DNA of 64,000 bases. Origin: Pseudolabrys sp. Lineage in GTDB: Bacteria > Pseudomonadota > Alphaproteobacteria > Rhizobiales > Xanthobacteraceae. Positions within the stretch are counted from its first letter, which is position 1. Every line of letters begins with the position of its first letter. The stretch covers positions 821 to 64,820 of the forward strand of contig JBFWZV010000013.1 of NCBI GenBank assembly GCA_050184975.1, read 5' to 3'. Below, piece after piece: positions 1 to 64,000 of this stretch. A program made the position numbers and the translations under genes. Under the pieces are notes generated by a model, which searched no databases, was not told the DNA's origin, and saw only the letters and a list, made by a program, of their open reading frames with translations.

Positions 1-1
1 T

Positions 2-415
2 GCGCGGCTTGCCGCGCGCGCCGGCGCCGACGGCGCACACCTCACCGGCATCACCGCCTTCACCGAAGCGCTCGAGACGTTGAAGCCGGACCGCATCGCC
101 GGCGTGGCGGGACTAGCGACCCGCCACGACGCCATGCTCGCCACTGAAGCCGGCGCCGACTATGTGATGTTCGGCGAGCCGACGGAACAAGGCCGGCCGC
201 CCTTTCCCGCGGTGCTCGACCGCATCGCGTGGTGGGCGGAAGTTTTCGAGAGCCCTTGCGTCGGCTATGCCGGCGATGCCGAGGAAGCCGCAGCGCTTGC
301 GGCGACGGGCGCCGACTTCGTCGCCGTCGATTTCATCTGGAGCGATCCGCGCGGGCCACGCGCGGCGACCGCCGCTGCTGCCGCCGCCTTGACGCTGCCG
401 GAGCCGGTGCCGTGA
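2..415 (+). CDS. Thiamine-phosphate synthase (TMP-TENI) family protein, 5'-truncated by the window
   Basis: Frame open from position 2: ARLAARAGADGAHLTG...RHDAMLATEAGADYVMFG, typical of ThiE-like TIM barrels; usual thiE-like/Sel1/suhB order. Confidence 0.75.
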   Translation, partial: ARLAARAGADGAHLTGITAFTEALETLKPDRIAGVAGLATRHDAMLATEAGADYVMFGEPTEQGRPPFPAVLDRIAWWAEVFESPCVGYAGDAEEAAALAATGADFVAVDFIWSDPRGPRAATAAAAAALTLPEPVP

Positions 416-420
416 ACGCG

Positions 421-1395
421 ATGCGCCAACTGCTTCTTGCCGCCGCGGCAAGCCTCGTCGTGACGACCGCCGCGCAAGCGCAGGCGACCCGCCCGGCAAC
501 GCCGTCCGCGCCTCCGGCCGAACCTGCGACCGGCGCACCGCCGCTGAAGCCGGAAGACGTCGCCTACGGCGCCTATCAGCGCGGCTATTTTCTCACCGCG
601 CTGAACGAGGCGACGAAACTTGCCAACGAGAACAACGTCAAGGCGATGGCGCTGCTCGGCGAGCTGTACGCCAACGGTTTCGGTGTCGGCCGCGACGACG
701 CCAAGGCGACGCAATGGTACAAGCTCGCCGCCGAGCGCGGCGATCGCGAGGCGATGTTCGCGCTCGCGCTGTTCCGCTTTCAGGGCCGCGGTGGCCCGCG
801 CGACGCCGCCGAAGGCGCGAAGCTGTTCGAACAGGCCGCTAATCTCGGCCACATCGCCGCCGCCTACAATCTCGGCCTGCTCTATCTGCAGGGCCAGGAG
901 GTCAAGCAGGACTTCACGCGCGCGGCCGAACTGTTCCGGCTCGGCGCCCGTGGCGGCAGCCCGGAGGCGCAATACGCGCTGGCGACCCTGTTGAAGAACG
1001 GCAACGGCGTGACGAAGAACGAGACCGAGGCCATGCTGCTGATGAGTCAGGCGGCACGGGCCGGCAATACCGACGCGATGGTCGAATTCGGCATCGCGCA
1101 GTTCAACGGCAGCCACACCAAAAAGGACGAAACCGCCGCGATCAAATTGCTCGAAAAGGCGGCACGGCGCGGCAGCGCGATCGCGCAGAACCGCATCGCG
1201 CGCATTCTCTCCGCCGGCAAGGGCACTCAGGCCGATCCGGTCGAGGCGATCAAGTGGCACATCGTCGCCAAGGCCGGCGGCGCCGGCGATCCCGAGCTCG
1301 ACGTCTACGTGTCCAAGCAGAAACCGTCCGACCGCGAGAAGGCCGAAGACGCCGCCAGGAAGTGGCTCGCAACCGCCGGTCTGACGAGCCCCTGA
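421..1395 (+). CDS. Sel1-like repeat (SEL1/TPR) secreted protein
   Basis: Signal peptide MRQLLLAAAASLVVTTAAQA and repeated AxxxLGxLYxxGxGV..D..KA..WY..AA motifs; start set at ATG 421. Confidence 0.9.
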   Translation: MRQLLLAAAASLVVTTAAQAQATRPATPSAPPAEPATGAPPLKPEDVAYGAYQRGYFLTALNEATKLANENNVKAMALLGELYANGFGVGRDDAKATQWYKLAAERGDREAMFALALFRFQGRGGPRDAAEGAKLFEQAANLGHIAAAYNLGLLYLQGQEVKQDFTRAAELFRLGARGGSPEAQYALATLLKNGNGVTKNETEAMLLMSQAARAGNTDAMVEFGIAQFNGSHTKKDETAAIKLLEKAARRGSAIAQNRIARILSAGKGTQADPVEAIKWHIVAKAGGAGDPELDVYVSKQKPSDREKAEDAARKWLATAGLTSP

Positions 1396-1439
1396 GAACA
1401 CCTTGACGGCGGGCGCGGCGGCGGGCAGACCACGCCGCC

Positions 1440-2234
1440 ATGCTCCGCTCAGCACTGCTCAACGTGATGGTCCAGGCCGCGCAGAAGGCCGCGCGTTCGC
1501 TCAAGCGCGACTTCGGCGAGATCGAGAAATTGCAGGTCTCGGTCAAAGGGCCCGGCAATTACGCCAGCGCCGCCGACCGCAAGGCGGAAGAAACGCTCTA
1601 TCAGGAGCTCTCGAAGGCGCGGCCGGGCTACGGTTTTCTCGGCGAGGAAGGCGGCGTGCGCGAGGGCGCCGACAAGACCCACACCTGGATCGTCGATCCG
1701 CTCGACGGCACTTCGAATTTCCTGCACGGCATCCCGCATTTCGCGATCTCGATCGGGCTCGAGCGCGAGGGCACGCTGATCGCCGGCGTCGTCTACAATC
1801 CGATCACCGACGACCTGTTCTTTGCCGAACGCGGCAAGGGCGCATTCCTCCACGACAGCCGCATCCGCGTCGCCGCGCGCCGCGACTTGAGCCACGCGCT
1901 GGTCGCCTGCCCGCTGCCGCATATCGGCCGCCGCGATCCGGCCATCGACCGCGAGCTGGCCGCCATGCAGACGAATGTCGCAGGGCTTCGCCGCTACGGC
2001 GCCGCCGCGCTCGATCTCGCCTGGATCGCGGCCGGGCGGTTCGACGCCTATTGGGAGCGCGGCATCAAGCCGTGGGACATGGCGGCCGGCATCGTGCTGG
2101 TCCGGGAGGCAGGCGGCTTCGTCACCGACATCGACGGCGGCGACGCCATGTTCGAGAAGGGCCATATCCTCGCCGGCAACGAGGTCATGCACCGGGAGAC
2201 GCTCCGGGTGCTCGGACAAGCCGCCAAAGACTGA
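1440..2234 (+). CDS. suhB: Inositol monophosphatase family protein
   Basis: WIVDPLDGTSNF, GEEGG and WDMAAG motifs. Confidence 0.93.
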   Translation: MLRSALLNVMVQAAQKAARSLKRDFGEIEKLQVSVKGPGNYASAADRKAEETLYQELSKARPGYGFLGEEGGVREGADKTHTWIVDPLDGTSNFLHGIPHFAISIGLEREGTLIAGVVYNPITDDLFFAERGKGAFLHDSRIRVAARRDLSHALVACPLPHIGRRDPAIDRELAAMQTNVAGLRRYGAAALDLAWIAAGRFDAYWERGIKPWDMAAGIVLVREAGGFVTDIDGGDAMFEKGHILAGNEVMHRETLRVLGQAAKD

Positions 2235-2419
2235 GCCTCGCCTGATCCGCCGGACCAGGCCCGACCGTCACCCCATTTTGATGCGAATCGGCTGGAAGAT
2301 GACGGTTGCGCCGGCCGGCCGATGTTTCTAACGATGCAAGGGCTGTGGCATAGTGGCCGCAGGCCCTGAAGAGGCGTACCGGCCGGCAACGCCCGCAACA
2401 GAACGCCGCGACAGACCCG

Positions 2420-3415
2420 ATGGCATCCGAATCCGATCCGCTGAAACTGTCCTCGCCCCGCATCTTCCTGCTGCGGATGCTGATCTTCATCATCCTCGGC
2501 GGATTGATTGCCTTCGTGCTCTACAAGCAGATCGAGGTCGCCTTCCTCGCCAATCCGAGCCTCAATGCACTCATCATCGGCGTGCTCGCGATCGGCATCA
2601 TCCTGTCGCTGCGGCAGGTGATCCGCCTCTATCCGGAAATCCGCTGGGTCAACAATTTCCGGCTCGGCGATCCGGGGATCGCGGTCGAGCGGCCGCCGAC
2701 GCTGCTCGCGCCGATGGCGGCGATCCTCGGCGGCAGCCGCGGCTCCGGCTTTGCGATGTCGCCGCAGCTGATGCGCGGCATTCTCGACTCGATCGCCACC
2801 CGGCTCGACGAGGCGCGCGACATCTCGCGCTACATGACCGGCCTGCTCGTGTTCCTCGGCCTCTTGGGCACCTTCTGGGGCCTGATCGAAACCGTCAGTT
2901 CGGTCGGCGGCGTGATCCAGACCATGAAGCCCGGCGGCGACGCCGCCACCATGTTCGACAGCCTGCGCGAGGGCCTCGCCGCGCCGCTCGCCGGCATGGG
3001 CATTTCGTTTTCGTCGTCGCTGTTCGGCCTCGCCGGCTCGCTGGTGCTCGGCTTCCTCGATCTGCAGTCGAGCCAGGCGCAGAACCGTTTCTACACCGAG
3101 CTCGAAGACTGGCTCTCGACCACCGTCTATGACCAGGCCGCCGAGCCCATGGCGGGAGCAGCCGCCGGTGTCGGCCTCGGCGGCGAGATGCGCGGCGCGA
3201 TCGACCGCCTGCGCGAGGCGATCGGCGAAGCCGGCTCCAGCAAGGCCGCGACCAGCGCGATGGCCAATCTTGCGGAAGCCATCCAGGGCCTCGTCCATCA
3301 CATGCGCACCGAACAGCAGATGATCCGCGACTGGGTCGACTCGCAGAGCGAGCAGCACCGCGAAATCCGCCGCCTGCTCGACCTGCTGGTGCGCGAGAAT
3401 GTGAACGAACGCTAG
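2420..3415 (+). CDS. MotA/TolQ/ExbB proton-channel family membrane protein
   Basis: TM helices with LGLLGTFWGL and GMGISFSSSLFGL; followed by an OmpA/MotB partner. Confidence 0.85.
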   Translation: MASESDPLKLSSPRIFLLRMLIFIILGGLIAFVLYKQIEVAFLANPSLNALIIGVLAIGIILSLRQVIRLYPEIRWVNNFRLGDPGIAVERPPTLLAPMAAILGGSRGSGFAMSPQLMRGILDSIATRLDEARDISRYMTGLLVFLGLLGTFWGLIETVSSVGGVIQTMKPGGDAATMFDSLREGLAAPLAGMGISFSSSLFGLAGSLVLGFLDLQSSQAQNRFYTELEDWLSTTVYDQAAEPMAGAAAGVGLGGEMRGAIDRLREAIGEAGSSKAATSAMANLAEAIQGLVHHMRTEQQMIRDWVDSQSEQHREIRRLLDLLVRENVNER

Positions 3416-3463
3416 GGCATGATCCCGAAAAGTGGAGACCGGTTTTCGGACAAGATCATGCCC
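3413..3463 (+). repeat. Palindromic Rhizobiales-type dispersed repeat (GCATGATC...GATCATGC), copy 1
   Basis: TAGGGCATGATCCCGAAAAGTGGAGACCGGTTTTCGGACAAGATCATGCCC; 10-bp terminal inverted repeat; begins on the upstream TAG stop. Confidence 0.9.
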
Positions 3464-3491
3464 CACAAAAAGATAAAACGGTGAGCTGACA

Positions 3492-4523
3492 ATGGCCCTC
3501 GCCCGCACCCGCCGCAGCGAAGCCGGGATGAATTACTGGCCCGGCTTCGTCGACGCGCTGTCGACGCTGATCCTCGCCATCATTTTCATCCTCACCGTGT
3601 TCGTCGTCGTGCAGTTTTTCCTGCAGCAGGAAGTCGCCGGCAAGGACACCGCGCTCAATCGCCTCAACGCGCAGATCGCGCAGCTGACCGAACTCTTGTC
3701 GCTGGAGCGCACCGGCAAGGTCGATCTCGAGGAGCAGCTGGCGCAACTGCGCGCCGGCCTGTCGGGCGTCGAGGCCGAGCGCGACCGTCTCAAAAGCGAA
3801 CTTGCCGGCGCCGGCGCCGGCGCGAGCGAGGCGCAGGGCCGCATCGGCACACTGACCGAGCAGCTCGAAGGCGAGAAGCGCATCACCGCCCGCGCGCTGG
3901 CGCAGGTCGAGGTGTTGAACCAGCAGATCGCGGCGCTGCGCCGCCAGCTTGCCGCGCTCGAATCCGCGCTTGAGGTCTCCGAGTCGAAGGACAAGGAGTC
4001 GCAGGCTCGCATCGCCGAGCTTGGCCAGCGGCTCAACGTGGCGCTCGCCCAGCGCGTGCAGGAACTGACCAAGTACCGCTCCGATTTCTTCGGCCGGCTG
4101 CGCCAGGTGCTGGCCGACCGGCCTGACATCCGCATCGTCGGCGACCGGTTCGTGCTGCCGTCCGAGCTGTTGTTCGAGACCGGCAAGGCGGAACTCCTGC
4201 CCGCCGCGCGCGCCGAGATCGACAAGATCGCGACGGCGCTTCTGGACATGGCCTCGAAAATCCCGGCCGACATCGCCTGGGTGCTCCGCGTCGACGGCCA
4301 CACCGACGTGCGGCCGACCGGCACCGCGGGCCAGTTCAAGTCGAACTGGGATTTGTCGGCCGCGCGCGCCATCGCGGTCGTGCAATATCTCGCCAGCAAG
4401 GGCATCCCGCCGCAGCGTCTCGTTGCCGCCGGCTTCGGCGAGTTCCAGCCGATCGACACCGGCACGACAGACGAAGCCTACCGGCGCAACCGCCGCATCG
4501 AATTCAAGCTGACCGAGCGGTAG
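3492..4523 (+). CDS. OmpA/MotB-family peptidoglycan-binding protein with coiled coil
   Basis: WPGFVDALSTL MotB-like TM segment, long coiled coil, C-terminal VDGHTD..NWDLSAARA..RRNRRIE. Confidence 0.9.
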   Translation: MALARTRRSEAGMNYWPGFVDALSTLILAIIFILTVFVVVQFFLQQEVAGKDTALNRLNAQIAQLTELLSLERTGKVDLEEQLAQLRAGLSGVEAERDRLKSELAGAGAGASEAQGRIGTLTEQLEGEKRITARALAQVEVLNQQIAALRRQLAALESALEVSESKDKESQARIAELGQRLNVALAQRVQELTKYRSDFFGRLRQVLADRPDIRIVGDRFVLPSELLFETGKAELLPAARAEIDKIATALLDMASKIPADIAWVLRVDGHTDVRPTGTAGQFKSNWDLSAARAIAVVQYLASKGIPPQRLVAAGFGEFQPIDTGTTDEAYRRNRRIEFKLTER

Positions 4524-4571
4524 GGCATGATCCCGAAAAGTGGAAACCGGTTTTCGGACAAGATCATGCCC
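4521..4571 (+). repeat. Palindromic dispersed repeat, copy 2
   Basis: Nearly identical to 3413-3463 (GAAACC vs GAGACC); begins on the upstream TAG stop. Confidence 0.9.
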
Positions 4572-4582
4572 AAAAAAAACAA

Positions 4583-5038
4583 GTGACCTCGCTCGCCTTC
4601 ACGCTGCGCGCCTACACCGACGCCGACGAGGACGCCGCGATCGAACTGTGGCGGCGGACCTGGGCCACGCACTTCCCGCATATCGACTTCAACAGCCGCG
4701 TCGCCTGGTGGCGCGAGCGCTGGAAGCAGGATCTCGTGCCCGTCACCGCGATCATGATCGCCGAATGCGACGGCGCGCTCGCCGGCTTCATGACCATCGA
4801 CGAGACCACCGGCTATCTCGACCAGATCGTGGTGGCGCCGGAACACTGGGGCAAGGGCATTGCGCTCGCGCTGCTCGACGAAGCCAAGCGCCGCGCGCCC
4901 GGCGGCATCGAATTGCTCGTCAACAAGGACAATACCCGCGCCATCAAGTTTTACGAGAAGCACGGCTTCGTCTTCGTCGGCGAGGACAAGAACCCGGTGT
5001 CGGGGATTCCGGTGAATAGGATGAAGTGGAGGCCTTAA
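4583..5038 (+). CDS. GNAT family N-acetyltransferase
   Basis: YLDQIVVAPEHWGKGIALALL and NTRAIKFYEKHGF motifs; GTG start. Confidence 0.9.
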   Translation: MTSLAFTLRAYTDADEDAAIELWRRTWATHFPHIDFNSRVAWWRERWKQDLVPVTAIMIAECDGALAGFMTIDETTGYLDQIVVAPEHWGKGIALALLDEAKRRAPGGIELLVNKDNTRAIKFYEKHGFVFVGEDKNPVSGIPVNRMKWRP

Positions 5039-5062
5039 GACGCTGCCACCATCCCCTCCTTA

Positions 5063-5450
5063 GTCATGGCCGGGCTTGTCCCGGCCATCCCGCTTAGGAA
5101 GGCACAGCGCTTCCTCAAACGATCTCCTCATACAAATCCCGCCACGACGGATTCTGTTGCGCGATGAGCCGCGTCTTGTAGGCGCGCGGCCAGTGCTTCA
5201 TATTCTTCTCGCGCGGGATCGCATCGCGTGACGACGCAAACTCCTCGAAGTGGACCAGCTTGTCGATGTTGTAACGCCGCGTATGTCCCGGCACGATCTT
5301 TTGCTTGTGCTCCTACACACGCCGGACGAGATCGTTCGTCACGCCGACATAGATCGCGCCGCCCGGCCTGCTGGCGAGGATGTAGACGTAGTAGTTGCGC
5401 ATCAGCCGAGTGTCAGGAATCGGGATGGCCGGGACAAGCCCGGCCATGAC
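5063..5450. mobile_element. REP doublet (REPIN-like) carrying a GIY-YIG gene
   Basis: Perfect 30-bp inverted repeat 5063-5092 / 5421-5450 (GTCATGGCCGGGCTTGTCCCGGCCATCCCG); internal landmarks GGCACAG and AATCGGG match the empty doublets at 29792 and 31182. Confidence 0.75.
5115..5402 (-). pseudogene. Small GIY-YIG nuclease family protein with an in-frame TAG at codon 30
   Basis: Manual translation MRNYYVYILASRPGGAIYVGVTNDLVRRV*EHKQKIVPGHTRRYNIDKLVHFEEF...REKNMKHW...NPSWRDLYEEIV; stop at 5313-5315; absent from the ORF track. Confidence 0.88.
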
Positions 5451-5461
5451 CGAATTGAAGC

Positions 5462-5491
5462 CTTGACGCTTGTGACCACGCAAGACTATAT
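5462..5491 (+). promoter_or_regulatory. Sigma70-type promoter CTTGAC-N18-CTATAT
   Basis: CTTGAC 5462-5467 and CTATAT 5486-5491 match the rhizobial RpoD consensus; the same boxes and spacing recur at 34249-34278 with a different spacer. Confidence 0.7.
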
Positions 5492-5607
5492 TCGCATTTA
5501 TATACTTGACAAAAGTACGACTATAATCCTAATTTGAGCCTGCGTGACAGGCCGGTGTCGTCAGTCAGGTAAATAGATGCGTTTCGCCAGAGAAAAGGTG
5601 AAACGCG

Positions 5608-5817
5608 ATGAATCAGAAGAATTACGACGTTGAAATCACTCCTCTGGTGGTCGAGGAGGTGTTTCAGGTATTGGTCCGAAGTGGAATCCAGTCGGAGTTG
5701 ATGGGGGCGGATAGACTACTGGTTGACGAAATGCTTCGTAAGTTTTGTCAGCTTTCCGGGCTTCGGGTGAAGGGCGGCTCAAATGAAACAGGTAAAACAT
5801 CACAAGCTGAAGTCTAA
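5608..5817 (+). CDS. Small hypothetical protein inside IS element 1
   Basis: 69-aa ORF after a hairpin containing AAGGTG; overlaps the 3' end of the minus-strand cargo gene, so it could be a shadow ORF. Confidence 0.4.
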   Translation: MNQKNYDVEITPLVVEEVFQVLVRSGIQSELMGADRLLVDEMLRKFCQLSGLRVKGGSNETGKTSQAEV

Positions 5818-6262
5818 CAAACTCCGTTTTCTCGACAAATTTCCACAGACCGCTTGTCGTTAGCGCCTCTGAGCCAGCAGGATTATGGGACGCCAAAACA
5901 AACACTTCGTCTGGCTCAATTCCAGGCTGTTCTTCGTCACCGTCCTGCCCTAACACATGCCAGTGTATGAACTCATTTCTCGTTTGATCTAGCTGCCTGA
6001 TTAATTTCAAAACGCTTCGCCAGAAGATCTGATATTCATCACCGAATTCGCTCTCAATTAAAGTGTCGATTATTCTGTTGCGAGAGTGAGTGTTTGTTAT
6101 GCGATAAAACACGATGCTTGCCTTTTGCACATCGGCGTCGATTAGGTCTGCGAACTGCAAGCATAGTTGTTGTTCGAGATCAGAGTATGCTTCCAATGCT
6201 GCGGCTCTCGCCAACTGCAACTTTTTAAGTAATTCTGGCGGATCAGATCGAAGGGTATCCAT
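5636..6262 (-). CDS. Passenger protein, putative HEPN-like (RNxxxH) domain
   Basis: 208 aa from the first in-frame ATG (6262); mostly helical with the motif LDQTRNEFIHW; no clear SD. Confidence 0.6.
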   Translation of the reverse strand: MDTLRSDPPELLKKLQLARAAALEAYSDLEQQLCLQFADLIDADVQKASIVFYRITNTHSRNRIIDTLIESEFGDEYQIFWRSVLKLIRQLDQTRNEFIHWHVLGQDGDEEQPGIEPDEVFVLASHNPAGSEALTTSGLWKFVEKTEFVRLQLVMFYLFHLSRPSPEARKADKTYEAFRQPVVYPPPSTPTGFHFGPIPETPPRPPEE

Positions 6263-6410
6263 GGGACAAAAACAACGCTTGTCGGAAACACAAAAGTTGA
6301 TGGGCGCTCTTGTGCGGATGCAGCCAAAGCCGCACGAGGAAATGCGCCTCAAGCCTAAAGCCAAAAAGGCTAAGAGTCCCGCGCGGAAACGCGCTTCCGC
6401 CAAGCGATAA
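6261..6410 (+). CDS. Conserved basic micro-protein (MxPKxHxxM[RK]L motif)
   Basis: MGQKQRLSETQKLMGALVRMQPKPHEEMRLKPKAKK...; motif shared with 32478-32660. Confidence 0.6.
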   Translation: MGQKQRLSETQKLMGALVRMQPKPHEEMRLKPKAKKAKSPARKRASAKR

Positions 6411-6448
6411 ACCGCCTCGCAGTATCCCTTATAAATCGGGGGTTTTGC

Positions 6449-7390
6449 TTAGTGAGTCGGCCGGTACGTCAGGCGCTTGCCTTCGATACCCTTCATTGCA
6501 AGCGCCGTCCGTTCCCCGTCAGTCACGCCGAGACCCGAACGATTGTTGTGGCGGAACTCAAACTCGGTGAGATACCGCTGCAAGTGCTGTTCGCCGCAGA
6601 AGCGATAAGTGCCCTTCATTCCGCGCTTGAAGTTACCAAAGAAATTCTCGACTGCGTTGGTCGTCTGTCCGTCTTTGCCGACATAAAAGCCGCGCTGGTT
6701 CCAGCCATGCTCTACTGTTTTGTGAGCGGCAAACTCGCGACCGACTTGAGTGTAGAGAGGGCTTTCGTCGGTGTGTAATTCGCTGGAGCGGTGAGCGTTA
6801 CGAACCAAAACGTCGCGCACGGTTTCTTTGTTCGCGCGCTGCACATGGAACACGCGAGCGCGGCCAGAGGGCTTCTCGACAAGCGCGACAACGGACGCTT
6901 TCTTGCTGTGGCCCTTACGGTAGGACTTCGCCCGCTTCGACGTGCGGCCATAGTACGTCTCGTCAGCCTGAATGCTGGAGCCTTCGCCACCCATAGGCGA
7001 AGGAGCAAGATCGGTCATCGCTTCACGCAAGCGGTGCATCATGAACCAAGCGGTCTTATAGGTGACGCCGACAAGGCGATGGATTTCGTGGGCAGAGCAG
7101 CCGTTCTTGCCTGAATTGAACAGGTGAGCGGCCATCCACCACTTTGTCAGGGGAACCTTGCTGCGCTCAAAAACTGTGCCGACCGTGACGGTGAACTGGC
7201 CTTTGCATTCGTGGCACCAGTAGAGGCCGGGACGCGCGGACTTGCCTTCGATCTTGCCGATCTTCTCTTGATGGGAGTTGCCGCAGTGAGGACAAATAGG
7301 ACCATCGGGCCAGCGCACCGCCTCAAGGGCTTCGCGGGCCTTGGTTTCGTCCTGAAAGATGGGGTTCTGAAACGTTGCTTTCTTGGCCAT
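6449..7390 (-). CDS. IS1595-family DDE transposase
   Basis: N-terminal Zn ribbon CPHCG..CHEC, ADETYYG, HTDE, TNAVENFFG and GKRLTY; ATG 7390 preceded by AGGGAG. Confidence 0.95.
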   Translation of the reverse strand: MAKKATFQNPIFQDETKAREALEAVRWPDGPICPHCGNSHQEKIGKIEGKSARPGLYWCHECKGQFTVTVGTVFERSKVPLTKWWMAAHLFNSGKNGCSAHEIHRLVGVTYKTAWFMMHRLREAMTDLAPSPMGGEGSSIQADETYYGRTSKRAKSYRKGHSKKASVVALVEKPSGRARVFHVQRANKETVRDVLVRNAHRSSELHTDESPLYTQVGREFAAHKTVEHGWNQRGFYVGKDGQTTNAVENFFGNFKRGMKGTYRFCGEQHLQRYLTEFEFRHNNRSGLGVTDGERTALAMKGIEGKRLTYRPTH

Positions 7391-7463
7391 GTCCGGCACT
7401 CCCTATGACCTGAATCCTAGGGAATGGCCGTACATTTGTCAAGTATATAAATGCGACTATATT

Positions 7464-7901
7464 CCTATCGCTTCATCCACGCGAGGGCGCCGCTCGAGGG
7501 CGTCTCTGGTGGCGGGATGAGGCGCGGTGCCCGCGCGTGACGTTCGCAGCGTCATTCCCGGGCGGTTCCGGACCCCGCCCCTCCGGCACTAGGACCGGGG
7601 CGCGTGGAGCACGCTGACGGAAGGGCTTAAAGCCCTCAACGAAAAGCGCGGCCCGGAACCGAACAGAGCCGCATTGGAGCGCCGAGAGGCGTGCGCGGCT
7701 CGCAGGTTTGTTTGCGCAGGCGCGTAAACTTGCCTGCGGCGCAAGCCGCGCGCCATGTGCCGCAAGGCTCATGGCCCGGACGACCCGAGCGCCCTCCCGG
7801 CGCTCCAGTCCCTCGCACTTCTTTTGAAGCGCGAGCCGCGATCTGGGAGTTCAGGCGTGCCCGCGCCTTTCGAACAACAGGGAGGTTCCCGTGCGCCTTC
7901 C
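7464..7901 (+). ncRNA. Candidate large structured non-coding RNA, copy 1
   Basis: Collinear homology with the reverse complement of 31269-31690; compensatory helices; lies downstream of the reconstructed promoter. Confidence 0.65.
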
Positions 7902-7902
7902 G

Positions 7903-9711
7903 CTACACCGCCTCGAATTGCAGCTTGGCGAGCCGCGCGTAGAGCCCGCCGGCCGCGGTGAGGCTCGCATGCGTGCCCTCCTCGACGATGCGGCCGTGGT
8001 CCATCACCAGAATGCGGTCGCAGGACAGCACCGTCGCGAGCCGGTGCGCGATGACGATGGTGGTGCGCTCTTCCATCAGCCCTTCGAGCGCCGCCTGCAC
8101 CAATGTTTCACTCTCCGCGTCGAGCGAGGAGGTCGCCTCGTCGAGCAGCAGCAGCGGCGCGTCGCGCAGGATGGCGCGGGCGATCGCGATGCGCTGGCGC
8201 TGGCCGCCCGACAGCGTGACGCCGCGCTCGCCGATCTGCGTGTCCATGCCCTCCGGCAATCGCGCAATGAACTCCGTGGCGCGGGCAAGCTCTGCGGCGC
8301 GCTCGATCTCCTCGTCCGCCGCCTCGGGCCGGCCGAAGCGGATATTGTCGCGGGCGCTCGCGGCGAAGATCACGGTGTCCTGCGGCACCAGCGCGATGCG
8401 CTTGCGCAAGGCGGCCGGGTCGGCATTGGCGACCGGAATGCCGTCATAGGCGACGCTGCCGCCGGCGGGATCGTAGAAGCGCAGGATCAGGTGGAAGATC
8501 GTGCTCTTGCCCGCGCCGGAAGGTCCGACCAGCGCGACACGCTCGCCGGGCTTGACGCGAAACGTAATGCCGTCGAGCACGGTGACGTCGGGCCGCGACG
8601 GATAGGAAAAGCGCACGCCGTCGAAGGCGACCTCGCCACGCGCGGGCTCCGGCAGCGGCGTCGGATGCGCCGGCGCGGTGATCGCAGGCTTGACGCGCAA
8701 CAGTTCGAACAGCCGCTCGGCGGCGCCGGACGCCTGGCTGATCTCGCCCCAGACCTGGCTGAGTTCGCCCAGGCCGCCGGCCGCGAACACCGCGTAGAGA
8801 ATGAACTGGCCGAGCCGGCCCGGCGTCATCTCGCCGGACAGCACGTCCTGCGCGCCGACCCACAACACGAGGACGACGCTGGCGAAGACGAGAAAAATCG
8901 CCACCGCGGTCAGCACCGCGCGGGCGAAGGTCGAGCCGCGCGCGGCGCGATAGGCGCTCTCGACCGCGCCGGCAAAGCGGCCGGTCGCAAGCCGCTCGTT
9001 GGTGAAGGCCTGCATGGTGCGCGCCGCGCCGATCAGCTCGGAGGCATAGGCAGACGCTTCGGCCAGCGTATCCTGCGCGAGCCGCGAGCGGCGGCGCACC
9101 GAGCGGCCGAACGCAACCAGCGGCAGCACGATCACCGGAATGGCGCCGAGCACGAACAAAGACAATCGGGGACTTGTGAACACCATCATGCCGGCGCCGC
9201 CGAGGAACAGCAGCAGATTGCGCAGCGCGATCGAGACCGAGGCGCCGACCGCCGACTTGATCTGCGTGGTGTCGGCGGTGAGCCGCGAGATCATCTCGCC
9301 GGTGCGCGCCTCGTCGAAGAAGGCCGGCGACAGCCGCGTCAGATGCGTGAAGACGTCGTAGCGGATGTCGGCGACGATGCGCTCGCCGATGGTGGTGACG
9401 AGGTAGTAGCGCATAGCGCTCGCCGCCGCGAGAACGGCCACCACCGCGATCATCACCGTGAAGTAGCTGTCGATCAGCGCAACGCCTTGCGCCGAGAAGC
9501 CGAAGTCGATCATGCGGCGAACCGCGATCGGCACCACCAGCGTGGTCAGCGCCGCGACGACCAGCGCGACCAGCGCCGCGACGGCGCGGCCCTTGTAGCG
9601 CCCGACGTAAGGCGCGAGCAGCAGCAGCGGCCGCAGCCTTACTTTTCGCCCGCCATCGGCCGAAAGCGGCGTGTCGAGGCCGCCGCGCCCGTCGCTTCTT
9701 GCCGCACTCAT
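7903..9711 (-). CDS. ABCB-type (MsbA-like) ABC exporter, fused TMD-NBD
   Basis: Six-TM N-terminal half, GPSGAGKS Walker A, LSGGQRQ signature, LLLDEATS Walker B; start set at ATG 9711. Confidence 0.93.
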   Translation of the reverse strand: MSAARSDGRGGLDTPLSADGGRKVRLRPLLLLAPYVGRYKGRAVAALVALVVAALTTLVVPIAVRRMIDFGFSAQGVALIDSYFTVMIAVVAVLAAASAMRYYLVTTIGERIVADIRYDVFTHLTRLSPAFFDEARTGEMISRLTADTTQIKSAVGASVSIALRNLLLFLGGAGMMVFTSPRLSLFVLGAIPVIVLPLVAFGRSVRRRSRLAQDTLAEASAYASELIGAARTMQAFTNERLATGRFAGAVESAYRAARGSTFARAVLTAVAIFLVFASVVLVLWVGAQDVLSGEMTPGRLGQFILYAVFAAGGLGELSQVWGEISQASGAAERLFELLRVKPAITAPAHPTPLPEPARGEVAFDGVRFSYPSRPDVTVLDGITFRVKPGERVALVGPSGAGKSTIFHLILRFYDPAGGSVAYDGIPVANADPAALRKRIALVPQDTVIFAASARDNIRFGRPEAADEEIERAAELARATEFIARLPEGMDTQIGERGVTLSGGQRQRIAIARAILRDAPLLLLDEATSSLDAESETLVQAALEGLMEERTTIVIAHRLATVLSCDRILVMDHGRIVEEGTHASLTAAGGLYARLAKLQFEAV

Positions 9712-9943
9712 CGCCGGAAACCGGACCCTCTGACGCCCCACACAGGTTCCATGTTGGATCCCTTGCCGGACAATGCCTTGGCGCTCCCTAACGCGCAATT
9801 CGCCCGGAAAGGCCCGATTTTCCGGCGGCTTGTGCGATCCGGCCCGCTCCTGTATAGACCCGGCCAAATTCGGCCCGGCGCGGCGCGCTGCCGCGGGGCG
9901 CATCTCCCAACAGCGATCCGAGAGCGATCAAGAGTTAACCGCC

Positions 9944-10177
9944 ATGAAAGCCGAGACCCATCCCGACTATCACACCATCACGGTGAAGATGACCGACGGC
10001 ACCGAGTTCACCACCCGCTCCACCTGGGGCAAGGAAGGCGACGTGCTGCATCTCGACATCGATCCGAAGTCCCACCCGGCCTGGACCGGCGGCCAGCAGC
10101 AGCTGATCGACCGCGGCGGCCGGCTGTCGCGCTTCCAGAAGAAATTCTCGGGCTTCATGAAGGAAGACAAGAAGTAA
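9944..10177 (+). CDS. rpmE: 50S ribosomal protein L31 (Cys-free type)
   Basis: [10 protein letters not shown]...TRSTWG...[13 protein letters not shown]. Confidence 0.97.
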
Positions 10178-10221
10178 ACGCCCGCGGCGACGCGATCCCG
10201 CTGCAGACAGCGACGCAAATC

Positions 10222-10255
10222 AAAAAGCCCCGCGAGTTGCGGGGCTTTGTCTTTT
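10222..10255. terminator. Bidirectional intrinsic terminator between rpmE and rcdA
   Basis: AAAGCCCCGC-GAGTT-GCGGGGCTTT with A and T tracts. Confidence 0.8.
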
Positions 10256-10272
10256 GGCGGCCGGCTCCGGGC

Positions 10273-10797
10273 CTAGACGGCCTCGGCGCCGAAAGCGGCC
10301 TTCAGGAGACCCATCTGCCGCTCGACCGGATTGGCCGCCGGCTCGGCCGGCGCGGCGTTGGTATTGTGGATGGTGGTATCGAGACGGCGGACGCGCATCT
10401 GCAGCTTCTGCGAACGCTCGATCAGCTCGCGCAGTTGCGCCGGCAGCAACGCCAGATTCTGCGGGTCGGCAACGTCGGCGGTCGACAGCTTCACCTTGGC
10501 CTTTTCCTTGTTGGCCTGGGCGAGCGACATCTCGCCTTCCTTCACCGCGCGATGCAGCAACAGCCACGAGGCAAGCTGCATCAGCCGCGTGGTCAGCCGC
10601 ATGCTTTCGGTTGCGTAAGCGAGCGCCGCACCGCGGGTCAACGCCTTGGATTCCTGGCGGCCCGCGCCGTCGAGATAGGTCGCGGTCTCCTCGACCAGCG
10701 CCATGCCCTCACGAAACAGATCGGAAAAGGCCTGAGAGTTGGCGAGTTTCTCACCGAATGAAACCGGCTGAGCCTCGCTCATGGTTTTTTCAGCCAT
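10273..10797 (-). CDS. rcdA: DUF1465 family regulator of CtrA degradation
   Basis: LFREGMALVEETATYLDGAGR..YATESMRLTTRLMQLASWLL; start either 10797 or 10782. Confidence 0.9.
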   Translation of the reverse strand: MAEKTMSEAQPVSFGEKLANSQAFSDLFREGMALVEETATYLDGAGRQESKALTRGAALAYATESMRLTTRLMQLASWLLLHRAVKEGEMSLAQANKEKAKVKLSTADVADPQNLALLPAQLRELIERSQKLQMRVRRLDTTIHNTNAAPAEPAANPVERQMGLLKAAFGAEAV

Positions 10798-11026
10798 CGC
10801 GTTACGCCTCACACACCGGGAACAGTTACGCGCCCCGTACCGCCGGAGCATCGCGCGCAGGCGCCGGACTGTCCAGACGCCGCAGCCGTAAAACGCAAAG
10901 CATAGTTGCCGTGCAACCTTAAGATCACACCCCGCGCACCAATGCCGCGCGAATCCCGTGTCTGGACGTCCGCCAGCGAGATTTTCCCGCCGCTTTCGCG
11001 CCTCGTCAGGTGACCCGATTTGGCAC

Positions 11027-11125
11027 AAAAAAAGGAGCCGCCGTTGCCGGCGGCTCGAAGGTGATAACAGGGAGGCGTCAAACAGAGTGGACAGGAGCCA
11101 CTCATGTCCATGAAGATGGACGATC
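11027..11125 (-). ncRNA. Candidate small RNA (three hairpins, CUCCCU single-stranded tract, U-tailed terminator)
   Basis: Hairpins at 11106-11121, 11085-11103 and 11035-11056, followed on the minus strand by U7; 5' end approximate. Confidence 0.55.
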
Positions 11126-11145
11126 TCAGTAATGAACGAGAAAGC

Positions 11146-11160
11146 TTAATGTCGGGTTAA
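11146..11160. promoter_or_regulatory. CtrA-binding box TTAA-N7-TTAA
   Basis: TTAA TGTCGGG TTAA, upstream of the sRNA candidate and rcdA. Confidence 0.75.
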
Positions 11161-11194
11161 GTGCGCGATTTTCCGGCAATCGCGTTTGAGCGGG

Positions 11195-11389
11195 CTAGCG
11201 CTTGAAAACGTCGTCGGCGGCGCTGCGCGAGGCCTTTTTCTTCGCGATATCGGCTTCGAGACGGGAAATCTCATCGCGTAACAGTGCAATTCGCTCACTC
11301 AATTCCTCGACCGAGAGCAGCGTCAGCTCCTGCCCGATCTCGTGCGACAGCTTCTTTTTCGGCCTGTCTTCGTCGTCGAACGCGGGCAT
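11195..11389 (-). CDS. DUF1192 family protein
   Basis: HEIGQELTLLSVEELSERIALLRDEISRLEA; usual neighbour of rcdA. Confidence 0.88.
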   Translation of the reverse strand: MPAFDDEDRPKKKLSHEIGQELTLLSVEELSERIALLRDEISRLEADIAKKKASRSAADDVFKR

Positions 11390-11517
11390 TGCTGGCTCCT
11401 TCTCCGAGAAATCTAGCGGCGCAGCGGCGGGTTGTCACACCGCCACGGTCCGCCTAAAAACTTGTTCCTCTCGCCCGACATGATTGCCCGTCAGCGACGT
11501 CAAATGAGCGATTTCAA

Positions 11518-12513
11518 ATGAGCGCCCTGCCCGACACGATGACCGCCATCGCCATCCGCGAACCCGGCAAGCCCGAGGTGCTGGTGCCCGAACAGCGCCC
11601 GGTGCCGAAGCCTGGCGCCGGCGAAATTCTGGTCAAGGTCGAAGCCGCCGGCGTCAACCGGCCGGACGTCATGCAACGGCAGGGCCTCTACCCGCCGCCG
11701 CCCGGCGCGCCTGACATTCCGGGTCTGGAAATCGCCGGCACCGTGATCGCGCTGGGCGACGGCGTCAGGCGCTGGAAAGCAGGCGACCGCGTCATGGCGC
11801 TGGTGGTCGGCGGCGGCTACGCCGAATACTGCCTCGCGCACGAGAGCCACGCGCTGCCGGTCGGCAACATTCCAATCATCGAAGCGGCGGCCATCCCGGA
11901 GACCTTCCTCACCGTCTGGCACAACGTCTTCGAACGCGGCCAGTTGAAGTCCGGCGAGACCCTCCTCGTGCATGGCGGCTCGTCCGGCATCGGCACCACC
12001 GCGATCCAGTTGGCGAAAGCGTTCGGCGCGCGCGTCATCACCACCGCCGGTTCGGATGACAAGTGTGAAGCCTGCCGCAAGCTCGGCGCCGACATCGCAA
12101 TCAACTACAAGACCGAAGACTTCGTCGCGGCGACGAAAGCGGCGACCGGCGACAAGGGTGCCAACCTGATCCTCGACATGGTCGGCGGCGACTACATCGG
12201 CCGCAACTACGAGGCGGCGTCCGTCGAAGGCCGCATCGTGCAGATCGCTTTCCAGGGCTCCCCGAAAGCGACCGTCGACTTCCGCCGCATCATGTTGAAG
12301 CGGCTGCACCACACCGGTTCGACGCTGCGCTCGCGTTCGATCGCGGACAAGGGCGCGATTGCCCGCGCCGTCGGCGACCAGGCGCTGCCGCTGATCGCCT
12401 CCGGCAAAGTCAAAGTGCTGATCGACAGTACCTTCCCGTTGGCCGACGCAGCCAAGGCCCACGCACGCATGGAAAGCAGCGCGCACATCGGCAAGATTGT
12501 CCTAACCCTTTGA
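11518..12513 (+). CDS. NAD(P)H-quinone oxidoreductase (PIG3/zeta-crystallin MDR family)
   Basis: AGVNRPD..QRQG.YPPP, VHGGSSGIGT, HIGKIVL. Confidence 0.93.
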   Translation: MSALPDTMTAIAIREPGKPEVLVPEQRPVPKPGAGEILVKVEAAGVNRPDVMQRQGLYPPPPGAPDIPGLEIAGTVIALGDGVRRWKAGDRVMALVVGGGYAEYCLAHESHALPVGNIPIIEAAAIPETFLTVWHNVFERGQLKSGETLLVHGGSSGIGTTAIQLAKAFGARVITTAGSDDKCEACRKLGADIAINYKTEDFVAATKAATGDKGANLILDMVGGDYIGRNYEAASVEGRIVQIAFQGSPKATVDFRRIMLKRLHHTGSTLRSRSIADKGAIARAVGDQALPLIASGKVKVLIDSTFPLADAAKAHARMESSAHIGKIVLTL

Positions 12514-12664
12514 CGGTTTTTGTGAAATTTTCGAAAATCAGGGTCGCATCAGGCCGTGAATTCGGCACAATGTGGGCGATAGATGGCCCGGCTTGGCTAC
12601 CAGAACGGAAGAAACTGCCCGACATGAGAGCCGGAACGGCACCGGGGCAGAGGGGGGTCGTGAA

Positions 12665-15559
12665 TTGAATTGGGCGTGGCGCCAGGCTGCGGCGGGTTTT
12701 GCCGTGGCGGTGGGATTGGCCGTGCTCGCGTCGCAACCGGCGCGGGCGGTCGAAGGCGTCAATGTCCGCCTCGACGTGCCCGCCATCGACCTTACCCGCG
12801 CGACCGAAATCCAGAGGACCGAAGCTGACCGCATTCAGGTCTCAACGGCACCAGCGGCCGACGGCATCATCCGCCGCGTCGAGGTGCGGGCCCGGGAAGG
12901 CGGCACCAACTGGGCGGTGTTCGCGCTCACCAACAACAGCGACGAGCAGATCGATCGCCTGATCGTCGTGCCACATTACCGCATGGTCGGCTCCGGCATC
13001 ATCTGGCCGGACCTCGGCCTCTCGCGCGTGACTGCGATCACGCCGTCTTCCGGCGACCGTCCCGACCGTCAGGAGAGCGCAACCGCCGACGTCTTCCGCG
13101 TCACGCTCGATCCGGGAACCGTCATCACTTACATCGCCGAATTGCGGACCGACCAGTTGCCGCAGATCTATCTGTGGGAGCCAGACGCCTACAAGGACAA
13201 GGTCAACAGCTTCACGCTCTACTACGGCATCGTCATCGGCATCGCCGGCCTGCTGGCGCTGTTCCTCACCATCCTGTTCGTGGTGAAGGGCAGCGTGATG
13301 TTTCCTGCCGCCGCTGCGCTCGGCTGGGCGGTGCTTGTCTATATCGGCATCGATTTCGGCTTCTGGGGCAAGGTGTTCGACATGTCGGCCGGCGCCGAGC
13401 GCGTGTGGCGCGCCTGCGGCGAGGCGATCCTTGCCGCCACGCTGCTCGTATTTCTGTTCGCCTATCTGAACCTCAACCGCTGGCATGTGCGCTACGTCCA
13501 CATCACCGGGGCCTGGCTGCTGGGCCTCGCCATGCTGATCGCGGTCGCGGTCTACGACCCGGCGGTCGCCTCCGGCATCGCCCGCATCTCGCTGGCAGCT
13601 ATCGCGGCGGTCGGTTTCGCGCTGGTGGTTTATCTTTCGACCCACGGTTTCGACCGCGCCGTGCTGCTGATCCCGACCTGGTTCCTGCTGCTGGTCTGGG
13701 TACTGGCGGCGAGCTTCGCGGTCGCCGGCTGGGTCACCAACGACATCATCGCACCCGCCTTGCTCGGCGGTCTGGTGTTGATCGTCATGTTGATCGGCTT
13801 CACGGTCATGCAGCACGCCTTCGCCGGCGGCGTCACCCAGGGCATCGTCTCCGACGTCGAGCGCCGCGCTCTCGCGCTGACCGGTTCCGGCGACATGATC
13901 TGGGACTGGGACGTCTCTGCCGACAAGGTTTTCACCAGCGCCGAAACCGAGCAGGCACTGGGCCTCAAACGCGGTTCGCTCGAGGGCCCCGCCGCCGGCT
14001 GGCTCGAAGTGCTGCATCCGCTCGACCGCGACCGCTTTCGCGCCGCGCTCGATGGCATCGTCGAGCAGCGCCGCGGCCGGCTGACGCAGGAATTCCGCCT
14101 GCGTGGGCCCGACGGGCACTATCTCTGGTTCGCGTTACGGGCGCGGCCGGTGGTGGCGACCGACGGCGAGGTGGTGCGCGTGGTCGGCACATTGTCCGAC
14201 GTCACCGAGATCAAGAATGCCGAGGAACGACTCCTGTTCGACGCCGTCCACGACAACCTGACCGGTCTGCCGAACCGGGAACTGTTCCTCGACCGCCTCG
14301 AAGCCGCGTTCGGCTTCGCCCGCGCCGACACCTCGATCCGCCCGACCGTGATGGTGATCGACATCGACCGCTTCAAGCAGGTCAACGACTCGGTCGGCAT
14401 CGCGGTCGGCGACTCGATCCTGTTGACGATCGCGCGCCGGCTCGGCCGTCTGCTCAAGCCGCAGGACACGCTGGCGCGGCTTTCCGGCGACCAGTTCGCC
14501 TTGATCCTGATGTCAGAAAAAGAGCCGGCCCGCATCGTCGCCTTCGCCGAGACGATGCGCCGCACGCTCCGAGCGCCAATCGTCTTCAACGAGCGCGAGA
14601 TCTTCCTCACCGCATCAATGGGCCTCGCGCTCGCCGACAGCCAGCCGCACCGCACCGAAGAGGTGCTGAAGGACGCCGAGCTCGCGATGTACTACGCCAA
14701 GCGGATCGGCGGCGACCGCATCGAGGTATTCAAACCGGCGATGCGTGCGCGCAAGACCGACCGGCTGACGATGGAATCGGAACTGCGGCGCGCCATCGAG
14801 CGCGAAGAGATCGTCATTCTCTACCAGCCGATCATACGGCTGGAAGACCGTGCCATTGCCGGCTTCGAGGCGCTGGCGCGCTGGGACCATCCCAAGATGG
14901 GCCGCCTGTCGCCGGCGGAGTTCATCAGCATCGCCGAGGAGATCGGCTTGATCGTCGACCTCGGCCTGTTCGTGCTCGACCGCGCCGCGCGACAGCTCGC
15001 TGTCTGGCAGCGCAACGGCAAAGGCAACGACCCGGTCTTCGTCAGCGTCAATATCTCATCGCGGCAACTGTTGCGGCACGACCTGATCCACGATCTGCGT
15101 ACCGTGCTGGCGCGCTCATCGGTCGCCCGCGGCACCTTGAAACTCGAACTCACCGAGTCGCTGGTGATGGAGAATCCCGAACACGCCGCGCAGATGCTCA
15201 CGCGCATTCGCGAGCTCGGCGCCGGCCTCGCGCTTGACGATTTCGGTACCGGGCATTCCTCGCTCGCCTATTTGCAGCGCTTTCCGTTCGACACCATCAA
15301 GATCGATCAGTCGTTCGTGCGCACCACCGCGCGCGGCACGCGGCCGGTGATCCTGCGTTCGATCATCGCAATGGCGCACGATCTCGGCATGGACGTCGTC
15401 GCAGAGGGCGCAGAGACCGATTCAGACGCGGTCGAGCTCTACCAGCTCGGATGCGAATTCGCGCAAGGATACGCCTTCGGCGAGCCGATGGAGGCCGACA
15501 GGGCCGGCAAGATGATCGGCGGCGAAGCACCGAGCCTGCTCGCGCGCGAAGCGCGCTGA
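12665..15559 (+). CDS. Membrane-bound sensor PAS-GGDEF-EAL c-di-GMP phosphodiesterase
   Basis: Periplasmic domain plus 7 TM, PAS (WDWDV..LHPLD), degenerate SGDQF, intact EAL and DDFGTGHSSL; start uncertain (TTG 12665 after GAGGGG, or GTG 12572). Confidence 0.9.
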   Translation: MNWAWRQAAAGFAVAVGLAVLASQPARAVEGVNVRLDVPAIDLTRATEIQRTEADRIQVSTAPAADGIIRRVEVRAREGGTNWAVFALTNNSDEQIDRLIVVPHYRMVGSGIIWPDLGLSRVTAITPSSGDRPDRQESATADVFRVTLDPGTVITYIAELRTDQLPQIYLWEPDAYKDKVNSFTLYYGIVIGIAGLLALFLTILFVVKGSVMFPAAAALGWAVLVYIGIDFGFWGKVFDMSAGAERVWRACGEAILAATLLVFLFAYLNLNRWHVRYVHITGAWLLGLAMLIAVAVYDPAVASGIARISLAAIAAVGFALVVYLSTHGFDRAVLLIPTWFLLLVWVLAASFAVAGWVTNDIIAPALLGGLVLIVMLIGFTVMQHAFAGGVTQGIVSDVERRALALTGSGDMIWDWDVSADKVFTSAETEQALGLKRGSLEGPAAGWLEVLHPLDRDRFRAALDGIVEQRRGRLTQEFRLRGPDGHYLWFALRARPVVATDGEVVRVVGTLSDVTEIKNAEERLLFDAVHDNLTGLPNRELFLDRLEAAFGFARADTSIRPTVMVIDIDRFKQVNDSVGIAVGDSILLTIARRLGRLLKPQDTLARLSGDQFALILMSEKEPARIVAFAETMRRTLRAPIVFNEREIFLTASMGLALADSQPHRTEEVLKDAELAMYYAKRIGGDRIEVFKPAMRARKTDRLTMESELRRAIEREEIVILYQPIIRLEDRAIAGFEALARWDHPKMGRLSPAEFISIAEEIGLIVDLGLFVLDRAARQLAVWQRNGKGNDPVFVSVNISSRQLLRHDLIHDLRTVLARSSVARGTLKLELTESLVMENPEHAAQMLTRIRELGAGLALDDFGTGHSSLAYLQRFPFDTIKIDQSFVRTTARGTRPVILRSIIAMAHDLGMDVVAEGAETDSDAVELYQLGCEFAQGYAFGEPMEADRAGKMIGGEAPSLLAREAR

Positions 15560-15562
15560 TCG

Positions 15563-16411
15563 ATGCCGGCAGGCGACAACACAGACAAGCCGACGGTTGC
15601 GGGTTTTGGCCGCGAGTGGTCGACATTCACGCAAGGCACCGACGCGCTGCACGACGCCGACCGGCAGGCGATCTTTGACGGCTATTTCGCGATCTTTCCC
15701 TGGCAACGCCTGCCGCCCGAGGCGACCGGTGCGGACATCGGCTGCGGCAGCGGGCGCTGGGCCACGTTGGTTGCGCCGCGGGTCGGCCATCTTCATGCGG
15801 TCGACGCCGCCGAGGACGCGCTGGCGGTGGCGCGGCAGAATCTTGCCGGCCGCCCCAACGTGACGTTCCATCACGCGTCGGTGGCGAAGCTGCCGTTTGC
15901 GCCGCGGTCGCTCGACTTCGCCTATTCGCTCGGCGTCCTGCATCATGTCCCCGACACCGCGCAGGCAATCCGCGACGTCGCGAGGGCGCTCAAGCCCGGC
16001 GCACCGTTTCTCATCTATCTTTATTATGCCTTTGACAATCGCTCGGCGGCATTTCGCGCGCTATGGCGGCTGTCCAACCTCGGTCGCATCGTGCTCTCGC
16101 GCGCTCCCTATGCGGTGCAGATCGCGGCGACGACTCTGATCGCGATGCTTGTCTACTGGCCGCTGGCGCGCGTGGCCGCGCTGCTCGATGTCGTCGGCGC
16201 ACTGCCGCGGTCATGGCCGCTCGCCTTCTACCGCCGCCGCTCGTTCTATGTGATGCGCACCGACGCCTTCGACCGGTTCTGCACCCGGCTCGAACAACGT
16301 TTCACGCGCAACGAGATCGCGGCCATGCTGCGCGACGCCGGCTTCACGTCGGTGACGTTTTCCGAGAACGAACCTTATTGGGTGGCCGTCGGCATCGCCG
16401 GTCAGGCGTGA
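15563..16411 (+). CDS. Class I SAM-dependent methyltransferase
   Basis: [10 protein letters not shown] motif I; [10 protein letters not shown]. Confidence 0.88.
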
Positions 16412-17019
16412 CCGGCTTCGTTCGACAGCATGCCGGGGCCGATACCGATCTTGCGCAGCGCCCGGTCGTATTTCGCGTCGATGTCGGTTCCGAAAATCAG
16501 TTCGGAGTCCGCCGCGCAGTGGAGCCAGCCGTTGTCCTGGATTTCCTTCTCGAGCTGGCCCGGCGCCCAGCCGGCATAGCCAAGCGCAAGCACGGCGCTT
16601 GCCGGCCCCTCGCCACGCGCGATCGCCTTGAGGATATCGAGCGTCGCGGTCAGGCAGATGCCTTCATCGATCGGCAGGGTCGAGTTCTCGATGAAATAGT
16701 CGGCCGAATGCAGCACGAAGCCGCGCCCGGTCTCGACCGGTCCGCCTTTGAGAACCTTCACCGCCTCGGCGCGCTGCGGCAGCTCGATGCGGTCGGTGTC
16801 GGGGATCACATTGAGCTGTACCAGAAGATCGGGGAAATCGACGTCCGCCACCGCCTGATTGACGATGATGCCCATCGCGCCCTCGGTCGAATGGGCGCAG
16901 ACATAAATTACAGTTCTTGCGAATCGCTCGTCGTTCATCGAGGGCATCGCGATCAGCATCTGCCCGTCGAGAAATCCCCGCGCCGACTCCGCGGAACGCG
17001 CTTTTGATTTGCGACGCAT
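16402..17019 (-). CDS. YqgE/AlgH family protein
   Basis: LIAMP...[35 protein letters not shown]. Confidence 0.93.
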
Positions 17020-17201
17020 GATAAAAGGTTAGCCGATCATCCGGGATTTGGAAGCAAAACTTGCCGAAACCACGACAAGCAGCCTGGACTCAGGTGTGGC
17101 ACAAATTGTGGCGATCGCAGCCCGGTGGCGGAAATTTAACCGATCCGCGCTCACGATCAGTTCAGTGGCGCGTGTGCGTCAACCCGTCTAGAGCCTTTGT
17201 C

Positions 17202-18047
17202 ATGGAACGTGGCCCGAATTTTCTGGCATTTGTAGCGGTCGGCGCGATGTTGGCGACCGGCGGCGCATCGACGCGTGCGCTTGCGGCCGACGCTTCGTCC
17301 TGGGCACAGGACTTGCATTCTGCCGTACGGCTGATTGCCGGCTCAGGAACGACCGACGCCGGACAACTGCGTGCGGGTGTTGAAATCAAAATGAAGCCCG
17401 GCTGGAAAACCTATTGGCGCTATCCGGGCGACGCCGGTGTGCCGCCGCGATTCGACTTTTCCGGCTCCACCAATCTTGCGACCGCGAAGGTGCTGTGGCC
17501 GGCGCCCCATGTCTTCACCGACGAATCGGGCAAGTCGATCGGCTACAAGGACGGCATCCTGTTTCCGCTCAGTGTGACGCCGCGACAGCAGGGCAAGCCG
17601 GTGACGGTGAAGCTCAAAATCGATTACGGTGTCTGCGAGAAACTTTGCGTGCCGGCGCAGGGCGAAGTCTCGATCACGCTCGACGGCAAAACGCGCGCGA
17701 ACGACGCGTTGCTCAACGCCGCCGAGGCCAAGGTACCGCGGCAGGTCGCCGCCGAGGCCGCCGGCCTCAAGGCGCGGCGCGTCAGCGGCAAACAGAAGCC
17801 GCTGGTTCTCATCGACCTGCCGGCCCCGGCCAAAGGCAAGTCGCTCGAAGTCATCGTTGAGGGGCCGACGCTGGAGTGGGCCCTGCCCGTACCCTCGGCC
17901 GCGCCCGGCGCGCCGGAGGGTCGCCGCCATTTCGGCTTCGAACTCGACGGCGTGCCGCCCGGCGTCGATCCGAACGGGCCGTTTGCGCTGACTTTCACAA
18001 TCGTGGGCGGCGAAACGCCGCTCGAAGTCACCACCCGGCTCGACTAA
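17202..18047 (+). CDS. DsbD N-terminal-like (protein-disulfide reductase domain) periplasmic protein
   Basis: PGWKTYWRYPGDAGVPP and GVCEKLCVP motifs; start set at ATG 17202. Confidence 0.85.
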   Translation: MERGPNFLAFVAVGAMLATGGASTRALAADASSWAQDLHSAVRLIAGSGTTDAGQLRAGVEIKMKPGWKTYWRYPGDAGVPPRFDFSGSTNLATAKVLWPAPHVFTDESGKSIGYKDGILFPLSVTPRQQGKPVTVKLKIDYGVCEKLCVPAQGEVSITLDGKTRANDALLNAAEAKVPRQVAAEAAGLKARRVSGKQKPLVLIDLPAPAKGKSLEVIVEGPTLEWALPVPSAAPGAPEGRRHFGFELDGVPPGVDPNGPFALTFTIVGGETPLEVTTRLD

Positions 18048-18107
18048 TCCGCCGGAGCGGCTAAGGTTCTCCGCGACGTTTAAGAAAACCAAAGCGAGAG
18101 GAAGCCT

Positions 18108-18593
18108 ATGGCCATCAAGGTCGGCGACAAGCTGCCAAGCACCACGTTTTATGTGATGAGTTCGGAGGGTCCAAAGCCGCGGACCACCGACGAGGTGTTC
18201 AAGGGCAAGACGGTCGCGCTGTTCGCGGTGCCTGGCGCCTACACGCCGACCTGCACCAATACGCACTTGCCGAGCTTCGCCAAGAACGCCGACGCCATGA
18301 AGGCAAAGGGCGTCGACGCCGTTGCGGTCACCGCGGTCAACGATCCGTTCGTGCTGGCGCATTGGGTGAAGTCCGGCGGCGCCGACGGCAAGATCGAGGC
18401 GCTGGGCGACGGCAACGCTCAATTCGCCAAGGCGATCGGGATGGACTTCGACGGCTCCGGCCGCGGGCTCGGCACGCGCTCGAAGCGTTACTCGATGCTG
18501 GTCCAGGACGGCGTGGTGAAAAAGCTCAATGCCGAAGAGCAGCCCGGCCAGTGTACGGTCTCGAGCGGCGACGAAATCCTGAAGCAGCTCTGA
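18108..18593 (+). CDS. Peroxiredoxin (Prx5/type II)
   Basis: VPGAYTPTCT peroxidatic motif; VNDPFV; RSKRYSM. Confidence 0.93.
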   Translation: MAIKVGDKLPSTTFYVMSSEGPKPRTTDEVFKGKTVALFAVPGAYTPTCTNTHLPSFAKNADAMKAKGVDAVAVTAVNDPFVLAHWVKSGGADGKIEALGDGNAQFAKAIGMDFDGSGRGLGTRSKRYSMLVQDGVVKKLNAEEQPGQCTVSSGDEILKQL

Positions 18594-19073
18594 TTACGTC
18601 CGCGGCGTGGGCGAAAGCGCCCCGACGGCGCCCGCCCGCGCCGCGACGAGCCCCTCTCTCGCCAGTTCGTCGGCCCGCTCGTTGAGCGGATGGCCGACAT
18701 GGCCCTTGACCCAATGCCACTGCACCCGGTGCTCGGCAAGCGCGGCGTCGAGACGTTGCCAGAGGTCGATGTTCTTGACCGGTTTCTTGTCGGCGGTACG
18801 CCAGCCGTTCTTCTTCCAGCCCTTGATCCAGGACGTGATGCCGCCGCGCAGGTATTCGCTGTCGGTATAGAGATCGGCGTTGCATGAGCGCTTGAGTGCT
18901 TCGAGCGCCGAGATCGCCGCCATCAGTTCCATGCGGTTGTTCGTGGTATGGGCCTCGCCGCCTTTGAGCTCCTTGCGATGCTCGCCGAACATCAGGATCA
19001 CGCCCCAGCCGCCGGGTCCGGGATTTCCCGAACAGGCGCCGTCCGTATAGATCGTGACGCGCTGCTCCGACAT
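18594..19073 (-). CDS. rnhA: Ribonuclease HI
   Basis: [29 protein letters not shown]. Confidence 0.97.
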
Positions 19074-20035
19074 TACTCAAAACCGTAGTCGCGCGCGCTT
19101 GCGACCGACTGGTGGAAGCGCAGCTTGCGGAAATATTCGAGCGGGTCTTTCGGCCGCACCAGCGCGCCCTCCGGCACCGCCAGCCAGTCGACCAGCCGCG
19201 TCAGCAGGAAACGCAGGGCCGAGCCGCGCGCCAACACCGGCAGCGCCTCGCGCTCCGCCGCGCCGAAGGCGCGTACCGCCGAATAAGCCTGCAGCAGCGC
19301 ACGGCCTTTCGTGACGTTGTAGGAATGATCCGGCTCGAAACACCAGGCATTGAGGCAGATCGCAACGTCATAGGCGAGCGTGTCGGTGCAGGCGAAATAG
19401 AAATCGATCAGCCCCGAAAGCTGGTCGCCGAGAAAGAAGACGTTGTCAGGGAACAGGTCGGCATGGATGACGCCGTCCGGGAGGCCGCGCGGCCAGGATT
19501 TTTCCAGCACATCGAGCTCGCGCGATATCGTGTCGGCGAGGCCATGCTGAACACTATTGGCACGGCCATCGGCCTGTTCGAAAAGCGCACGCCAGCTCCC
19601 AACCGACAGTGCATTGGCGCGCGTCATGTCGAAGTCCTTGCCGGCAAGATGCAGCCTCGCCAGCGCTTCGCCGACGGCCGCGCAATGCTTCACGCCCGGC
19701 CGCCTGATCCAGAGCCCATCGAGAAAGGTGACGATGGCGGCCGGCCGGCCGGCGATCTCGCCGAGCACAACACCTTTTTTGTTATGAACCGGCTGCGGGC
19801 AGTTGAGGCCGCGATCGGCAAGATGTTCCATCAACGCGAGAAAGAACGGCAGGTCGGCCGCCGCAACGCGCTTTTCGTAGAGCGTCAGAATGAAATGGCC
19901 ACGCTCGGTATGGACAAGGAAGTTCGAGTTCTCGACGCCCTCGGCGATCCCTTTGTACGACAGCAGCGCGCCGATGTCGTACTGGGCGAGAAAACGGATG
20001 AGATCGTCCTCGCTGACGTCGGTATAGACCGCCAT
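19073..20035 (-). CDS. thrB: Homoserine kinase type II
   Basis: [30 protein letters not shown]; TAATG coupling to rnhA. Confidence 0.95.
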
Positions 20036-20042
20036 GACAGCG

Positions 20043-21017
20043 TCACTCCGCCGCCTGGTCCTCCCGCAGCGGCCGGGGCAGCGGGAAAAACACCGCCTCC
20101 TCGGCGGCCGAGACGGTCTCGACACTGACATCGTAGCGTTCGGCGAAGGCGCCGATGATCTCCTCGACCAGCACCTCCGGCGCCGACGCGCCTGCGGTGA
20201 TGCCGAGGCTGCCGATCTTGCCGAACGCCACCCAGTCGATGTCGCCCGCCCGCTGCAACAGGACCGCGATCCTGCAGCCGGCGCGCTCGGCGACTTCCTT
20301 CAGGCGCTGTGAGTTCGACGAATTCGGAGCGCCGACCACGATCATGGCATCGACCCGCGGTGCGACGCGCTTGACCGCGTCCTGCCGGTTGGTGGTGGCG
20401 TAGCAGATGTCTTCCTTGTGCGGGCCGATGATCGAGGGGAACCGTGTCTTCAGGCACTCGACAATGGCCGCGGTGTCGTCGACCGACAGCGTGGTCTGCG
20501 TCACATAGGCGAGTTTCTCAGGGTTACGCGGCGAAAACGCCTGCGCGTCCGCCAGCGTCTCGACCAGGCTGACGCTGTCCGGCGGTAATTGCCCCATGGT
20601 GCCGATCACTTCCGGATGGCCGGCATGGCCGACCAGCACCACCTCGCGGCCGCGGCGATGGTGGATCTCCGCCTCGCGATGAACCTTGGTCACGAGCGGA
20701 CAGGTGGCGTCGAGCACGAACAGATTGCGTCCCTGCGCCTCTTCCGGAACCGTGCGCGGCACGCCATGCGCCGAAAAGATCACCGGCGCCTCGGTGTCGG
20801 GAATTTCGGAGAGTTCCTCGACGAATACAGCGCCCTTCGCGCGCAGGCTCTCGACCACATAGCGATTGTGGACGATTTCGTGGCGGACATAGACCGGCGG
20901 TCCATAGACCGTGAGCGCCCGCTCCACCGAATCGATGGCACGGACCACGCCGGCGCAGAACCCGCGCGGGGAACACAAGAGCACCTTCAAAGGCGGCTTT
21001 GCGGGTCCGGTTGCCAT
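20043..21017 (-). CDS. ispH: 4-hydroxy-3-methylbut-2-enyl diphosphate reductase
   Basis: [32 protein letters not shown]. Confidence 0.97.
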
Positions 21018-21187
21018 GATGTTCCTGAAAGATCCTGTCTCCGACATGGGCCGGGGCAGGAAAACTGTCAAGCCGAGCCGGTTGCGCGGTCAGGCCGATG
21101 TCCCTATATTCCCGCCACTTTTCCGATCATCACCGATGATCCGGTGTTTCGCCCGGCTGGCGGGCGAAGCGCAAGGGAGATTTTGCC

Positions 21188-21913
21188 ATGGCACAAGCAG
21201 CCCCCCTGATGCCGAAGGCCACCGCGGTCTGGTTGCTCGACAACACCGCGCTGACCTTCGACCAGATCGCGGAGTTCTGCAAACTGCACCCGCTGGAGGT
21301 CAAGGCGATCGCCGACGGCGACGCCGCGCAGGGCATCAAGGGCCTCGATCCGATCCAAACCGGACAGCTCAGCCGCGAGCAGATCGCCAACGCCGAGTCG
21401 AATCCCGACCAGAAGCTCGAGATCGCCGCGCCGAAGGTAAACCTGCCGGCGCAAGAGCGTTCGACCAAGGGGCCGCGCTATACCCCGGTGTCGCGCCGTC
21501 AGGACCGGCCGAATGCGATCCTGTGGCTGGTGCGCAATCACCCGGAACTGAAGGATGCCGCGATCATGCGGCTCGTCGGCACCACCAAGAGCACGATTTC
21601 CGCGATCCGCGACCGCACGCACTGGAACGCAGCCAATCTCGCGCCGCTCGATCCGGTGACGCTCGGCCTGTGCTCGCAGCTCGAGCTCGACATGGAAGTG
21701 AACCGCGCCAACAAGCAGAAGCCTCCGGCGCAGGCGGCCGGCGCGACACTGCTGTCGGCCGCCGAGACAACGGCACGCCGCGAAGCCAAGGAAGCCGAGG
21801 CCGCGGCCGCCGAAGCCGAGAAGAAGCCGCAGGGCGATCTCGACGTCAGCGCGGTGTTCGCCAAGCTCAAGCAGCTCGGCGGCAAGCCGGGCGGCGAAAA
21901 CGGCCAGTCGTAA
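21188..21913 (+). CDS. trcR: DUF1013 family transcription factor (TrcR-like)
   Basis: LMPKATAVWLLDNTALTFDQIA..GPRYTPVSRRQDRPNAILW. Confidence 0.88.
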   Translation: MAQAAPLMPKATAVWLLDNTALTFDQIAEFCKLHPLEVKAIADGDAAQGIKGLDPIQTGQLSREQIANAESNPDQKLEIAAPKVNLPAQERSTKGPRYTPVSRRQDRPNAILWLVRNHPELKDAAIMRLVGTTKSTISAIRDRTHWNAANLAPLDPVTLGLCSQLELDMEVNRANKQKPPAQAAGATLLSAAETTARREAKEAEAAAAEAEKKPQGDLDVSAVFAKLKQLGGKPGGENGQS

Positions 21914-22104
21914 CAACAGGCTGTCGTTACAATTTTAAATGAATGCGAACGGGTGCGGCGAGAATGCCCGCGCCCGTTTGCTTTCAGGCCGACTGCCGAC
22001 GTCCCGCCAAGGCCGTCAAAACGCACCCGCAACAGCCGGTAACGGACGGTCAACATCTCAGGCGCAGGCTCGGGCCACTTCAATGGTCGGCTCACAGGTG
22101 CGCC

Positions 22105-22344
22105 ATGCGCGATTCAGTGGGAAGCCTGAAGGTCAATGTCCGCTGTCCCGAGTGCCGGCGGACGTTTCGCGAGAGCATTCGCCGCATCGCTCATCACGAC
22201 CCGGTGCGCTGTCGCTCCTGCGGACTCGAGATGCGATTCCGAGAGATCGGACACAAGCGCGAGAACGAAGACATCGTTCACTACATCCGGCACGTCGAAG
22301 AGCGCACGCGTCATCCGCATTTCCGTCGCGTACCGTCATTCTGA
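22105..22344 (+). CDS. Small zinc-ribbon protein
   Basis: 79 aa with CPEC-x19-CRSC; start inferred at ATG 22105. Confidence 0.55.
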   Translation: MRDSVGSLKVNVRCPECRRTFRESIRRIAHHDPVRCRSCGLEMRFREIGHKRENEDIVHYIRHVEERTRHPHFRRVPSF

Positions 22345-22534
22345 ACGTACAGCCCTGTATCGCCATGGTGCGCGGTTCGGTCGCAGCGATTCATCATCAA
22401 TGAGACAGACAAATCGCCGATATGGCTGCAGTTCGGCGATTCACCATGCCGAGCGCGAGTTTCGCCGTTAAGTTTATTCAACTTTTTCCGATCGTTAGGT
22501 TTTGCGCAGACAGCAATAATCTCCGACAGACGAA

Positions 22535-23314
22535 ATGAGCCTGCGCATGTTCAAATCGCGATTCGAGAAGGCCGGAACGCCGCGCCACGGCACCGCCGTC
22601 ATCAGGACTCTGGCCGCACTCCTTGCCGCGATCGTCCTCAGTGCCTTCGCCGCCGTTCCAGCCGCGGGCCAGAGCGAATCACGGCTGTCGGCCCGCAGCC
22701 GCATCATCAATGTCGCCGTGATCGGTGATTCGCTGGCCAACGATCTCGGCCAGGGCATGGAGGCACTCTACGCGCGAAGCGGGCGCGTCCGCGTCATCAA
22801 GCACACACGCTTCGCCACCGGGCTCGTGCGCGACGATTACTTCGACTGGAACAAATCGGTCGACAACTTTCTCGACCATCGCCGCCCCGATGTCATCCTC
22901 GTCGTGATCGGCGGCAACGACCGCCAGACGATCCGCGAGCGCGGACGCCGCTACGATCCGGACACCCGCAGCTGGCGCAAGGAATACGAGCAGCGCGTCG
23001 CGAGTTTCATGGCTGAACTGAAAAAATCGCACGCCAAGGTCTACTGGGTCGGCCTGCCCGCCGTGCGCTCGCCCTCGATGACGCGCAGCTTCAAGATCAT
23101 GAACGGTATCTATCGCCGGCAGGCCGTGCGCCACAAATTCAAGTATGTGAGCATCTGGGACAACTTCCTGGGCAGCGATGGCGGCTACACCTCGTTCGGC
23201 ATGAGCCTTTCCGGCGTGAAACGGCAGTTGCGTAAGAACGACGGCATGCATTTCACGGACGACGGCAAACTCCGGCTTGCCGCCCGCATCAGCAAGGCGA
23301 TCGGCCTGCGCTAG
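22535..23314 (+). CDS. SGNH/GDSL hydrolase (DUF459-like), secreted
   Basis: VIGDSLA block I, IGGND block III, DGMHF block V; signal-like N-terminus. Confidence 0.88.
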   Translation: MSLRMFKSRFEKAGTPRHGTAVIRTLAALLAAIVLSAFAAVPAAGQSESRLSARSRIINVAVIGDSLANDLGQGMEALYARSGRVRVIKHTRFATGLVRDDYFDWNKSVDNFLDHRRPDVILVVIGGNDRQTIRERGRRYDPDTRSWRKEYEQRVASFMAELKKSHAKVYWVGLPAVRSPSMTRSFKIMNGIYRRQAVRHKFKYVSIWDNFLGSDGGYTSFGMSLSGVKRQLRKNDGMHFTDDGKLRLAARISKAIGLR

Positions 23315-23328
23315 AGCGATCCGCAGCC

Positions 23329-24786
23329 ATGTTGTTCCCCACCGCAACCTTCGCCTTCTTCTTCTTCGCGATCTTCGTCGCGAGTTGGGCGCTGCGCGGG
23401 CGGGTGGAATGGCGCAAGCTGCTGCTACTCGCCGCAAGCTATGTGTTCTACGGCTGGTGGGACTGGCGGTTTCTTGCGCTGCTTGCCGGCAGCTCGGCGC
23501 TCAATTACGTGGCCGGATTGCTGATCGCTGGCAGCGGCAACGACAAGACCAAGCAGCGCATCGTCGTCGCGGCAGTCGCGCTCAATCTCGGCGTTCTGGC
23601 GCTGTTCAAATACTACAACTTCTTCATTGACAGCCTGACGGACGTGATGGTCGCGCTCGACTGGCAGCGCGACATGCCGTTCCTCGAGATCATCCTGCCG
23701 ATCGGCATTTCCTTCTTCACCTTCCAGGGCATCTCGTACGTCGTCGACGTGTCGCGCGGCCATATCGCGCCGGTACGCTCGCCGCTCGACCTGTTCCTCT
23801 ACATTTCGTTTTTTCCGCAGCTTGTCGCCGGGCCGATCGTGCGCGCCTCGCACTTCCTGCCGCAGCTCGACAAGACGCCAGAGCTCACCCGCACGGCGCT
23901 GGCCTTCGGCTTCCTGCTGATTCTCAATGGGGTGTTCAAGAAGACGGTGGTGGCCCACTACATCGCCGTCGATCTTGTCGATCCGGTATTCGCGCAACCC
24001 GCACTGGCCGCAAGCGGTGACCTGATCGCCGCGCATTACGCCTACGCGATCCAGGTCTACTGCGACTTCTCAGCCTACAGCGACATCGCGATCGGCGTCG
24101 CCGCCCTGCTCGGCTATCGATTCCGCAAGAACTTCGACCGGCCGTTCGCCGCTACATCACTCCAGCAGCTCTGGCAGCGCTGGCACATCTCGCTCTCCAC
24201 CTGGCTGCGCGACTATCTCTACCGCGCATTGCGCGGCGACAAGCGCGATGCTGGCTGGCGCATGTATCGCAATATCTTCCTCACCATGCTGCTTGGCGGA
24301 TTGTGGCATGGCGCCAACTGGACGTTCGTCATGTGGGGCGCGATCCATGGTGCCGCGCTCGGCATCGAGCGTTTCGTCAAGTCGCGCTGGCACGACTGGA
24401 AATCCACGCGAGCCACGACACCGCCGTCGCCAGGCGATCACGTTGCGACCTGGGCTGGCGCATGCATCGGCTGGTTCATCACCTTCCATTTGTTCACGCT
24501 TGCCGCGATTTTCTTTCGCAGCCCCGATCTCGACGCGGTCTGGCGTTACTATACGAAGATGTTTTCCTTCACCGGCGGCTTCGAGGTGCTCACGCCGTTC
24601 TTGCTGGTGCTTGCCGCTGGCGCGGTTGCCGTTCAGTTCCTGCCGGGCAATCTGTTCGAACACGCCGCGCAGAAGCTGCGCGATTCCCCGGCCGTGTTGC
24701 TTGGCTTGATGCTCGGCGGCGGCCTGGTGCTGATCGACTTCGCCCGTCCCGAAGGTGTGGCACCCTTCATCTACTTCCAGTTCTAA
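23329..24786 (+). CDS. MBOAT family O-acyltransferase (AlgI/PatA-like)
   Basis: LPIGISFFTFQ, FFPQLVAGPI, DFSAYSDIA, WQRWHISLS, GLWHGA. Confidence 0.95.
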   Translation: MLFPTATFAFFFFAIFVASWALRGRVEWRKLLLLAASYVFYGWWDWRFLALLAGSSALNYVAGLLIAGSGNDKTKQRIVVAAVALNLGVLALFKYYNFFIDSLTDVMVALDWQRDMPFLEIILPIGISFFTFQGISYVVDVSRGHIAPVRSPLDLFLYISFFPQLVAGPIVRASHFLPQLDKTPELTRTALAFGFLLILNGVFKKTVVAHYIAVDLVDPVFAQPALAASGDLIAAHYAYAIQVYCDFSAYSDIAIGVAALLGYRFRKNFDRPFAATSLQQLWQRWHISLSTWLRDYLYRALRGDKRDAGWRMYRNIFLTMLLGGLWHGANWTFVMWGAIHGAALGIERFVKSRWHDWKSTRATTPPSPGDHVATWAGACIGWFITFHLFTLAAIFFRSPDLDAVWRYYTKMFSFTGGFEVLTPFLLVLAAGAVAVQFLPGNLFEHAAQKLRDSPAVLLGLMLGGGLVLIDFARPEGVAPFIYFQF

Positions 24787-24799
24787 CGGAGTGCCGGCA

Positions 24800-25162
24800 A
24801 TGGCGAACGATATCTTCACCTATGAAGCCACCGACGCACCGGCGCTGCCGCGCGCCCGACCGTTTACCGGCCTGTTGCACCGGGTCTGGCGCAGTCCCGA
24901 AGGCCGGACTGTCGATACGCCTTCCAATGTTCGCGTTGCAACCCGCGCCATGCTGATCGCTTTCGCGATGTTCGCGCTGTTCGGATCGCAGAACATGCGC
25001 CACGCCGCGCGCGACCTGCCGGGCAATGCGGCGAGCGACCTGCTCGTCAATGCCGCGGACCGCTGGCACAATACAATGCTGGCGCTCGGACCCGCCCATG
25101 CTCGTAATCATGCGCGCGACATGCTGGACAAGTTTCGCATGGCGCAATGGCCGTGGCGCTGA
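24800..25162 (+). CDS. Small membrane protein in the O-acylation operon
   Basis: 120 aa with one TM (AMLIAFAMFALFGS) and DLPGNAASDLLV.AADRWH; directly follows the MBOAT gene. Confidence 0.65.
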   Translation: MANDIFTYEATDAPALPRARPFTGLLHRVWRSPEGRTVDTPSNVRVATRAMLIAFAMFALFGSQNMRHAARDLPGNAASDLLVNAADRWHNTMLALGPAHARNHARDMLDKFRMAQWPWR

Positions 25163-25261
25163 TCCAGCCTCCGGGCGCGAGCATTCCTCCGCGAATATAT
25201 CCTGCTATCATCGCGCCCTGAGATGCCGCCGCGGAGCGGCGTATCGTTGGGAGCATGTACG

Positions 25262-26098
25262 ATGCCGGTGACGACAGTGCGGGGCGTTGAGATCAACTAT
25301 CGCGTAATCGGCAAGGACGGGCCGTGGATCGCCATGATCCCCGGCGGCCGCCGCGGTTACGAAGAGTTCGTGCCGCTCGCCGAAAAGATCGCCGCACATG
25401 GCTTTCGCGTGTTTCTGCACGACCGCCGCAACACCGGTTCATCCGGCCTGCAGTTCGACACCTCCGACACCGAGGAAACGATCTGGGCCGACGACCTCTA
25501 TGAACTCCTGAAACAGCAGAACGCCCTGCCAGCTTTTATCAGCGGGTCATCGTCGGGCGCGCGGACTTCGCTGCTCTTCGCATTGCGCCATCCCGAGGCT
25601 GTACGCGCGCTGCTGTTGCTGCGCGTGACCGGCGGCGCCTTCGCCGCCAATCGGTTGCCCGAGAACTACTACGATCAGTATATCCGCGCTGCCGAGCAAG
25701 GCGGGATGGCGGCGGTGCTCGCCACCGAACACTACGCCAATCTTGCGAAATCCAATCCGAAAAGCCGCGCAACGCTCGAGGCGATCGACCCCCAACGCTT
25801 TGTCGCCATGCTCAAAGGCTGGCGGGAGAAGTTCATCGCCGGCGCGAATCTGCCTGTGATGGGAGTCACCGACGCAGAACTCGCCACCATCAAAGTGCCG
25901 GTCCTGGTGATCCCGGGCAACGACAATACGCATTCATCGGAAAGCGGGCGCATCGCAGCACGCAAGATCGCAGGCAGCGAGCTTCACGAATTGCCGATCA
26001 AGGACGAGGACGTCCCGATTATCCATTTCGATAAATGGGCGCATCTTGAGCCTGAGATCGCGCAGGTGTTCGCCGATTTCATGCGCAAGGCGGCGTGA
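25262..26098 (+). CDS. Alpha/beta-fold hydrolase
   Basis: DRRNTGSS, GSSSG nucleophile elbow, GNDNTH. Confidence 0.85.
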   Translation: MPVTTVRGVEINYRVIGKDGPWIAMIPGGRRGYEEFVPLAEKIAAHGFRVFLHDRRNTGSSGLQFDTSDTEETIWADDLYELLKQQNALPAFISGSSSGARTSLLFALRHPEAVRALLLLRVTGGAFAANRLPENYYDQYIRAAEQGGMAAVLATEHYANLAKSNPKSRATLEAIDPQRFVAMLKGWREKFIAGANLPVMGVTDAELATIKVPVLVIPGNDNTHSSESGRIAARKIAGSELHELPIKDEDVPIIHFDKWAHLEPEIAQVFADFMRKAA

Positions 26099-26122
26099 AC
26101 CAGCATCCAGGATCGCGGTTTG

Positions 26123-26380
26123 TCAGTTTGCAGGACGGCGAGGTTTGGCCGGCCGGCCGCGCTCGTTTGGCGGCACCCAGAGCGGATTGCGTTGACAGAA
26201 GCCCCCGACGCCGCTGACGTTGGCCATGCATTGCTGATAGGTCGTAAATCCGCAATTTTCGGCGCCGCCGAACACGCCGCTATAGATTGAACACCACGGG
26301 TAGATCTGCGCTGCAGCCGGCGAGACGCCGACGAACGACAGCACCAGTAGTAGACCTGTCCCTGCAATAAAGTGGCGCAT
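26123..26380 (-). CDS. DUF3551 family small secreted Cys-rich protein
   Basis: Signal peptide plus YPWC...NCGFTTYQQCMANVSGVGGFCQRNP. Confidence 0.85.
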   Translation of the reverse strand: MRHFIAGTGLLLVLSFVGVSPAAAQIYPWCSIYSGVFGGAENCGFTTYQQCMANVSGVGGFCQRNPLWVPPNERGRPAKPRRPAN

Positions 26381-26572
26381 CGTAACCTCCTGTCGCCGCC
26401 GACGGACCGAACATGGCTCGACCGTCAATATAGCCTGACCGGAAATTGCGGCAGCGACGAGACGTAACATAGGCCCGCACCCGATACCGAAAAGGCTTCG
26501 GTTGACCTGCGTCAAGGTGTGCGCGCCGAACCAGGCGCATCAATATTCGGCCTCGTTTTTTGGAGAAGCGCC

Positions 26573-27103
26573 ATGCGCACGCATCGTACCGCACTGTCGA
26601 TTGTCTCTGCGGTCTGCTTGACCGCCCTTACCGCCGTTGCGGCGGCGCAGCCGATCGGCCCCGGCCCGGGCCGCGGCCCAGGTGGCGGACCCGGCGGCTT
26701 CGGCCCCGGCTCTATGATGGGTCCCGGTATGATGGGGCGCGGCGGTTTCGGCCCGATGTGCGGCGCTGGCATGGCTGGCTTCGCCGAATGGCGGATCGAT
26801 CGCCTCCGCTCGCTGCTCAATCTAACTGACGCGCAGAAAGCGAGCTTCGAGGCCTATCGCACGGCTTCGGTGAAAGCCGCGGAAGCGATGCGCGCGGCCT
26901 GTCCGGCCGATTTCCACGGCACCATGCCGGGCCGCATGGAAGCCATGGAGAAACGCATGGAGGCGATGCTGGCTGCGATCAAGACGCTGCGGCCGGCACT
27001 CGATGCGTTCTATACGACCCTGACGGACGAGCAGAAGGTCAAGCTCAACGACAATCGTGGGCGCGGACGCTACTGGCGTTGGCGCGAACGCTGGAACGGG
27101 TAG
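26573..27103 (+). CDS. Spy/CpxP family (LTXXQ) periplasmic chaperone
   Basis: Signal peptide, Gly/Pro/Met-rich linker, LNLTDAQK and LTDEQK repeats. Confidence 0.88.
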   Translation: MRTHRTALSIVSAVCLTALTAVAAAQPIGPGPGRGPGGGPGGFGPGSMMGPGMMGRGGFGPMCGAGMAGFAEWRIDRLRSLLNLTDAQKASFEAYRTASVKAAEAMRAACPADFHGTMPGRMEAMEKRMEAMLAAIKTLRPALDAFYTTLTDEQKVKLNDNRGRGRYWRWRERWNG

Positions 27104-28930
27104 CTAGCGGGCCGGCGACGCCGCGGCGTTACCCCAGCGGCCGAGCGTATGCTGGCGTTCAGCCGCGAGCACGGGGGCCGGTGATTGGCTGCCAGCGTCG
27201 TGCGCGGCGACAGCGCCTAATGCTTCGAGTCCGGCCTTTGTTTCGGGGTCTCGCATCGCGTCCGCAAACAGTGCCTCGTCGCGCCATGTCCAGCGGCCGT
27301 CTTCGAGTCGCGCATAAATTCGTCCGGTGTTCTGGTCGGCGAAATTGATCGCCGGAATCCAGCGTGCGCAACGCTTCAGAAACGCCAAATTGCGAGCCGG
27401 TGTGAGATCGCGACCGCGATAGACCTCCTCGGGTCGCCGCGCGCGAATGTCGATATTGCGGAATCGGTCGATGTCGATCATGCGCCCGACATCGAGGATC
27501 GTCATTTCAGTATTCCAGCCGCAGGCGACAGTGCGTGGCGGTTCGCCAAGCGGAACGCTGTTGTCGAGAAACTCGTAGTGGACGCGTTTTCCGGTCGCCA
27601 GCGCCCAGGTGAAGAACAGTTCCGGCATGCCGGTATAGGCCTCGACATTATGCGCGAGCAAATCCTCGACCGCCTTGTAGCGGCCGACTTTCAGGCCGCG
27701 CAGCCAGGCGCGCTCGACCGTTGCCTCTGGCGGCGTAATCATGAAGAACAGATAGACGAGATCGCCGAACCGCGTCAGCAGCCGGCTCGAGCCCTGGCCT
27801 TCGAGTTCCGGTACGAAGCTGTCGAAGCGAAAACGGTCGATCAGCAGATGCGGCAACCTCTCCCGCGCGGCACGGGCGGCCATGCGGCGGTCGAGCTTCT
27901 TGTCGATCGCCTCAAGCTCGTGACCTGACAGCGTTCCGGCATACTTGTAGGCCGCACCAAGCGAGCCGTAATCGAGCAGGAACTTGCGCCAGATGTCCGG
28001 GCTGATGAGCGCGAAGTCCTCCCAGGGAAAGTTCAGCTTGCGCGCGAGATCCTTCTGCAACGGCCGCATCGAACTCTTGCCCGAGGCGGACGCTCCTTTG
28101 ATGTTCATCACCACCGGATGTTCCTGCGACGGCAGCAGGCGGAAACCTTCGGCCTCGGCTGCCGCGCGGACGATGGGCGCGATGGTCTCGCCGATCAGCG
28201 CGCTGCCATAGTCGTTGCAAACGAGCGTCCCGGCGATCTCGGAGAGCAAGTCGGCATTGCCGAACAAACGGCCGTGGCGGGCGAACACCGCATTGCCGAC
28301 CCGGTACAGGGCTTCAAAACAGCTTTCCGCCAAAGGATCGTCGGTATCCTCAGCGCGGCGAGCCCAATCCTCGATGATGTCGAGTTCACGCCGGTCTGCC
28401 GATTTCGGCGGCGACGGCGTGGATCTGGGCGACCTGAACAGGCGCTGCAACAGACCCGGCGATACAGCCGGAGCAACGGCACGCGGAGCCACCTGCGCTT
28501 CCTTGATCGCATTGCCGATCAGCGCGGCGGCATCTCGCTTGGCGTCCGCAAGGATTCTCGCAAGTTCGGCGCCGTGCGGCATGACGTGGCGGGTCAGGAT
28601 GGCACCGGCGATGTCGCGGAAATTGCGTCCGAGGTCTTCGTAATCGCGGCCGTCCGGCACCGAGATGCCGGTAGTCACATGGATGAGCGTCTCGTGAACG
28701 GCGAGCCGTTCCGGGCGATAGGCGACCAGTTCATGCGCCGGCAGGCCACACCAGGCGGACAGTTCCTGCGCCTTGTCGAGCGGCGTCGAAACATTTTCCG
28801 GCCGGAACACCGTGGCGAGCGGCAGGAAGGCACGCGGCAGTTCGGAGTCGAGACCGGGGTCCCAGGCATGATGGCCTTCGGCGTCGACTGGCCGTTCGTC
28901 CACCATCGCTGTCATGTCGGGTTCTGTCAT
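27104..28930 (-). CDS. Hypothetical protein with a C-terminal P-loop NTPase (zeta-toxin-like) domain
   Basis: GASASGKS Walker A, ISPDIWRK, VERAWLRG; unassigned helical N-terminal half. Confidence 0.7.
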   Translation of the reverse strand: MTEPDMTAMVDERPVDAEGHHAWDPGLDSELPRAFLPLATVFRPENVSTPLDKAQELSAWCGLPAHELVAYRPERLAVHETLIHVTTGISVPDGRDYEDLGRNFRDIAGAILTRHVMPHGAELARILADAKRDAAALIGNAIKEAQVAPRAVAPAVSPGLLQRLFRSPRSTPSPPKSADRRELDIIEDWARRAEDTDDPLAESCFEALYRVGNAVFARHGRLFGNADLLSEIAGTLVCNDYGSALIGETIAPIVRAAAEAEGFRLLPSQEHPVVMNIKGASASGKSSMRPLQKDLARKLNFPWEDFALISPDIWRKFLLDYGSLGAAYKYAGTLSGHELEAIDKKLDRRMAARAARERLPHLLIDRFRFDSFVPELEGQGSSRLLTRFGDLVYLFFMITPPEATVERAWLRGLKVGRYKAVEDLLAHNVEAYTGMPELFFTWALATGKRVHYEFLDNSVPLGEPPRTVACGWNTEMTILDVGRMIDIDRFRNIDIRARRPEEVYRGRDLTPARNLAFLKRCARWIPAINFADQNTGRIYARLEDGRWTWRDEALFADAMRDPETKAGLEALGAVAAHDAGSQSPAPVLAAERQHTLGRWGNAAASPAR

Positions 28931-28945
28931 CGCCCCGCCTGCGCG

Positions 28946-29773
28946 CTACTCCCCGTCCGGCCGCGCGGTGCCGTTGATGTTGGCAAGATACCGCGTCACC
29001 GAAGTGTCGAACACCGCCTTGGCGTCGCGCGGGATGACGCGGTCGTAATAGTGGCCGTAGATCGTCTCGAACGAAAACGGCTGCATCGCGCGCTGGATGC
29101 CGACCACCTCGCGGCCAGACAACGGAATGAAGTTCGGATACGAGCGCATGAACGACACGAACTTGTTGTCGGTCGTGACGCTGAGGATGTCGCCGGCGCA
29201 GACGACGCCCTTGCCGCCCTGACCCGCCGCCCAGTGCAGCACCGTGCCGCCGGGGAAGTGGCCGCCGCAACGCACCAGCGTGACGCCGGGCAACAGCGAG
29301 TGCGTCTCGCCCTCCCAGTGCACGATATTGGTGTCCGGCCGCATCACCCAGTTTTTGTCGGCGGCGTGCATGTAGACCTTGCAGCCGAAGGTGCGCGTCC
29401 ATTCCGCATGCGTGGTGTAGAAATGCGGGTGCGAGATCGCCATCGCCTTGACGCCGCCGAGCGCCTTGATGACCGAGACGGTCGCGTCGTCGAGAAACGA
29501 AATGCAGTCCCACAACACGTTTCCATTCGGCGTCTGGATCAGCAGCGCGCGCTGGCCGATGGCGAATTGCGGCCGCGTGACAAAGCCGATGACGCCCGGT
29601 TCGTACTGGCGGATGCCGTTGACGCGGTCGAGCTTGAGCCGCTCCAGCGTGGTCCAGCCCTGCCCGGTCGGCGGCACGTATTGCCGCTCCTCCTCGCAGA
29701 TCACGCATTGTTTCGGAGGGTTGTCGGACGGCGGATATTGCGTGCCGCAGGCGGTGCAGATGAAGGCTGGCAT
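28946..29773 (-). CDS. MBL-fold metallo-hydrolase with N-terminal Zn ribbon
   Basis: CTACG..CVIC; ISHPHFY; GGHFPG. Confidence 0.85.
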   Translation of the reverse strand: MPAFICTACGTQYPPSDNPPKQCVICEEERQYVPPTGQGWTTLERLKLDRVNGIRQYEPGVIGFVTRPQFAIGQRALLIQTPNGNVLWDCISFLDDATVSVIKALGGVKAMAISHPHFYTTHAEWTRTFGCKVYMHAADKNWVMRPDTNIVHWEGETHSLLPGVTLVRCGGHFPGGTVLHWAAGQGGKGVVCAGDILSVTTDNKFVSFMRSYPNFIPLSGREVVGIQRAMQPFSFETIYGHYYDRVIPRDAKAVFDTSVTRYLANINGTARPDGE

Positions 29774-29791
29774 TTCACTTCACTCTCGATT

Positions 29792-29876
29792 GTCATGGCC
29801 GGATTTATTCCGGCCATCCCGGTCAGGCAGGCACAGTGTCCGCAATCGGGACCACCGGGACAAGCCCGGTGGTGAC
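29792..29876 (+). repeat. Empty 85-bp REP doublet (REPIN-like)
   Basis: GTCATGGCCGG..CCGGCCATCCCG-GTCAGGCAGGCACAG-TGTCCGC-AATCGGGACCACCGGGACAAGCCCGGTGGTGAC. Confidence 0.88.
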
Positions 29877-29881
29877 AAGGT

Positions 29882-31108
29882 TCACGGCCGCAAAATCTCC
29901 GGCGGGTGGCGGACCACGGTCTGGCGGCCGTTCTTGAACACGGCGAGCGGCGCGGCGATCTCGGCGATCGCCTGTTCCGGCGTTTCGGCGTCGATGATGA
30001 CGACGTCGCCGGGGTTGCCGACCGCGAAGCCGTAATTTTTCATATTGAGCAACCGGGCCGAGCGCGTGGTGAGCATGTCGAAGCAGTCGCGCAGTTCCTG
30101 CGGGCGGTCGAGATACTGCAGGTTGGCGTACATGTTGGCCATGCGGATCAGCGAGCAGTCGCCATAGGGCGTCGCCGGGTTGAGCACGTTGTTGGTCGAG
30201 AGCGAGCAGTTGACGCCGTGCTCCAGCAGTCGGTTGGCGTCCGCCACGCCGCGCGGATGGGAATGCGTGCAGTGGCGGCCCATCAGAAACAGGTCGGTCG
30301 CCGGCAGCACGGTGACGCCGATCCCTGAATCCGCCAGTTGCTTCGCCAGCACCGCGAACGGCTCCGGCGGCAATAACGAGAGCTTGGCCATGTGCCCGGC
30401 GACGACGCGGCCGCCGCGCTTGTACTTGTCGGTGAGTTCGCGGACGTAGTGAATGAACATGTCGTCGGCGGTCGGCCCGACGTCGAGATGCATGTCGATG
30501 TCGACGTCGTAGTCGCGGGCGAGTTCGAAAATGCGCTCGATCTGGCCGCGCGGGTCTTTGTCGTAGCGCGGCGCGCCGCCGATCACCGGGGCACCGCGCT
30601 TGAGCGCCTCGACCAGCAGTTCGTCGGTGCCGGGAAACGAGATCAGCCCCTCCTGCGGGAACACGCAGATCTCGACATCGATCGCCCATTTGAGGTCGTC
30701 GATCGCCGCCAGCACGCCGTCGAGCCCGCGCAGGCCGATGCCGGGATCGACCTCAAGCTGGGTGCGCATGCGCGTCGCGCCGTTGACGATGCAGGCCTCG
30801 AGCGTGCGCTTCGCCCGCGCATGCACGTCCTCGACCGTCATGTCTTTCTTGACCGGCGTGACGCCGAACACCGGCGACAGCTTGGCTTTCTCCTGCGGCG
30901 CGCAGCGGTCGATGATGCGCGCCTTGTCGAGATGGATGTGGGTCTCGATCAGGCCCGGACAGGCGAGCTTGCCGTTTGCGTCGTGGATTTTCGTGTTCGT
31001 GCCGGCGTCGATACGCGGTTCGATCGCCGCAATCTTGCCGGCCTTGATGCCGATGTCGGTCGCGCCGTCACGGCCGGGAACGCGCGCGTTGCGAATGAGG
31101 AGGTCCAT
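29882..31108 (-). CDS. Amidohydrolase (cytosine/creatinine deaminase-like)
   Basis: ETHIHLDK metal motif, FPQEG, IDMHLD, AGHMAKL, STNNVLNP. Confidence 0.9.
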   Translation of the reverse strand: MDLLIRNARVPGRDGATDIGIKAGKIAAIEPRIDAGTNTKIHDANGKLACPGLIETHIHLDKARIIDRCAPQEKAKLSPVFGVTPVKKDMTVEDVHARAKRTLEACIVNGATRMRTQLEVDPGIGLRGLDGVLAAIDDLKWAIDVEICVFPQEGLISFPGTDELLVEALKRGAPVIGGAPRYDKDPRGQIERIFELARDYDVDIDMHLDVGPTADDMFIHYVRELTDKYKRGGRVVAGHMAKLSLLPPEPFAVLAKQLADSGIGVTVLPATDLFLMGRHCTHSHPRGVADANRLLEHGVNCSLSTNNVLNPATPYGDCSLIRMANMYANLQYLDRPQELRDCFDMLTTRSARLLNMKNYGFAVGNPGDVVIIDAETPEQAIAEIAAPLAVFKNGRQTVVRHPPEILRP

Positions 31109-31181
31109 CGACGGCAGTCCTTTCAAAGCCCTTCAAAGTCATGGCCGGGAGTTGTTGGCCCGGCCGACGATACTTTTGCAT

Positions 31182-31266
31182 GTCATCACCGGGCTTGTCC
31201 CGGTGATCCCGATTTCTGGAACTGTGCCTCCCTAAGCGGGATGGCCGGAACAAGTCCGGCCATGAC
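31182..31266 (-). repeat. Empty 85-bp REP doublet, inverted relative to 29792-29876
   Basis: Reverse complement: GTCATGGCCGGACTTGTTCCGGCCATCCCG-CTTAGGGAGGCACAG-TTCCAGA-AATCGGGATCACCGGGACAAGCCCGGTGATGAC; a degenerate REP also lies at 31138-31168. Confidence 0.88.
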
Positions 31267-31268
31267 AG

Positions 31269-31290
31269 AAAAAAGGTGCGCGGAAGCACC
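31269..31290 (-). terminator. Intrinsic terminator ending ncRNA copy 2
   Basis: Minus strand GGTGC-TTCCGC-GCACC-TTTTTT. Confidence 0.6.
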
Positions 31291-31690
31291 CGTATTATTT
31301 CGACGGCGCCGGGGACGCCCGCTTCCCTTTTCAGTCCCTCGAAAAAGCATTTTTGCTTTCCGCGAATTGGGCAAGCCCAACGCGCGGTATCGAGGGGGAC
31401 GGAGCGCCGAAAGGCGCAACCAGTCCGTCTGTGGACGATCCGTTGCCGGATCGCCGCGCCTCTCGGCGCTCCGTCACGGCCTTTGTCCGGTCCGGGCCGC
31501 GCTTTTCGTCGGAGCGGCTTGGATCGCCGCGCCGTCCGTCAGCGAGCTCCTCGCGCCCGGGTCGTAGTGCCCGGGGAGCGGTTCCCGGTCCCGCCCGGAG
31601 CGCGTGGCTGCGAAGCACGCGCCGCAGGGGCCGCACCCGCTCCACTTCAAGAACGCCTCTAGAAGCGCCCCTCGGTGAGCAGGCGATAGG
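31269..31690 (-). ncRNA. Candidate large structured non-coding RNA, copy 2
   Basis: Homologous along its length to 7464-7901; shares ACGAAAAGCGCGGCCCGGA and GGAGCGCCGAGAGGCG; ends in hairpin plus U6. Confidence 0.65.
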
Positions 31691-31852
31691 AATATAGTCG
31701 CATTTATCACCCTGACAAATGTGAGATTATTCCTATGGCGCAGGGTGAAAATCCTGAGTCCGATCAAGCGGTTGTGGTCAGGCTTGTTCATCGCCCGGCG
31801 GGGTCTCTGTTCCCGGCGGGGTTGTATCTTGCCGAGCCGGTTGATCTGCCAC

Positions 31853-32479
31853 TCAATGAGCCGGGGGAAGTCGCGTCAGCTTTAGGATTCTCGGCTTCAA
31901 ATACTCATCGTCAGAAACGGTCACATGCCAAAGAGTCTGCGCACCTGAACCATAGGCAGAGATAGTGTGGCTTAGCGCCAAGCTGTTCAGGCGCTGGCCC
32001 CACCATCGCGACCTAAAGAAATCATCTGTGTTTGTTTCGATCTGACCAAAGGTCTTAAGGTTTCCCCTGTGCAGGACATTTCCGCACTCATTGTATAGTT
32101 CGATCACTTCGTCTTTCGTAACAATGGCTTCCGGTCTGTCGAGTACGGCCATGCTCCCGTTTTCATCTATGGTGACCTTGGTGGCTGCGGGGAAAAAATC
32201 AGGGTGCAGATGCGACATGGTGCGAAGCAAACGGTCCGCCTGCCAAATCGACTCTATTCGTTTCGACTGAGTGGCCGGAATGTCGCCGTGAGCGATCAGG
32301 CTTGAGATTGCAAATAGCTCGCACATCATCCGCAGTTCGAGATGGCAAAACTCAAAGCGCGGTCGTATGCCAAGCTCCAAGTCTTCGGAAAATAGTGTTT
32401 CAATGACTCGACCTCGGAGAACAATCTCCTGCATAATTCCGACATAGACCGGCTGCCATTCCTCGGAAATGTCCGTCAT
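31853..32479 (-). CDS. Passenger protein of unknown function (possible degenerate HEPN-like fold)
   Basis: 208 aa from ATG 32479 with AGGAG SD; motifs LELRMMCELFAISSLIAHGDI and LYNECGNVLHRG. Confidence 0.7.
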   Translation of the reverse strand: MTDISEEWQPVYVGIMQEIVLRGRVIETLFSEDLELGIRPRFEFCHLELRMMCELFAISSLIAHGDIPATQSKRIESIWQADRLLRTMSHLHPDFFPAATKVTIDENGSMAVLDRPEAIVTKDEVIELYNECGNVLHRGNLKTFGQIETNTDDFFRSRWWGQRLNSLALSHTISAYGSGAQTLWHVTVSDDEYLKPRILKLTRLPPAH

Positions 32480-32660
32480 GCCTTCTCCTAAAAATAAAGC
32501 GCCAGCGTTGAAAAAACGGCAGAGTAAGAAGCTAGAGTCCGAGCTGGATTCCGGCCCGAAGGTCGATCGCAAACGCGATCAGATCATGCGCAACATGCTC
32601 GCGATGCCGCCGAAGCAACACAAAGACATGAAGTTAGGTGCGAAAAAGCCCGGTAAATAG
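32478..32660 (+). CDS. Conserved basic micro-protein (MxPKxHxxM[RK]L motif)
   Basis: ...QIMRNMLAMPPKQHKDMKLGAKKPGK; homologous to 6261-6410; followed by a terminator. Confidence 0.6.
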   Translation: MPSPKNKAPALKKRQSKKLESELDSGPKVDRKRDQIMRNMLAMPPKQHKDMKLGAKKPGK

Positions 32661-32671
32661 CCGGGCTTTTT
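32643..32671. terminator. Bidirectional intrinsic terminator
   Basis: AAAAAGCCCGG-TAAATAG-CCGGGCTTTTT between convergent ORFs. Confidence 0.8.
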
Positions 32672-32705
32672 GATTCGTAAGGGTATGACAGAGTCATGTT
32701 CTCGC

Positions 32706-33029
32706 TCAGCGAGTGTCACCGTACTTCTTCATGACCGCAGCGGCAGCGAATGCGCTGCGTACTTTGGTATCGATCTTGCCGCCGTGAAATTTTTCAGCGA
32801 AGGCGAGAAGATCATCTGGGTTGACGATCACCTTCTCGATGATGATGCCAGGGGGCAACTGCGTCTTAAGTTGCGGAAGCCACCTTTGCATCTTTTCTTC
32901 GAATGCATCGAAGGTGGGTTGCATCTCGTCGTTAGAAATCTCACGGATGCGCTGGTAATCTTCGCGGCGATACCAAGCCAAACCCATCGCTGGAACTTTG
33001 GCCCCGAAGGGCGGTGATAAGGTATTCAT
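32706..33029 (-). CDS. Second passenger, hypothetical protein
   Basis: 107 aa, GLAWYRREDYQRI...EKVIVNPDDLLAFA...VRSAFA; ends at the bidirectional terminator. Confidence 0.65.
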   Translation of the reverse strand: MNTLSPPFGAKVPAMGLAWYRREDYQRIREISNDEMQPTFDAFEEKMQRWLPQLKTQLPPGIIIEKVIVNPDDLLAFAEKFHGGKIDTKVRSAFAAAAVMKKYGDTR

Positions 33030-33243
33030 TAAAGGCTCCGGTCTTGGCGGAGCCGCGCGCCAGCATTGATGAAAAAGCGTCCGCGACGGCTCACCAAGTG
33101 GCGCGGGCGTTAGAGGGGTGGCGAATCGCAGTCGCCACCCCTCAATTCGACCATGCGGGAGTTGAGTTGGTTAGGCCTTTGGGCCAAATTTGCGCTTTCT
33201 CCACAAAAGAAAGCGCTTCGCAGCTTGTTTTTTCGAGCGAATC

Positions 33244-34185
33244 TTAATGAGGCCGTCGATAGGTGAGGCGCTTTCCTTCGGCACCTTTCGCGATCAACTC
33301 AGCGCGGGCAACATCTTCAACCCCAAGGCCGGAACGATTGCAGTAACGGAACGAGAATTCGTCCAAGTAACGCTGCAAGTGTTGTTCGCCGCAGAAGTGA
33401 TAGGTGCCGCGCATTCCGCGCTTGAAGGTGCCAAAGAAGTTCTCGACCGCATTCGTGGTCTGGCCGTCTTTGCCGACATAGAAACCGCGCTGGTTCCAGC
33501 CATGAGTGACGGTCTTGTGAGCGGCAAATTCGCGGCCGACTTCGGTGTAGATACCGGCTTCGTCCGTGTGCAGTTCGCTTGAACGGCGAGCATTGCGAAC
33601 CAGAATATCGCGAACGGTTTTCTTGTTCGCGCTCTTGACGTGAAAGGCACGGGCGCGGCCAGAGGGCTTCTCGACAAGAGCAACGACCGAAGCCTTGTGG
33701 CGATGGCCCTTGCGATAGCCCTTCGCGCGCTTCGACGAATTGCCGTAGTAGGTTTCGTCGGCTTGGATCGTCTGGCCTTCGCCTCCCATCGGGGACGGAT
33801 TGCCATCGCGCATCGCTTCACGAATGCGGTGCATCATGAACCAAGTCGATTTGTACGAAATGCCCAACATGCGGTGCAGTTGGTGAGCGGACATGCCTTT
33901 CTTGCTGGCGGCCATCAGGTGCATCGCCAGCCACCATTTCGACAGCGGAATCTTGGAGCGTTCAAAGACAGTGCCGACCGTGACCGTGAACTGGCCCTTG
34001 CATTCGTTGCAATAGAACAGGCCCGGACGATGCGACTGCTTTTCGCCTTCGATCTTCGCAATCCGTTCCGGATCGGAATTACCGCAGTGAGGGCAGATCG
34101 GGCCTTCCGGCCAGCGGATCGCCTCCAAGTGCTCGCGCGCCTTGGTTTCGTCGGTGAAGATCGGGTTTGTCAGATTGGCGGACAT
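33244..34185 (-). CDS. IS1595-family DDE transposase
   Basis: CPHCG..CNEC, ADETYYG, HTDE, TNAVENFFG, GKRLTY; ~75% identical to 6449-7390 by manual alignment. Confidence 0.95.
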   Translation of the reverse strand: MSANLTNPIFTDETKAREHLEAIRWPEGPICPHCGNSDPERIAKIEGEKQSHRPGLFYCNECKGQFTVTVGTVFERSKIPLSKWWLAMHLMAASKKGMSAHQLHRMLGISYKSTWFMMHRIREAMRDGNPSPMGGEGQTIQADETYYGNSSKRAKGYRKGHRHKASVVALVEKPSGRARAFHVKSANKKTVRDILVRNARRSSELHTDEAGIYTEVGREFAAHKTVTHGWNQRGFYVGKDGQTTNAVENFFGTFKRGMRGTYHFCGEQHLQRYLDEFSFRYCNRSGLGVEDVARAELIAKGAEGKRLTYRRPH

Positions 34186-34248
34186 GGGTAGCTCCTATGC
34201 CCTTGTTTTTATAGGGTAGAGCTACTTTTGTCAAGGTTATAAATGCGA

Positions 34249-34278
34249 ATATAGTCCAGAGCGACTGAGAATGTCAAG
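34249..34278 (-). promoter_or_regulatory. Sigma70-type promoter CTTGAC-N18-CTATAT
   Basis: Minus strand CTTGAC ATTCTCAGTCGCTCTGGA CTATAT; same geometry as 5462-5491. Confidence 0.7.
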
Positions 34279-34283
34279 GATTT

Positions 34284-34314
34284 CGTCATGCCCGGCTTTA
34301 TGCCGGGCATGACG
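34284..34314. repeat. Single collapsed REP hairpin
   Basis: CGTCATGCCCGGC-TTTAT-GCCGGGCATGACG; 34285-34310 is an exact inverted copy of 35479-35504. Confidence 0.85.
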
Positions 34315-34319
34315 GGTTA

Positions 34320-34481
34320 CTAATCGCCCCCGTGCAATTCCATTCGCGCCCGCCTGCGCATGCGCTTCCAGAACTTGCGCTTGATCTTCTTGGTGTGAAC
34401 GCGCCCGCGGATCATCCGGCGATAGCGGTAACTCAACACGTCACACTCAGCGCCGCCCTTCCAGCCGCGAGAACCCATCAT
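34320..34481 (-). CDS. Unannotated 53-aa Arg/Lys-rich small protein
   Basis: MMGSRGWKGGAECDVLSYRYRRMIRGRVHTKKIKRKFWKRMRRRARMELHGGD; GGAGG SD 6 nt upstream; below the ORF-track cutoff. Confidence 0.55.
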   Translation of the reverse strand: MMGSRGWKGGAECDVLSYRYRRMIRGRVHTKKIKRKFWKRMRRRARMELHGGD

Positions 34482-34597
34482 GACAGACCTCCGATCATTG
34501 ATCGTTATAGGTCGGTCATCGCCGACTCCTTGTTACTAGTAGTCTCTGCGGACGAAACGGGCATAGAGGGTCAATGACTACGGTCGACACTGTCGGT

Positions 34598-35239
34598 TCA
34601 CTGGCGCGACGGCGGTATTCTCATCGAAATTCGATTGAAAATCGGAACAATTGATATTGTTCGGACTTCTTCAGGCTTTGCAGGAGTCAGAATAGCTTCA
34701 ACGGCGGTATAGACTCCAGGCGGGAAGGTAGTAGTAACCGAAAACTTCTTCTTTTTCTGAGATGCCGAAATCTGTTCGTAGGTTGCGGTCTTGATATCCC
34801 ATGGCAGACCCCACGCAACCTCGAACTCAGCGCCGTTTAGACTTGCGACCGTCAAGTTTCCAACGTGGAACTTAACGCGATAGCCATCCAAATATGGTTG
34901 TATATTTTCAATCGAGATAGGAGTTGGCCCGAGAGTAGTTCGTGCGATTCCGTATTTTCCTTCGTCGTTTAGTGTCGCTGGAGAATTCTGAAAGCCTTCA
35001 ATTTGGCTTTGAAGAAGGGTTCTGTGAAATTCAAGCGTTACAATTTTTGTATTTAGTTCTTGATAGGTCTTTCTCAGTGACGATATCTCTTGCCGTAGCA
35101 TAGATAGAGATTTTTCGGTTTTCTCTTGTGAGCGGGCTAGATGTCTGTCAACAGCAGGAGCCACGAGGTTATCGACTGGTTCGCAAGCACTTAGCGCTGC
35201 AGCACCAATTAGAATCCATAACCATTTGAAGATAGTCAT
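34598..35239 (-). CDS. DUF3251 (YajI-like) lipoprotein, low GC
   Basis: Lipobox ALSAC, coiled coil, then ISIENIQPYLDGYRVKFHVGNLT..NGAEFEVAWG; GGAGG SD; AT-rich codons. Confidence 0.7.
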   Translation of the reverse strand: MTIFKWLWILIGAAALSACEPVDNLVAPAVDRHLARSQEKTEKSLSMLRQEISSLRKTYQELNTKIVTLEFHRTLLQSQIEGFQNSPATLNDEGKYGIARTTLGPTPISIENIQPYLDGYRVKFHVGNLTVASLNGAEFEVAWGLPWDIKTATYEQISASQKKKKFSVTTTFPPGVYTAVEAILTPAKPEEVRTISIVPIFNRISMRIPPSRQ

Positions 35240-35419
35240 TAGACCCTCCCTACTCGAACTAAACGCCAATGAAATAGGGGCATTATTGTCGCCACAAAAA
35301 TTAGGGCGATCTCAAAGGACGCTCTACCAAAACCGCAAATTAGCATCCTTATCAACGAATTGATTTTTCTACCCCCTCAACACCCTTCGTTTTTCAACGT
35401 CACACCATTTGCTTCTCTG

Positions 35420-35504
35420 CGTCATGGCCGGGCTTGTCCCGGCCATCCACGTCTTGCCTACCGATAAGTAAGACGTGGATGCCCGGCATAAAGCCGGGCA
35501 TGAC
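35420..35504. repeat. REP doublet of a second linker type (CCACGTCTT...AAGACGTGG)
   Basis: CGTCATGGCCGGGCTTGTCCCGGCCATCCACGTCTT-N15-AAGACGTGGATGCCCGGCATAAAGCCGGGCATGAC, downstream of prpE. Confidence 0.9.
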
Positions 35505-35510
35505 AGAGCA

Positions 35511-37427
35511 TCATGCCCCCACCCCCTTCGTTTTCAGCGCCGCCCCGATCTCGTCCAGCACCTTGGGGTCCTCGATGGTGGCCGGCATGGTCCAGGCCTC
35601 GCCGTCGGCGATCTTCTTGATGGTGCCGCGCAGGATCTTGCCTGAGCGCGTTTTCGGCAGACGCGGCACGGTGATGGCGAGCTTGAACGCCGCGACCGGG
35701 CCGATCTTGTCGCGCACAAGCTGAACGATTTCCTTCTCGATCTGATCGGGCGCTTTCTTGACGCCGGCCTTCAAGACGATAAAGCCGCAGGGCACCTCGC
35801 CTTTCATCGCGTCGGCGATGCCGAGCACGGCGCATTCGGCGACGTCGGGGTGCGCGGCCAGCACCTCCTCCATGCCGCCGGTCGAGAGCCGGTGCCCCGC
35901 GACATTGATGATGTCGTCGGTGCGGCCCATCACCCACACGTAACCGTCGTCGTCGATGTAGCCGGCGTCGGCGGTTTTGTAGAAACCGGGGAACTCGGCG
36001 AGATAGGCCTCCTTGAAGCGGTCGTCCTGCTGCCACAGCGTCGGGAAGTTCGACGGCGGCAGCGGCAGCTTGACGACGATGGAGCCGACGGTGCCGCGCG
36101 GCACGGGTTTCGCCGCCTCGTCCACCACCTGCACGTCATAGCCCGGCATCGGCACGGTGGCGGAGCCGTGCTTCACCGGCAACTGGCCGAGGCCGACCGG
36201 ATTGCCGGCGATGCACCAGCCGGTCTCGGTCTGCCACCAGTGGTCGATCACCGGAACCTTCAGCACTTTCTCCGCCCAGTCCACCGTCGGCGGGTCGGCG
36301 CGCTCGCCGGCCAGAAACAGCGTGCGGAACTTGCTGAGGTCGTATTTCTTCAACTGCTCGGCGTTGGGGTCTTCCTTCTTGATGGCGCGGAAGGCGGTCG
36401 GCGCGGTGAACAGCGCGACGGCCTTGTGCTCCGAGATGACGCGCCAGAACGCGCCGGCGTCCGGCGTGCCGACCGGCTTGCCCTCGTACATGATGGACGT
36501 GCAGCCGTGCAGCAGCGGCGCATAGACGATGTAGGAGTGGCCGACCACCCAGCCGATGTCGGAGGCGGTCCACCACACCTCGCCGGGCCTGATGCCGTAG
36601 AGGTTCGCCATCGACCATTTCAGCGCGACCATGTGGCCGCCATTGTCGCGGACGACGCCCTTGGGGATGCCGGTGGTGCCGGAGGTGTAGAGGATATAGA
36701 GCGGGTCGGTGGCGGCGACGGTGACACAGTCGGCGCTCTTGCCGGCGCGCATCGCGGCGGCGCGCAAGCTGGCCCAGTCGTGGTCGCGGCCGCCGAACAG
36801 CTTGGCGTTGTTCTGCGGGCGCTGGAACAGGATGACGCCTTCCGGCTTCGACTTGGCGAGGTCGATCGCGGTGTCCAGGAGCGGCTTGTATTCGACGATG
36901 CGGCCCGGCTCGATGCCGCAGCTCGCAGTGAGGATCAGCTTGGGCTTGGCGTCGTCGATGCGCGTCGCCAGCTCCTTGGCCGCGAAGCCGCCGAACACCA
37001 CGGAGTGGATGGCGCCGAGCCGCGCGCAGGCGAGCATGCCGAACACCGCCTCCGGGATCATCGGCATGTAGATGATGACGCGGTCGCCTTTGGTGACGCC
37101 GTGATCCTTGAGGATGGCGGCGAGCGTCTTCACCTCGTCGAGCGTCTCTTTGTAGGTGTAGGTGCGTTTGGTGTTGGTGACGGGCGAGTCGTAGATGAAC
37201 GCCGCCTGCTCGGCGCGGCCGGCGGCGACGTGGCGGTCGAGCGCGTTGTAGCAGGTGTTGCACTCAGCCCCGGCGAACCAGCGGCCATAGACGCCTTGCT
37301 TTGGGTCGAACACCTTGTCGGCCGGCTTGACCCAGTCAATGTCTTTCGCGGCCTCGGCCCAGAACCCTTCCGGATCCTTCTGCCAGCGCGCATAGACCTC
37401 GTGGTAGCGGCTCGTGCGGGCGTCCAT
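35511..37427 (-). CDS. prpE: Propionyl-CoA synthetase
   Basis: YTSGTTGIPKG, DHWWQTETG, GRTDD..NVAGHRLST, LPKTRSGKILR; start ATG 37427. Confidence 0.9.
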   Translation of the reverse strand: MDARTSRYHEVYARWQKDPEGFWAEAAKDIDWVKPADKVFDPKQGVYGRWFAGAECNTCYNALDRHVAAGRAEQAAFIYDSPVTNTKRTYTYKETLDEVKTLAAILKDHGVTKGDRVIIYMPMIPEAVFGMLACARLGAIHSVVFGGFAAKELATRIDDAKPKLILTASCGIEPGRIVEYKPLLDTAIDLAKSKPEGVILFQRPQNNAKLFGGRDHDWASLRAAAMRAGKSADCVTVAATDPLYILYTSGTTGIPKGVVRDNGGHMVALKWSMANLYGIRPGEVWWTASDIGWVVGHSYIVYAPLLHGCTSIMYEGKPVGTPDAGAFWRVISEHKAVALFTAPTAFRAIKKEDPNAEQLKKYDLSKFRTLFLAGERADPPTVDWAEKVLKVPVIDHWWQTETGWCIAGNPVGLGQLPVKHGSATVPMPGYDVQVVDEAAKPVPRGTVGSIVVKLPLPPSNFPTLWQQDDRFKEAYLAEFPGFYKTADAGYIDDDGYVWVMGRTDDIINVAGHRLSTGGMEEVLAAHPDVAECAVLGIADAMKGEVPCGFIVLKAGVKKAPDQIEKEIVQLVRDKIGPVAAFKLAITVPRLPKTRSGKILRGTIKKIADGEAWTMPATIEDPKVLDEIGAALKTKGVGA

Positions 37428-37609
37428 TCTCCCCTCCGTTTTTTCTTGTGGCGATAATTGTGTCGCGGGCGCGTGCCGCACACAAGGGATGCAGGCCTGA
37501 GACTGGCCAAAGCGGGCGCGGTGGGCTTTGATCCGCCGCAAGCGCGGACCTCAGACTTTCGTCCATCATCGTCCCGCAGCAATCCCGCCGGAAAAGGCCA
37601 CTTTCTCCC

Positions 37610-38365
37610 GTGCCAACCGACCCGATTTTCTGGATCACCGTGGTGATCGCCGTGACGCTCGTGGGGCTCGCCAAGGGCGGCTTTTCCGGCATCGGCTCGG
37701 TGGCGACGCCGCTGCTCGCGCTGGTGCTGCCGCCGCTGCAGGCCGCCGCCATCATCCTGCCGATCCTGCTGTTGCAGGACGCGATCTCGGTGTGGGTGTA
37801 CCGCAAGGACTGGGACGCCTGGAACGTGAAGGTGCTGGTCGCCGGCGCCGTGATCGGCGTCGGCCTCGCCTGGTCGATCGCGGCCTTCGTGTCGAACGAC
37901 GCGATCCGCCTGACGGTCGCTGTGATCGGCCTGGTGTTCTGCGCCAATGCGTTCCTCAACCGCGGGCCGGTCGCGCCGCGGCGGCCCTCGTCCGCGTCGG
38001 GCGTGTTCTGGGGTGCGGCGTCCGGATTTACGTCTGCGCTGGCGCAGGCCGGCTCGCCGCCGTTCCAGATGCATGTGCTGCCGCAACGCATGCCGAAGAT
38101 GACGCTGGTCGGCACGCAGGCGCTGTTCTTCGCCGCCACCAATGTGATGAAGGTCGCGCCTTACTTTGCGCTCGGCCAGTTCTCGACCGAGGGCTTGAGT
38201 GTGTCGCTGGCGCTGGTGCCACTCGCGGTCGCGACCAACTTCCTCGGCATCTGGCTGGTGCGCAAGACGCCGCAGGAAACCTTTTACAAGATCGCCTATA
38301 CGCTGATGTTCCTGGTCTCGGTCGGGCTGTTGTATCAGGGCGCGACGGGACTGTTATTCAAGTGA
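37610..38365 (+). CDS. TauE/SafE sulfite exporter family protein
   Basis: GLAKGGFSG, multiple TM segments, AGSPPFQ. Confidence 0.9.
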   Translation: MPTDPIFWITVVIAVTLVGLAKGGFSGIGSVATPLLALVLPPLQAAAIILPILLLQDAISVWVYRKDWDAWNVKVLVAGAVIGVGLAWSIAAFVSNDAIRLTVAVIGLVFCANAFLNRGPVAPRRPSSASGVFWGAASGFTSALAQAGSPPFQMHVLPQRMPKMTLVGTQALFFAATNVMKVAPYFALGQFSTEGLSVSLALVPLAVATNFLGIWLVRKTPQETFYKIAYTLMFLVSVGLLYQGATGLLFK

Positions 38366-38375
38366 ATCCAGCGAC

Positions 38376-39152
38376 GTGACGATCATCACCGATCCGCTGT
38401 TCTATATTCTCGCCGTGCCGGGCGTGATCGCGCTCGGCCTGTCGAAAGGCGGCTTCGCCGGCGTCGGGCAGATGGCGACGCCGCTCTTGGCCGTCACCAT
38501 GCCGCCGCTCGAGGCCGCCGCCATCATGCTGCCGATCATGATCGTGCAGGATGCGACCGCGATGTGGGTCTATCGCAAGGGCTGGAACCGCCGCGTGCTC
38601 GCGATCATGATGCCGGGCGCGATCGTCGGTATCGGCGCGGCGTGGTTCGTTGCGTCCTTCATTTCCGACAACGCCGTGCGCGTTTTCATCGCCGTCATCA
38701 CCATCGCGTTTTGTATCTACAACTGGGTCGGGCCGCGCCGCATCGCCGATGCCGCCGCGGCGCCCGGCAGGCTGCCGGTGGCCGGCGGGGTGTTCTGGGC
38801 GTCGCTGTCCGGCTTCTGCTCGACGATCTGCCAGGCCGGCGGGCCGCCCTATCACATCCAGGTCATGCAGCTGAAGCTGCCGAAGATGATGTATGTGTCG
38901 ACCGGCGCGATCTTCTTCGGCACCATGAATTTCATGAAGGTGGTGCCTTATTTCGCGCTCGGCCAGTTCAGCGCCACCGGTCTCGCCACCTCGACGGCGC
39001 TGCTGCCGCTGGCGATTGCCGCCAATATGTTCGGCTTCTGGGTGGTCCGGCGCACGCCCGACAAGCTGTTTTTCCAGATCACGCTCATCATGCTGTTCGC
39101 CATTTCGCTGGCGCTGCTGTGGCAGGGCGGCCGCGGGATGCTGGGAATTTAG
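38376..39152 (+). CDS. TauE/SafE sulfite exporter family protein (tandem paralog)
   Basis: GLSKGGFAG, AGGPPY; GTG start. Confidence 0.9.
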   Translation: MTIITDPLFYILAVPGVIALGLSKGGFAGVGQMATPLLAVTMPPLEAAAIMLPIMIVQDATAMWVYRKGWNRRVLAIMMPGAIVGIGAAWFVASFISDNAVRVFIAVITIAFCIYNWVGPRRIADAAAAPGRLPVAGGVFWASLSGFCSTICQAGGPPYHIQVMQLKLPKMMYVSTGAIFFGTMNFMKVVPYFALGQFSATGLATSTALLPLAIAANMFGFWVVRRTPDKLFFQITLIMLFAISLALLWQGGRGMLGI

Positions 39153-39210
39153 AGACGATTGATTGCGTTCTGTCCCCTTGGCACACTTGGACCCAAGGGG
39201 AGCAACAACA

Positions 39211-40839
39211 ATGGCGACAACGCCTTACGATACCGATCTCGACCGCAACCCGGCCAATTACCAGCCGCTGACGCCGCTGATGTTTCTCGAGCGCGCGGCG
39301 GCTGTGTTCCCGGCGCGCACCGCGATCATCCACGGGAAGCTAGCGCGGACTTACAAGGAGTTCTACGCGCGATCGCGACGGCTCGCGTCTGCCTTGTCGA
39401 ATCGCGGCATCAAGCGCGGCGACACGGTGTCGGTGATGCTCGCCAATACGCCGGCGATGCTCGAATGCCACTACGGCGTGCCGATGGTGAAGGCGGTCTT
39501 GAACACGCTGAACACCCGGCTCGACGCCGCCATCCTCGCCTTCTCGCTCGACCATGCCGACGCGAAGGTGCTCATCACCGACCGCGAGTTCTCCAAAATC
39601 ATCAAGGAGGCGCTGTCGCTCGCCAAGGTGAAGCCGCTGGTGATCGATTACGACGATCCCGAATACACGGGCGCGGGCGACCGTCTCGGCGAGATCGAAT
39701 ACGAAGACTTCGTCGCGCAGGGCGATCCCGATTTCGCCTGGTCGATGCCGGACGACGAATGGGACGCGATCTCGCTCAACTACACGAGCGGCACCACCGG
39801 CGATCCCAAGGGCGTCGTCTATCACCACCGCGGCGCGACGCTGCTCGCCACCGGCAACATCGTCACCTGCGCGATGGGCAAACATCCCGTGTACCTGTGG
39901 ACGCTGCCGATGTTTCACTGCAACGGCTGGTGCTTCCCGTGGTCGATCTCGGTGGTCGCCGGCACGCATGTCTGCCTGCGCGCAGTGCGGGCGCCGGCGA
40001 TGTATGACGCCATTGCCAATCATAAAGTGACGCATCTGTGCGGCGCGCCGATCGTGATGGCAACGCTGCTGAATGCACCGGAGAGCGAGAAGAAGCCGCT
40101 GCCGCATGTCGTCGAGTTCTTCACCGCCGCCGCGCCACCGCCCGAGGCCGTGCTCGCCGCGATGAAAGAGGCCGGCTTCAACGTCACGCATCTCTACGGG
40201 CTGACCGAATGTTACGGCCCCGCGGTGGTCAACGACTGGCACGCCGAATGGAACGCGCTGCCCGCCGCCGAACAGGCGGCGAAGAAGGCGCGGCAGGGCG
40301 TGCGCTACGGCGCGCTGGAAGGGCTCGACGTACTCGACCCCGAGACCATGCAGCCGGTGCCACGCGACGGCGCGACCATGGGCGAAGTGATGATGCGCGG
40401 CAACGTGGTCATGAAAGGCTATCTCAAGAACAAGAAATCGACCGACGCGGCCTTTGCCGGCGGTTGGTTCCACACCGGCGATCTCGGCGTCATGCACCCG
40501 GACGGCTATATCCAGCTCAAGGACCGCTCCAAGGACATCATCATCTCGGGCGGCGAGAACATCTCGTCGATCGAGGTGGAGGACGCGCTTTACAAGCACC
40601 CCGCCGTGCAGGCCGCCGCGGTGGTCGCCAAGCCCGACGACAAATGGGGCGAAACGCCCTGCGCGTTCGTCGAGTTGAAGCCGGGCGCGCAGGCGACCAC
40701 CGACGACATCGTCAAGTGGTGCCGCGGCCAGCTCGCGAGCTACAAATGCCCGCGCCATGTCGTCTTCACCGAACTGCCGAAGACGAGCACGGGGAAGATT
40801 CAGAAATTCAAATTGAGAGAGATGGCGAAGGGAGTGTGA
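39211..40839 (+). CDS. Acyl-CoA synthetase (AMP-binding, AAE-like)
   Basis: NYTSGTTGDPKG, YGLTE, FHTGDL, LPKTSTGKIQK. Confidence 0.93.
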   Translation: MATTPYDTDLDRNPANYQPLTPLMFLERAAAVFPARTAIIHGKLARTYKEFYARSRRLASALSNRGIKRGDTVSVMLANTPAMLECHYGVPMVKAVLNTLNTRLDAAILAFSLDHADAKVLITDREFSKIIKEALSLAKVKPLVIDYDDPEYTGAGDRLGEIEYEDFVAQGDPDFAWSMPDDEWDAISLNYTSGTTGDPKGVVYHHRGATLLATGNIVTCAMGKHPVYLWTLPMFHCNGWCFPWSISVVAGTHVCLRAVRAPAMYDAIANHKVTHLCGAPIVMATLLNAPESEKKPLPHVVEFFTAAAPPPEAVLAAMKEAGFNVTHLYGLTECYGPAVVNDWHAEWNALPAAEQAAKKARQGVRYGALEGLDVLDPETMQPVPRDGATMGEVMMRGNVVMKGYLKNKKSTDAAFAGGWFHTGDLGVMHPDGYIQLKDRSKDIIISGGENISSIEVEDALYKHPAVQAAAVVAKPDDKWGETPCAFVELKPGAQATTDDIVKWCRGQLASYKCPRHVVFTELPKTSTGKIQKFKLREMAKGV

Positions 40840-40904
40840 ATAAGCCCTGCCCCGCGGTGTTTTGTTTTCGAGGCAAGGGGCACGATTTCGCTACAATTTC
40901 CGCG

Positions 40905-41534
40905 ATGGGCCGCAGAATCGACAACGACGACAGTCTTACCTGCGCCAGTTGCGGCGGATGGCTGACCGTTCTCGTCGATGTCGGCCCCCACGCCATGGCG
41001 GCCGGACAACTCCAGCCGCGCACCCGCTACATGCGCTGCGGACGCTGCGCGCAGATCCAGATCGTGGAAGAAGCCGCCACCACGCCGGACGCCGAGCTGA
41101 TCGACATTCTCGAAATGGCGATGGTCGAACTCGGCGCCGACAAGGGCAACATCCAGATTCTCGATCCCCGCCGGAAAGTGCTGTCGATCGCGGTGCAGAG
41201 CGGCTTCCGGGCGGACTTTCTCGACCATTTCCGCGAGGTCTCGGCCGCCGACAGCAGCGCCTGCGGACTCGCGCTGCAAGCCGGCGCGCGGGTGATCGTC
41301 GCGGACGTCGAAACCGACGAGGCCTTCGCGCCGCACCGGACGATTGCCCGCGCCGCCGGCTTCCGCGCGGTGCAGTCGACGCCGCTGGTGGGCCGCGACG
41401 GTAAACCGCTCGGCATGCTGTCGACCCATTTCGCGGCGGCACACCAGCCGAGCGCCGCCGATCTCGAGCGCCTGCAAGTCATCGTCGAGCGGGCGGCGGG
41501 ACTGATCGAACGGCAAAACAGGCACCGCGACTAG
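40905..41534 (+). CDS. GAF-domain protein with an N-terminal Zn-ribbon-like segment
   Basis: CASC-x28-CGRC, then GADKGNIQ..ACG.AL..VIVADV..FRAVQSTPL..LGMLSTHF; no output domain. Confidence 0.8.
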   Translation: MGRRIDNDDSLTCASCGGWLTVLVDVGPHAMAAGQLQPRTRYMRCGRCAQIQIVEEAATTPDAELIDILEMAMVELGADKGNIQILDPRRKVLSIAVQSGFRADFLDHFREVSAADSSACGLALQAGARVIVADVETDEAFAPHRTIARAAGFRAVQSTPLVGRDGKPLGMLSTHFAAAHQPSAADLERLQVIVERAAGLIERQNRHRD

Positions 41535-41640
41535 CGCCTCGCGTCGAATTCCGCAGCATGGCACGCCGCTCTCGGCTTTGTGATCGCGCGGGCGGCGCGA
41601 TCGCTTGCCGCGCCGGCGCGGCGCTCCTATTGCTCGCGGC

Positions 41641-42567
41641 ATGAGCGACGTGCTGAGCGACATCTTCAACACCATCCGCCTGCGCGGCACGCTGTATTTC
41701 CGCACCGACTATTCGCCGCCCTGGGCGATCGCGGTGCCGGCGCTGACGCAAGCCGCGCGCTTCCATCTCGTCGCGCAGGGCCGCTGCCATGTGCGGCTGG
41801 AATCGGGCCGCGCTTTCGATCTCGGCGCCGGCGATCTCATTCTGATCCCGCGCGGCCAGGCGCATGTGCTGGCCGATCGCGCCGACCGCAAACCGGCGCC
41901 GCTCGAAAAGGTGTTGCAGCAGTCGGGCTATAACGGCCGCGGCGCCTTCGTGGTCGGCAAGGGCGATCCCGCCGCATCGACGCAGCTCGTTTGCGGCCAT
42001 TTCACCTTCGCCGAGGGCGCCGACCACCCGCTGCTGCGCGCCCTGCCCGACGCCATCGTGGTGACGTCCGCGGACCGCGCGCGTTACCCGTTGCTGGACG
42101 AAGCGCTGCGGCTGGTGGTGCGGCTGGCGCTGGTCGAGGAACTCGGCGCCGCCGCCTCGATCGCGCGGCTGTCGGAAATGTTTTTCATCGAGACGGTCCG
42201 CATCAGTAGCGAGCGCATCCCCGAACTCGGCCGCGTGCTCAAGGCGATGACCGACCGCCATGTCGGCCGCGCGCTCGAGCTGATCCACAACGAGCCCGGC
42301 AAGCCGTGGACGGTGCAGACGCTTGCGGCGCAGGTCGGCATGTCGCGCAGCCGCTTCGCCGACCGCTTCAGCGAGCTGATGGGCGACGGGCCGATGAGCT
42401 ATCTCGCCGACTGGCGGCTGCAACGCGCGCTGGTGCTGCTCGGCCGGCCGCGTGCCAATGTGCAGCAGGTTGCGCACGACATCGGCTACCAGTCGGCCGC
42501 CGCCTTCACGCGCGCCTTCAGCCAGAAGTTCGGGCTGCCGCCCTCCGGCTTCCGCCGCGAAGCCTGA
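41641..42567 (+). CDS. AraC family transcriptional regulator (cupin sensor)
   Basis: ARFHLVAQG; WTVQTLA..GMSRSRFA..F; IGYQSAAAFTRAF. Confidence 0.92.
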   Translation: MSDVLSDIFNTIRLRGTLYFRTDYSPPWAIAVPALTQAARFHLVAQGRCHVRLESGRAFDLGAGDLILIPRGQAHVLADRADRKPAPLEKVLQQSGYNGRGAFVVGKGDPAASTQLVCGHFTFAEGADHPLLRALPDAIVVTSADRARYPLLDEALRLVVRLALVEELGAAASIARLSEMFFIETVRISSERIPELGRVLKAMTDRHVGRALELIHNEPGKPWTVQTLAAQVGMSRSRFADRFSELMGDGPMSYLADWRLQRALVLLGRPRANVQQVAHDIGYQSAAAFTRAFSQKFGLPPSGFRREA

Positions 42568-42715
42568 CCTGCCTTGTCCAGGCTTTGCAGAACGTCCTGC
42601 TGATTTTGCAGATTCACCGCCTCAACGGGCCGTGAATTGCTCATACGTCCCAAACCGGCGCATGAAACCCGCGAACCCGGCGCGCTGTCGCGGCCGGTCC
42701 GCAACAGGAGGTTTC

Positions 42716-43267
42716 ATGCAACGCATCGCCAAAATCGATCCCGCCGCCGCGCCGGCCAAGACCAACGAAATGCTCGACGCCGTCAAGCGGCAGCTCGGCG
42801 GCGTGCCGGCCATCTTCCAGACCATCGCGCAGTCGCCGGCCGCGCTCGCCGGCTTCCTCGGCTTTCTCGGCGCGCTCGGCGCCGGCAAGCTCTCGGCCAA
42901 GCTGCGCGAGCAGATCGCGCTCGCCTGTGCCGGCGCCAATGCCTGCGACTACTGCGCCTCGGCGCACAGCGCGCTCGGCAAGAAGGTCGGGCTCGCAAGC
43001 GACGAAATGACCCGCAACCTGCGCGCCGACTCCGGCGACAGCCGCTCCCGCGCCGCGCTGCTGTTCGTGCGCAAGGTGGTCGCCGAGCGCGGCCACGTGA
43101 CCGACGCCGATCTCGCCACGCTGCGTGCCGCGAGTTTCTCCGACGAGGAGATCGTCGAAATTATCGCCAATGTCGCACTCAACATCTTCACCAACTACTT
43201 CAACCACATCGCCGCAACCGAAATCGATTTTCCCGCGGTTTCGGCGACGAGCGCCAAAGCGGCGTGA
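42716..43267 (+). CDS. AhpD-like/carboxymuconolactone decarboxylase family protein
   Basis: REQIALACAGANACDYCASAH (CxxC). Confidence 0.9.
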   Translation: MQRIAKIDPAAAPAKTNEMLDAVKRQLGGVPAIFQTIAQSPAALAGFLGFLGALGAGKLSAKLREQIALACAGANACDYCASAHSALGKKVGLASDEMTRNLRADSGDSRSRAALLFVRKVVAERGHVTDADLATLRAASFSDEEIVEIIANVALNIFTNYFNHIAATEIDFPAVSATSAKAA

Positions 43268-43332
43268 TGGCGGCATCGTCGCCGCTGCGGCCAAGACAGT
43301 CTCGACCCACCCAACCAGGAAGGACAGTTCCC

Positions 43333-43830
43333 ATGATGCAGAAAACACTGACCGCGCTCGGCTTCGCCGTTGCGCTGATCGCTGCCGGACCGGCGCTCGC
43401 CGGACCGGAAGTCAACACCGCGACCGGCGCCGTGCTGGTCGACGGCAAGCCGGCGCCGGGCCTTGCCGTGCACGGCTTCGACGTCGTCGCCTTCTTCACG
43501 GTTTCGAAACCGGTGCAGGGCGATGCGAAATTCTCGGCGGTCCACAAAGAGGCCACCTATCGTTTCGCGTCGGCCGAGAACCTCGCGGCGTTCAAGGCCA
43601 ATCCCGACAAATACGTGCCGGCCTATGGCGGCTATTGCGCCTATGGCGTCGCGGTCGGCGCCAAGTTCGACGGCGATCCGCGCTACTGGAAGATCGTCGA
43701 CGGCAAGCTCTACCTGAACCTGTCGGCCGATATCCAGCAGGCGTGGAACAAGGATATTCCGGGCTCGATCAAGAAGGCGGAGACGAACTGGCCCAAGCTC
43801 GCCAACAAGCTGCCGTCGGAGATCAAGTAG
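43333..43830 (+). CDS. YHS-domain secreted protein
   Basis: Signal peptide; GFDVVAFF..YRFASAEN..F..NPDKYVPAYGGYCAY; IVDGKLYLN. Confidence 0.9.
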   Translation: MMQKTLTALGFAVALIAAGPALAGPEVNTATGAVLVDGKPAPGLAVHGFDVVAFFTVSKPVQGDAKFSAVHKEATYRFASAENLAAFKANPDKYVPAYGGYCAYGVAVGAKFDGDPRYWKIVDGKLYLNLSADIQQAWNKDIPGSIKKAETNWPKLANKLPSEIK

Positions 43831-43879
43831 CTCTAACATCAGGCGGCGCGAGCGTTTTGTGAGTCCGCGTCGCCGAAAC

Positions 43880-43920
43880 AGCGAGCCGCCCCTGACCCCT
43901 CGGGGCGGCTCGCTCGTTTT
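43880..43920. terminator. Intrinsic terminator
   Basis: 13-bp stem AGCGAGCCGCCCC/GGGGCGGCTCGCT plus T tract. Confidence 0.8.
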
Positions 43921-43929
43921 ATCGGCGGT

Positions 43930-44841
43930 TCAGTTCGGCTTGATAAACGTGCCGTTGCGCAGTTCCGAGACCGCCTGCTGAAGCTGTTCTTGCGTGTTCA
44001 TCACAATGGGCCCGTACCACGCGACCGGCTCCTTCAGCGGCTTGCCGGACACCAGCAAAAAGCGGATGCCGTGGTCGCCCGCCTGCACGGTGACTTCGTC
44101 GCCGCGGTCAAAGACGACGAGCGAGCGGTTGCCGACGCTCTCGCGCACGGTGACCTCGTTGCCGGACGCATCCTGCTTCTCGGTCAGCACGCCGAACGGG
44201 GCCGACGCGCCGGAAAACGTGCCGGAGCCCTCGAACACATAAGCGAAGGCGTGACGGTCGACTTCCACGGGGAGCGTCTTGCGCTTGCCCGGCGGCACGA
44301 AGACATCGAGATAGCGCGGATCGGCCGCGACGCCTTCGACCGGGCCTTGCTTGCCCCAGAAATCGCCGGAGACGACGCGCACGATGGTGCCGTCATCGTC
44401 GGTCACTTCCGGGATCTGCGCCGCCTTGATGTCCTGATAGCGCGGCTTCGTCATCTTCAAGGACGACGGCAGGTTGGCCCAGAGCTGGAAGCCGTGCATG
44501 CGGCCCTGTGCGTCACCCTTCGGCATCTCCTGATGCATGATGCCGGAGCCGGCGGTCATCCACTGCACGTCGCCCGCGCCCATCTGGCCGCGATTGCCGA
44601 GGCTGTCGCCGTGTTCGACGGTACCCGCCAGGACATAGGTGATCGTCTCGATGCCGCGATGCGGATGCCACGGGAAGCCGGCGAGATAGTCGTCGGGCCG
44701 CTCGTTGCGGAAATCGTCGAACAGCAGGAACGGGTCGAAAGTGGTGGTATCGCCGAAGCCGAAGGCGCGGTTCAGGTGAACGCCGGCGCCCTCGATGACG
44801 GGCTTCGACTGCGTGATGCTCTTGATCGGACGGATGGACAT
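43930..44841 (-). CDS. Pirin family protein
   Basis: FPWHPHRGIETITYV, WMTAGSGIMHQE, QLWANLP. Confidence 0.95.
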   Translation of the reverse strand: MSIRPIKSITQSKPVIEGAGVHLNRAFGFGDTTTFDPFLLFDDFRNERPDDYLAGFPWHPHRGIETITYVLAGTVEHGDSLGNRGQMGAGDVQWMTAGSGIMHQEMPKGDAQGRMHGFQLWANLPSSLKMTKPRYQDIKAAQIPEVTDDDGTIVRVVSGDFWGKQGPVEGVAADPRYLDVFVPPGKRKTLPVEVDRHAFAYVFEGSGTFSGASAPFGVLTEKQDASGNEVTVRESVGNRSLVVFDRGDEVTVQAGDHGIRFLLVSGKPLKEPVAWYGPIVMNTQEQLQQAVSELRNGTFIKPN

Positions 44842-44871
44842 GGCTGTTGCCTTTACGATGTGTGCTTCCGA

Positions 44872-45441
44872 CTACGCCGCCGCCTTCGCGGCCGGCGCGA
44901 GGCGCGACACCAGAGACGCGAACTGGTCGAGAAACCCGGCGAGAAACGTCCGTGCGCTCTCGTCGGCGATGTCGCCGTTCGCGCCGATCAGTTCCGGCTT
45001 GAACTGAATGTAGGCCTCGCCGCCGGTCAGCGTCACGCCTTGCGCGCCGAGAATTTGCCGCAGGTGCTGCTGCGCCAGCGCCGTGCTGATCGCGCCGGGC
45101 GTCGCGCCAGTGACGGCGGCGACCTTGCCGGTCCATGAGTTCTTCCCCCACGGCCGCGCACCCCAGTCGAGCGCGTTCTTCAGCACCGCCGGGATCGAGC
45201 GGCTGTGCTCGGGGGTGACGAACAGGATGCCGTCGGCGGCCGCAAGGGCGGCTTTGAAGCGGGACACGCTGTCCGGCAAATCCGCCTCAAGATCCTGATT
45301 ATACATGGGTAATTCATCGATCGGGACGATCTCGGCATCGAGGCTGTCGTGGCCGAGCGCGATCAGCGCCCCGGCCAACTGACGATTGATCGAACCCTTG
45401 CGGTTGCTGCCGACGATGACGGCGATCTTGTTTTTGGCCAT
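44872..45441 (-). CDS. NADPH-dependent FMN reductase (ChrR/SsuE-like)
   Basis: GSNRKGSIN, TPEHSRSIPAVLKNALDW. Confidence 0.92.
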   Translation of the reverse strand: MAKNKIAVIVGSNRKGSINRQLAGALIALGHDSLDAEIVPIDELPMYNQDLEADLPDSVSRFKAALAAADGILFVTPEHSRSIPAVLKNALDWGARPWGKNSWTGKVAAVTGATPGAISTALAQQHLRQILGAQGVTLTGGEAYIQFKPELIGANGDIADESARTFLAGFLDQFASLVSRLAPAAKAAA

Positions 45442-45494
45442 GACGGAGGTTACCTTTCCAGTGTCAGTTATGATTTGTTACCGAGGATAGATAA

Positions 45495-45902
45495 ATGACC
45501 ACCCGGACGGCGCAAGAAGGCACACGCGTGTTACCCGGTACCCTGCATGAGCCCTCCGAATGCCGCTCGATCAGTGAGGTGCTGTCGCGCGTCGGTGACA
45601 AATGGACGGTGCTGGTGGTCGAACTCTTGGGCGGCGGGCCGAAGCGCTTCAACGAACTGCGCCGCGCGCTCGGGAGCATCTCGCAGCGCATGCTGACCCT
45701 GACGCTGCGCCAGCTCGAGCGCGACGGCCTCGTCACCCGCACGGTGACGCCGACCATTCCGCCGCGCGTCGATTACGAACTGACGAAGCTCGGCCACTCG
45801 CTGCTGGAGCCGGTCAACAATCTCGCCGACTGGGCGCGTGAGCATGCCGCCGTGATGCAGAAAGCGCGGGCGAAATTCGACGCCAAGGAAGCGCAGCGAT
45901 GA
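45495..45902 (+). CDS. HxlR family winged-helix regulator
   Basis: VGDKWTVLVV..RFNEL..ISQRMLTLTLRQLERDG..PPRVDYELT. Confidence 0.93.
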   Translation: MTTRTAQEGTRVLPGTLHEPSECRSISEVLSRVGDKWTVLVVELLGGGPKRFNELRRALGSISQRMLTLTLRQLERDGLVTRTVTPTIPPRVDYELTKLGHSLLEPVNNLADWAREHAAVMQKARAKFDAKEAQR

Positions 45903-46117
45903 GCGAGGCCGCGCTCGTCACGCAATCGACGCTCACCTGCCCGCAGTGCGGCACGGCGAAAGTCGAGACGATGCCGACCGACGCCTGCCAGTTTTTCTAC
46001 AACTGTTCCGGCTGCGGCGCGCGGCTGAAGCCGAAGGACGGCGACTGCTGCGTGTTCTGCTCTTACGGCTCGGTGCCCTGCCCGCCGGTGCAGGCGGACG
46101 GCAAAGGCTGCTGCTGA
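45899..46117 (+). CDS. GDCCVxC-domain Cys-rich small protein
   Basis: CPQCG..MPTDACQFFYNC..C..KPKDGDCCVFCSYG. Confidence 0.9.
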   Translation: MSEAALVTQSTLTCPQCGTAKVETMPTDACQFFYNCSGCGARLKPKDGDCCVFCSYGSVPCPPVQADGKGCC

Positions 46118-46128
46118 CCGCCGCGCCG

Positions 46129-47106
46129 TCAACGCTTGACGCCGACCTCGCGCACCAGCGGCCACCACTGGTCCTGCTCTTTCTTGATATAGGCGGCGGC
46201 CTCCGCCGGGCCGAGCCAGCGCGGATAGGTGCCGATCGACGCGAACCGCTGCGCGACCTCGGGATGTTCGACGATGGCGCGCAGATCGGCGGCGACCTTC
46301 TGCACAATGGCGTCGGGCGTGCCGGACGGCGCCATCAGCATGATCCAGCCTTTCGACTCGAAGCCCGGCACGGTTTCGGAAATGGTCGGCAGATCCGGAT
46401 AGTTCGACAGCCGCTTTGCCGAGCCAACCGCAAGCACGCGCACCGAACCGCCCTGCATCGCGCCGGCGACGCCGGCAATGCCCTCGAACATGATCGGAAT
46501 GCGCCCGGCCGACACGTCGGTCACCGAGGTCGCGGCATTGGGGCCGTGGATGTAGCTCATCTTCACGCCGGTGCGACGCGCAAACAGTTCGCCGGTCAGA
46601 TGCGACTGGCCGCCGCGATTCGAGGCGGCGAACGGAATCCCGTCCGGCTGCTTCTTGATGTAGTCGATCAGCTCGGCGACGGTCTTGACCGGCAGCGCCG
46701 GGCTTGCCGACACCGCGATCGGCTGCTCGGCAATCAGCGCGATCGGCACGAAGGTCTTCAGGAGCGGCGCGGCCTTCTCGGCCTGCGTGATCGGCAGCAC
46801 CGTGAAGGTCGAGGCCTGCGTCATGTAGAGCGTGTAGCCGTCGGGCGTCACCGTGCTCGCGGCCTGCGCCGCGATCAGGCCGCCGGCGCCCGGACGGTTG
46901 AACACCACCACCTGCTGCTTCCAGGCCGTGGCGAGCCGGTCGGCGATCACGCGGGTCGCGACGTCGGGACTGTTCCCGGCGGCAGCCGGCGTGATAAAGG
47001 TCACCGTCCGCTGCGGATAGTCGCTCTGCGCCGCAGCGGGCGCGGCGGCAAACGATGCGGCGATGACAACGGAGAAAAGCGCAGCAAGCCTGCGGCGGCC
47101 AGACAT
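46129..47106 (-). CDS. Bug/TctC tripartite tricarboxylate transporter substrate-binding protein
   Basis: Signal peptide; VVFNRPGAGG; PDGYTL; DLPTISE; MAPSGTP. Confidence 0.92.
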   Translation of the reverse strand: MSGRRRLAALFSVVIAASFAAAPAAAQSDYPQRTVTFITPAAAGNSPDVATRVIADRLATAWKQQVVVFNRPGAGGLIAAQAASTVTPDGYTLYMTQASTFTVLPITQAEKAAPLLKTFVPIALIAEQPIAVSASPALPVKTVAELIDYIKKQPDGIPFAASNRGGQSHLTGELFARRTGVKMSYIHGPNAATSVTDVSAGRIPIMFEGIAGVAGAMQGGSVRVLAVGSAKRLSNYPDLPTISETVPGFESKGWIMLMAPSGTPDAIVQKVAADLRAIVEHPEVAQRFASIGTYPRWLGPAEAAAYIKKEQDQWWPLVREVGVKR

Positions 47107-47225
47107 AAGACTCCTCCAACGGCGAAACTTCCCCGCATCGAGATTAACATGGCGGCGAACAGGCGGGTATGGCGACCCGCCCGTTTGCGATGCAACGAAC
47201 CCCAACCGCCTTTCGGTCATCGAAC

Positions 47226-47924
47226 ATGGCGCACGAGGCCCTGAAGCAAAAACTGATCCTGGCCGGCAAGATCCTGGTCGGCGAAGGTCATGACGATTTC
47301 ACCCGCGGCCATATTTCGGTGCGCGTGCCGGGCAAGCCGTCGCTGTTCTACATGAAGCCGCACAGCATCGGCTTCGACGAGATGACGCCGAAAAACATCC
47401 TGACCGTCGACCTCGACGGCAAGGTGGTGGCCGGGAAGGCGCGGCGGCACAGCGAGGTCTATATCCATTCCGAAATCTACCGGGCGCGGCCGGACGTGCA
47501 GTGCGTGCTGCATTCGCACCCGCCCTACTGTGTCGCGCTGTCGGGCACCCGGCGGCCGGTCAAAGCCTACAGCCAGCCGGGCGCATTGTTTGCCGGCGAG
47601 GTCGGGCTCTATGACGACACCATCTTCCTGATCCGCACGCCGGACATGGGCGCGCGTGTCGCGAAAGCGCTCGGTCCCCATCGCGCGGTCCTGTTAAAGA
47701 ACCACGGCGTGGTGATGACGGGAGGTGCTATCGAAGACGCCGTGATCGGCGCGATCATGCTGGAGAACGCCGCGCAGGTGCAGCTTGTGCTGGAGGCGGC
47801 CGGCGCGCCGGCCCCGGAATTTCCGGACGCCGACATCAAGACGCTCAAGGACGCGATCTGGAACCACGAGCAGGCCGCGATCAATTTCGACTATCTCGGG
47901 CGCCGGGCGAAGCGGCGGCGGTAA
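47226..47924 (+). CDS. Class II aldolase/adducin family protein
   Basis: GHISVR, SEVYIHSEIY..RPDV..VLHSH, LKNHG. Confidence 0.92.
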   Translation: MAHEALKQKLILAGKILVGEGHDDFTRGHISVRVPGKPSLFYMKPHSIGFDEMTPKNILTVDLDGKVVAGKARRHSEVYIHSEIYRARPDVQCVLHSHPPYCVALSGTRRPVKAYSQPGALFAGEVGLYDDTIFLIRTPDMGARVAKALGPHRAVLLKNHGVVMTGGAIEDAVIGAIMLENAAQVQLVLEAAGAPAPEFPDADIKTLKDAIWNHEQAAINFDYLGRRAKRRR

Positions 47925-47930
47925 AGCGTG

Positions 47931-49481
47931 TCACGCGCCCAGTTGGTGGCGCAATTCGGCGATCACGCCCGGAAGCTCGCCCAGCGTCTTTCCGGCGCCG
48001 AAGATGTAGTAATCGGGCCGCTTGACGATGACGTCGCAGCCATATTCGTCCATCAACCGCGTATAAAGACCGCCGCTGTCCTCGATGCCGCCGGGACCGA
48101 GCGTGACGAAGCCGCCGCCAAGGCCCTGCCACCAGGCGCAGTCCGCGTCCGGCAACGCCGCGGCGGGATCGCCGTTGCGGGCCACGATCGTCCAGCCGCG
48201 ACCGGCGACGTCGTCGAACCGGCCGGTGCCATCTCGGCCCCTCACCTCGCCTTGCGGGAAGGCGTCGCCGGCGGCCGGCGCCGCCGCGGCGCGAAAGCCC
48301 TGCGCGTAGCCCGGCACCCGGAACGCAATCAGCGACTTCTGGCCTTTCGCCTTGTCGAGTTCGGCCTGCATCGCGGCGAGCCGCGCGTCGCGCTCACGCG
48401 CTTTCTCATGATCGCGCTCGATGACGTTTTGCCCGACGCGGGCGCTCTCGATGATGGTGGCGCGCGCATTCGGAGCGCGCTCGGCCTCGTAGGTGTCGAG
48501 CAGCGCGTCCGCGGCCTGCCCCTTCAGCACGGCGTCGAGCTTCCACGACAGATTGTAGGCGTCGCGCAACCCGGTGCAGAGGCCCTGCGCCAGAAACGGC
48601 GGCATCAGATGCGCGGCGTCGCCGGCGAGAAAGACGCGGCCCGCGCGCCAGCGCGTCGCGATCTGCGAGGTGAATTTGTAGATGACGACGCGGACCAGTT
48701 CGAACTCGTCCGGCGTCGCGCCTTCGGGCCGCGCCAGCCGCTTCCACACGCTCGCGGGCTTCACCGCTTCCTCGTGCGACTCGCCGGGCAACACCATCAT
48801 CGACCAGCGGCGGTGATGCGCGCCCATCTGCATGGTCATGCCGGGCTGGTCCGGCTCGCAGAGCTGGCGCAGCAGCGGCAGGTCGGGCCGCGGCGGTTTC
48901 TTCGCCTTGCCGTCGATGACGAGCCAGTCCTGATCGAAGCCGAGAAATTCAAAATCGATACCGAGCGCCTGCCGCACGAAGCTGTTGGCGCCGTCGGCGC
49001 CGATCACATAGCGGCCGGCGATGTCACGCCGCGCGCCATCGCCGTCTTCGACCGTGACCGCGACCTTGTCGGCATCCTGCGCAAGCGCGATCGCCTTCGC
49101 GCCCTGCAGGATATCGACCCCCGGCAGCGCCTTGGCGATGCGGTCGAGCTCGGCCTCGAAGGCCGGCTGGTAGATCGAGATGAATTCCGGCCAGCCGTGG
49201 GTGGCTTTCGCCTGCACGTCGTTCGACAGCAGGATCTTGCCTTTGTTGGACAATTCGTATTTCGGCAGGAAAAACGTCGCCGGCCTGATCGCCTCGGTGA
49301 TGCCGAGTTCCTGGAACATGCGCAGGACGTCATCGTGGACGATGCCGACGCGGGCGAGTTTGTAGAGATCGCGGTAGCGCTCGACGATCGCCACGCGGTG
49401 GCCGGCCTCGCCAAGTTTAACCGCGGCCAGCATCCCGGTCGGCCCGTAGCCGACGATCACGACGTCGTAGAGATCCCGCAT
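47931..49481 (-). CDS. FAD-dependent aromatic monooxygenase (MhpA-like)
   Basis: IVGYGPTG, IGADGANS, LAGDAAHLMPPFLAQG, C-terminal KRPDYYI. Confidence 0.9.
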   Translation of the reverse strand: MRDLYDVVIVGYGPTGMLAAVKLGEAGHRVAIVERYRDLYKLARVGIVHDDVLRMFQELGITEAIRPATFFLPKYELSNKGKILLSNDVQAKATHGWPEFISIYQPAFEAELDRIAKALPGVDILQGAKAIALAQDADKVAVTVEDGDGARRDIAGRYVIGADGANSFVRQALGIDFEFLGFDQDWLVIDGKAKKPPRPDLPLLRQLCEPDQPGMTMQMGAHHRRWSMMVLPGESHEEAVKPASVWKRLARPEGATPDEFELVRVVIYKFTSQIATRWRAGRVFLAGDAAHLMPPFLAQGLCTGLRDAYNLSWKLDAVLKGQAADALLDTYEAERAPNARATIIESARVGQNVIERDHEKARERDARLAAMQAELDKAKGQKSLIAFRVPGYAQGFRAAAAPAAGDAFPQGEVRGRDGTGRFDDVAGRGWTIVARNGDPAAALPDADCAWWQGLGGGFVTLGPGGIEDSGGLYTRLMDEYGCDVIVKRPDYYIFGAGKTLGELPGVIAELRHQLGA

Positions 49482-49606
49482 GGCACGTCAGTCCCGGTCA
49501 TTGCCGGGACACTGTAGGGGACCGCGCACGGCCCACCCTATAGTCCTGCGGTTGTTGGCGGCCTGCCGTCCGGGTTATGGAGCGCACGCAAGACAAAACC
49601 GCCGCC

Positions 49607-49693
49607 TCACCAGTGCCGCCGATTTGATGGTCCAGCGTCGTGTACGGCGAACTCGATGAGAGCCTTCACATCGAAGATCGGCATGTGAATCAT
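49607..49693 (-). CDS. Possible 28-aa small protein
   Basis: MIHMPIFDVKALIEFAVHDAGPSNRRHW; no strong SD. Confidence 0.3.
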   Translation of the reverse strand: MIHMPIFDVKALIEFAVHDAGPSNRRHW

Positions 49694-49832
49694 TAAAATA
49701 AAATGCGAGTGCCCTTTGCTTCCCGAAATTCGTTCAAGAGCGCGCTGCCCCGTATCACGAATTTCAGAAAGCGGACACTCGCCCGCGAACCGGCGGTACA
49801 AACCTCATGTTGCGGCCCGGAAGCCTGCGGCG

Positions 49833-50018
49833 TCAGTGAACGCTTACGCTGTCGGTTTGTCGCAATCGGGCAATTTCGTCTTTCACCTGCAGTTTCTTGC
49901 GCTTGAGTTCGACGATCTTGAGGTCGTCGGTGGCGGGATGGGCGATGGCGTCGTTGATTTCCTGTTCGAGAGCCTCGTGCCGCCGTTCCAGTTCAGCAAG
50001 GTGCGATTGCATCGACAT
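49833..50018 (-). CDS. YdcH/DUF465 family protein
   Basis: LERRHEALEQEI..LKRKKLQVKDEI. Confidence 0.9.
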   Translation of the reverse strand: MSMQSHLAELERRHEALEQEINDAIAHPATDDLKIVELKRKKLQVKDEIARLRQTDSVSVH

Positions 50019-50261
50019 TTCAGGATGTCTCCTCAATCCATGTAGACGAACGAACTCTACTCCAGAATCGCTCCCGGTGCGACTGCGAGAAATCCGCGCA
50101 ATCCGGGACTGCCGACCGTGAAATGCCTGATTGGGCACAACAATTTATGCGATTGCGGCGCGCTGTGGAAAAATCGGTATAATCGTAAATGAAAGATTGA
50201 TCGCGCCCGCGCCGACGGCAGCCGGTGCAATTCGATCGCTGGTAGTGTTCGATCGGTGGCA

Positions 50262-50468
50262 ATGGACAAGGACGAGGAACGCACGCTGCGAGAGCAACTC
50301 GCACGGCTCCTGCAGGAGCATCGGGATCTCGATGCGGCGATTGCTGCCCTGCAAGCCTCGCCGGCCTCCGACCTGATCCAGATCCAGCGGCTCAAGAAGC
50401 GCAAGCTGGTCCTGCGAGACCGCATCCGCGCCGTCGAGGATCAACTGACGCCGGATATCATCGCCTAA
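50262..50468 (+). CDS. YdcH/DUF465 family protein
   Basis: EHRDLDAAI..QRLKKRKL.LRDRI..PDIIA. Confidence 0.9.
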   Translation: MDKDEERTLREQLARLLQEHRDLDAAIAALQASPASDLIQIQRLKKRKLVLRDRIRAVEDQLTPDIIA

Positions 50469-50491
50469 GCCCAAGACGGCTCAAGCCCAGC

Positions 50492-51112
50492 TCAGGCCCG
50501 GCGCGCGGCCTTTCGCGCATACATGGCGCGGTCAGCCGCTTCGATGACCTCCTCCGGCGTACGTCCCGGCGCGACCGCCGCAGTGCCCGCCGAGGCCGTG
50601 ACCGACAGCAGAGCGCCATCGTGGCAGACGGAGGCCTGGTTGACGGCCGCCTCGAGGTCGAGCGCTTTGGCCTGGGCCTGCACCTCGCCGACATTCCACA
50701 GCAGCACGGCAAGCTCGTCGCCGCCGAGCCGCGCCACCACGTCGGAGGCGCGGACCGCGCCGGTGAGCGCCGCGGCAGCCGCCTTCAGCAGTTGATCCCC
50801 CGCCCCATGGCCGTGGCAGTCGTTGATGGCCTTGAAGCCGTCGAGATCGAGATAAACGAGCGCCACCGCCCCGCCATAGCGGTCGAGATAGGCGATCGAG
50901 CGTGCAAGCTCGCGCACAAAGGCCCGCCGATTGAGGATTTCGAGCAGCGGGTCGATGTCGGCGCGCTGCTCAAGCTCGGAAATACGCGCCTCGGCCTGCC
51001 CCAAGGCGGCGCGCAGGCGCTCGATTTCCGCGCGCAGGGCGTCGGAGGGCTCGCCGGCGCTTTCCGCCCGCTCGGCCGCCCGCATGGTCATTCGTCGAAT
51101 CCGTTGCGCCAT
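50492..51112 (-). CDS. Coiled-coil plus GGDEF diguanylate cyclase (GGDEL variant)
   Basis: [32 protein letters not shown]; start uncertain. Confidence 0.88.
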
Positions 51113-51230
51113 GGCGGCGAGGATAGCGTGCCCCGCGCGCCTTGCCAGCAGGGGTTCGGCACCTATAATCGCCCGCTTTCCGTTCGGGCCGGGGCCCGGA
51201 CCGGGGGCAATCGTAGAAATCGCAGAAAAA

Positions 51231-51713
51231 ATGTCCGCAAAACCGGTCGCCATCATCATGGGGAGCCAGTCCGACTGGGCGACCATGATCCATGCCGCTG
51301 AGACGCTCGATTCGCTCGGCATCGGTTACGACGCCCGCATCGTGTCGGCGCATCGTACGCCGAAGCGGCTCTATGAATTCGCGCATGGCGCGCGTGACGC
51401 AGGCTTCAAGGTCATCATCGCCGGCGCCGGCGGCGCGGCGCATCTGCCGGGCATGGCGGCATCGATGACGCCGCTGCCGGTGTTCGGCGTGCCGATGAAC
51501 GTCAACAAGCTCGAAGGCAAGGACAGCCTCGCCTCCATCGTGCAGATGCCCGCCGGCATTCCGGTCGGCACGCTGGCGATCGGCAAGCCGGGCGCGATCA
51601 ACGCGGCGCTGCTTGCGGCCGCCGTGCTGGCGCTGTCCGATTCCAGGATCGCAAAGAAGCTCGATGCGTTCCGCGCGCGGCAGACCGCGTCCGTCAAGAA
51701 GCGGCCGAAGTAA
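51231..51713 (+). CDS. purE: N5-CAIR mutase
   Basis: [36 protein letters not shown]. Confidence 0.97.
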
Positions 51714-51717
51714 CGAC

Positions 51718-52794
51718 GTGCTCAAGACCGGCGCGACCATCGGCATTCTCGGCGGCGGCCAGCTCGGCCGCATGCTGGCGCTGGCGGCGGCGAAGCTCGG
51801 GTTTCGCACCCATGTCTATTCGCCGGAAGAAAATTCCTGCGCCTTCGATGTCGCGCATGCGATCACACAGGCGGCCTACGAGGATGAAACGGCGCTGGCG
51901 CAGTTCGCCCAGGTGGTCGACGTCGTCACCTACGAATTCGAGAATGTGCCCGGCAAGACGGCAGCATTCTTGTCAAAGCGCAAGGCGGTGCTGCCCGACC
52001 CCGGCGTGCTGGAGACGACACAGGACCGGCTGGTCGAAAAGGATTTCGTCACGAGCCTGAAGATTCCGACCGCGCCCTATGCGCCGGTGCATTCGGCAAC
52101 GCAGCTCGCCGAGGCGGTCGACAAGGTCGGCCTGCCGGCGGTGCTCAAGACCCGTACGCTCGGCTATGATGGCAAGGGCCAGATCATGCTCGCGAAAGGC
52201 GGCGACCCGGTTGCGGCGTGGCGGTCCCTGAAGAACGCGCCCTGCATTCTCGAAGGCTTCGTGAAGTTCCAGCGCGAGGTCTCGGTGGTCGCGGCGCGCG
52301 ACAAGGACGGCAAGGTGGTCTGCTTCGACGTCACCGAGAACCAGCACCAGAACCACATTCTGAAAGTCTCGCGCGTGCCGGCGCGGCTGTCGCAGTCGGC
52401 CGAGCGCGAGGCGCGGCGGATCGCGACGCGGATCGCCGAGGCGCTCGGCTATGTCGGCGTGCTGGCGGTCGAGATGTTCGCGGTGAAGGACGGCAAGGCG
52501 ACCGGCCTCCTCGTCAACGAGATCGCGCCCCGGGTCCACAATTCCGGCCACTGGACGCTCGACGGCGCCACCGTCTCGCAGTTCGAGCAGCACATCCGGG
52601 CGATCGCCGGGCTGCCGCTGGCGCGGCCGGTGCGGCTCGGCCGGGTCGAAATGACCAACCTGATCGGCGCCGAGATCGGCGAGGCCGCCCGCTGGATGGC
52701 GGTGCCGGGGGTTTCCGTACACGTCTACGGCAAGAAAGAGGCCCGCCCGGGCCGGAAAATGGGGCATGTGACAAAGGTGCGGCCGGAGCGCTAA
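51718..52794 (+). CDS. purK: N5-CAIR synthase
   Basis: GILGGGQLGRML, TYEFENV, GYDGKGQ, NEIAPRVHNSGH, GRKMGH. Confidence 0.97.
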   Translation: MLKTGATIGILGGGQLGRMLALAAAKLGFRTHVYSPEENSCAFDVAHAITQAAYEDETALAQFAQVVDVVTYEFENVPGKTAAFLSKRKAVLPDPGVLETTQDRLVEKDFVTSLKIPTAPYAPVHSATQLAEAVDKVGLPAVLKTRTLGYDGKGQIMLAKGGDPVAAWRSLKNAPCILEGFVKFQREVSVVAARDKDGKVVCFDVTENQHQNHILKVSRVPARLSQSAEREARRIATRIAEALGYVGVLAVEMFAVKDGKATGLLVNEIAPRVHNSGHWTLDGATVSQFEQHIRAIAGLPLARPVRLGRVEMTNLIGAEIGEAARWMAVPGVSVHVYGKKEARPGRKMGHVTKVRPER

Positions 52795-52940
52795 CCCGCC
52801 GCACATGGGCGAAGATGGACTCTTAAGGGCTTTTCTGGTAGTTCCGCCCGACTCGAAGGCCTGTTTTTCGGGCCTTTGACCCGACTTCAAGCCGACCGAA
52901 TTCGACCTTCAACCGGGGCCAAGGACCCAGAGGAGAAAGC

Positions 52941-53234
52941 GTGCAGGTTCTCGTTCGCGACAACAATGTCGACCAAGCCCTCAAGGCGCTGAAAAAGAAG
53001 ATGCAGCGCGAGGGGATTTTCCGCGAGATGAAGCTCCGCGGTCATTACGAAAAGCCCTCCGAGAAGCGTGCGCGGGAAAAGGCGGAAGCGATCCGCCGGG
53101 CCCGCAAGCTCGCGCGCAAGAAGATGCAGCGCGAAGGCCTGCTCCCCTCCAAGCCGCGTCCGGCTCCCGGCGCAGCGGCCGGCGGCCGTGGCGGTCCCGG
53201 TGGTGGTGGCGGCGGCGGACGCCGGTTCGGCTGA
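52941..53234 (+). CDS. rpsU: 30S ribosomal protein S21 with a Gly-rich C-terminal tail
   Basis: [31 protein letters not shown]. Confidence 0.96.
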
Positions 53235-53260
53235 TCGCCGGTTACAGGTTCGAGTTCGGT

Positions 53261-53292
53261 AAAGCGCGGGCAGCCCCCGCGCTTTTGTTTTT
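53261..53292 (+). terminator. Intrinsic terminator after rpsU
   Basis: AAAGCGCGGG-CAGCC-CCCGCGCTTT plus T tract. Confidence 0.8.
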
Positions 53293-53310
53293 AGTGCCGG
53301 CGGATCATGC

Positions 53311-54462
53311 CTACGCGCTAAACGTAAACCGGGTGCCGACCGCCGAATGGATCACCTTGTCGCCGAGCGCGGCACGGGCGAGGTCGTAGAAGCGGTCGCC
53401 GGTGCAGTGCGCGGTGATGATGTAGGCCGGATCGATCTCGCGGAATTCGTTGATTGTGTCGTTGATGTAGTCGTCGCCGAGCGGCGGCACGATGTGGAAG
53501 CCGCCGATCACCGCGAAGACTTTATCCAAGCCGGCTGCCTTCTGCGCGGCGCGGACCGCGTTGATGACGCCGCGGTGGCTGCATGAGGTCAGCACCACAA
53601 GGCCCCTGCCCCTGACGTTGTAGACGGTCGCGATCTCGTGGTCGAAATCGTCGGGGATGTAATCTCCGGTGTTCTTTTCAGGCGGCATGTCTTCCGGGAA
53701 ACAGCCGAAGTCGTTTTGAATGCCGACGATTTCCTTGGTCGGCAGCAGCGGCTTCTCGAACGACACCTGCGCGATGCGCCCGGTGGTGAAGGCGTGGTCG
53801 GCGACCAGCGCCGGCGCGTCCGCCATCATCAACGCAAGGTCGGCGTCGAAGATCGCCCTGCGGTCGAGCGCGCCGAACTGTCCGCCGGGATTGCGGCGGA
53901 TACAGAACGTGTCCTCGCCGCCGACATAAAACGGCAGCTTCTTTTTGAGCCTGCCCTTGTTGGCGTCGAGGAAACCGGTCATGCCGCCGAAATGGTCGTA
54001 ATGGCCGTGGCTCAGAACCATCGCGTCGAAGGTCGAAGGGTCGACGCCGAGGATGTTCAGGTTGTTGTTGAGCACCTCCGGCGTGTAGCCGAAATCGACC
54101 ATCACGTTGCGTTCCTCAGGCCCGCGAAACGACTGGGCATGCAGCGCGAGGCCCCATTCGCCGTTGAGCATATGGCGCGGCGGCCGGTCGGGGTGCGTAT
54201 TGCCGCTCTTGCGCTCGATGGCGAGGCCGTCGCGCGTTTCGTTCGGCACGAACTGGATGACGATGTTGTCGGTGACGACGCGCACCGAAACCCTGTCGAC
54301 CTCGGGCACGGCCTTCGGCAACAGCGGCGCCGGCATGGTGCGCTGGCCGGCGACCATCGCGCCGATCATGGCGGTGATGTAGCCGGCGCCGCCCGCGCAC
54401 ATCGCGCCGGCCCCGGACAAGAACGACGCGGCATCGCCGCAGTTGCAGGCATTGAACAGCAT
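53311..54462 (-). CDS. MBL-fold metallo-hydrolase
   Basis: GEWGLA, VLSHGHYDHFGG, LTSCSHRG, GGFH, HCTG. Confidence 0.88.
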   Translation of the reverse strand: MLFNACNCGDAASFLSGAGAMCAGGAGYITAMIGAMVAGQRTMPAPLLPKAVPEVDRVSVRVVTDNIVIQFVPNETRDGLAIERKSGNTHPDRPPRHMLNGEWGLALHAQSFRGPEERNVMVDFGYTPEVLNNNLNILGVDPSTFDAMVLSHGHYDHFGGMTGFLDANKGRLKKKLPFYVGGEDTFCIRRNPGGQFGALDRRAIFDADLALMMADAPALVADHAFTTGRIAQVSFEKPLLPTKEIVGIQNDFGCFPEDMPPEKNTGDYIPDDFDHEIATVYNVRGRGLVVLTSCSHRGVINAVRAAQKAAGLDKVFAVIGGFHIVPPLGDDYINDTINEFREIDPAYIITAHCTGDRFYDLARAALGDKVIHSAVGTRFTFSA

Positions 54463-54528
54463 TTCAAGGATTCCCCGGCCGCAAACACATTCAACATATC
54501 TTATTCGTGCGGCGGCGGCGGACGCAAC

Positions 54529-55332
54529 CTAGCGCGCGACGCTATCGAGAAATTTCAAAATCTCCGCGGTCGCGCCGTGGTCGTCGAGATCGACATGGGT
54601 GCCGTTCGGAAAGCGCACCATGCGTTTGGGCTCCCGCGCGAGCGCGAACAGTTTTTCGCCGAACGAAATCGGGATGACATGGTCGCGTTCGCCGTGGAGG
54701 ACGAGGAGCGGCATGTCGACCTTGCCGATCCGCGCGGCGGAATTGAACTGGTCCTTCATCAGCCAGCGAACCGGCACGAAGGGATAGACCGCCGCCGCGA
54801 CGTCGACGGCGGCGGTGAACGGCGCGTCGAGGATCATGCCCGCCGCCTTGCGTTCGGCGGCGAGCGCCACCGCGACCGCGCTGCCAAGCGACTCGCCGAA
54901 GATGACGATGCGCTCGGCCGGCACCTCACGCGCGGCATAATCGTAAGCCGCGCCGGCATCCGCAATCAGGCCCGGTTCGCTGGGCGCGCCGGCCGAGCCG
55001 CCATAGCTGCGATAGGACAACGCCAGCAGGCCGTTGCCCGGCGCGAAGATCCGGCCGAAGCGCCTGGCACGCAGATTGAGCGCACCGCCATTGCCGTGGA
55101 AATAAAGCACCAGCGGCCGGCCCTCCGCCGGCGCGACATGCCAGGCGACCAGCCGCGTGCCGTCGGCGGCGGTGAGTTCGATCTCGCGCGCCTGCGGCAG
55201 CCCCGCCGCGGCGGGCGGCGTGCGCCGCGTGTCGGGGAAATACATCAGCGAGCGCTGGAACACATAGAGCAGCGCCACGACGGCGGCGTAGGCCACCACC
55301 GCGACGATCACGAGCCATTTCAGTGTCGGCAT
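54529..55332 (-). CDS. Alpha/beta hydrolase (ABHD12/13-like, N-terminal TM)
   Basis: YFHGNGG, GESLG, HGERD, HVDL. Confidence 0.9.
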   Translation of the reverse strand: MPTLKWLVIVAVVAYAAVVALLYVFQRSLMYFPDTRRTPPAAAGLPQAREIELTAADGTRLVAWHVAPAEGRPLVLYFHGNGGALNLRARRFGRIFAPGNGLLALSYRSYGGSAGAPSEPGLIADAGAAYDYAAREVPAERIVIFGESLGSAVAVALAAERKAAGMILDAPFTAAVDVAAAVYPFVPVRWLMKDQFNSAARIGKVDMPLLVLHGERDHVIPISFGEKLFALAREPKRMVRFPNGTHVDLDDHGATAEILKFLDSVAR

Positions 55333-55748
55333 CAGAAGCTCGCGCAGACCGGGCGGGCGACAATGCCGACCGCCTGCTGCCGGAACTGCGTCTTGTAGGA
55401 CGAAACGATGGCGGCGATGCGTTCGCGCGCCTGCGCGTCGTCGGGGACGACCAGCACCACGAGCTTGCTCTTTTCATGCACGACGCGGCCGGTCACGGTA
55501 TCGCGCCACTGGCCGGCGGCGTCGATGACCGTGAGCCCGGCCGGAAACCGCGGCGTGATCTCGCGGGCGACGAAGCGCCCGAAGGCCCGCTCGCTAACGC
55601 CGAGCCGGCCCCCGATATTGCGGCCGAACAGCATTTCGGTGCGCATCATCGCCTGCGACGGCAGCGGGCAGGCGAGCGACTGGGCGGCCACGGGGCTGGC
55701 GCAGGCCAGCCCGGCGACGATGACGGCGATTGCTTTCAAGGGGCGCAT
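55332..55748 (-). CDS. DUF3574 family protein
   Basis: ELLFGR-like EMLFGRNI, EITPRFPAGLTV.DA.GQW, YKTQFRQQAV. Confidence 0.85.
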   Translation of the reverse strand: MRPLKAIAVIVAGLACASPVAAQSLACPLPSQAMMRTEMLFGRNIGGRLGVSERAFGRFVAREITPRFPAGLTVIDAAGQWRDTVTGRVVHEKSKLVVLVVPDDAQARERIAAIVSSYKTQFRQQAVGIVARPVCASF

Positions 55749-55792
55749 CGCGTCATGTTAGCACAGCCCGCCCGGGCCGGAGGCTGAGGGGC

Positions 55793-56275
55793 ATGGAGAT
55801 CAGACCCGCCACGCCGGAAGACGACGACGGCATCTGGGACGTCATCAAGCCGGTGTTCCGCGCGGGCGAGACCTATCCGATCCCCCGCGACATCAACAAA
55901 CAAGACGCCCTCGCCTACTGGCATTCGCCCGGCCATCACGTCTATGTCGCGCACGACATGGGCGGCGTGGTCGGCACTTATTACCTGAAGGCCAACCAGA
56001 AGGGCGGCGGCGCCCACGTCGCAAATTGCGGCTATATCGTCGCCAGCGACGAGATGAAAAAGGGCGTCGCGCGGGCGATGTGCATCCACTCGATCGAGCA
56101 GGCCAAGCAGCTCGGCTTCCGCGCCATCCAGTTCAACTTCGTGGTCAGCACCAACACCCGCGCCGTCAAGCTCTGGCAGAGCATGGGCTTCGAGATCGTC
56201 GGCAAGCTGCCGCACGCCTTCCACCATCCGACGCGGGGCCACGTCGATGCGCTGGTGATGTTCCGGACCCTCTGA
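55793..56275 (+). CDS. GNAT family N-acetyltransferase
   Basis: RAGETY, GTYYLKANQ.GGG.HVANC, QFNFVVSTN. Confidence 0.92.
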   Translation: MEIRPATPEDDDGIWDVIKPVFRAGETYPIPRDINKQDALAYWHSPGHHVYVAHDMGGVVGTYYLKANQKGGGAHVANCGYIVASDEMKKGVARAMCIHSIEQAKQLGFRAIQFNFVVSTNTRAVKLWQSMGFEIVGKLPHAFHHPTRGHVDALVMFRTL

Positions 56276-56366
56276 GGGCGGGACAGCAATGAGCCGGACG
56301 CGCTTCCCCGGCGCGCTCGGACCTGTATAACCGCATCTCTGACTCGTCTGCCGCCGGGCTTTCCGA

Positions 56367-57545
56367 ATGCAATCCACCACACGCTGGGGCGCCGTCACCG
56401 CCCTGATCGCCGCGGGCGTCATCGTCGCGCTGCAAATCGGCAAGGCGGTGATCGCCGTCCCCGTGGTGCAGAAGGATCTCGCGCTGTCGCTGACGGTCGC
56501 GGCGTCCATCATCGGCACCTATGGGCTGATCGGCGCGCTCGCCGGCGTGCCGATCGGCATTGCGATGTCGTTGTTTTCCGGCAAGCGGGCGCTGATCGCG
56601 GGCCTGCTCGCCTGCGGGCTCGGCAGCCTCGGCGGCGCGCTCGCCACCAGCGGCGGCGTCCTGCTGGCGACGCGCGCGCTCGAAGGCTGCGGCTTCCTGA
56701 TCGCGGTGATCGCCATCCCGCGGCTGCTGCGCATCGTCACCTCGCAGCGCGACGCCGGGCCGGTGCTCGCGGTGTGGGGCGCCTATATGCCGGTCGGCTC
56801 CCTCATCATGATTCTCGCCGGGCCGCTGCTGTTGCAGTCCGGCTGGCAAACGATGTGGATCGTCAATGGCGCGATCGTGCTCGGCTATACGGCGTTGATC
56901 TGGACAATCGACTTCCGCGAGCCGCCGCCGGGCGCACGCGACATCGGTGCCATTCTCGGCAATGTCCGCGCCGTGCTGGCCGCGCCCGGCCCGCTGCTGC
57001 TGTCGCTCGCCTTCGGCATCTACACGTTCCAGTATGGCGCGATGGTCGGTCTGTTGCCGGTGCTGCTGGTGCAGCGCATGGACCTGTCGATCGCCGCCGC
57101 CGGCGTCATCAGCGCCATCGCGGTCGCCGGCAATGCGACCGGCAACGTGTTCGCCGGCGCGCTGGCGCGGCTCGGCATTCCGTTCTGGGCGGTGGCGATG
57201 ACGTCGTTCACCTTCGTCGGCTTCGCCGGCTACGGCGTTTTCTCGGGCGTGCTGCCGGTCGCCGGCATTGCGGCACTGGCCGCTTTGAGCCTTGGCATGG
57301 CCGGACTGATCCCGGCTTCGGCCTTCGCGGCGGCGCCCTCCTTTGCCCGCGACACCGCGGTGCTCGCGATCGTGCTCGGGCTCATCAATCAGGCGAGCAA
57401 TATCGGCAACCTGCTGGGTCCGGCGGCGATCGCCAGCGTGATCGAACGGTTCGGCTGGAATTACACGCCGATGCTGTTCGCAGGCGTCGGCGTCGCCGGC
57501 GTGACGACGGCGCTGATGCTGCGGCGGGTAGCGCGGCGAACTTAG
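56367..57545 (+). CDS. MFS transporter (CynX/NimT-like)
   Basis: 12 hydrophobic segments; RALEG; QASNIGNLLGP. Confidence 0.88.
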   Translation: MQSTTRWGAVTALIAAGVIVALQIGKAVIAVPVVQKDLALSLTVAASIIGTYGLIGALAGVPIGIAMSLFSGKRALIAGLLACGLGSLGGALATSGGVLLATRALEGCGFLIAVIAIPRLLRIVTSQRDAGPVLAVWGAYMPVGSLIMILAGPLLLQSGWQTMWIVNGAIVLGYTALIWTIDFREPPPGARDIGAILGNVRAVLAAPGPLLLSLAFGIYTFQYGAMVGLLPVLLVQRMDLSIAAAGVISAIAVAGNATGNVFAGALARLGIPFWAVAMTSFTFVGFAGYGVFSGVLPVAGIAALAALSLGMAGLIPASAFAAAPSFARDTAVLAIVLGLINQASNIGNLLGPAAIASVIERFGWNYTPMLFAGVGVAGVTTALMLRRVARRT

Positions 57546-57574
57546 ATCACGGCGCGTCCGTCGGTTTACGCGCG

Positions 57575-58693
57575 CTAATGTCCGATAGCCAATTTCTGCT
57601 GCTCGGCGACTTCGAGCACCTTGTCGTGCTCGACTTCCTGAAGATCGGCGTTGTGTTCGAGCAGCGCAGGATCGAGCGCGCCGCCCCGATAGGGGACACC
57701 CGCCTGAGCCCAGACATCGGACTTCCGTAGCATCACCCGCGCGACATCGGGCCGGCTGTAATGCCCCATGGTATCGACAATCGCCTTTACGGCCTTGATC
57801 ATCCACGCTTCGCAGTCGGCGTAGATCATCTGTTCGCCTTCCGCCGGCGGCGCGGATACGACACCCAACGGGGTGACAATCTGGCTACCGCCTCGTGCAT
57901 AGTCGATGTTCATATTCCCCTTCCAGGGGAAGTCATCCGGCACATCGTCCGGATTGACGACCGCACAGGCGGCGACCGTAAAACATCCCGCCTCGAAAGC
58001 GTGCGACCGCGTGACGAAGTGGCCCCAGAAGTCGCCTGTTGTATCCCACTCTTCGAGCCGTGGGCCGGTGTGAAGCGCGAACGCTCCGGGGAAGACCGCG
58101 ATGTGAAAGTCCTCGCCCATGGCGATCATACCGGCGCGAAGCGGTGTCATCAGGTTTTCGCCGCAGATCAAGCCGCCAATACGACCAATGCCGGTCTGAT
58201 AGACCTCAAGATCGCTGCCGTCGCCTGCGCCCCAGAACATCCGCTCGGTGAAGGTCGGCATGAGCTTACGGTGACGGCCGAGCAGATTGCCGCGATTGTC
58301 GAAGAACAGCAACGTGTTGTAGATCGTGTTCACGCCAGGCCGGGAATCCATTTCGTTGCAGCCAATCACCACGCAGGTTCCCGCTGCCTTGGCCGCCGCG
58401 CCAATCAGTTCGGTCACGGGCCCCGGCACCAGCACCGCTTCGTCATAGAAACGGATTCGACCGCCCGCCCATTGCCGCAGACCGGTGTCCCACCCTTCTG
58501 TCCAGTATGGATAGCCCGACAGCCATGCTTCCGGGAAAACGACAAGTTCGGCACCTTTTTTGCCCGCTTCGGCGATGGCATTGACAGCGCGGCGGACGCT
58601 TTCCTTTTGATTCATGAATGCCGGCGAAAGCTGCGCAATGCAGACTTTCACCGATGGCTTGCCCCCCAGAATCTTGTCCGACGCGCCTTGCAT
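57575..58693 (-). CDS. Nitrilase (carbon-nitrogen hydrolase)
   Basis: E-K-C triad: VFPEAWLSGYP, HRKLMPT, LICGEN; GHYSRPDV. Confidence 0.92.
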   Translation of the reverse strand: MQGASDKILGGKPSVKVCIAQLSPAFMNQKESVRRAVNAIAEAGKKGAELVVFPEAWLSGYPYWTEGWDTGLRQWAGGRIRFYDEAVLVPGPVTELIGAAAKAAGTCVVIGCNEMDSRPGVNTIYNTLLFFDNRGNLLGRHRKLMPTFTERMFWGAGDGSDLEVYQTGIGRIGGLICGENLMTPLRAGMIAMGEDFHIAVFPGAFALHTGPRLEEWDTTGDFWGHFVTRSHAFEAGCFTVAACAVVNPDDVPDDFPWKGNMNIDYARGGSQIVTPLGVVSAPPAEGEQMIYADCEAWMIKAVKAIVDTMGHYSRPDVARVMLRKSDVWAQAGVPYRGGALDPALLEHNADLQEVEHDKVLEVAEQQKLAIGH

Positions 58694-58757
58694 GTTTCGA
58701 CCTCCCGATTGGACCTCCCAAAGCTAGACAGAGCGGCAATGGCCGAAATATCCTCAT

Positions 58758-59792
58758 TTGGCGAAAACATCCGAAAGCCGCCAAATGCTGGCTCTGGCTC
58801 GATCGAAATGGATGGCCGATCTCCCCTGGGAGGTCAGGTCGCGCTCGACAAAACCCGTACAGCACAAGGTATCGCGGGCGCTCAAACCCTACCGCCTGAC
58901 GTTGCGCGATGGCGGCCAGTATGACGCGCGATATCTGAACTTTTCGGTCGGCCAGATCGAATTCAACATCATTGCGTATGGCGATGAAGTCTCTCTCGAC
59001 GCCGGGCAACTCGGAAATTTTTCCATTCTTCAACGTCCCCTGCGCGGCTCCTACATCAGCAGGATCGACGGAACAAAAATCCGGATCGGGAGCCGCCAAT
59101 GCCACCTCATCGTGCCGGGTGTTCCGATTGAGATGGACTGGTCGCCGGACTGCGTCCTGCTTGTGGTCAGATTTCCCGCGAAGAGCGCAGTAGAACTCGG
59201 GCTGGAGGCCGGTCAGGCCTATGCCCGGCGTAGCAGGCTCGGCCTCTCGTTCGATCTGGCATCGCGCCATGGGCAATCGATTCGGCGCTCGCTCGATTTC
59301 GCGCTGCGTGAAGGCCGCGGCGATGGCCTGCTGGGGCGCGATCCCGGTCTCAGCGCTGATTTTGAGCGCGTCATCGTCGCTGCAATGCATAGCGCGCTCG
59401 GCGATTCGACCACGATCCGCCCAGAGGACGCGGCAGCGCACCGCACCGGCGATTACATCTATGTCAAGGAGGCCGAAACCTGGATGATGGACCGACTGCG
59501 GATGCCGATCAGTGCCTCCGAACTCGCGCGCGAACTCGGCGTCTCTCAACGCACGCTGTCGGCCGCGTTCAGAAAATACCGGAATATGGCGCCGCTATCG
59601 TGGCACCGGATCACACGGCTGGACCGCTGTTACCACGACCTGAGCACATCCGGTTCGACCGACGCGACCGTTACCGATATTGCGATCAACTGGGGCTTCG
59701 AGCACATGGGCCGGTTTGCCCAGGAATACATGCACCGCTTCGGAGAATTGCCGCGGCAAACCTTGCGACGCTCGCGCCGCCGTGCGGACTGA
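58758..59792 (+). CDS. AraC family regulator divergent from the nitrilase
   Basis: AraC-binding N-terminal domain; ELGVSQRTL..AFRK, IAINWGFEHMGRFAQEY..FGELP. Confidence 0.9.
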   Translation: MAKTSESRQMLALARSKWMADLPWEVRSRSTKPVQHKVSRALKPYRLTLRDGGQYDARYLNFSVGQIEFNIIAYGDEVSLDAGQLGNFSILQRPLRGSYISRIDGTKIRIGSRQCHLIVPGVPIEMDWSPDCVLLVVRFPAKSAVELGLEAGQAYARRSRLGLSFDLASRHGQSIRRSLDFALREGRGDGLLGRDPGLSADFERVIVAAMHSALGDSTTIRPEDAAAHRTGDYIYVKEAETWMMDRLRMPISASELARELGVSQRTLSAAFRKYRNMAPLSWHRITRLDRCYHDLSTSGSTDATVTDIAINWGFEHMGRFAQEYMHRFGELPRQTLRRSRRRAD

Positions 59793-59798
59793 CAGCCG

Positions 59799-61196
59799 TC
59801 ACATCCCCTTGACCACGCTCTCGGTCATCTTCTTGGCGTCACCGAGCAGCATCATGGTGTTGTCGCGGTAGAACAGCGGGTTGTCGATGCCGGCATAGCC
59901 CGACGCCAGCGAGCGCTTGATGAACATCACGGTGCCGGCCTTCCAGACCTGCAGCACCGGCATGCCGTAGATCGGCGAGGTCTTGTCCTCTTCGGCCGCC
60001 GGGTTGGTCACGTCGTTGGCGCCGATCACGAAGGCGATATCGGCCTGCGCGAATTCCGAATTGATATCCTCAAGCTCGAACACTTCGTCGTAGGGCACGT
60101 TGGCCTCGGCGAGCAGCACGTTCATATGGCCCGGCATGCGGCCGGCGACCGGATGAATGGCGTATTTGACCTCGACGCCTTCCTTCTTGAGATGGTCGGC
60201 CATTTCGCGAAGCGCGTGCTGCGCCTGCGCCACCGCCATGCCATAGCCCGGCACGATGATGACCTTCGACGCATTCTTCATGATGTAGGCGGCATCTTCC
60301 GCCGAGCCGAGCTTGACCGGCTTCTGCTCGCCGCCACCGCCGCCCGGCCCCGCCACCTCGCCGCCGAAGCCGCCGAGGATGACCGAGATGAACGAGCGGT
60401 TCATGCCCTTGCACATGATGTAGGACAGGATCGCGCCCGAGGAACCGACCAGCGCGCCGGTGATGATGAGCGCCGAATTGCCGAGCGTGAAGCCGATACC
60501 GGCCGCCGCCCAGCCGGAATAGGAATTCAGCATCGAGATCACGACCGGCATGTCGGCGCCGCCGATCGGGATGATGATGAGGACGCCGAGCAGGAGTGCA
60601 ATGCCGGTAATGAGCCAGAAGTCGAGCTGGCTCTGCGACACGACCAGCCCGTAGATGAAGAAGACGAGCGCGAGGCCGAGCCCGATATTGATGACGTGGC
60701 GGGCCGGCAGCAGGATCGGCGCACCCGACATGCGGCCGGACAGCTTCAGGAACGCGATCACCGAGCCGGTGAAGGTGACGGCGCCGATGGCGACGCCGAG
60801 CGCCATTTCGACGAGGCTCGCCTTGTGGATGGCGCCGACCTTGCCGATGTCGAAGGCGTCGGGCGCATAGAACGCGCCGGCGGCGACCAGCACCGCGGCC
60901 ATGCCGACCAGCGAGTGGAACGCCGCGACCAGTTCCGGCATCGCGGTCATCGGAACTTTCCGCGCGATCACCGCGCCGATGCCGCCGCCGAGCGCGATGC
61001 CGCCGACCACCAGCACCCAGGCGAGCTTGTCGGCGGGCGGATGCGCCGCGAGCGTCGTCAGCACGGCGATGGTCATGCCGACCATGCCGAACATGTTGCC
61101 GCGGCGGCTCGAATCCGGGCTCGACAGGCCGCGCAGCGCCAGAATGAACAGGACGCCGGCGACGAGATACAGCAGGGCTGCGATGTTGGCGTTCAT
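59799..61196 (-). CDS. pntB: NAD(P) transhydrogenase subunit beta
   Basis: MPELVAAFHS, SMLNSYSG, VPGYGMAVAQAQ, HPVAGRMPGHMN. Confidence 0.97.
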   Translation of the reverse strand: MNANIAALLYLVAGVLFILALRGLSSPDSSRRGNMFGMVGMTIAVLTTLAAHPPADKLAWVLVVGGIALGGGIGAVIARKVPMTAMPELVAAFHSLVGMAAVLVAAGAFYAPDAFDIGKVGAIHKASLVEMALGVAIGAVTFTGSVIAFLKLSGRMSGAPILLPARHVINIGLGLALVFFIYGLVVSQSQLDFWLITGIALLLGVLIIIPIGGADMPVVISMLNSYSGWAAAGIGFTLGNSALIITGALVGSSGAILSYIMCKGMNRSFISVILGGFGGEVAGPGGGGGEQKPVKLGSAEDAAYIMKNASKVIIVPGYGMAVAQAQHALREMADHLKKEGVEVKYAIHPVAGRMPGHMNVLLAEANVPYDEVFELEDINSEFAQADIAFVIGANDVTNPAAEEDKTSPIYGMPVLQVWKAGTVMFIKRSLASGYAGIDNPLFYRDNTMMLLGDAKKMTESVVKGM

Positions 61197-61214
61197 GGAT
61201 ATGTCCCCGGCCCG

Positions 61215-61538
61215 CTACTTCTTTTTCTTCTGGTACATCGCCAGCATGCGCTGGGTGACGAGGAAGCCGCCGAAAATGTTGATCGAGGCAAACACCAGCG
61301 CGACAAAGCCGAGGATGCGCGCCCACAGCGGGCCGCTGGCGTCGGCGGCGAGCGGCACGCCGACCGCGAGCAGCGCACCGACGACGATGACCGAGGAAAT
61401 CGCGTTGGTGACCGACATCAGCGGCGTGTGCAGCGCCGGCGTCACCGACCAGACGACGTAATAGCCGACGAACACGGCGAGCACGAAGATCGACAGCCGG
61501 AACACGAAGGGATCGACGGCGGTGGCAACGTGGTCCAT
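61215..61538 (-). CDS. pntAB: NAD(P) transhydrogenase subunit alpha part 2
   Basis: [30 protein letters not shown]. Confidence 0.95.
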
Positions 61539-61561
61539 AGGGCGCTCCGTCAGCTCTTGGT

Positions 61562-62695
61562 CTAGGACGCTTTGGGCTGGAAGTTCGGGTGGACGACGGC
61601 GCCGTCACGAGTCAGCGCGACGCCCTTGATGATCTCGTCGTCCCAGGCGACCGCGATCTTCTTGTCTTTCTTGTCGATCACGACGGTCTCAAGGAAGGTC
61701 AGCAGGTTCTTGGCATAGAGCGCAGACGCGGACGCCGCGAGCCGGCCCGGCACGTTGAGATAGCCGACGATCTTGACCTCGCCGACCTTCGCCACCTCGC
61801 CGGCCTTGGCGCCCTCGACATTGCCGCCGCGCTCGACGGCGAGATCGACCAGCACGGAGCCGGGGCGCATCGAGGCGACCATGTCCTTGTTGACGAGCTT
61901 CGGCGCCGGACGGCCGGGGATCAGCGCCGTGGTGATGACGATGTCCTGCTTCTTGATGTGCTCGGCGGTCAGCGCGGCCTGCTTCGCCTGATACTCTTTC
62001 GACATTTCCTTGGCGTAACCGCCGGCGGTCTGCGCGTTCTTGAATTCCTCGTCCTCGACGGCAAGGAATTTCGCGCCAAGGCTCTCGACCTGTTCTTTCG
62101 TCGCCGGGCGCACATCGGTCGCGGTAACGATGGCGCCGAGCCGGCGCGCGGTGGCGATGGCCTGCAAGCCCGCAACGCCGACGCCCATGATGAACACCTT
62201 GGCGGCCGGCACGGTGCCCGCCGCCGTCATCATCATCGGCAGCGCGCGGCCATATTCCTCCGCGGCGTCGATCACGGCGCGGTAGCCGGCGAGGTTCGCC
62301 TGCGAGGAGAGAACGTCCATCGACTGCGCACGGGTGATGCGCGGCATCAGTTCCATCGCGAAGGCGGCAACGCCGGCATCGGCGAGTTGCTTCAACGCCG
62401 CGTCATTGCCGTACGGGTCCATGATGGCGACGACGAGCGCGCCTTTTTTCAGTGTCTTGATGCGGTCGGCGGCGGGACGGCGCACGCAGAGGACGATGTC
62501 GGCGTCTTTCGCCGCGCCGGCGGCGAGTTTCGCGCCGGCCGTCTCATAGTCCGCATCGAGAATGCCGGAGCCGATACCGGCGCCCGGCTCGACCACGACT
62601 TCAGCGCCGAGGCCGACATATTTCTTGACGGTCTCGGGCGTTGCGGCGACGCGCGGCTCGGCCGCGTCGGTTTCGCGAACGACGGCTATGCGCAT
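61562..62695 (-). CDS. pntAA: NAD(P) transhydrogenase subunit alpha part 1
   Basis: [41 protein letters not shown]. Confidence 0.96.
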
Positions 62696-62732
62696 TCCTG
62701 ACCTCCCCGCCCCTCGTTCAGCCCGGCCCCGG

Positions 62733-63026
62733 TCACTTCATGCCGAGGAAGGCGAAGATCAGGAACGACAGGACGCCGACGATATAGACCGGCATGCGGG
62801 CGCCGCTGAGATAGCCGGGGGTCGCGGCGATGGCGCCGAGGATGAAGATGGCCGCGGCCCAGAACCAGTGTCCCATCACTCCGCCGACCGCGAGGCCGAA
62901 GCAGATCGTGATGACATGGACGACACCGACCACGGTAAAATTCAGGAACTGCTCGTAGGTCGCTTCGTGCGCGGGATAGTCGTTGCCGGCAGCGGTTGAG
63001 TATTCGACGGTGCCGTGGTCGGCCAT
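62733..63026 (-). CDS. aa3-type cytochrome c oxidase subunit IV
   Basis: DYPAHEATYEQFLNFT followed by TM helices. Confidence 0.75.
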   Translation of the reverse strand: MADHGTVEYSTAAGNDYPAHEATYEQFLNFTVVGVVHVITICFGLAVGGVMGHWFWAAAIFILGAIAATPGYLSGARMPVYIVGVLSFLIFAFLGMK

Positions 63027-63118
63027 GGGAAGAATCTCCGGGAAGGACGAAAATCGCGGTCGCAGAGGGGTTACCGCAATTGCCCCGGGAGGGCAACGGC
63101 GCTTGGAGGCAATCCGGG

Positions 63119-63240
63119 CTATAGCGGGATGGCATTCCCCCGATTTGTCATCCCGCTATAGCCGTTTGTTTGAGCATGATCTTTCCGAAAACCGGTACCC
63201 ACTTTTCGCTTCGCGGACCGCCGGTTCGGGATCATGCTTA
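63119..63240 (-). repeat. Extended copy of the GCATGATC repeat family, with an internal insertion and an adjoining 13-bp-stem palindrome
   Basis: Minus strand TAAGCATGATCCCGAA-CCGGCGGTCCGCGAAG-CGAAAAGTGGGTACCGGTTTTCGGAAAGATCATGC; CTATAGCGGGATG/CATCCCGCTATAG at 63119-63161. Confidence 0.8.
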
Positions 63241-63999
63241 TGCCTCTGGGGATGGCAGGCCGGCGGCCGCAAGCGCGGCCTGCTGGCGGCGGCCGACCGC
63301 CGCGACGGAGAAGTTTTCAATCGCGGCATTGAATAACTTGTAGAAATTCAACTCCGCCGCCAGATGCAGGAACACCGCGCCGAGACCGATGGCGGCGCGG
63401 TCCATGAAGACGAATTCGCGCGGGACGGTGACCGGCCCTTTTTTCTTCAGCGCCTGGTGGACCTGGAAGGCCTCCTTGCGGCCATAGGCCGAAGGCTTGA
63501 CCCCGTCGGCGATGGTCCGCACCCGGTCGTCGAGCAACGGGCCGTAGATAAAGCGGGCCCAGATATTGAGCGTCTCGATCAGATCCTTGTTCAGCCGCTT
63601 GAAACCCCATGTTTCATAGGCGTGAACGACGCGGGCCTCGTCGCCTTGCTCCAGCCCGCGATAGAGATCGACCACACCGCCGACGAAGCGCTGCGGGAAA
63701 ATGCGGATGCAGCCAAAGTCGAGCAGGTTGATGCCGGCGGGCGCCGGGGCCTTGCGCGAACCGGCGACGTCGCCCTCATCGAACACAGAATAATTGCCGA
63801 GATGGGGGTCGCCGTGGATGACGCCGTGGCGCGAAAACGGCAGCCACCAGGCGGTGAACATCGCAGTGGCGAGCCGGTTGCGGTTTTCGAGAGTGTCATC
63901 CTTGTGGGCGAGCAGCTTACGGCCCTCGCACCAGTCCATCGTGAGCAGCCGGCCGGTCGACAACTCCGGCCAGGTGCGTGGAATGCGGATCGCGGACTC
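63238..63999 (-). CDS. AarF/ABC1/UbiB kinase family protein, 5'-truncated by the window
   Basis: LLTMDW, VIHGDPHLGNY, LLDFGC. Confidence 0.9.
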   Translation of the reverse strand, partial: ESAIRIPRTWPELSTGRLLTMDWCEGRKLLAHKDDTLENRNRLATAMFTAWWLPFSRHGVIHGDPHLGNYSVFDEGDVAGSRKAPAPAGINLLDFGCIRIFPQRFVGGVVDLYRGLEQGDEARVVHAYETWGFKRLNKDLIETLNIWARFIYGPLLDDRVRTIADGVKPSAYGRKEAFQVHQALKKKGPVTVPREFVFMDRAAIGLGAVFLHLAAELNFYKLFNAAIENFSVAAVGRRQQAALAAAGLPSPEA

Positions 64000-64000
64000 G

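Follow-up and report, generated by a model that had tools for sequence, protein, structure and literature searches.

The Ssn family (CDD cd10448) was defined by Chenal et al. (Nat Commun 2025; PMC11893778), and its Neisseria meningitidis member SsnA is a single-domain GIY-YIG protein of 94 aa. The repeat of SsnA is NTS (CGTCATTCCCGCGMAVGCGGGAATCYRG), which is dRS3 in oriented form; the protein binds it exclusively as ssDNA and cleaves upstream of it, at a distance of a few nucleotides. The GTC trinucleotide before the palindrome is most important for cleavage and the C directly after the palindrome is most important for binding. The SsnA residues that were mutated are Y6, Y17 and E64, and transformation phenotypes have been published for the N. 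meningitidis protein. At least one repeat lies near 71% of the Ssn homologue genes and 42% have repeats on both sides, and four homologues were found to cleave the repeats that belong to them, with limited cross-reactivity; homology to SsnA was judged in that paper at E<1e-10. The NTS-ssnA-NTS arrangement was described in the same paper as insertion-sequence-like, a parallel was drawn to the RAYT/REP pairs, and domestication together with repeat expansion was suggested (PMC11893778).

CGTC-tagged REPs, catalogued by Di Nocera et al. in 2013, favour gene-proximal intergenic sites and 'apparently lack a dedicated transposase' (PMC3733652), a point which the preliminary description of the DNA studied here had stated correctly. 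The name Di Nocera is absent from the text of the 2025 Ssn paper (PMC11893778). Judged by the locus described below, the 2013 catalogue, in which the REPs have no dedicated enzyme, and the 2025 Ssn paper concern the same objects.

The window, i.e. the whole analysed stretch of 64,000 nucleotides, belongs to contig C13 of a host genome of 3.5 Mb in 125 contigs (G000). The preliminary description had put forward the link between a GIY-YIG gene and REPs at positions 5063-5450 as a new candidate; this link was already in print, and an 'undescribed' pairing is ruled out by Chenal et al. 2025 (PMC11893778). With the central idea essentially published, the locus is probably a decayed member of the known Ssn/SRM system. 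What the locus and its relatives add is the explicit identity of the Ssn repeats with the CGTC REP superfamily, REP classes beyond the published SRM pattern, gene-less doublets with the frame of the cassette, co-variation of nuclease clade and REP class inside one and the same genome, units that end at the REP heads, and insertion hot spots.

The cassette at 5063-5450 and its nuclease gene

The 388-bp cassette (5063-5450) consists of a minus-strand GIY-YIG gene enclosed by two inverted REP hairpins whose heads point outward. Both REPs are 30 nt long and are perfect reverse complements of each other (30/30). The left REP (5063-5092, plus strand) is composed of the GTC head (5063-5065), a 9-bp stem ATGGCCGGG, the loop CTTGT, the returning stem CCCGGCCAT and the tail CCCG, and the right REP (5421-5450, minus strand) is its exact inverted copy. 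With the preceding base included the heads read AGTC and GGTC; the 9-bp stem starts with AT, the loop has 5 nt and the tail is CCCG. On the inner side of the left REP follows the tail extension CTTAGGAAGGCACAG (5093-5107, plus strand), which is common to the empty doublets and to the cassettes of relatives and which includes the GGCACAG motif (5101-5107, plus strand). Before the right REP, the inner linker TGTCAGG (5411-5417) leads into AATCGGG (5418-5424, the tail of the right REP), and 12 of the 14 bases of this plus-strand stretch (5411-5424) equal TGTCCGCAATCGGG of the gene-less doublet at 29792-29876. The plan REP-N8-GGCACAG-7 nt-AATCGGG-REP, which had been reported for three doublets with the gene inside this one, proved correct in detail when the coordinates were re-read. 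The gene occupies the exact centre of the doublet frame: without positions 5108-5410 (303 nt) the cassette would measure exactly 85 bp, the length of both empty doublets, and the lengths are compatible with a deletion path through AG microhomologies.

The Ssn-like single-domain pseudogene (5115-5402, minus strand) extends from an ATG at 5402 down to a TGA at 5117-5115 and comprises 95 codons and the stop codon. Apart from the in-frame TAG at 5313-5315 (codon 30, occupied by Y, H, F, R or W in relatives) no defect is visible; the earlier reading that the TAG breaks the gene was thus borne out, as far as the assembled sequence can be trusted. Pfam PF01541 (GIY-YIG) matches residues 3-74 of the product with E=5e-15. 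Residues Y7, Y18, R28, H32, E65 and N84 are conserved in the pseudogene, and across 40 homologues Y7, Y18 and E65 are invariant or nearly so; these three align with Y6, Y17 and E64 of SsnA, a putative mapping with an offset of +1. The AF2 model of the product shows a single GIY-YIG domain (pLDDT 94), with UPF0213 1zg2, Slx1 and the N-terminal domain of UvrC as the closest folds. UPF0213 (1zg2, 1ywl) and the GIY-YIG domains of Slx1 are the nearest relatives in sequence and fold, yet they represent separate subfamilies. Slx1 differs by a RING domain and its partner Slx4; for UPF0213 proteins no function is known. A homing endonuclease of the I-TevI type was also considered and rejected. Such enzymes combine GIY-YIG with a separate DNA-binding domain and occur in introns or free-standing in phages, whereas the product is one single domain of 95 aa and reached only 17.6 bits with TIGR01453 against a cut-off of 56.

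Size (95 codons) and the single domain (PF01541, residues 3-74) agree with the Ssn family, as do the flanking inverted hairpins with GTC before and C after the palindrome; the reading frame, interrupted at codon 30, does not. The homologue L076 is 51% identical to the pseudogene product (E=1e-38), and its flanks match the published NTS exactly. Placed through L076 and not through SsnA itself, the cassette is probably a decayed one of the NTS-ssnA-NTS type, an Ssn gene between its cognate CGTC-type REPs. Further likenesses to Ssn/NTS are the length of about 94-95 aa, the HGTC heads and AT-starting palindromes of the repeats on both sides, the dispersal of the same repeats in the genome and the co-variation of nuclease and repeat. 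The differences are that the copy in the window is a pseudogene, that its REPs, with GGCCGGG-CTTGT stems and a CCCG tail, lie off the SRM pattern, that the host is of a free-living, Hyphomicrobiales-like type with only about 40 REPs and not hundreds, and that 85-bp gene-less doublets with the exact cassette frame are documented in its genome.

The published SRM pattern, HGTCWYN(0-2)YYVSBRHN(0-5)WNVSBRGN(0-2)RNCYNB, is a search pattern and not a definition of the family. It matches neither REP of the cassette; head and tail fit and the core of the stem deviates. Likewise, none of the 73 REPs of classes A, B, B2, C, F and G flanking 124 loci matched it. What this reveals is an overly narrow pattern, not a lack of relationship among the repeats. 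Since whole REP classes escape it, counts of the Ssn/REP system in Alphaproteobacteria are probably too low.

Association of REPs with nuclease genes across genomes

Homologues were collected from 40 related genomes, 80 public loci of many phyla and 20 further paralogues. For flanking repeats, the two 120-nt flanks were searched for their best inverted match, which had to reach at least 17/20, and shifted positions at the same loci served as the control. Flanking inverted repeats were present at 67 of 102 homologous loci and at only one of 742 control positions, a strong enrichment which bears on the question, raised in the preliminary description, of how often such genes lie between inverted REPs. 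Both arms were identical over 20 nt in about 29 of the 102 loci. When canonical head-out REPs were searched at 124 loci with a structure-based detector, 63 loci had them on both sides and 30 on one side; the detector missed one nuclease clade with long nested repeat loops (e.g. L072, L086), the arms of which are still visible by the inverted-repeat scan.

The logo of the REPs around the nuclease loci has C or T before GTC in 92%, a stem starting with AT in 89%, and a tail with C (96%), C (80%) and A (83%). This is the description given for CGTC-tagged REPs in 2013 (PMC3733652), which identifies both as the same objects. The repeats share with that catalogue the (C/T)GTC head, the AT-starting stem of 8-9 bp, the loop of 4-5 nt, the short unpaired tail, the heterodimeric doublets and the predominance in Alphaproteobacteria; the cassette at 5063-5450 was rated as agreeing in head, stem, loop and dimeric arrangement. 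They differ in that the heads of the host genome read AGTC, GGTC or TGTC and not strictly CGTC, and the class A tail is CCCG instead of CCA, and the 2013 catalogue came without an enzyme.

The arrangement also resembles REPtrons, i.e. REPIN-RAYT, and IS200/IS605 elements: a gene is bracketed by inverted REPs, gene-less doublets are dispersed, hairpins are recognised as ssDNA, and vertical inheritance goes along with purifying selection. Here, in contrast, the enzyme is a hydrolytic GIY-YIG nuclease and not an HUH-Y1 transposase, and the heads are GTC and not GTAG. Membership among the REPtrons was rejected on the same grounds, and the Y1/RAYT transposase domain (PF01797, Y1_Tnp) had no match anywhere in the host genome.

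When REP class was mapped on the tree of 124 proteins, 12 label changes were counted, compared with 40-50 (mean 45) in 300 shuffles. The REP class thus tracks the nuclease clade, in line with the co-phylogeny that had been proposed as a check. The pseudogene at 5115-5402 clades with L031, L003, L002, L032 and L035, all of which are flanked by the same CCCG-tail REP. In G015, G018, G009 and G016 several nuclease clades are present, every clade with its own REP class; because single genomes carry several such pairs, the REP follows the nuclease and not the host.

Alignments between non-syntenic cassettes are limited to about -48 to +39 around the gene, which corresponds to the stretch from REP head to REP head. 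Together with the enrichment of flanking repeats across phyla, this agrees with the earlier view that gene and REPs form one unit, and a 'hypothetical GIY-YIG' gene and its flanking hairpins are better annotated as such. In non-syntenic pairs (L005/L122, L115/L122, L008/L122 and others) the REP arms are 97-100% identical and the genes only 73-78%. Arm identity so far above gene identity suggests, as judged from these alignments, that the arms are strongly constrained or become homogenised. Many cassettes are inherited vertically at syntenic sites, and the dN/dS of syntenic orthologues is 0.03-0.12; the intact Ssn-like protein is, by this measure, under strong purifying selection. Within the genus the gene is distributed patchily, may be present in multiple copies and is often disrupted or only a fragment. 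At locus L117 (G009 C1:3817620-3818617) two class B cassettes follow one another in tandem, each with its own REP pair; one is intact, the other is split by frameshifts.

Counted by genome, the association is less uniform. Seven genus genomes contain 11-19 class A REPs each, and the clade A gene is present in only three of the seven; in G008 it is a 34-residue fragment. Compared with its absence from all 18 genomes poor in class A REPs, this distribution is weakly significant (hypergeometric p ~0.015). Co-occurrence of class B REPs with the clade B gene was not evident across the related genomes. G014, G016 and G022 hold 109, 77 and 56 class B REPs, all without clade B genes, and several genomes without any cassette-type gene still have 15-38. 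G007 and G021, two genus genomes without a hit to the nuclease family, have almost no class B REPs. The expectation that REP-rich genomes should carry the nuclease therefore failed in part: many lack the cognate clade, whereas G007 and G021, with no nuclease hit and hardly any REPs, conform to it.

Gene-less doublets and occupancy of orthologous sites

By tblastn, the host genome contains one GIY-YIG gene of the 5115-5402 type, the broken copy; a second gene of this type was not found there, and there is no visible replacement. About 16 doublets of the host genome are now orphans, because the only copy of the gene carries the nonsense codon. Judged from the genome sequence, the Ssn/REP system is inactive in this host, with its sole gene dead and its doublets orphaned.

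Approximately seven of the doublets belong to class A (CCCG-tail) and nine to the sister class B (CCACGT-tail). Two class A doublets of 85 bp lie in the window, a heterodimer at 29792-29876 (plus strand) with the stems ATGGCCGGA and ACCACCGGG, and one in inverted orientation at 31182-31266 (minus strand), of the same REP class as the cassette. Both have the cassette frame REP-N8-GGCACAG-7 nt-AATCGGG-REP without the gene. A class B doublet of 84 bp is located at 35421-35504. The REP stems of the host genome differ between copies through compensatory changes. Doublets and cassettes alike are often heterodimers of two stem variants; the empty doublets of the host genome are all heterodimers, and the arms of the cassette at 5063-5450 are identical. 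The architecture of the doublets mirrors that of gene-bearing cassettes, asymmetric doublets resembling the L003 type and symmetric ones the L032/L035 type, which agrees with the earlier proposal that empty doublets are cassettes without their gene.

Two class A doublets on contig C2 of the host genome (C2:14995-15125 and C2:17932-18062) have an extra hairpin of about 30 nt inside the loop of one REP, and long nested loops likewise occur in some class F REPs and in L094. The tips of REP hairpins seem to be insertion targets. Position 2157 of contig C114 is the only place where the same genome, which has no cognate nuclease gene, matches the Neisseria NTS exactly (CGTCATTCCCGCGCAGGCGGGAATCCAG).

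The occupancy of orthologous sites varies between genomes. The sites of the cassettes L002/L003 (G010/G015) and L005/L008 (G024/G005) are present in the host genome without gene or REP, and altogether 10 of 11 host sites orthologous to cassettes of relatives are devoid of any REP. Global pairwise alignments over indels of about 400 bp were messy, and junctions were readable only at the L002/L003 and L005/L008 empty sites, where neither a target duplication nor a common target sequence was seen. Window positions 5040-7911, comprising the cassette and the adjacent IS1595-family element, are missing between the same flanking genes in G001. After the GNAT gene (4583-5038) the cassette is present in the host genome and a class F doublet in G018; most other genomes have nothing there. 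Immediately upstream of the gene at 28948-29773 a class A doublet is found in the host genome, a class B nuclease cassette in G020, a class F doublet in G018, a solo REP in G016 and nothing in G002 and G021. As different elements appear at the same sites, doublets and cassettes arrive independently at gene-proximal sites of the same kind.

The gene next to the doublet 35421-35504 has a class B GIY-YIG cassette beside it in G020 and G009. The elements stand 12 nt (host genome), 75 nt (G020) and 50 nt (G009) away from this gene and in differing orientations. A filled and an empty orthologue with identical outer junctions were not found among the related genomes.

The amidohydrolase gene at 29882-31126 (minus strand) is bracketed by the class A doublets 29792-29876 and 31182-31266, and its homologues in G024 and G018 have non-syntenic flanks. 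The segment 29774-35516, between the gene 28948-29773 and the gene starting near 35517, is a REP-bounded variable segment. In its place G020 carries one class B nuclease cassette; G016 and G002 have different short inserts there.

Possible mobilisation of the units and alternative explanations

Homologues have been shown to recognise their own hairpin as ssDNA and to cut a few nucleotides 5' of the head (PMC11893778), and the Ssn nuclease of this cassette type would be expected to do the same. With the heads pointing outward, the two cut sites would lie on opposite strands, just beyond either end of a cassette or doublet, so the nuclease would be well placed to release or copy the unit. These predicted cut sites coincide with the unit boundaries between non-syntenic copies. 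Release or copying may take place while the region is in single-stranded form or extrudes a cruciform, with joining left to host repair, and the doublets may be non-autonomous relatives, similar to MITEs or REPINs. A hydrolytic nuclease cannot join DNA alone, and to our knowledge no strand-transfer activity is known for Ssn-type GIY-YIG nucleases. Insertion events that could be dated or seen within a population amounted to zero in the genomes compared. We therefore propose a mobilising role of the nuclease only tentatively, as a possibility that falls somewhat short of even chances. The cleavage assay suggested in the preliminary description has been carried out on homologues, which bind and cut their repeats (PMC11893778); the RAYT-like mobilising role assigned there to the nuclease stays a conjecture, and REP-rich genomes without the cognate clade speak against it.

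A wider and slightly more doubtful proposal is that Ssn nucleases are the missing mobilising enzymes of the whole CGTC/TGTC-tagged REP superfamily, acting on cassettes and, in trans, on doublets. If true, a hydrolytic nuclease would drive a second system of the REPIN/RAYT kind, with several orthogonal nuclease/REP pairs side by side in one genome. The comparison of filled and empty sites in the window and the matched nuclease/REP pairs within one genus make the spreading of repeats by the nuclease testable.

Alternatively, the nuclease could serve a domesticated host function: as has been suggested for Neisseria, Ssn and its dispersed hairpins would restrict ssDNA or control recombination. The REPs next to the gene would then be sites of binding, or relics, and some other process would account for the spread or persistence of the doublets. 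The transformation phenotypes of N. meningitidis (PMC11893778) and the persistence of REPs in genomes without the cognate gene speak for such a function, and the low dN/dS and long vertical retention at syntenic sites fit it, but they fit a selfish element equally. We nevertheless consider domestication rather unlikely, since within one genus the gene has a scattered distribution, occurs in several copies and is frequently interrupted or reduced to fragments, orthologous sites differ by the presence or absence of an entire cassette, the similarity of non-syntenic copies is confined to the unit from REP to REP, one genome may hold several orthogonal nuclease/REP pairs, and in the host genome the gene is dead without visible replacement.

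It is improbable that the REP doublets spread independently and that the GIY-YIG gene, as a homing-type selfish gene, inserted at the centre of doublets which it recognised. The exactly central position of the gene in the doublet frame would be explained in this way, other small hairpins are inserted in REP loops on contig C2 of the host genome, and an empty class B doublet lies there beside the gene at which G020 and G009 have filled cassettes. These three elements, however, stand at different distances from that gene (see above), so that no filled and empty orthologues share identical outer junctions; nearly all host sites orthologous to cassettes of relatives are without REP, and the arms at 5063-5450 are identical whereas all empty host doublets are heterodimers. 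The explanation that REPs are common terminator-like hairpins which pile up beside any short gene by coincidence draws on their preference for gene-proximal intergenic sites (PMC3733652), and it is effectively refuted by the enrichment over shifted controls, by the tracking of nuclease clade by REP class and by the binding and cleavage demonstrated for homologues (PMC11893778).

Two further elements lie close to the cassette, which after the rival accounts have been weighed we continue to regard as probably a decayed Ssn cassette. An IS1595-family insertion sequence occupies window positions 5484-7464, bounded by 41-nt terminal inverted repeats (5484-5524 and 7424-7464) and starting 34 nt from the head of the right REP. 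It contains a transposase gene (6449-7399, minus strand; PF12762, PF12760) and an ORF of 255 aa which could not be annotated (5636-6403, minus strand), and its GC content is 45-58% compared with about 65% around it. Between two genes at 4519-4577 there is a palindromic repeat of about 60 nt, GGGCATGATCCCGAAAAGTGGAAACCGGTTTTCGGACAAGATCATGCCC, for which Rfam gave sub-threshold hits only, to pieces of the Brucella sRNAs CI408 and CI27. Many copies of this repeat, with 90-98% identity, are found in nearly every genome of the genus.

Follow-up and report, generated by a model that had tools for sequence, protein, structure and literature searches.

Two insertion sequences, IS#1 and IS#2, are inserted at exactly the same nucleotide in the promoters of two paralogs (W1 and W2) of one multi-copy structured RNA, as read directly from the window, a stretch of 64,000 nucleotides from a Pseudolabrys sp. 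genome. What brings different elements to an identical position? In locus 1, the left copy of the 8-bp target duplication (TSD) is followed by IS#1, the right TSD copy and CCTATCGCT; in locus 2, read on the minus strand, the order is TSD, IS#2, second TSD and CCTATCGCC (Table 1). All four TSD copies are ACTATATT, a perfect 8-bp duplication at both elements. At both loci the -10 box of the RNA sits inside this duplication, 17–18 nt from the native -35 box. The empty sites are rebuilt as CAAG-ACTATATT-CCTATCGCT and CTGG-ACTATATT-CCTATCGCC, with the same boundaries and joins that a first-pass annotation of this DNA had given. Relative to the RNA, the transposase gene is directed away in locus 1 and runs in the same direction in locus 2, again in agreement with that annotation. 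With no more than two elements of this clade and eight copies of the RNA in the 3.5-Mb genome, chance is no explanation for the shared insertion point.

Table 1. Coordinates of the elements, RNA paralogs and promoter parts at the two loci (positions within the window).
Feature	Position	Strand	Remarks
Native -35 box TTGACG of RNA paralog W1	5463..5468	+	TTGACG-18-TATATT, 10/12 match; reads into IS#1 with the left TSD copy
Left TSD copy ACTATATT, holding the -10 hexamer	5485..5492	+	Identical to 7456-7463 and to both locus 2 copies
IS#1, 1963-bp IS1595-family (ISNwi1-like) element with passenger genes	5493..7455	-	TIRs 5493-5518 and 7430-7455 (25/26)
IS#1 cargo ORF, 208 aa	5636..6262	-	No match in the three databases searched (see text)
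IS#1 small basic ORF, 49 aa, divergent from the cargo gene	6261..6410	+	Counterpart in IS#2 at 32469-32660; no family match
IS#1 transposase, 316 aa, Zn ribbon and DDE_Tnp_IS1595	6449..7399	-	Promoter TTGACA-17-TAGGAT starts within the TIR
Predicted outward hybrid promoter, IS#1 end: TTGTCA, 16-nt spacer, TATATT in right TSD	7436..7463	+	Faces RNA W1; 10/12 match
RNA paralog W1	7464..7900	+	Conserved core 7521-7691; no Rfam family
RNA paralog W2	31269..31690	-	Core 31457-31637; ends in terminator-like hairpin 31291-31274
TSD copy ACTATATT (31698-31691) and predicted outward hybrid promoter TTGTCA-16-TATATT of IS#2 end	31691..31718	-	Faces RNA W2
IS#2, 2549-bp element, same clade, other sub-lineage	31699..34247	-	TIRs 21/24
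IS#2 genes	34185-33244 (transposase); 33029-32706 (107-aa ORF); 32469-32660 (small basic ORF, +); 32479-31853 (cargo)		
Other TSD copy of locus 2 (34255-34248) and native -35 TTGACA (34277-34272)	34248..34277	-	Reads into IS#2 towards the transposase gene

Both elements are members of the IS1595 family. Their transposases carry the IS1595 catalytic DDE domain (PF12762, E = 5e-30 and 2e-32; NF033547, E = 4e-53) and an N-terminal zinc ribbon (Zn_ribbon_IS1595; PF12760, E = 5e-11 and 3e-12), and the elements have TIRs and 8-bp TSDs. They are not copies of each other, as the first-pass annotation had recognized: the transposases are 76% identical in protein and 74% in DNA, the orientations are opposite, and the 208-aa cargo proteins show no similarity. 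Its further statement that the cargo differs holds for these proteins and is too broad in one respect, since a small basic ORF and the equal cargo length are common to both elements. The cargo had no match in Pfam, NCBIfam or PADLOC. Elements of this kind are 1.9–3.8 kb long, with extra ORFs between the TIRs. The ends read CGCATTTATATAC here and GGCAATTATATAC or GGGAATTATATAC in more distant relatives. Ends in the ISNwi1 group are of the type ggnnatTAT. The IS1595 zinc ribbon is absent only in the IS1016 group (PMC8101967), and members of the ISNwi1 group with passenger genes have been termed “transporter IS” (Siguier, Gagnevin & Chandler 2009, as summarised in PMC8101967). As far as that summary describes the group, the likeness to it consists of the zinc ribbon together with DDE_Tnp_IS1595, the 8-bp TSD, TIRs with an internal TTATATAC, and extra genes that do not serve transposition.

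The RNA is present in eight copies in this genome, six with empty and two with occupied promoters, and in up to 18 copies in relatives. Both copies adjoining the elements are intact. In Rfam, neither the whole window (gathering threshold) nor the RNA region (E ≤ 10) gave a family for this RNA; the only matches were BjrC1505 elsewhere and noise. Literature searches for it gave no relevant result. Riboswitches of the cobalamin and ykkC types were considered and dropped, as there was no Rfam signal, the conserved blocks stand in another order and there is no common downstream gene. The -10/start region of the RNA promoters in the genus reads GG-A(N)TATATT-CCTATC. An ATTCCTA element recurs in the RNA promoters in different registers.

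The IS1595 family is usually described as having A+T-rich 8-bp targets and little other target choice. Insertions of related elements were collected from GTDB genomes and JGI metagenomes, with element ends located by a TSD-seeded search. Among the relatives, 57 genome loci had both ends with an exact 8-bp repeat and 43 metagenome loci a repeat matching in at least 7 of 8 bases, and 100 distinct insertion sites were defined. This list is one of survivors, shaped also by selection against harmful insertions. The target logo of the 100 sites begins with T-4 (54%), A-3 (71%), G-2 (74%) and G-1 (89%), continues with AATATATT, and ends with C+1 (88%), C+2 (76%), T+3 (69%) and A+4 (55%). The strongest positions are G-1 and C+1, which border the cut sites (88/98 and 60/68, compared to a 32% background; binomial 1e-32 and 1e-21). 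AGG was present in 56/98 sites, and the TSDs averaged 6.9 A+T in 8. Judged from these sites, the clade is strongly target-specific and appears to insert almost only into the 14–16-bp palindrome tAGG/AATATATT/CCTa.

An R1 covariance-model match, pointing away from the element, was found 63–139 nt from the IS end at 20 of the 100 sites and at 11 of the 51 whose flanks reach 320 nt or more at each end, compared to a random expectation of about 0.04%. Four sites that resemble the RNA in their 5’ sequence or have the same promoter type (L008, L030, L038 and L040) were counted as not RNA-adjacent, having no R1 core even at E ≤ 1. The RNA-adjacent insertions occupy three positions (within the -10, immediately before the -35, and at a greater distance upstream), with distances from the core of 63–68, 77–107 and 139 nt; six further cases in the 63–68 nt class match the position in the window relative to the RNA core. 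Orientation at the 20 sites is mixed, with the transposase-proximal end next to the RNA in 11 and the distal end in 9. Other recurrent hot spots lie upstream of an S24/LexA-like repressor gene, rsmB and a DnaA-domain gene. The first-pass annotation had proposed such a collection, with a logo and a count of the RNA fraction. The collection brings out strong specificity and repeated hits on RNA promoters, and points to the motif, not the RNA promoter, as what is recognized. The roughly 80% of insertions away from the RNA are at sites that carry the same palindrome.

The coincidence at the two loci is probably the result of palindromic-target selection by this clade, with independent insertion. 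Two ISNwi1-like members of different sub-lineages would have inserted separately into two RNA paralogs, the transposition machinery of the clade selecting the ~16-bp palindrome and cutting at the two slashes of tAGG/AATATATT/CCTa, which would yield the 8-bp duplication. IS#1 and IS#2 would then share a nucleotide because the RNA promoters carry this palindrome. We infer that the transposase itself reads the motif, and the promoters of the multi-copy RNA may serve as tolerated landing sites.

A PWM was built from 46 non-RNA sites, sites with RNA-like 5’ sequence having been excluded by a simple pattern. Among the 3.53 M positions of this one genome, the six empty RNA promoters rank 1, 3, 6, 9, 10 and 18, and the two reconstructed occupied sites rank 24 and 26. 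The occupied promoters are thus the lowest-scoring two of the eight. The empty S24-repressor hot spot of the same genome ranks 23. Because a matrix trained on non-RNA sites places the RNA promoters near the top of the genome, motif recognition explains the shared insertion point; the promoters are among the best few dozen matches in a genome of 64% G+C because they read GG-A(N)TATATT-CCTATC. Some of the training sites may be unrecognized relatives of the RNA.

This ranking also bears on whether the promoter or the RNA gene is truly targeted, with an open complex, a palindrome-bound regulator or the nascent RNA attracting the element and the motif a mere correlate. The several distances from the core at which RNA-adjacent insertions fall could hint at attraction beyond one motif instance, many other sites also lie in -10 or UP-element contexts, and the changing register of ATTCCTA is in keeping with such attraction. 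However, about four in five sites are not RNA-adjacent, and the matrix predicts the RNA promoters without having seen RNA sites. Of the ~28 best motif matches in the one genome ranked, 8 (29%) are RNA promoters, compared to 20–22% of observed insertions, and a preference for them beyond the prediction of the DNA motif was not found. Promoter context is not more common at real insertions (13% of -10 type and 5% of UP type) than at the unoccupied top-25 motif sites (24% and 16%). The dominance of G-1 and C+1 at the cut sites also speaks against such attraction, as does a supported sub-clade (L029, L037 and L183) with the same TIR and the shifted target ATG/N8/CAT, which argues that specificity is encoded by the element. 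Targeting of the promoter or RNA gene as such is therefore improbable. The proposal in the first-pass annotation, that this lineage targets a conserved promoter of a multi-copy RNA, stands in that these promoters are hit repeatedly (20/100, 11/51) and independently, and fails in that the RNA gene itself does not appear to be recognized.

Weakly specific insertion into A+T-rich 8-mers, with purifying selection leaving only the harmless places occupied, could act alongside palindrome selection; as the cause of the pattern it is unlikely. Loss of one copy should be cheap for an RNA with 8–18 copies per genome, and the intact state of both adjoining copies is consistent with this. Selection on harm, however, cannot account for hits on an identical nucleotide or for a symmetric logo in which G (89%) and C (88%) directly border the duplication, and many A+T-rich intergenic sites without AGG/CCT flanks stay unused.

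The RNA-adjacent insertions are independent, amounting to at least 11–16 events rather than one ancestral insertion: mapping RNA adjacency onto the transposase tree takes 16 changes, and well-supported branches make at least 11 of these unavoidable. That a single insertion was copied with its RNA gene by segmental duplication and later inverted and given new cargo, a case the first-pass annotation had raised against itself, would suit the identical TSDs and the closeness of transposase DNA identity (74%) to RNA paralog core identity (71%), but is hardly credible. In the RNA tree the empty copy C2 is the sister of W1, and W2 clusters with two empty copies, C78 and C1. The transposases of IS#1 and IS#2 belong to separate supported clades, between which lie relatives from other genomes. 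The two elements have opposite orientations, and at least six other genomes or metagenomes have an insertion at this position, at different RNA paralogs and with different TSDs. When the joined flanks of locus 1 were compared to 61 genomes of the genus as a check for empty alleles, only the ABC-transporter end matched, at no more than 85% identity; exact-protein look-ups returned only a 100% identical contig, or nothing, and in these searches no other strain showed an empty allele of either locus.

The insertion has duplicated the -10 box, and the native -35 with one -10 copy is now directed into the IS. The other copy is joined to the TTGTCA of the IS end at 16 nt, and such TTGTCA-16 nt-TATATT hybrid promoters are predicted to face outward on both sides. 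The RNA is indeed cut off from its native -35 box, as the first-pass annotation had held, but the IS end supplies a new one at 16 nt from the duplicated -10. With this spacing the hybrid promoters probably work and the RNA probably stays transcribed.

In the literature searched, neither a defined palindromic target nor repeated use of particular promoters was found described for the IS1595 family or the ISNwi1 group. IS30 is a DDE insertion sequence with a long, nearly palindromic target consensus and a natural hot spot that is hit repeatedly (Olasz et al. 1998, as cited in PMC9333248). The symmetric consensus extending beyond the duplication and the repeated independent use of sites are found here as well. 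IS30 differs in belonging to another family, in its 2-bp staggered cuts and in its circular or dimer intermediate. Insertion into its own inverted repeats is a further trait of IS30, and no such case was seen in the CGCA-tipped clade studied here. In its behaviour this clade comes close to a site-specific integrator, with a 16-bp palindromic target that can be read, and related sub-clades seem to have switched targets, with apparent retargeting to 14–16-bp sites of the forms ATG/N8/CAT, CTC/CCCTGGAG/GGG and GGGGTCTT/GCCA. It offers a simple model for the reading of target DNA by a DDE transposase, would account for independent elements piling up at the same promoters in soil Alphaproteobacteria, and would make the next insertion sites predictable from sequence alone. 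It also draws attention to a structured RNA, present in 8–18 copies per genome, in whose promoters these elements mainly land. Unless the specificity can be transferred, the practical value is modest.

In yeast, Ty3 and Ty1 integrate at tRNA gene promoters, which are safe harbours, and are tethered there by Pol III factors. In both cases mobile elements land where a redundant small-RNA gene has its promoter or start, whereas a DNA motif is enough to explain the pattern here. A bolder reading, possible but doubtful, is that the lineage and the RNA family are co-adapted, the target mimicking the -10/start of strong redundant-RNA promoters and the outward -35 of the IS ends rebuilding promoters on both sides, with specificity in the ISNwi1 group being protein-encoded and evolvable. 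If true, bacterial DNA transposons would have a counterpart to the targeting of tRNA genes by Ty elements.

Hybrid promoters with a -35 in the IS end and a -10 in the target have been reviewed (PMC9330008), and the outward -35-like hexamer that pairs with a flanking -10 resembles them. The difference is that the preferred target AATATATT is itself -10-like, so that outward promoters on both sides would be the regular outcome of insertion at the consensus and not a chance one. REP-targeting elements (IS1397, ISPpu9/10 and others; PMC1525189, PMC12288879) likewise use a multi-copy, conserved, non-coding landing site that is renewable and spares genes. Their target is the REP hairpin and their enzymes are of the IS3 and IS110 families, whereas the target here is an A+T-rich palindrome in promoters with REPs merely nearby. 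Insertion inside a REP palindrome was not found among the relatives, whose flanks have the A+T palindrome in common and not a REP. REP-like hairpins are present at both loci of the window, 6–11 nt upstream of the -35 boxes and outside the duplication.

IS#1 and IS#2 are inserted at the same nucleotide of two related promoters. Each is flanked by the 8-bp duplication ACTATATT, and CCTATCGC begins the sequence 3' of the duplication at both loci. Both elements belong to the IS1595 family by the zinc ribbon and DDE domain present in each transposase, the 8-bp duplications, the terminal inverted repeats (TIRs; 25/26 matches in IS#1, 21/24 in IS#2) and the passenger genes, features described in PMC8101967, and they most resemble the passenger-bearing ISNwi1 group. 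The first-pass annotation described two different elements, not copies of each other, at an identical nucleotide, with the -10 box of an RNA promoter (TATATT) inside the duplication. Each of these points was borne out. The transposases share 76% protein and 74% DNA identity, the TIRs differ, the orientations relative to the RNA are opposite, and comparison of the two 208-aa cargo proteins revealed no relationship. No clade members beyond these two were found in the genome assembly (3.5 Mb, 125 contigs).

Each element also carries a small, very basic ORF divergent from its cargo gene, the cargo genes themselves being unrelated to each other. A P-K-x-H-x-x-M-K/R-L motif is common to both peptides, neither of which has a family match. 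Immediately upstream of locus 1, a GIY-YIG nuclease-like gene, broken by a stop or frameshift, sits amid REP-like hairpins; such hairpins abut the -35 box of locus 2 as well. Elsewhere in the window, the alphaproteobacterial sRNA BjrC1505 (RF02356) is clearly matched.

Coordinates of the two elements, their surroundings and the RNA copies of the same genome (window positions unless prefixed by a contig)
Feature	Position	Strand	Details
IS#1	5493-7455		duplications ACTATATT at 5485-5492 and 7456-7463, read directly from the sequence
IS#2	34247-31699	-	same 8-mer ACTATATT at 34255-34248 and 31698-31691
Native -35 box, locus 1	5463-5468		TTGACG, 17-18 nt upstream of TATATT in the duplication
Native -35 box, locus 2	34277-34272		TTGACA, 17-18 nt upstream of TATATT in the duplication
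Predicted RNA-side promoter, locus 1	7436-7463		TTGTCA-16-TATATT
Predicted RNA-side promoter, locus 2	31718-31691		TTGTCA-16-TATATT
RNA copy W1	7464-7900		adjoins IS#1
RNA copy W2	31269-31690		adjoins IS#2
RNA copy	C2:95245	+	
RNA copy	C6:88206	-	
RNA copy	C84:9806	-	
RNA copy	C78:7281	-	
RNA copy	C1:121402	-	
RNA copy	C68:15678	-	
Basic ORF of IS#1	6261-6410	+	49 aa
Basic ORF of IS#2	32469-32660	+	63 aa
GIY-YIG-like gene	5313-5483 and 5115-5294	-	split
BjrC1505 sRNA	11028-11167	-	119 bits

Downstream of both elements lie members of an RNA family that is represented by eight copies in this genome; the RNA is about 300-420 nt long and has its own sigma-70-type promoter. TTGAC(A/G)-N17-18-TATATT followed by a CCTATC-like sequence is found in 8/8 copies, so the six unoccupied copies could be used as paralogous empty sites. 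A core of 170 positions has a conserved multi-helix fold, with compensatory changes at 16/46 predicted pairs among the eight copies. R1, a covariance model of this core, scores W1 and W2 as intact members beside their elements (171 and 131 bits) and recognizes 2-18 copies in 12/18 same-genus genomes, as well as in one other family of the order. A search of Rfam gave no matching family, and no downstream gene common to the copies was found. The 3' part contains a terminal hairpin, an A-rich stretch and GGG, which could pair with the hairpin loop in a pseudoknot-like arrangement. This RNA is a separate question, possibly of greater interest than the targeting.

To define the target, relatives of the IS#1 transposase were collected at 80 loci from species-representative genomes and 80 from metagenome contigs, element ends were placed by TIR and duplication, and redundant records were merged. 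This left 100 distinct insertion sites, all survivors of selection. They belong to the clade whose TIRs have CGCA-type tips, with transposases about 54-94% identical in protein to that of IS#1. The resulting logo is symmetric: T-4 54%, A-3 71%, G-2 74% and G-1 89% on the left, A A T A T A T T in the duplication (54-77% per position), and C+1 88%, C+2 76%, T+3 69% and A+4 55% on the right. Because of this symmetry, and because G-1 and C+1 far exceed the 32% genomic G or C frequency (binomial probabilities 1e-32 and 1e-21), the preferred target is the palindrome tAGG-AATATATT-CCTa, with hyphens marking the cut positions. The window sites, (A/G)G-ACTATATT-CCTA, agree with it.

The annotation had proposed that this lineage targets the conserved RNA promoter. 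Such insertions are indeed recurrent: in 20/100 sites an R1-recognized core lies 63-139 nt from the IS end and points away from it (11/51 among sites with at least 320 nt of flank on each side), whereas about 0.04% would be expected at random for about ten copies in 4 Mb. In six cases (L001, L016, L110, L111, L144 and L151) the distance is 63-68 nt, the same position as in the window (66 and 62 nt), with differing paralogs and differing duplications. RNA-adjacent insertions also occur immediately 5' of the -35 box, at ...AATTTATT-CCTTGACA, which presents the same motif, or further upstream. The transposase-proximal end is beside the RNA in 11 cases and the distal end in nine. In a decayed relative, L015 (5440-5580), the cargo-side IS end and the RNA 5' part are both gone and the core directly abuts the IS interior, an arrangement suggestive of an IS-adjacent deletion.

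Roughly 80% of sites are nonetheless away from the RNA, with the same flanks. Several recur across genomes: upstream of an S24/LexA-like repressor gene (L014, L023, L052, L138, L150 and L176; L014 and L052 have the gene on the transposase-distal side, L023 on the proximal side), upstream of rsmB (L018, L027), upstream of a DnaA-domain gene (L032, L035), and at a promoter followed by TTGATTGATTCC (L040, L142, L161). A position weight matrix was built from 46 sites, leaving out all R1-positive or RNA-like-5' sites, and used to scan the window's genome (3.53 million positions). The six unoccupied RNA promoters ranked 1, 3, 6, 9, 10 and 18, the two reconstructed occupied sites 24 and 26, and the unoccupied S24-repressor site 23. 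Among the ~28 highest-scoring matches, about 29% are RNA promoters, a share similar to the 20-22% of observed insertions that lie beside the RNA. Promoter context (a correctly spaced -35 box, or one directly after the duplication) is less frequent at real insertions (13% and 5%, respectively) than at the top 25 unoccupied motif sites (24% and 16%). Together with the ranks from the RNA-free matrix, this indicates that motif recognition is sufficient to account for the insertions, and no sign emerged that the RNA gene or promoter activity is recognized. The insertions are thus attributable to a palindromic, sequence-specific target that happens to be present in the RNA promoters, not to targeting of those promoters as such.

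That one ancestral insertion was duplicated together with its flanks is very unlikely, given that IS#1 and IS#2 fall in separate supported clades of a maximum-likelihood tree of 96 transposases and that W1 and W2 each pair with unoccupied copies in the RNA tree (C2 as the sister of W1, C78 and C1 grouped with W2). IS#1 clusters with four other RNA-adjacent elements, and IS#2 with two that R1 does not place beside this RNA. Mapped on the transposase tree, RNA adjacency requires 16 changes, and well-supported branches make at least 11 of these unavoidable. The coincidence of the two insertions is real and non-random, and the events are independent. No strain-level empty allele of either locus was found in related strains.

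Since the -10 box lies inside the duplication, one copy is retained at both junctions. By consensus scan, the predicted upstream promoters read into the cargo end of IS#1 (TTGACG-18-TATATT) and towards the transposase of IS#2 (TTGACA-18-TATATT), in line with the proposed redirection of the native promoter. The annotation also had the RNA separated from its native -35 box. This is so at both loci, but a TTGTCA in the IS end, 16 nt from TATATT, forms a predicted promoter facing the RNA, which is probably not silenced. The opposite IS end has a mirror-image TTGTCA-16-TATAGT facing outward, and the predicted IS#1 transposase promoter, TTGACA-17-TAGGAT, uses the same TIR hexamer in the inward direction. 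Judging by sequence, outward promoters on both sides would be the usual result of insertion by this clade, as its consensus target AATATATT is palindromic and itself resembles a -10 box. IS hybrid promoters are an established principle (PMC9330008).

Two more top-scoring motif sites of this genome, C15:554 and C10:26469, both outside the window, are promoters (TTGACC/TTGACG-16-TATATT/TTAAAT). GC-rich sequence containing several hairpins with UCGCAA-type loops comes after them, and they may represent a diverged RNA subfamily missed by R1. In G009, a complete same-genus genome with 18 RNA copies (L201-L218), most copies have the near-identical promoter cAG-AAAATAGT-CC-TTGACT-cttATTCCTAGGAcat-TATAGG, with the IS target motif upstream of the -35 box and a TTCCTAGGA palindrome in the spacer. 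A regulator might act at the recurring ATTCCTA element.

Ty elements insert at tRNA genes, a behavior that this clade loosely resembles. Closer parallels are IS30, which favors a nearly palindromic hot-spot sequence (PMC9333248), and REP-targeting IS, which share with this clade a multi-copy non-coding landing sequence (PMC1525189, PMC12288879). The literature search found no paper defining the target of ISNwi1-type elements; the family is already known, and what is new is the insertion behavior of this clade within it.

A well-supported sub-clade (L029, L037 and L183) has the same TIRs but a different target, ATG-N8-CAT, with a less A+T-rich duplication, which suggests that target specificity is encoded by the transposase and able to shift. 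The sites themselves read cATATG-A(T/C)C(T/C)(C/G)G(G/A)T-CATATG-like in place of AGG-AATATATT-CCT, an apparent switch of specificity. More distant ISNwi1-like clades (L044-L048; L049/L055-L057; L070/L075/L078) also have recurrent clade-specific targets: ctc-CCCTGGAG-ggg in Bradyrhizobium-type contigs, agg-AAATAAAT-ccta in another clade, and GGGGTCTT-gcca in sphingomonads. In these, the right flank tends to begin with four bases similar to the TIR tip (GGGA, CCTA, GGCA); with a CCTA tip, the target would be rebuilt by each insertion.

Follow-up and report, generated by a model that had tools for sequence, protein, structure and literature searches.

Two intergenic stretches in the DNA analysed here carry genes for what is probably a large non-coding RNA, some 400-520 nt in length, that fits no established class and would act in trans. 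The whole stretch of 64,000 nucleotides is referred to below as the window. A first-pass annotation of the window had noticed two collinear, diverged paralogs, and this two-copy observation is confirmed and lies well beyond chance. RNA copies 1 and 2 align from end to end and share identical islands of 19 nt (ACGAAAAGCGCGGCCCGGA, 7639-7657 in copy 1 and 31509-31491 in copy 2), 16 nt (GGAGCGCCGAGAGGCG, 7676-7691 and 31472-31457) and 10 nt (CGCTGACGGA, 7612-7621 and 31544-31535). The start that had been proposed for copy 1, position 7464, stands, but the proposed end at 7901 does not, since homology to the closest paralogue stops near 7897. The family is larger than the pair that had been noticed: BLAST and a covariance model located eight full copies in the 3.53-Mb assembly, plus a variant at a ninth locus on contig 15, whose promoter, hairpin F and 3' pseudoknot match those of the others but whose 5' half is unlike theirs. 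What emerges is a new family of multi-copy genes, each equipped with a promoter; if they are transcribed, their product has a conserved fold with several pseudoknots. The annotation's view of an independently transcribed, large structured RNA is supported by sigma-70-type promoters belonging to the copies themselves, by covarying helices and by a terminator in copy 2; transcription is predicted from the promoters and the sequence.

7464-7897, plus strand: RNA copy 1, the genome copy that formed the first stretch of the earlier annotation
31690-31269, minus strand: RNA copy 2, with the architecture of copy 1

Every copy is preceded by its own strong sigma-70-type promoter, CTTGAC-N17/18-TATATT, and the intact copies in this genome all carry CTTGAC(A)-N17/18-(T/A)TATATT-CCTATC. 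In a promoter scan an intact copy scored 11/12 (TTGACA-16-TATATT). The spacers between the hexamers are unrelated among the paralogues of this genome, which argues that the hexamers are conserved for function and not by recent copying. The AT-rich sequence conserved at the -10/+1 region of the RNA genes can be written (A/T)GG-NTATATT-CCTA. Some lineages use a second promoter type instead, AAAA-CTTATCCCCGC-N14-CTTATC. An intrinsic terminator is present in some copies of the family; that of copy 2 consists of a hairpin (31291-31275) followed by U6 (31274-31269), so that the hairpin-U6 terminator read from the letters alone is found at 31291-31269. Within the window the promoters of both copies have been split by insertion sequences, with the following features.

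5462-5492, plus strand: original copy 1 promoter, displaced by IS1, with the -35 hexamer CTTGAC at 5462-5467 and an 18-nt spacer
5485-5492, plus strand: left target duplication ACTATATT at copy 1, at the IS1 boundary
5493-7455, minus strand: IS1, 1963 bp, IS1595 family, with 21-23-bp inverted ends
5636-6403, minus strand: low-GC cargo ORF of IS1 with an RNEFIH motif
6449-7399, minus strand: IS1 transposase, 313-316 aa
7436-7463, plus strand: hybrid promoter made by IS1, in which TTGTCA, within the IS end, is separated by 16 nt from the retained TATATT
7456-7463, plus strand: right target duplication at copy 1, containing the retained TATATT
31699-34247, minus strand: IS2, 2549 bp, second IS1595 member, with target duplications at 31691-31698 and 34248-34255
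34248-34278, minus strand: original copy 2 promoter, displaced by IS2, with the -35 hexamer CTTGAC at 34278-34273, then the spacer and ACTATATT
34598-35269, minus strand: low-GC (44-48%) islet with one gene, for a putative lipoprotein of 223 aa, immediately upstream of the original copy 2 promoter

When the two elements are removed, both RNA copies again sit behind CTTGAC-N18-CTATAT, as the first reading of the sequence had maintained. The insertion points of IS1 and IS2 in the RNA -10 box agree to the nucleotide, the two elements point in opposite directions relative to the RNA, and each is flanked by the 8-bp duplication ACTATATT. The IS2 transposase shares 76% protein identity with that of IS1, and the cargo ORFs differ. 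We take both to belong to the IS1595 family, a name that we assigned from a reading of the transposase protein sequence; the elements have the traits of this family, namely a transposase of about 310 aa, short inverted ends, an 8-bp duplication and passenger genes. The genome holds just two copies of this clade, both at RNA -10 boxes. In each of the two insertions in the window, a new -35 hexamer, TTGTCA, comes from the IS end and stands 16 nt from TATATT. This hybrid arrangement is identical at copies 1 and 2, and that of copy 2 scored 10/12 in the promoter scan (TTGTCA-16-TATATT). Because the IS end rebuilds the -35 hexamer, the RNA gene probably stays expressed.

The predicted architecture consists, in order, of helix P1, a five-hairpin core closed by helices Pa and Pb, the long hairpin F, in which lineage-specific inserts sit, and a 3' module. 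The elements are positioned in the two copies as follows.

7469-7478/7515-7524, plus strand: helix P1 of copy 1, CGCUUCAUCC/GGAUGAGGCG
31685-31677/31642-31634, minus strand: helix P1 of copy 2, CGCCUGCUC/GAGCGGGUG
7481-7487, plus strand: alpha strand of copy 1, GCGAGGG
7524-7528/7668-7672, plus strand: core closing helix Pa of copy 1
7531-7535/7647-7651, plus strand: core closing helix Pb of copy 1
7537-7555, 7560-7580 and 7581-7600, plus strand: hairpins A, B and C of copy 1
7602-7614 and 7622-7636, plus strand: hairpins D and E of copy 1
7566-7571 with 7653-7658, plus strand: core pseudoknot of copy 1
31588-31584 with 31496-31492, minus strand: core pseudoknot of copy 2
7676-7684/7798-7806, plus strand: long hairpin F of copy 1
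31472-31464/31409-31401, minus strand: hairpin F of copy 2
7810-7816, plus strand: beta strand of copy 1, CCCUCGC
31397-31391, minus strand: beta strand of copy 2
7854-7882, plus strand: 3' pseudoknot of copy 1
31319-31289, minus strand: 3' pseudoknot of copy 2

Several of these elements had been recognized from the two copies alone. The 5' helix that was said to keep pairing despite its changed sequence is P1, which is present in both copies; in most loci it closes off the 5' domain, some 50 nt ahead of the core, and shows extensive compensatory change. A hairpin with a UCGCA loop and a long GGAGCGCCG stem with a variable insert likewise exist in both copies. The fold z-scores of the two window RNAs are -5.2 and -5.3, and none of 100 shuffles was as stable. 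For a broader view we built R1, a 178-position covariance model of the core, from five native copies. The first-pass annotation had proposed that covariation be sought in a larger alignment, and such an alignment was assembled from 78 homologues drawn from many genomes; since these were fitted to R1, the counts lean towards the model. In this alignment standard pairs occupy 97.8% of the pair cells, compared with 83.4% in shuffles, and changes on both sides of the pair are seen in 18 of the 31 nested pairs (290 cells). Not one of 500 shuffles reached the observed covariation on any of five measures, in permutation tests that ignore phylogeny. In a control in which the partners were slid by 1-3 columns, pairing was only 40-50%. 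The composition of one hairpin pair illustrates the extent of the change: GC 22, UA 19, CG 16 and AU 10 across the alignment. The G-U pairs are compatible with the promoter strand only; at one pair, for instance, 47 sequences have CG and 29 have UG.

The core pseudoknot joins the loop of hairpin B to the strand that follows GCGCGG. A pairing between a CCGG-containing loop and CCCGGA had been suggested for the two window copies, and it is both present and covarying: duplexes formed within a sequence average -12.5 kcal/mol, those formed across sequences -9.9 kcal/mol, and 0 of 2000 permutations matched the difference. Matched variants include UGCCGGG/CCCGGCA, CGUCGGG/CCCGACG and UUCCGG/CCGGAA. 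A second long-distance contact links the G-rich alpha strand of the 5' domain with the C-rich beta strand located directly after hairpin F, some 300 nt away, and its covariation was reached by 0 of 1000 permutations. The beta strand is equally specific for a local downstream strand, gamma, and the alpha and gamma pairings each beat 500 shuffles. Beta may therefore have two mutually exclusive pairings, alpha:beta and beta:gamma, and part of the fold may be a switch, a property more typical of regulatory RNAs. The 3' module is an H-type pseudoknot made up of a hairpin, GGCG-nnCCCnG-CGCC, a linker, AAAGAAYA, and then (C)GGG. Here a CCCC loop is accompanied by GGGG in 10 of 12 cases, as opposed to 0 of 22 otherwise (Fisher p = 5e-7, uncorrected for relatedness), and a CCCGG loop by CGGG in 15 of 15 versus 1 of 19 (Fisher p = 9e-9, likewise uncorrected for relatedness). 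A crude energy-permutation test of this pseudoknot was not significant, because the pairing strands vary too little. An alternative 3' module or inserted domains are seen in some copies and lineages, and others have a variant core, as at loci L238 and L239, that escapes R1. Kissing between loops A and C was considered and dropped, these loops being without consistent covariation.

The sequence does not behave as a protein-coding gene. Among close paralogues the substitutions fall by codon phase as 31/28/29, 31/30/26 and 19/27/17, with no three-base periodicity. The lengths of insertions and deletions are mostly not multiples of three and include 1, 2, 4, 5 and 7 nt, and any given frame is open in only 4-8 of 73 sequences. 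The phase counts of 31/28/29 and the non-triplet indels bear out the earlier remark that no ORF is conserved between the two copies. The remark that the RNA falls outside the families then considered was examined against Rfam and holds, with no match by gathering score or by E-value. In the window a gathering scan with Rfam 15 returned only BjrC1505, located elsewhere. Scans by E-value with 4227 Rfam families, applied to both copies and a distant relative, gave a best E of 0.11, which is at chance level, and all of these matches fell at least 20 bits under the gathering scores. By the same Rfam 15 comparison the RNA is not recognized as RNase P, tmRNA, 6S, a group II intron, cobalamin, HEARO, ROOL, GOLLD, OLE or raiA. 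Fourteen loci from relatives yielded only an unrelated chrB-a leader and a tRNA; the chrB-a match, in locus L198, is a separate leader farther downstream. Literature searches on the organism, the topic and the exact conserved sequence strings found no description of the RNA.

The distribution of the family is patchy. R1 matches 41 of the 61 genomes of the same genus, with up to at least 21 copies each, and 64 of the 201 genomes and 28 of the 62 genera of the same family, all of these counts being lower bounds, since variant-core copies are missed by R1, and the per-genome numbers from the family-wide search being at-least values. In the rest of the order, matches were obtained in one genus of a second family (5 genomes) and in one genome of a third, and in the rest of the class in 0 of 400 genomes. 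Several genomes of the genus that are 98-99% complete have no copy detectable with R1. True matches occur in metagenome-assembled genomes labelled Pseudolabrys, Pseudorhodoplanes, Undibacter, Rhodopseudomonas sp., Methyloceanibacter and Hyphomicrobiales. Viral contigs gave no true match; a phage origin was considered and set aside, the pattern matches in these contigs all being due to chance. The RNA family is accessory and multi-copy, with 0 to at least 21 copies per genome, and among the genomes scanned with R1 it is limited to a few families of one alphaproteobacterial order. In a tree of core sequences the copies of one genome often cluster, and copies from the genus are scattered among those of other genera and Methyloceanibacter. 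One complete genome of the genus has 12 copies that are 80-95% mutually identical over a shared unit that begins about 12 nt ahead of the -35 hexamer and stops at the RNA 3' end. This span shows that the unit multiplies or is homogenised as DNA, promoter included; no inverted ends and no target duplications were found at its ends. No partner protein and no conserved neighbouring gene were found.

Inspection of the neighbourhoods in this genome reveals that three or more of the nine copies have a convergent ORF after them and that the genes 3' of the copies are mutually unrelated, which argues that the RNA is not a general leader. REP elements often adjoin the copies. Directly upstream of 6-7 of the nine copies lies a low-GC stretch of 1-4 kb (42-50% versus 64%), and the GC content downstream is normal. 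The genes of these islets encode an OLD-like ATPase-TOPRIM protein, a DndB-like protein with an MT-A70 methylase, and Rx4H-motif proteins. Elsewhere the asymmetry is modest, at 0.60 upstream versus 0.645 downstream in 33 loci (p ~0.002), and among 40 further loci clear islets were seen upstream in three and downstream in none (p ~0.04). We rejected the idea that upstream low-GC islets are a universal rule, since they accompany only about 3 of the 40 further loci. Downstream of copy 2 lies an amidohydrolase gene (window 29882-31126); in eight genomes of the genus, no RNA gene lies within 1.5 kb of its orthologue, a comparison that is weakly informative because the other flank is also non-syntenic.

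The association with IS1595 elements extends beyond this genome. Transposase homologues with the same ends are present in 58 of the 201 family genomes, and the flanks of these relatives show an AT-rich 8-bp duplication followed, on most, by CCT(A). We found five exact insertions into the -10 box, in four genomes of three genera. At loci L238, L239 and L243, which represent three genomes of two other genera, one IS flank is the 5' end of the RNA, and at L243 the opposite flank is the matching -35 half. A sixth insertion, at locus L247, lies just upstream of a type-B promoter copy. The RNA is enriched in genomes with close relatives of the transposase (11/16 versus 53/185, p = 0.002). The simplest reading of these data is that the transposase prefers AGG-(AT-rich 8 bp)-CCT, a target that the RNA promoter offers in many copies. 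The abundant, conserved AT-rich -10/+1 sequence would have become the preferred landing site of this cargo-carrying clade.

How should the family as a whole be understood? The structural complexity of the RNA suggests the core of a ribonucleoprotein or an RNA-only machine and not a base-pairing sRNA or a leader, and we favour an RNA that would act in trans in one of these capacities. Complete genomes of a single genus have anywhere from 0 to more than 20 copies, which can be nearly identical within a genome, and this pattern suits a selfish amplifying element no less well than a host-beneficial RNA. A selfish RNA-gene cassette would be a unit of about 480 bp, promoter plus RNA, that amplifies and moves between lineages and whose elaborate fold serves its own propagation or stability and not the host. 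We regard this as unlikely, but it deserves serious consideration. It would account for the patchy presence among congeners (0 to at least 21 copies), for the sharp common boundaries of the 12 copies with 80-95% identity in one complete genome, for a tree that clusters within genomes and yet scatters the copies of the genus among other genera and Methyloceanibacter, and for the eight amidohydrolase loci without an RNA gene. The unit ends, however, lack terminal inverted repeats and target duplications, the genome is without a reverse transcriptase and TnpB, and no recombinase is associated with the copies. Moreover, the promoter spacers are wholly different between paralogues in this genome, which implies that many copies are old and have been kept by selection on the hexamers and the RNA, and unless the RNA itself has a function, it is hard to account for strong purifying selection on more than 40 base pairs. 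A different proposal, to which we give little credence, is that a catalytic or ribonucleoprotein-forming RNA class, present in many promoter-equipped copies, doubles as a dedicated chromosomal docking site for IS1595. If this were true, it would be a bacterial counterpart of the targeting of retrotransposons to Pol III genes; the RNA loci would seed small islets of defence genes, and RNA and IS would co-evolve. It is very unlikely that the tie to the adjacent mobile elements is itself the function, with the RNA serving as a partner of or antidote to the HEPN-motif and other defence-like IS1595 cargo, or as a co-evolving safe-harbour module. The five independent exact insertions, the sixth at a type-B promoter copy, the enrichment of the close IS clade with the RNA (11/16 versus 53/185, p = 0.002), the islets upstream of 6-7 of nine copies (OLD-like, DndB-like with MT-A70, and Rx4H-motif genes) and the lower upstream than downstream GC in two further samples all speak for such a tie. 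But an IS or islet is rare elsewhere (3 of 40 loci in four sister genomes, 0 of 13 in G009), the cargo genes vary by locus, many RNA-positive genomes have no IS, and a transposase preference for AGG-(AT-rich 8 bp)-CCT is the simpler explanation.

At least as unlikely is that the RNA works in cis as a leader or attenuator, in the manner of a very large riboswitch, and controls read-through into the sequence downstream by means of alpha:beta, beta:gamma and the 3' pseudoknot. The specific pairing of beta with either alpha or gamma, both beating 500 shuffles, would suit such a device, as would the ribosome-binding site and ATG directly after the 3' pseudoknot in some loci (L201) and the same-strand ORFs that begin 30-90 nt after several copies. 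Several observations speak against a riboswitch or leader: a convergent gene faces three or more of the nine copies, a REP element follows the strong terminator of one copy, the downstream genes are mutually unrelated, and nine 400-nt leaders per genome without a shared regulon would be unprecedented. The RNA might instead be a known class diverged beyond the reach of Rfam, such as an RNase P- or 6S-like RNA, an ORF-less derivative of a group II intron or a HEARO- or omega-RNA-like guide; we hold this to be most improbable. Its size and pseudoknotted complexity do overlap those of such classes, and its multi-copy, patchy distribution resembles that of HEARO and ORF-less introns. All 4227 Rfam families gave chance-level matches only, however, each copy has its own promoter and is not inside an element, the 5' end is locked in P1, leaving no free guide segment, and the genome has no reverse transcriptase or TnpB-type gene. 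An RNA of a retroelement (group II intron or retron) was rejected on the last of these grounds, PF00078 being absent from this 98%-complete genome; it is also absent from many RNA-rich relatives, for example G068, G056 and G073. An OMEGA guide RNA was rejected on the strength of a TnpB search, which found no member of PF07282 in this genome, and of the pairing of the 5' end in P1; PF07282 exceeds its curated cut-off in 1 of the 61 genomes of the genus. The presence of the RNA is tracked by neither PF00078 nor PF07282. Finally, we can hardly credit that the copies are a mere DNA repeat, a MITE or REP and not an RNA, even though they are multi-copy, intergenic, GC-rich and palindrome-rich and often have REP elements as neighbours. 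Before every copy stands a conserved directional promoter, only one strand accommodates the G-U pairs, covariation extends to long-range helices and pseudoknots that span 50-300 nt, and terminal inverted repeats and target duplications are absent, including at the shared boundaries of the 12 copies.

The RNA invites comparison with the large ornate bacterial RNAs OLE, GOLLD, ROOL and raiA, which it resembles in being several hundred nucleotides long, in its many covarying helices and pseudoknots, in its restriction to certain lineages, in a role that is not obvious and in its presumed independent transcription. GOLLD, ROOL and raiA are described as forming RNA-only complexes (10.1101/2024.12.08.627333). 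The new RNA differs from all four in that the Rfam scans show no match of sequence or structure, and in being alphaproteobacterial, very GC-rich and dispersed in up to at least 21 promoter-bearing copies. GOLLD and ROOL, furthermore, are often phage-borne, whereas the new RNA was not found in viral contigs. With the HEARO/IscB omega-RNA and the TnpB reRNA it has in common a structured, pseudoknotted form, multiple copies, a patchy distribution and a link to mobile DNA. OMEGA RNAs lie inside IS200/605-type elements, beside or overlapping iscB or tnpB, and have a free guide end. The present RNA has no such gene adjacent to it, in a genome devoid of the TnpB zinc-ribbon family, and it possesses its own promoter and a paired 5' end; the DDE-type IS1595 associated with it targets the RNA gene and does not encode it. 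In their use of a multi-copy RNA gene as a safe harbour the insertions recall Ty3 and the Dictyostelium TRE elements at Pol III genes and bacterial integrases at tRNA and tmRNA genes, and as at tRNA-gene landing sites the insertion position is fixed relative to the start of transcription and the RNA gene would remain functional. The usual target of bacterial islands is the 3' end of an RNA gene; here, in contrast, a DDE transposon duplicates 8 bp of the -10 box and its own end replaces the -35 hexamer. The RNA is also reminiscent of the CsrB and RsmY/Z sponges, which have their own promoter and terminator, possible paralogues and a variable number of similar hairpins, represented in our case by the UCGCAA-type loops of the hairpin F inserts. 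Unlike these sponges, it has no repeated GGA motifs and does have a large, invariant pseudoknotted core.

New classes of large, intricately folded bacterial RNA are rarely found now, and earlier ones led to new biochemistry. The RNA described here has two or three pseudoknots and may contain a conformational switch; it reaches at least 20 copies per genome and is common in a family that is represented in many soil metagenome assemblies. The insertions at its promoters clearly illustrate how a clade of DDE transposons can home to a specific promoter and repair it with the transposon's own end. Two directly testable questions are thereby opened: the role of the RNA in these bacteria, and how the IS achieves an insertion that is both sequence-specific and non-disruptive.

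Elements of this IS1595 clade strongly favor one kind of target, marked by an 8-bp AT-rich duplication and AGG...CCT flanks; the evidence comes from the two insertions in the window (5493-7455 and 31699-34247) and from loci L236-L263. Insertions of this clade recur at the -10 box of RNA genes across different genera, and in both window insertions the IS end contributes a TTGTCA -35 at 16 nt. An alternative promoter precedes some RNA copies (L187-L189, L200, L045, L049, L100, L133 and L247) and consists of an A-tract, CTTATCCCCGC, about 14 nt and then CTTATC(N)T. Its -35 region is similar to the DnaA-box-like sequence TTATCCCC, and both this type and the CTTGAC type are found in a single genome.

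The following features accompany RNA copies or lie elsewhere in the window, with the last two entries located outside it.

5636-6403, minus strand: IS cargo ORF of low GC, with an RNEFIH motif (Rx4H, HEPN-like)
31853-32572, minus strand: IS cargo ORF of low GC
34598-35269, minus strand: putative lipoprotein gene (223 aa, low GC), flanked on one side by the original promoter of RNA copy 2 and on the other by an acetyl-CoA-synthetase-like gene
31182-31266: REP-like palindromic repeat of the GGCCGGA...TCCGGCC type, directly 3' of the copy 2 terminator
11028-11167, minus strand: BjrC1505, an alphaproteobacterial sRNA (full-length Rfam match of 119 bits; gathering threshold 50)
L198, 5352-5426: chrB-a leader (Rfam match, 79 bits), just downstream of an RNA copy
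Contig 15 of the same genome as the window, 572 to about 900: ninth RNA locus, with promoter, F-like hairpin and 3' pseudoknot

GC is 0.49-0.51 across the two cargo ORFs, and neither has a match in Pfam. Motifs akin to RNEFIH are present in ORFs upstream of other RNA copies, RRNLHTH in a 389-aa ORF on contig 68 and RDAEAH in a 167-aa ORF at L090.

At the 3' side, the REP-like repeat recurs on many contigs of the genome, and in another genome, G009, RNA copies are also adjoined by REP-type elements. In several genera (L288-L290, L294, L296, L187-L190 and L205) the RNA is followed by a conserved tail, GCGTTGGCTGTTTGA(A/C)AAT(T/C)GAA, which may act in place of a terminator or serve as a site for protein binding. 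The chrB-a leader in L198 possesses a promoter of its own and is an element separate from the neighboring RNA copy.

At the ninth locus, which has an IS3-family end about 450 nt upstream, the promoter and 3' pseudoknot are the same as in other RNA copies, the F-like hairpin bears several UCGCAA-type loops and the 5' half is different; because common parts are combined in this way with a different 5' half, the RNA family is modular. A variant subfamily at L238 and L239 (genomes G122 and G173) retains P1 (the 5' helix), hairpin F and the alpha and beta strands of the long-range helix, with hairpin D replaced and a far bigger E domain. This subfamily is not detected by R1, the covariance model of the RNA core, and the family is therefore wider than the R1 counts.
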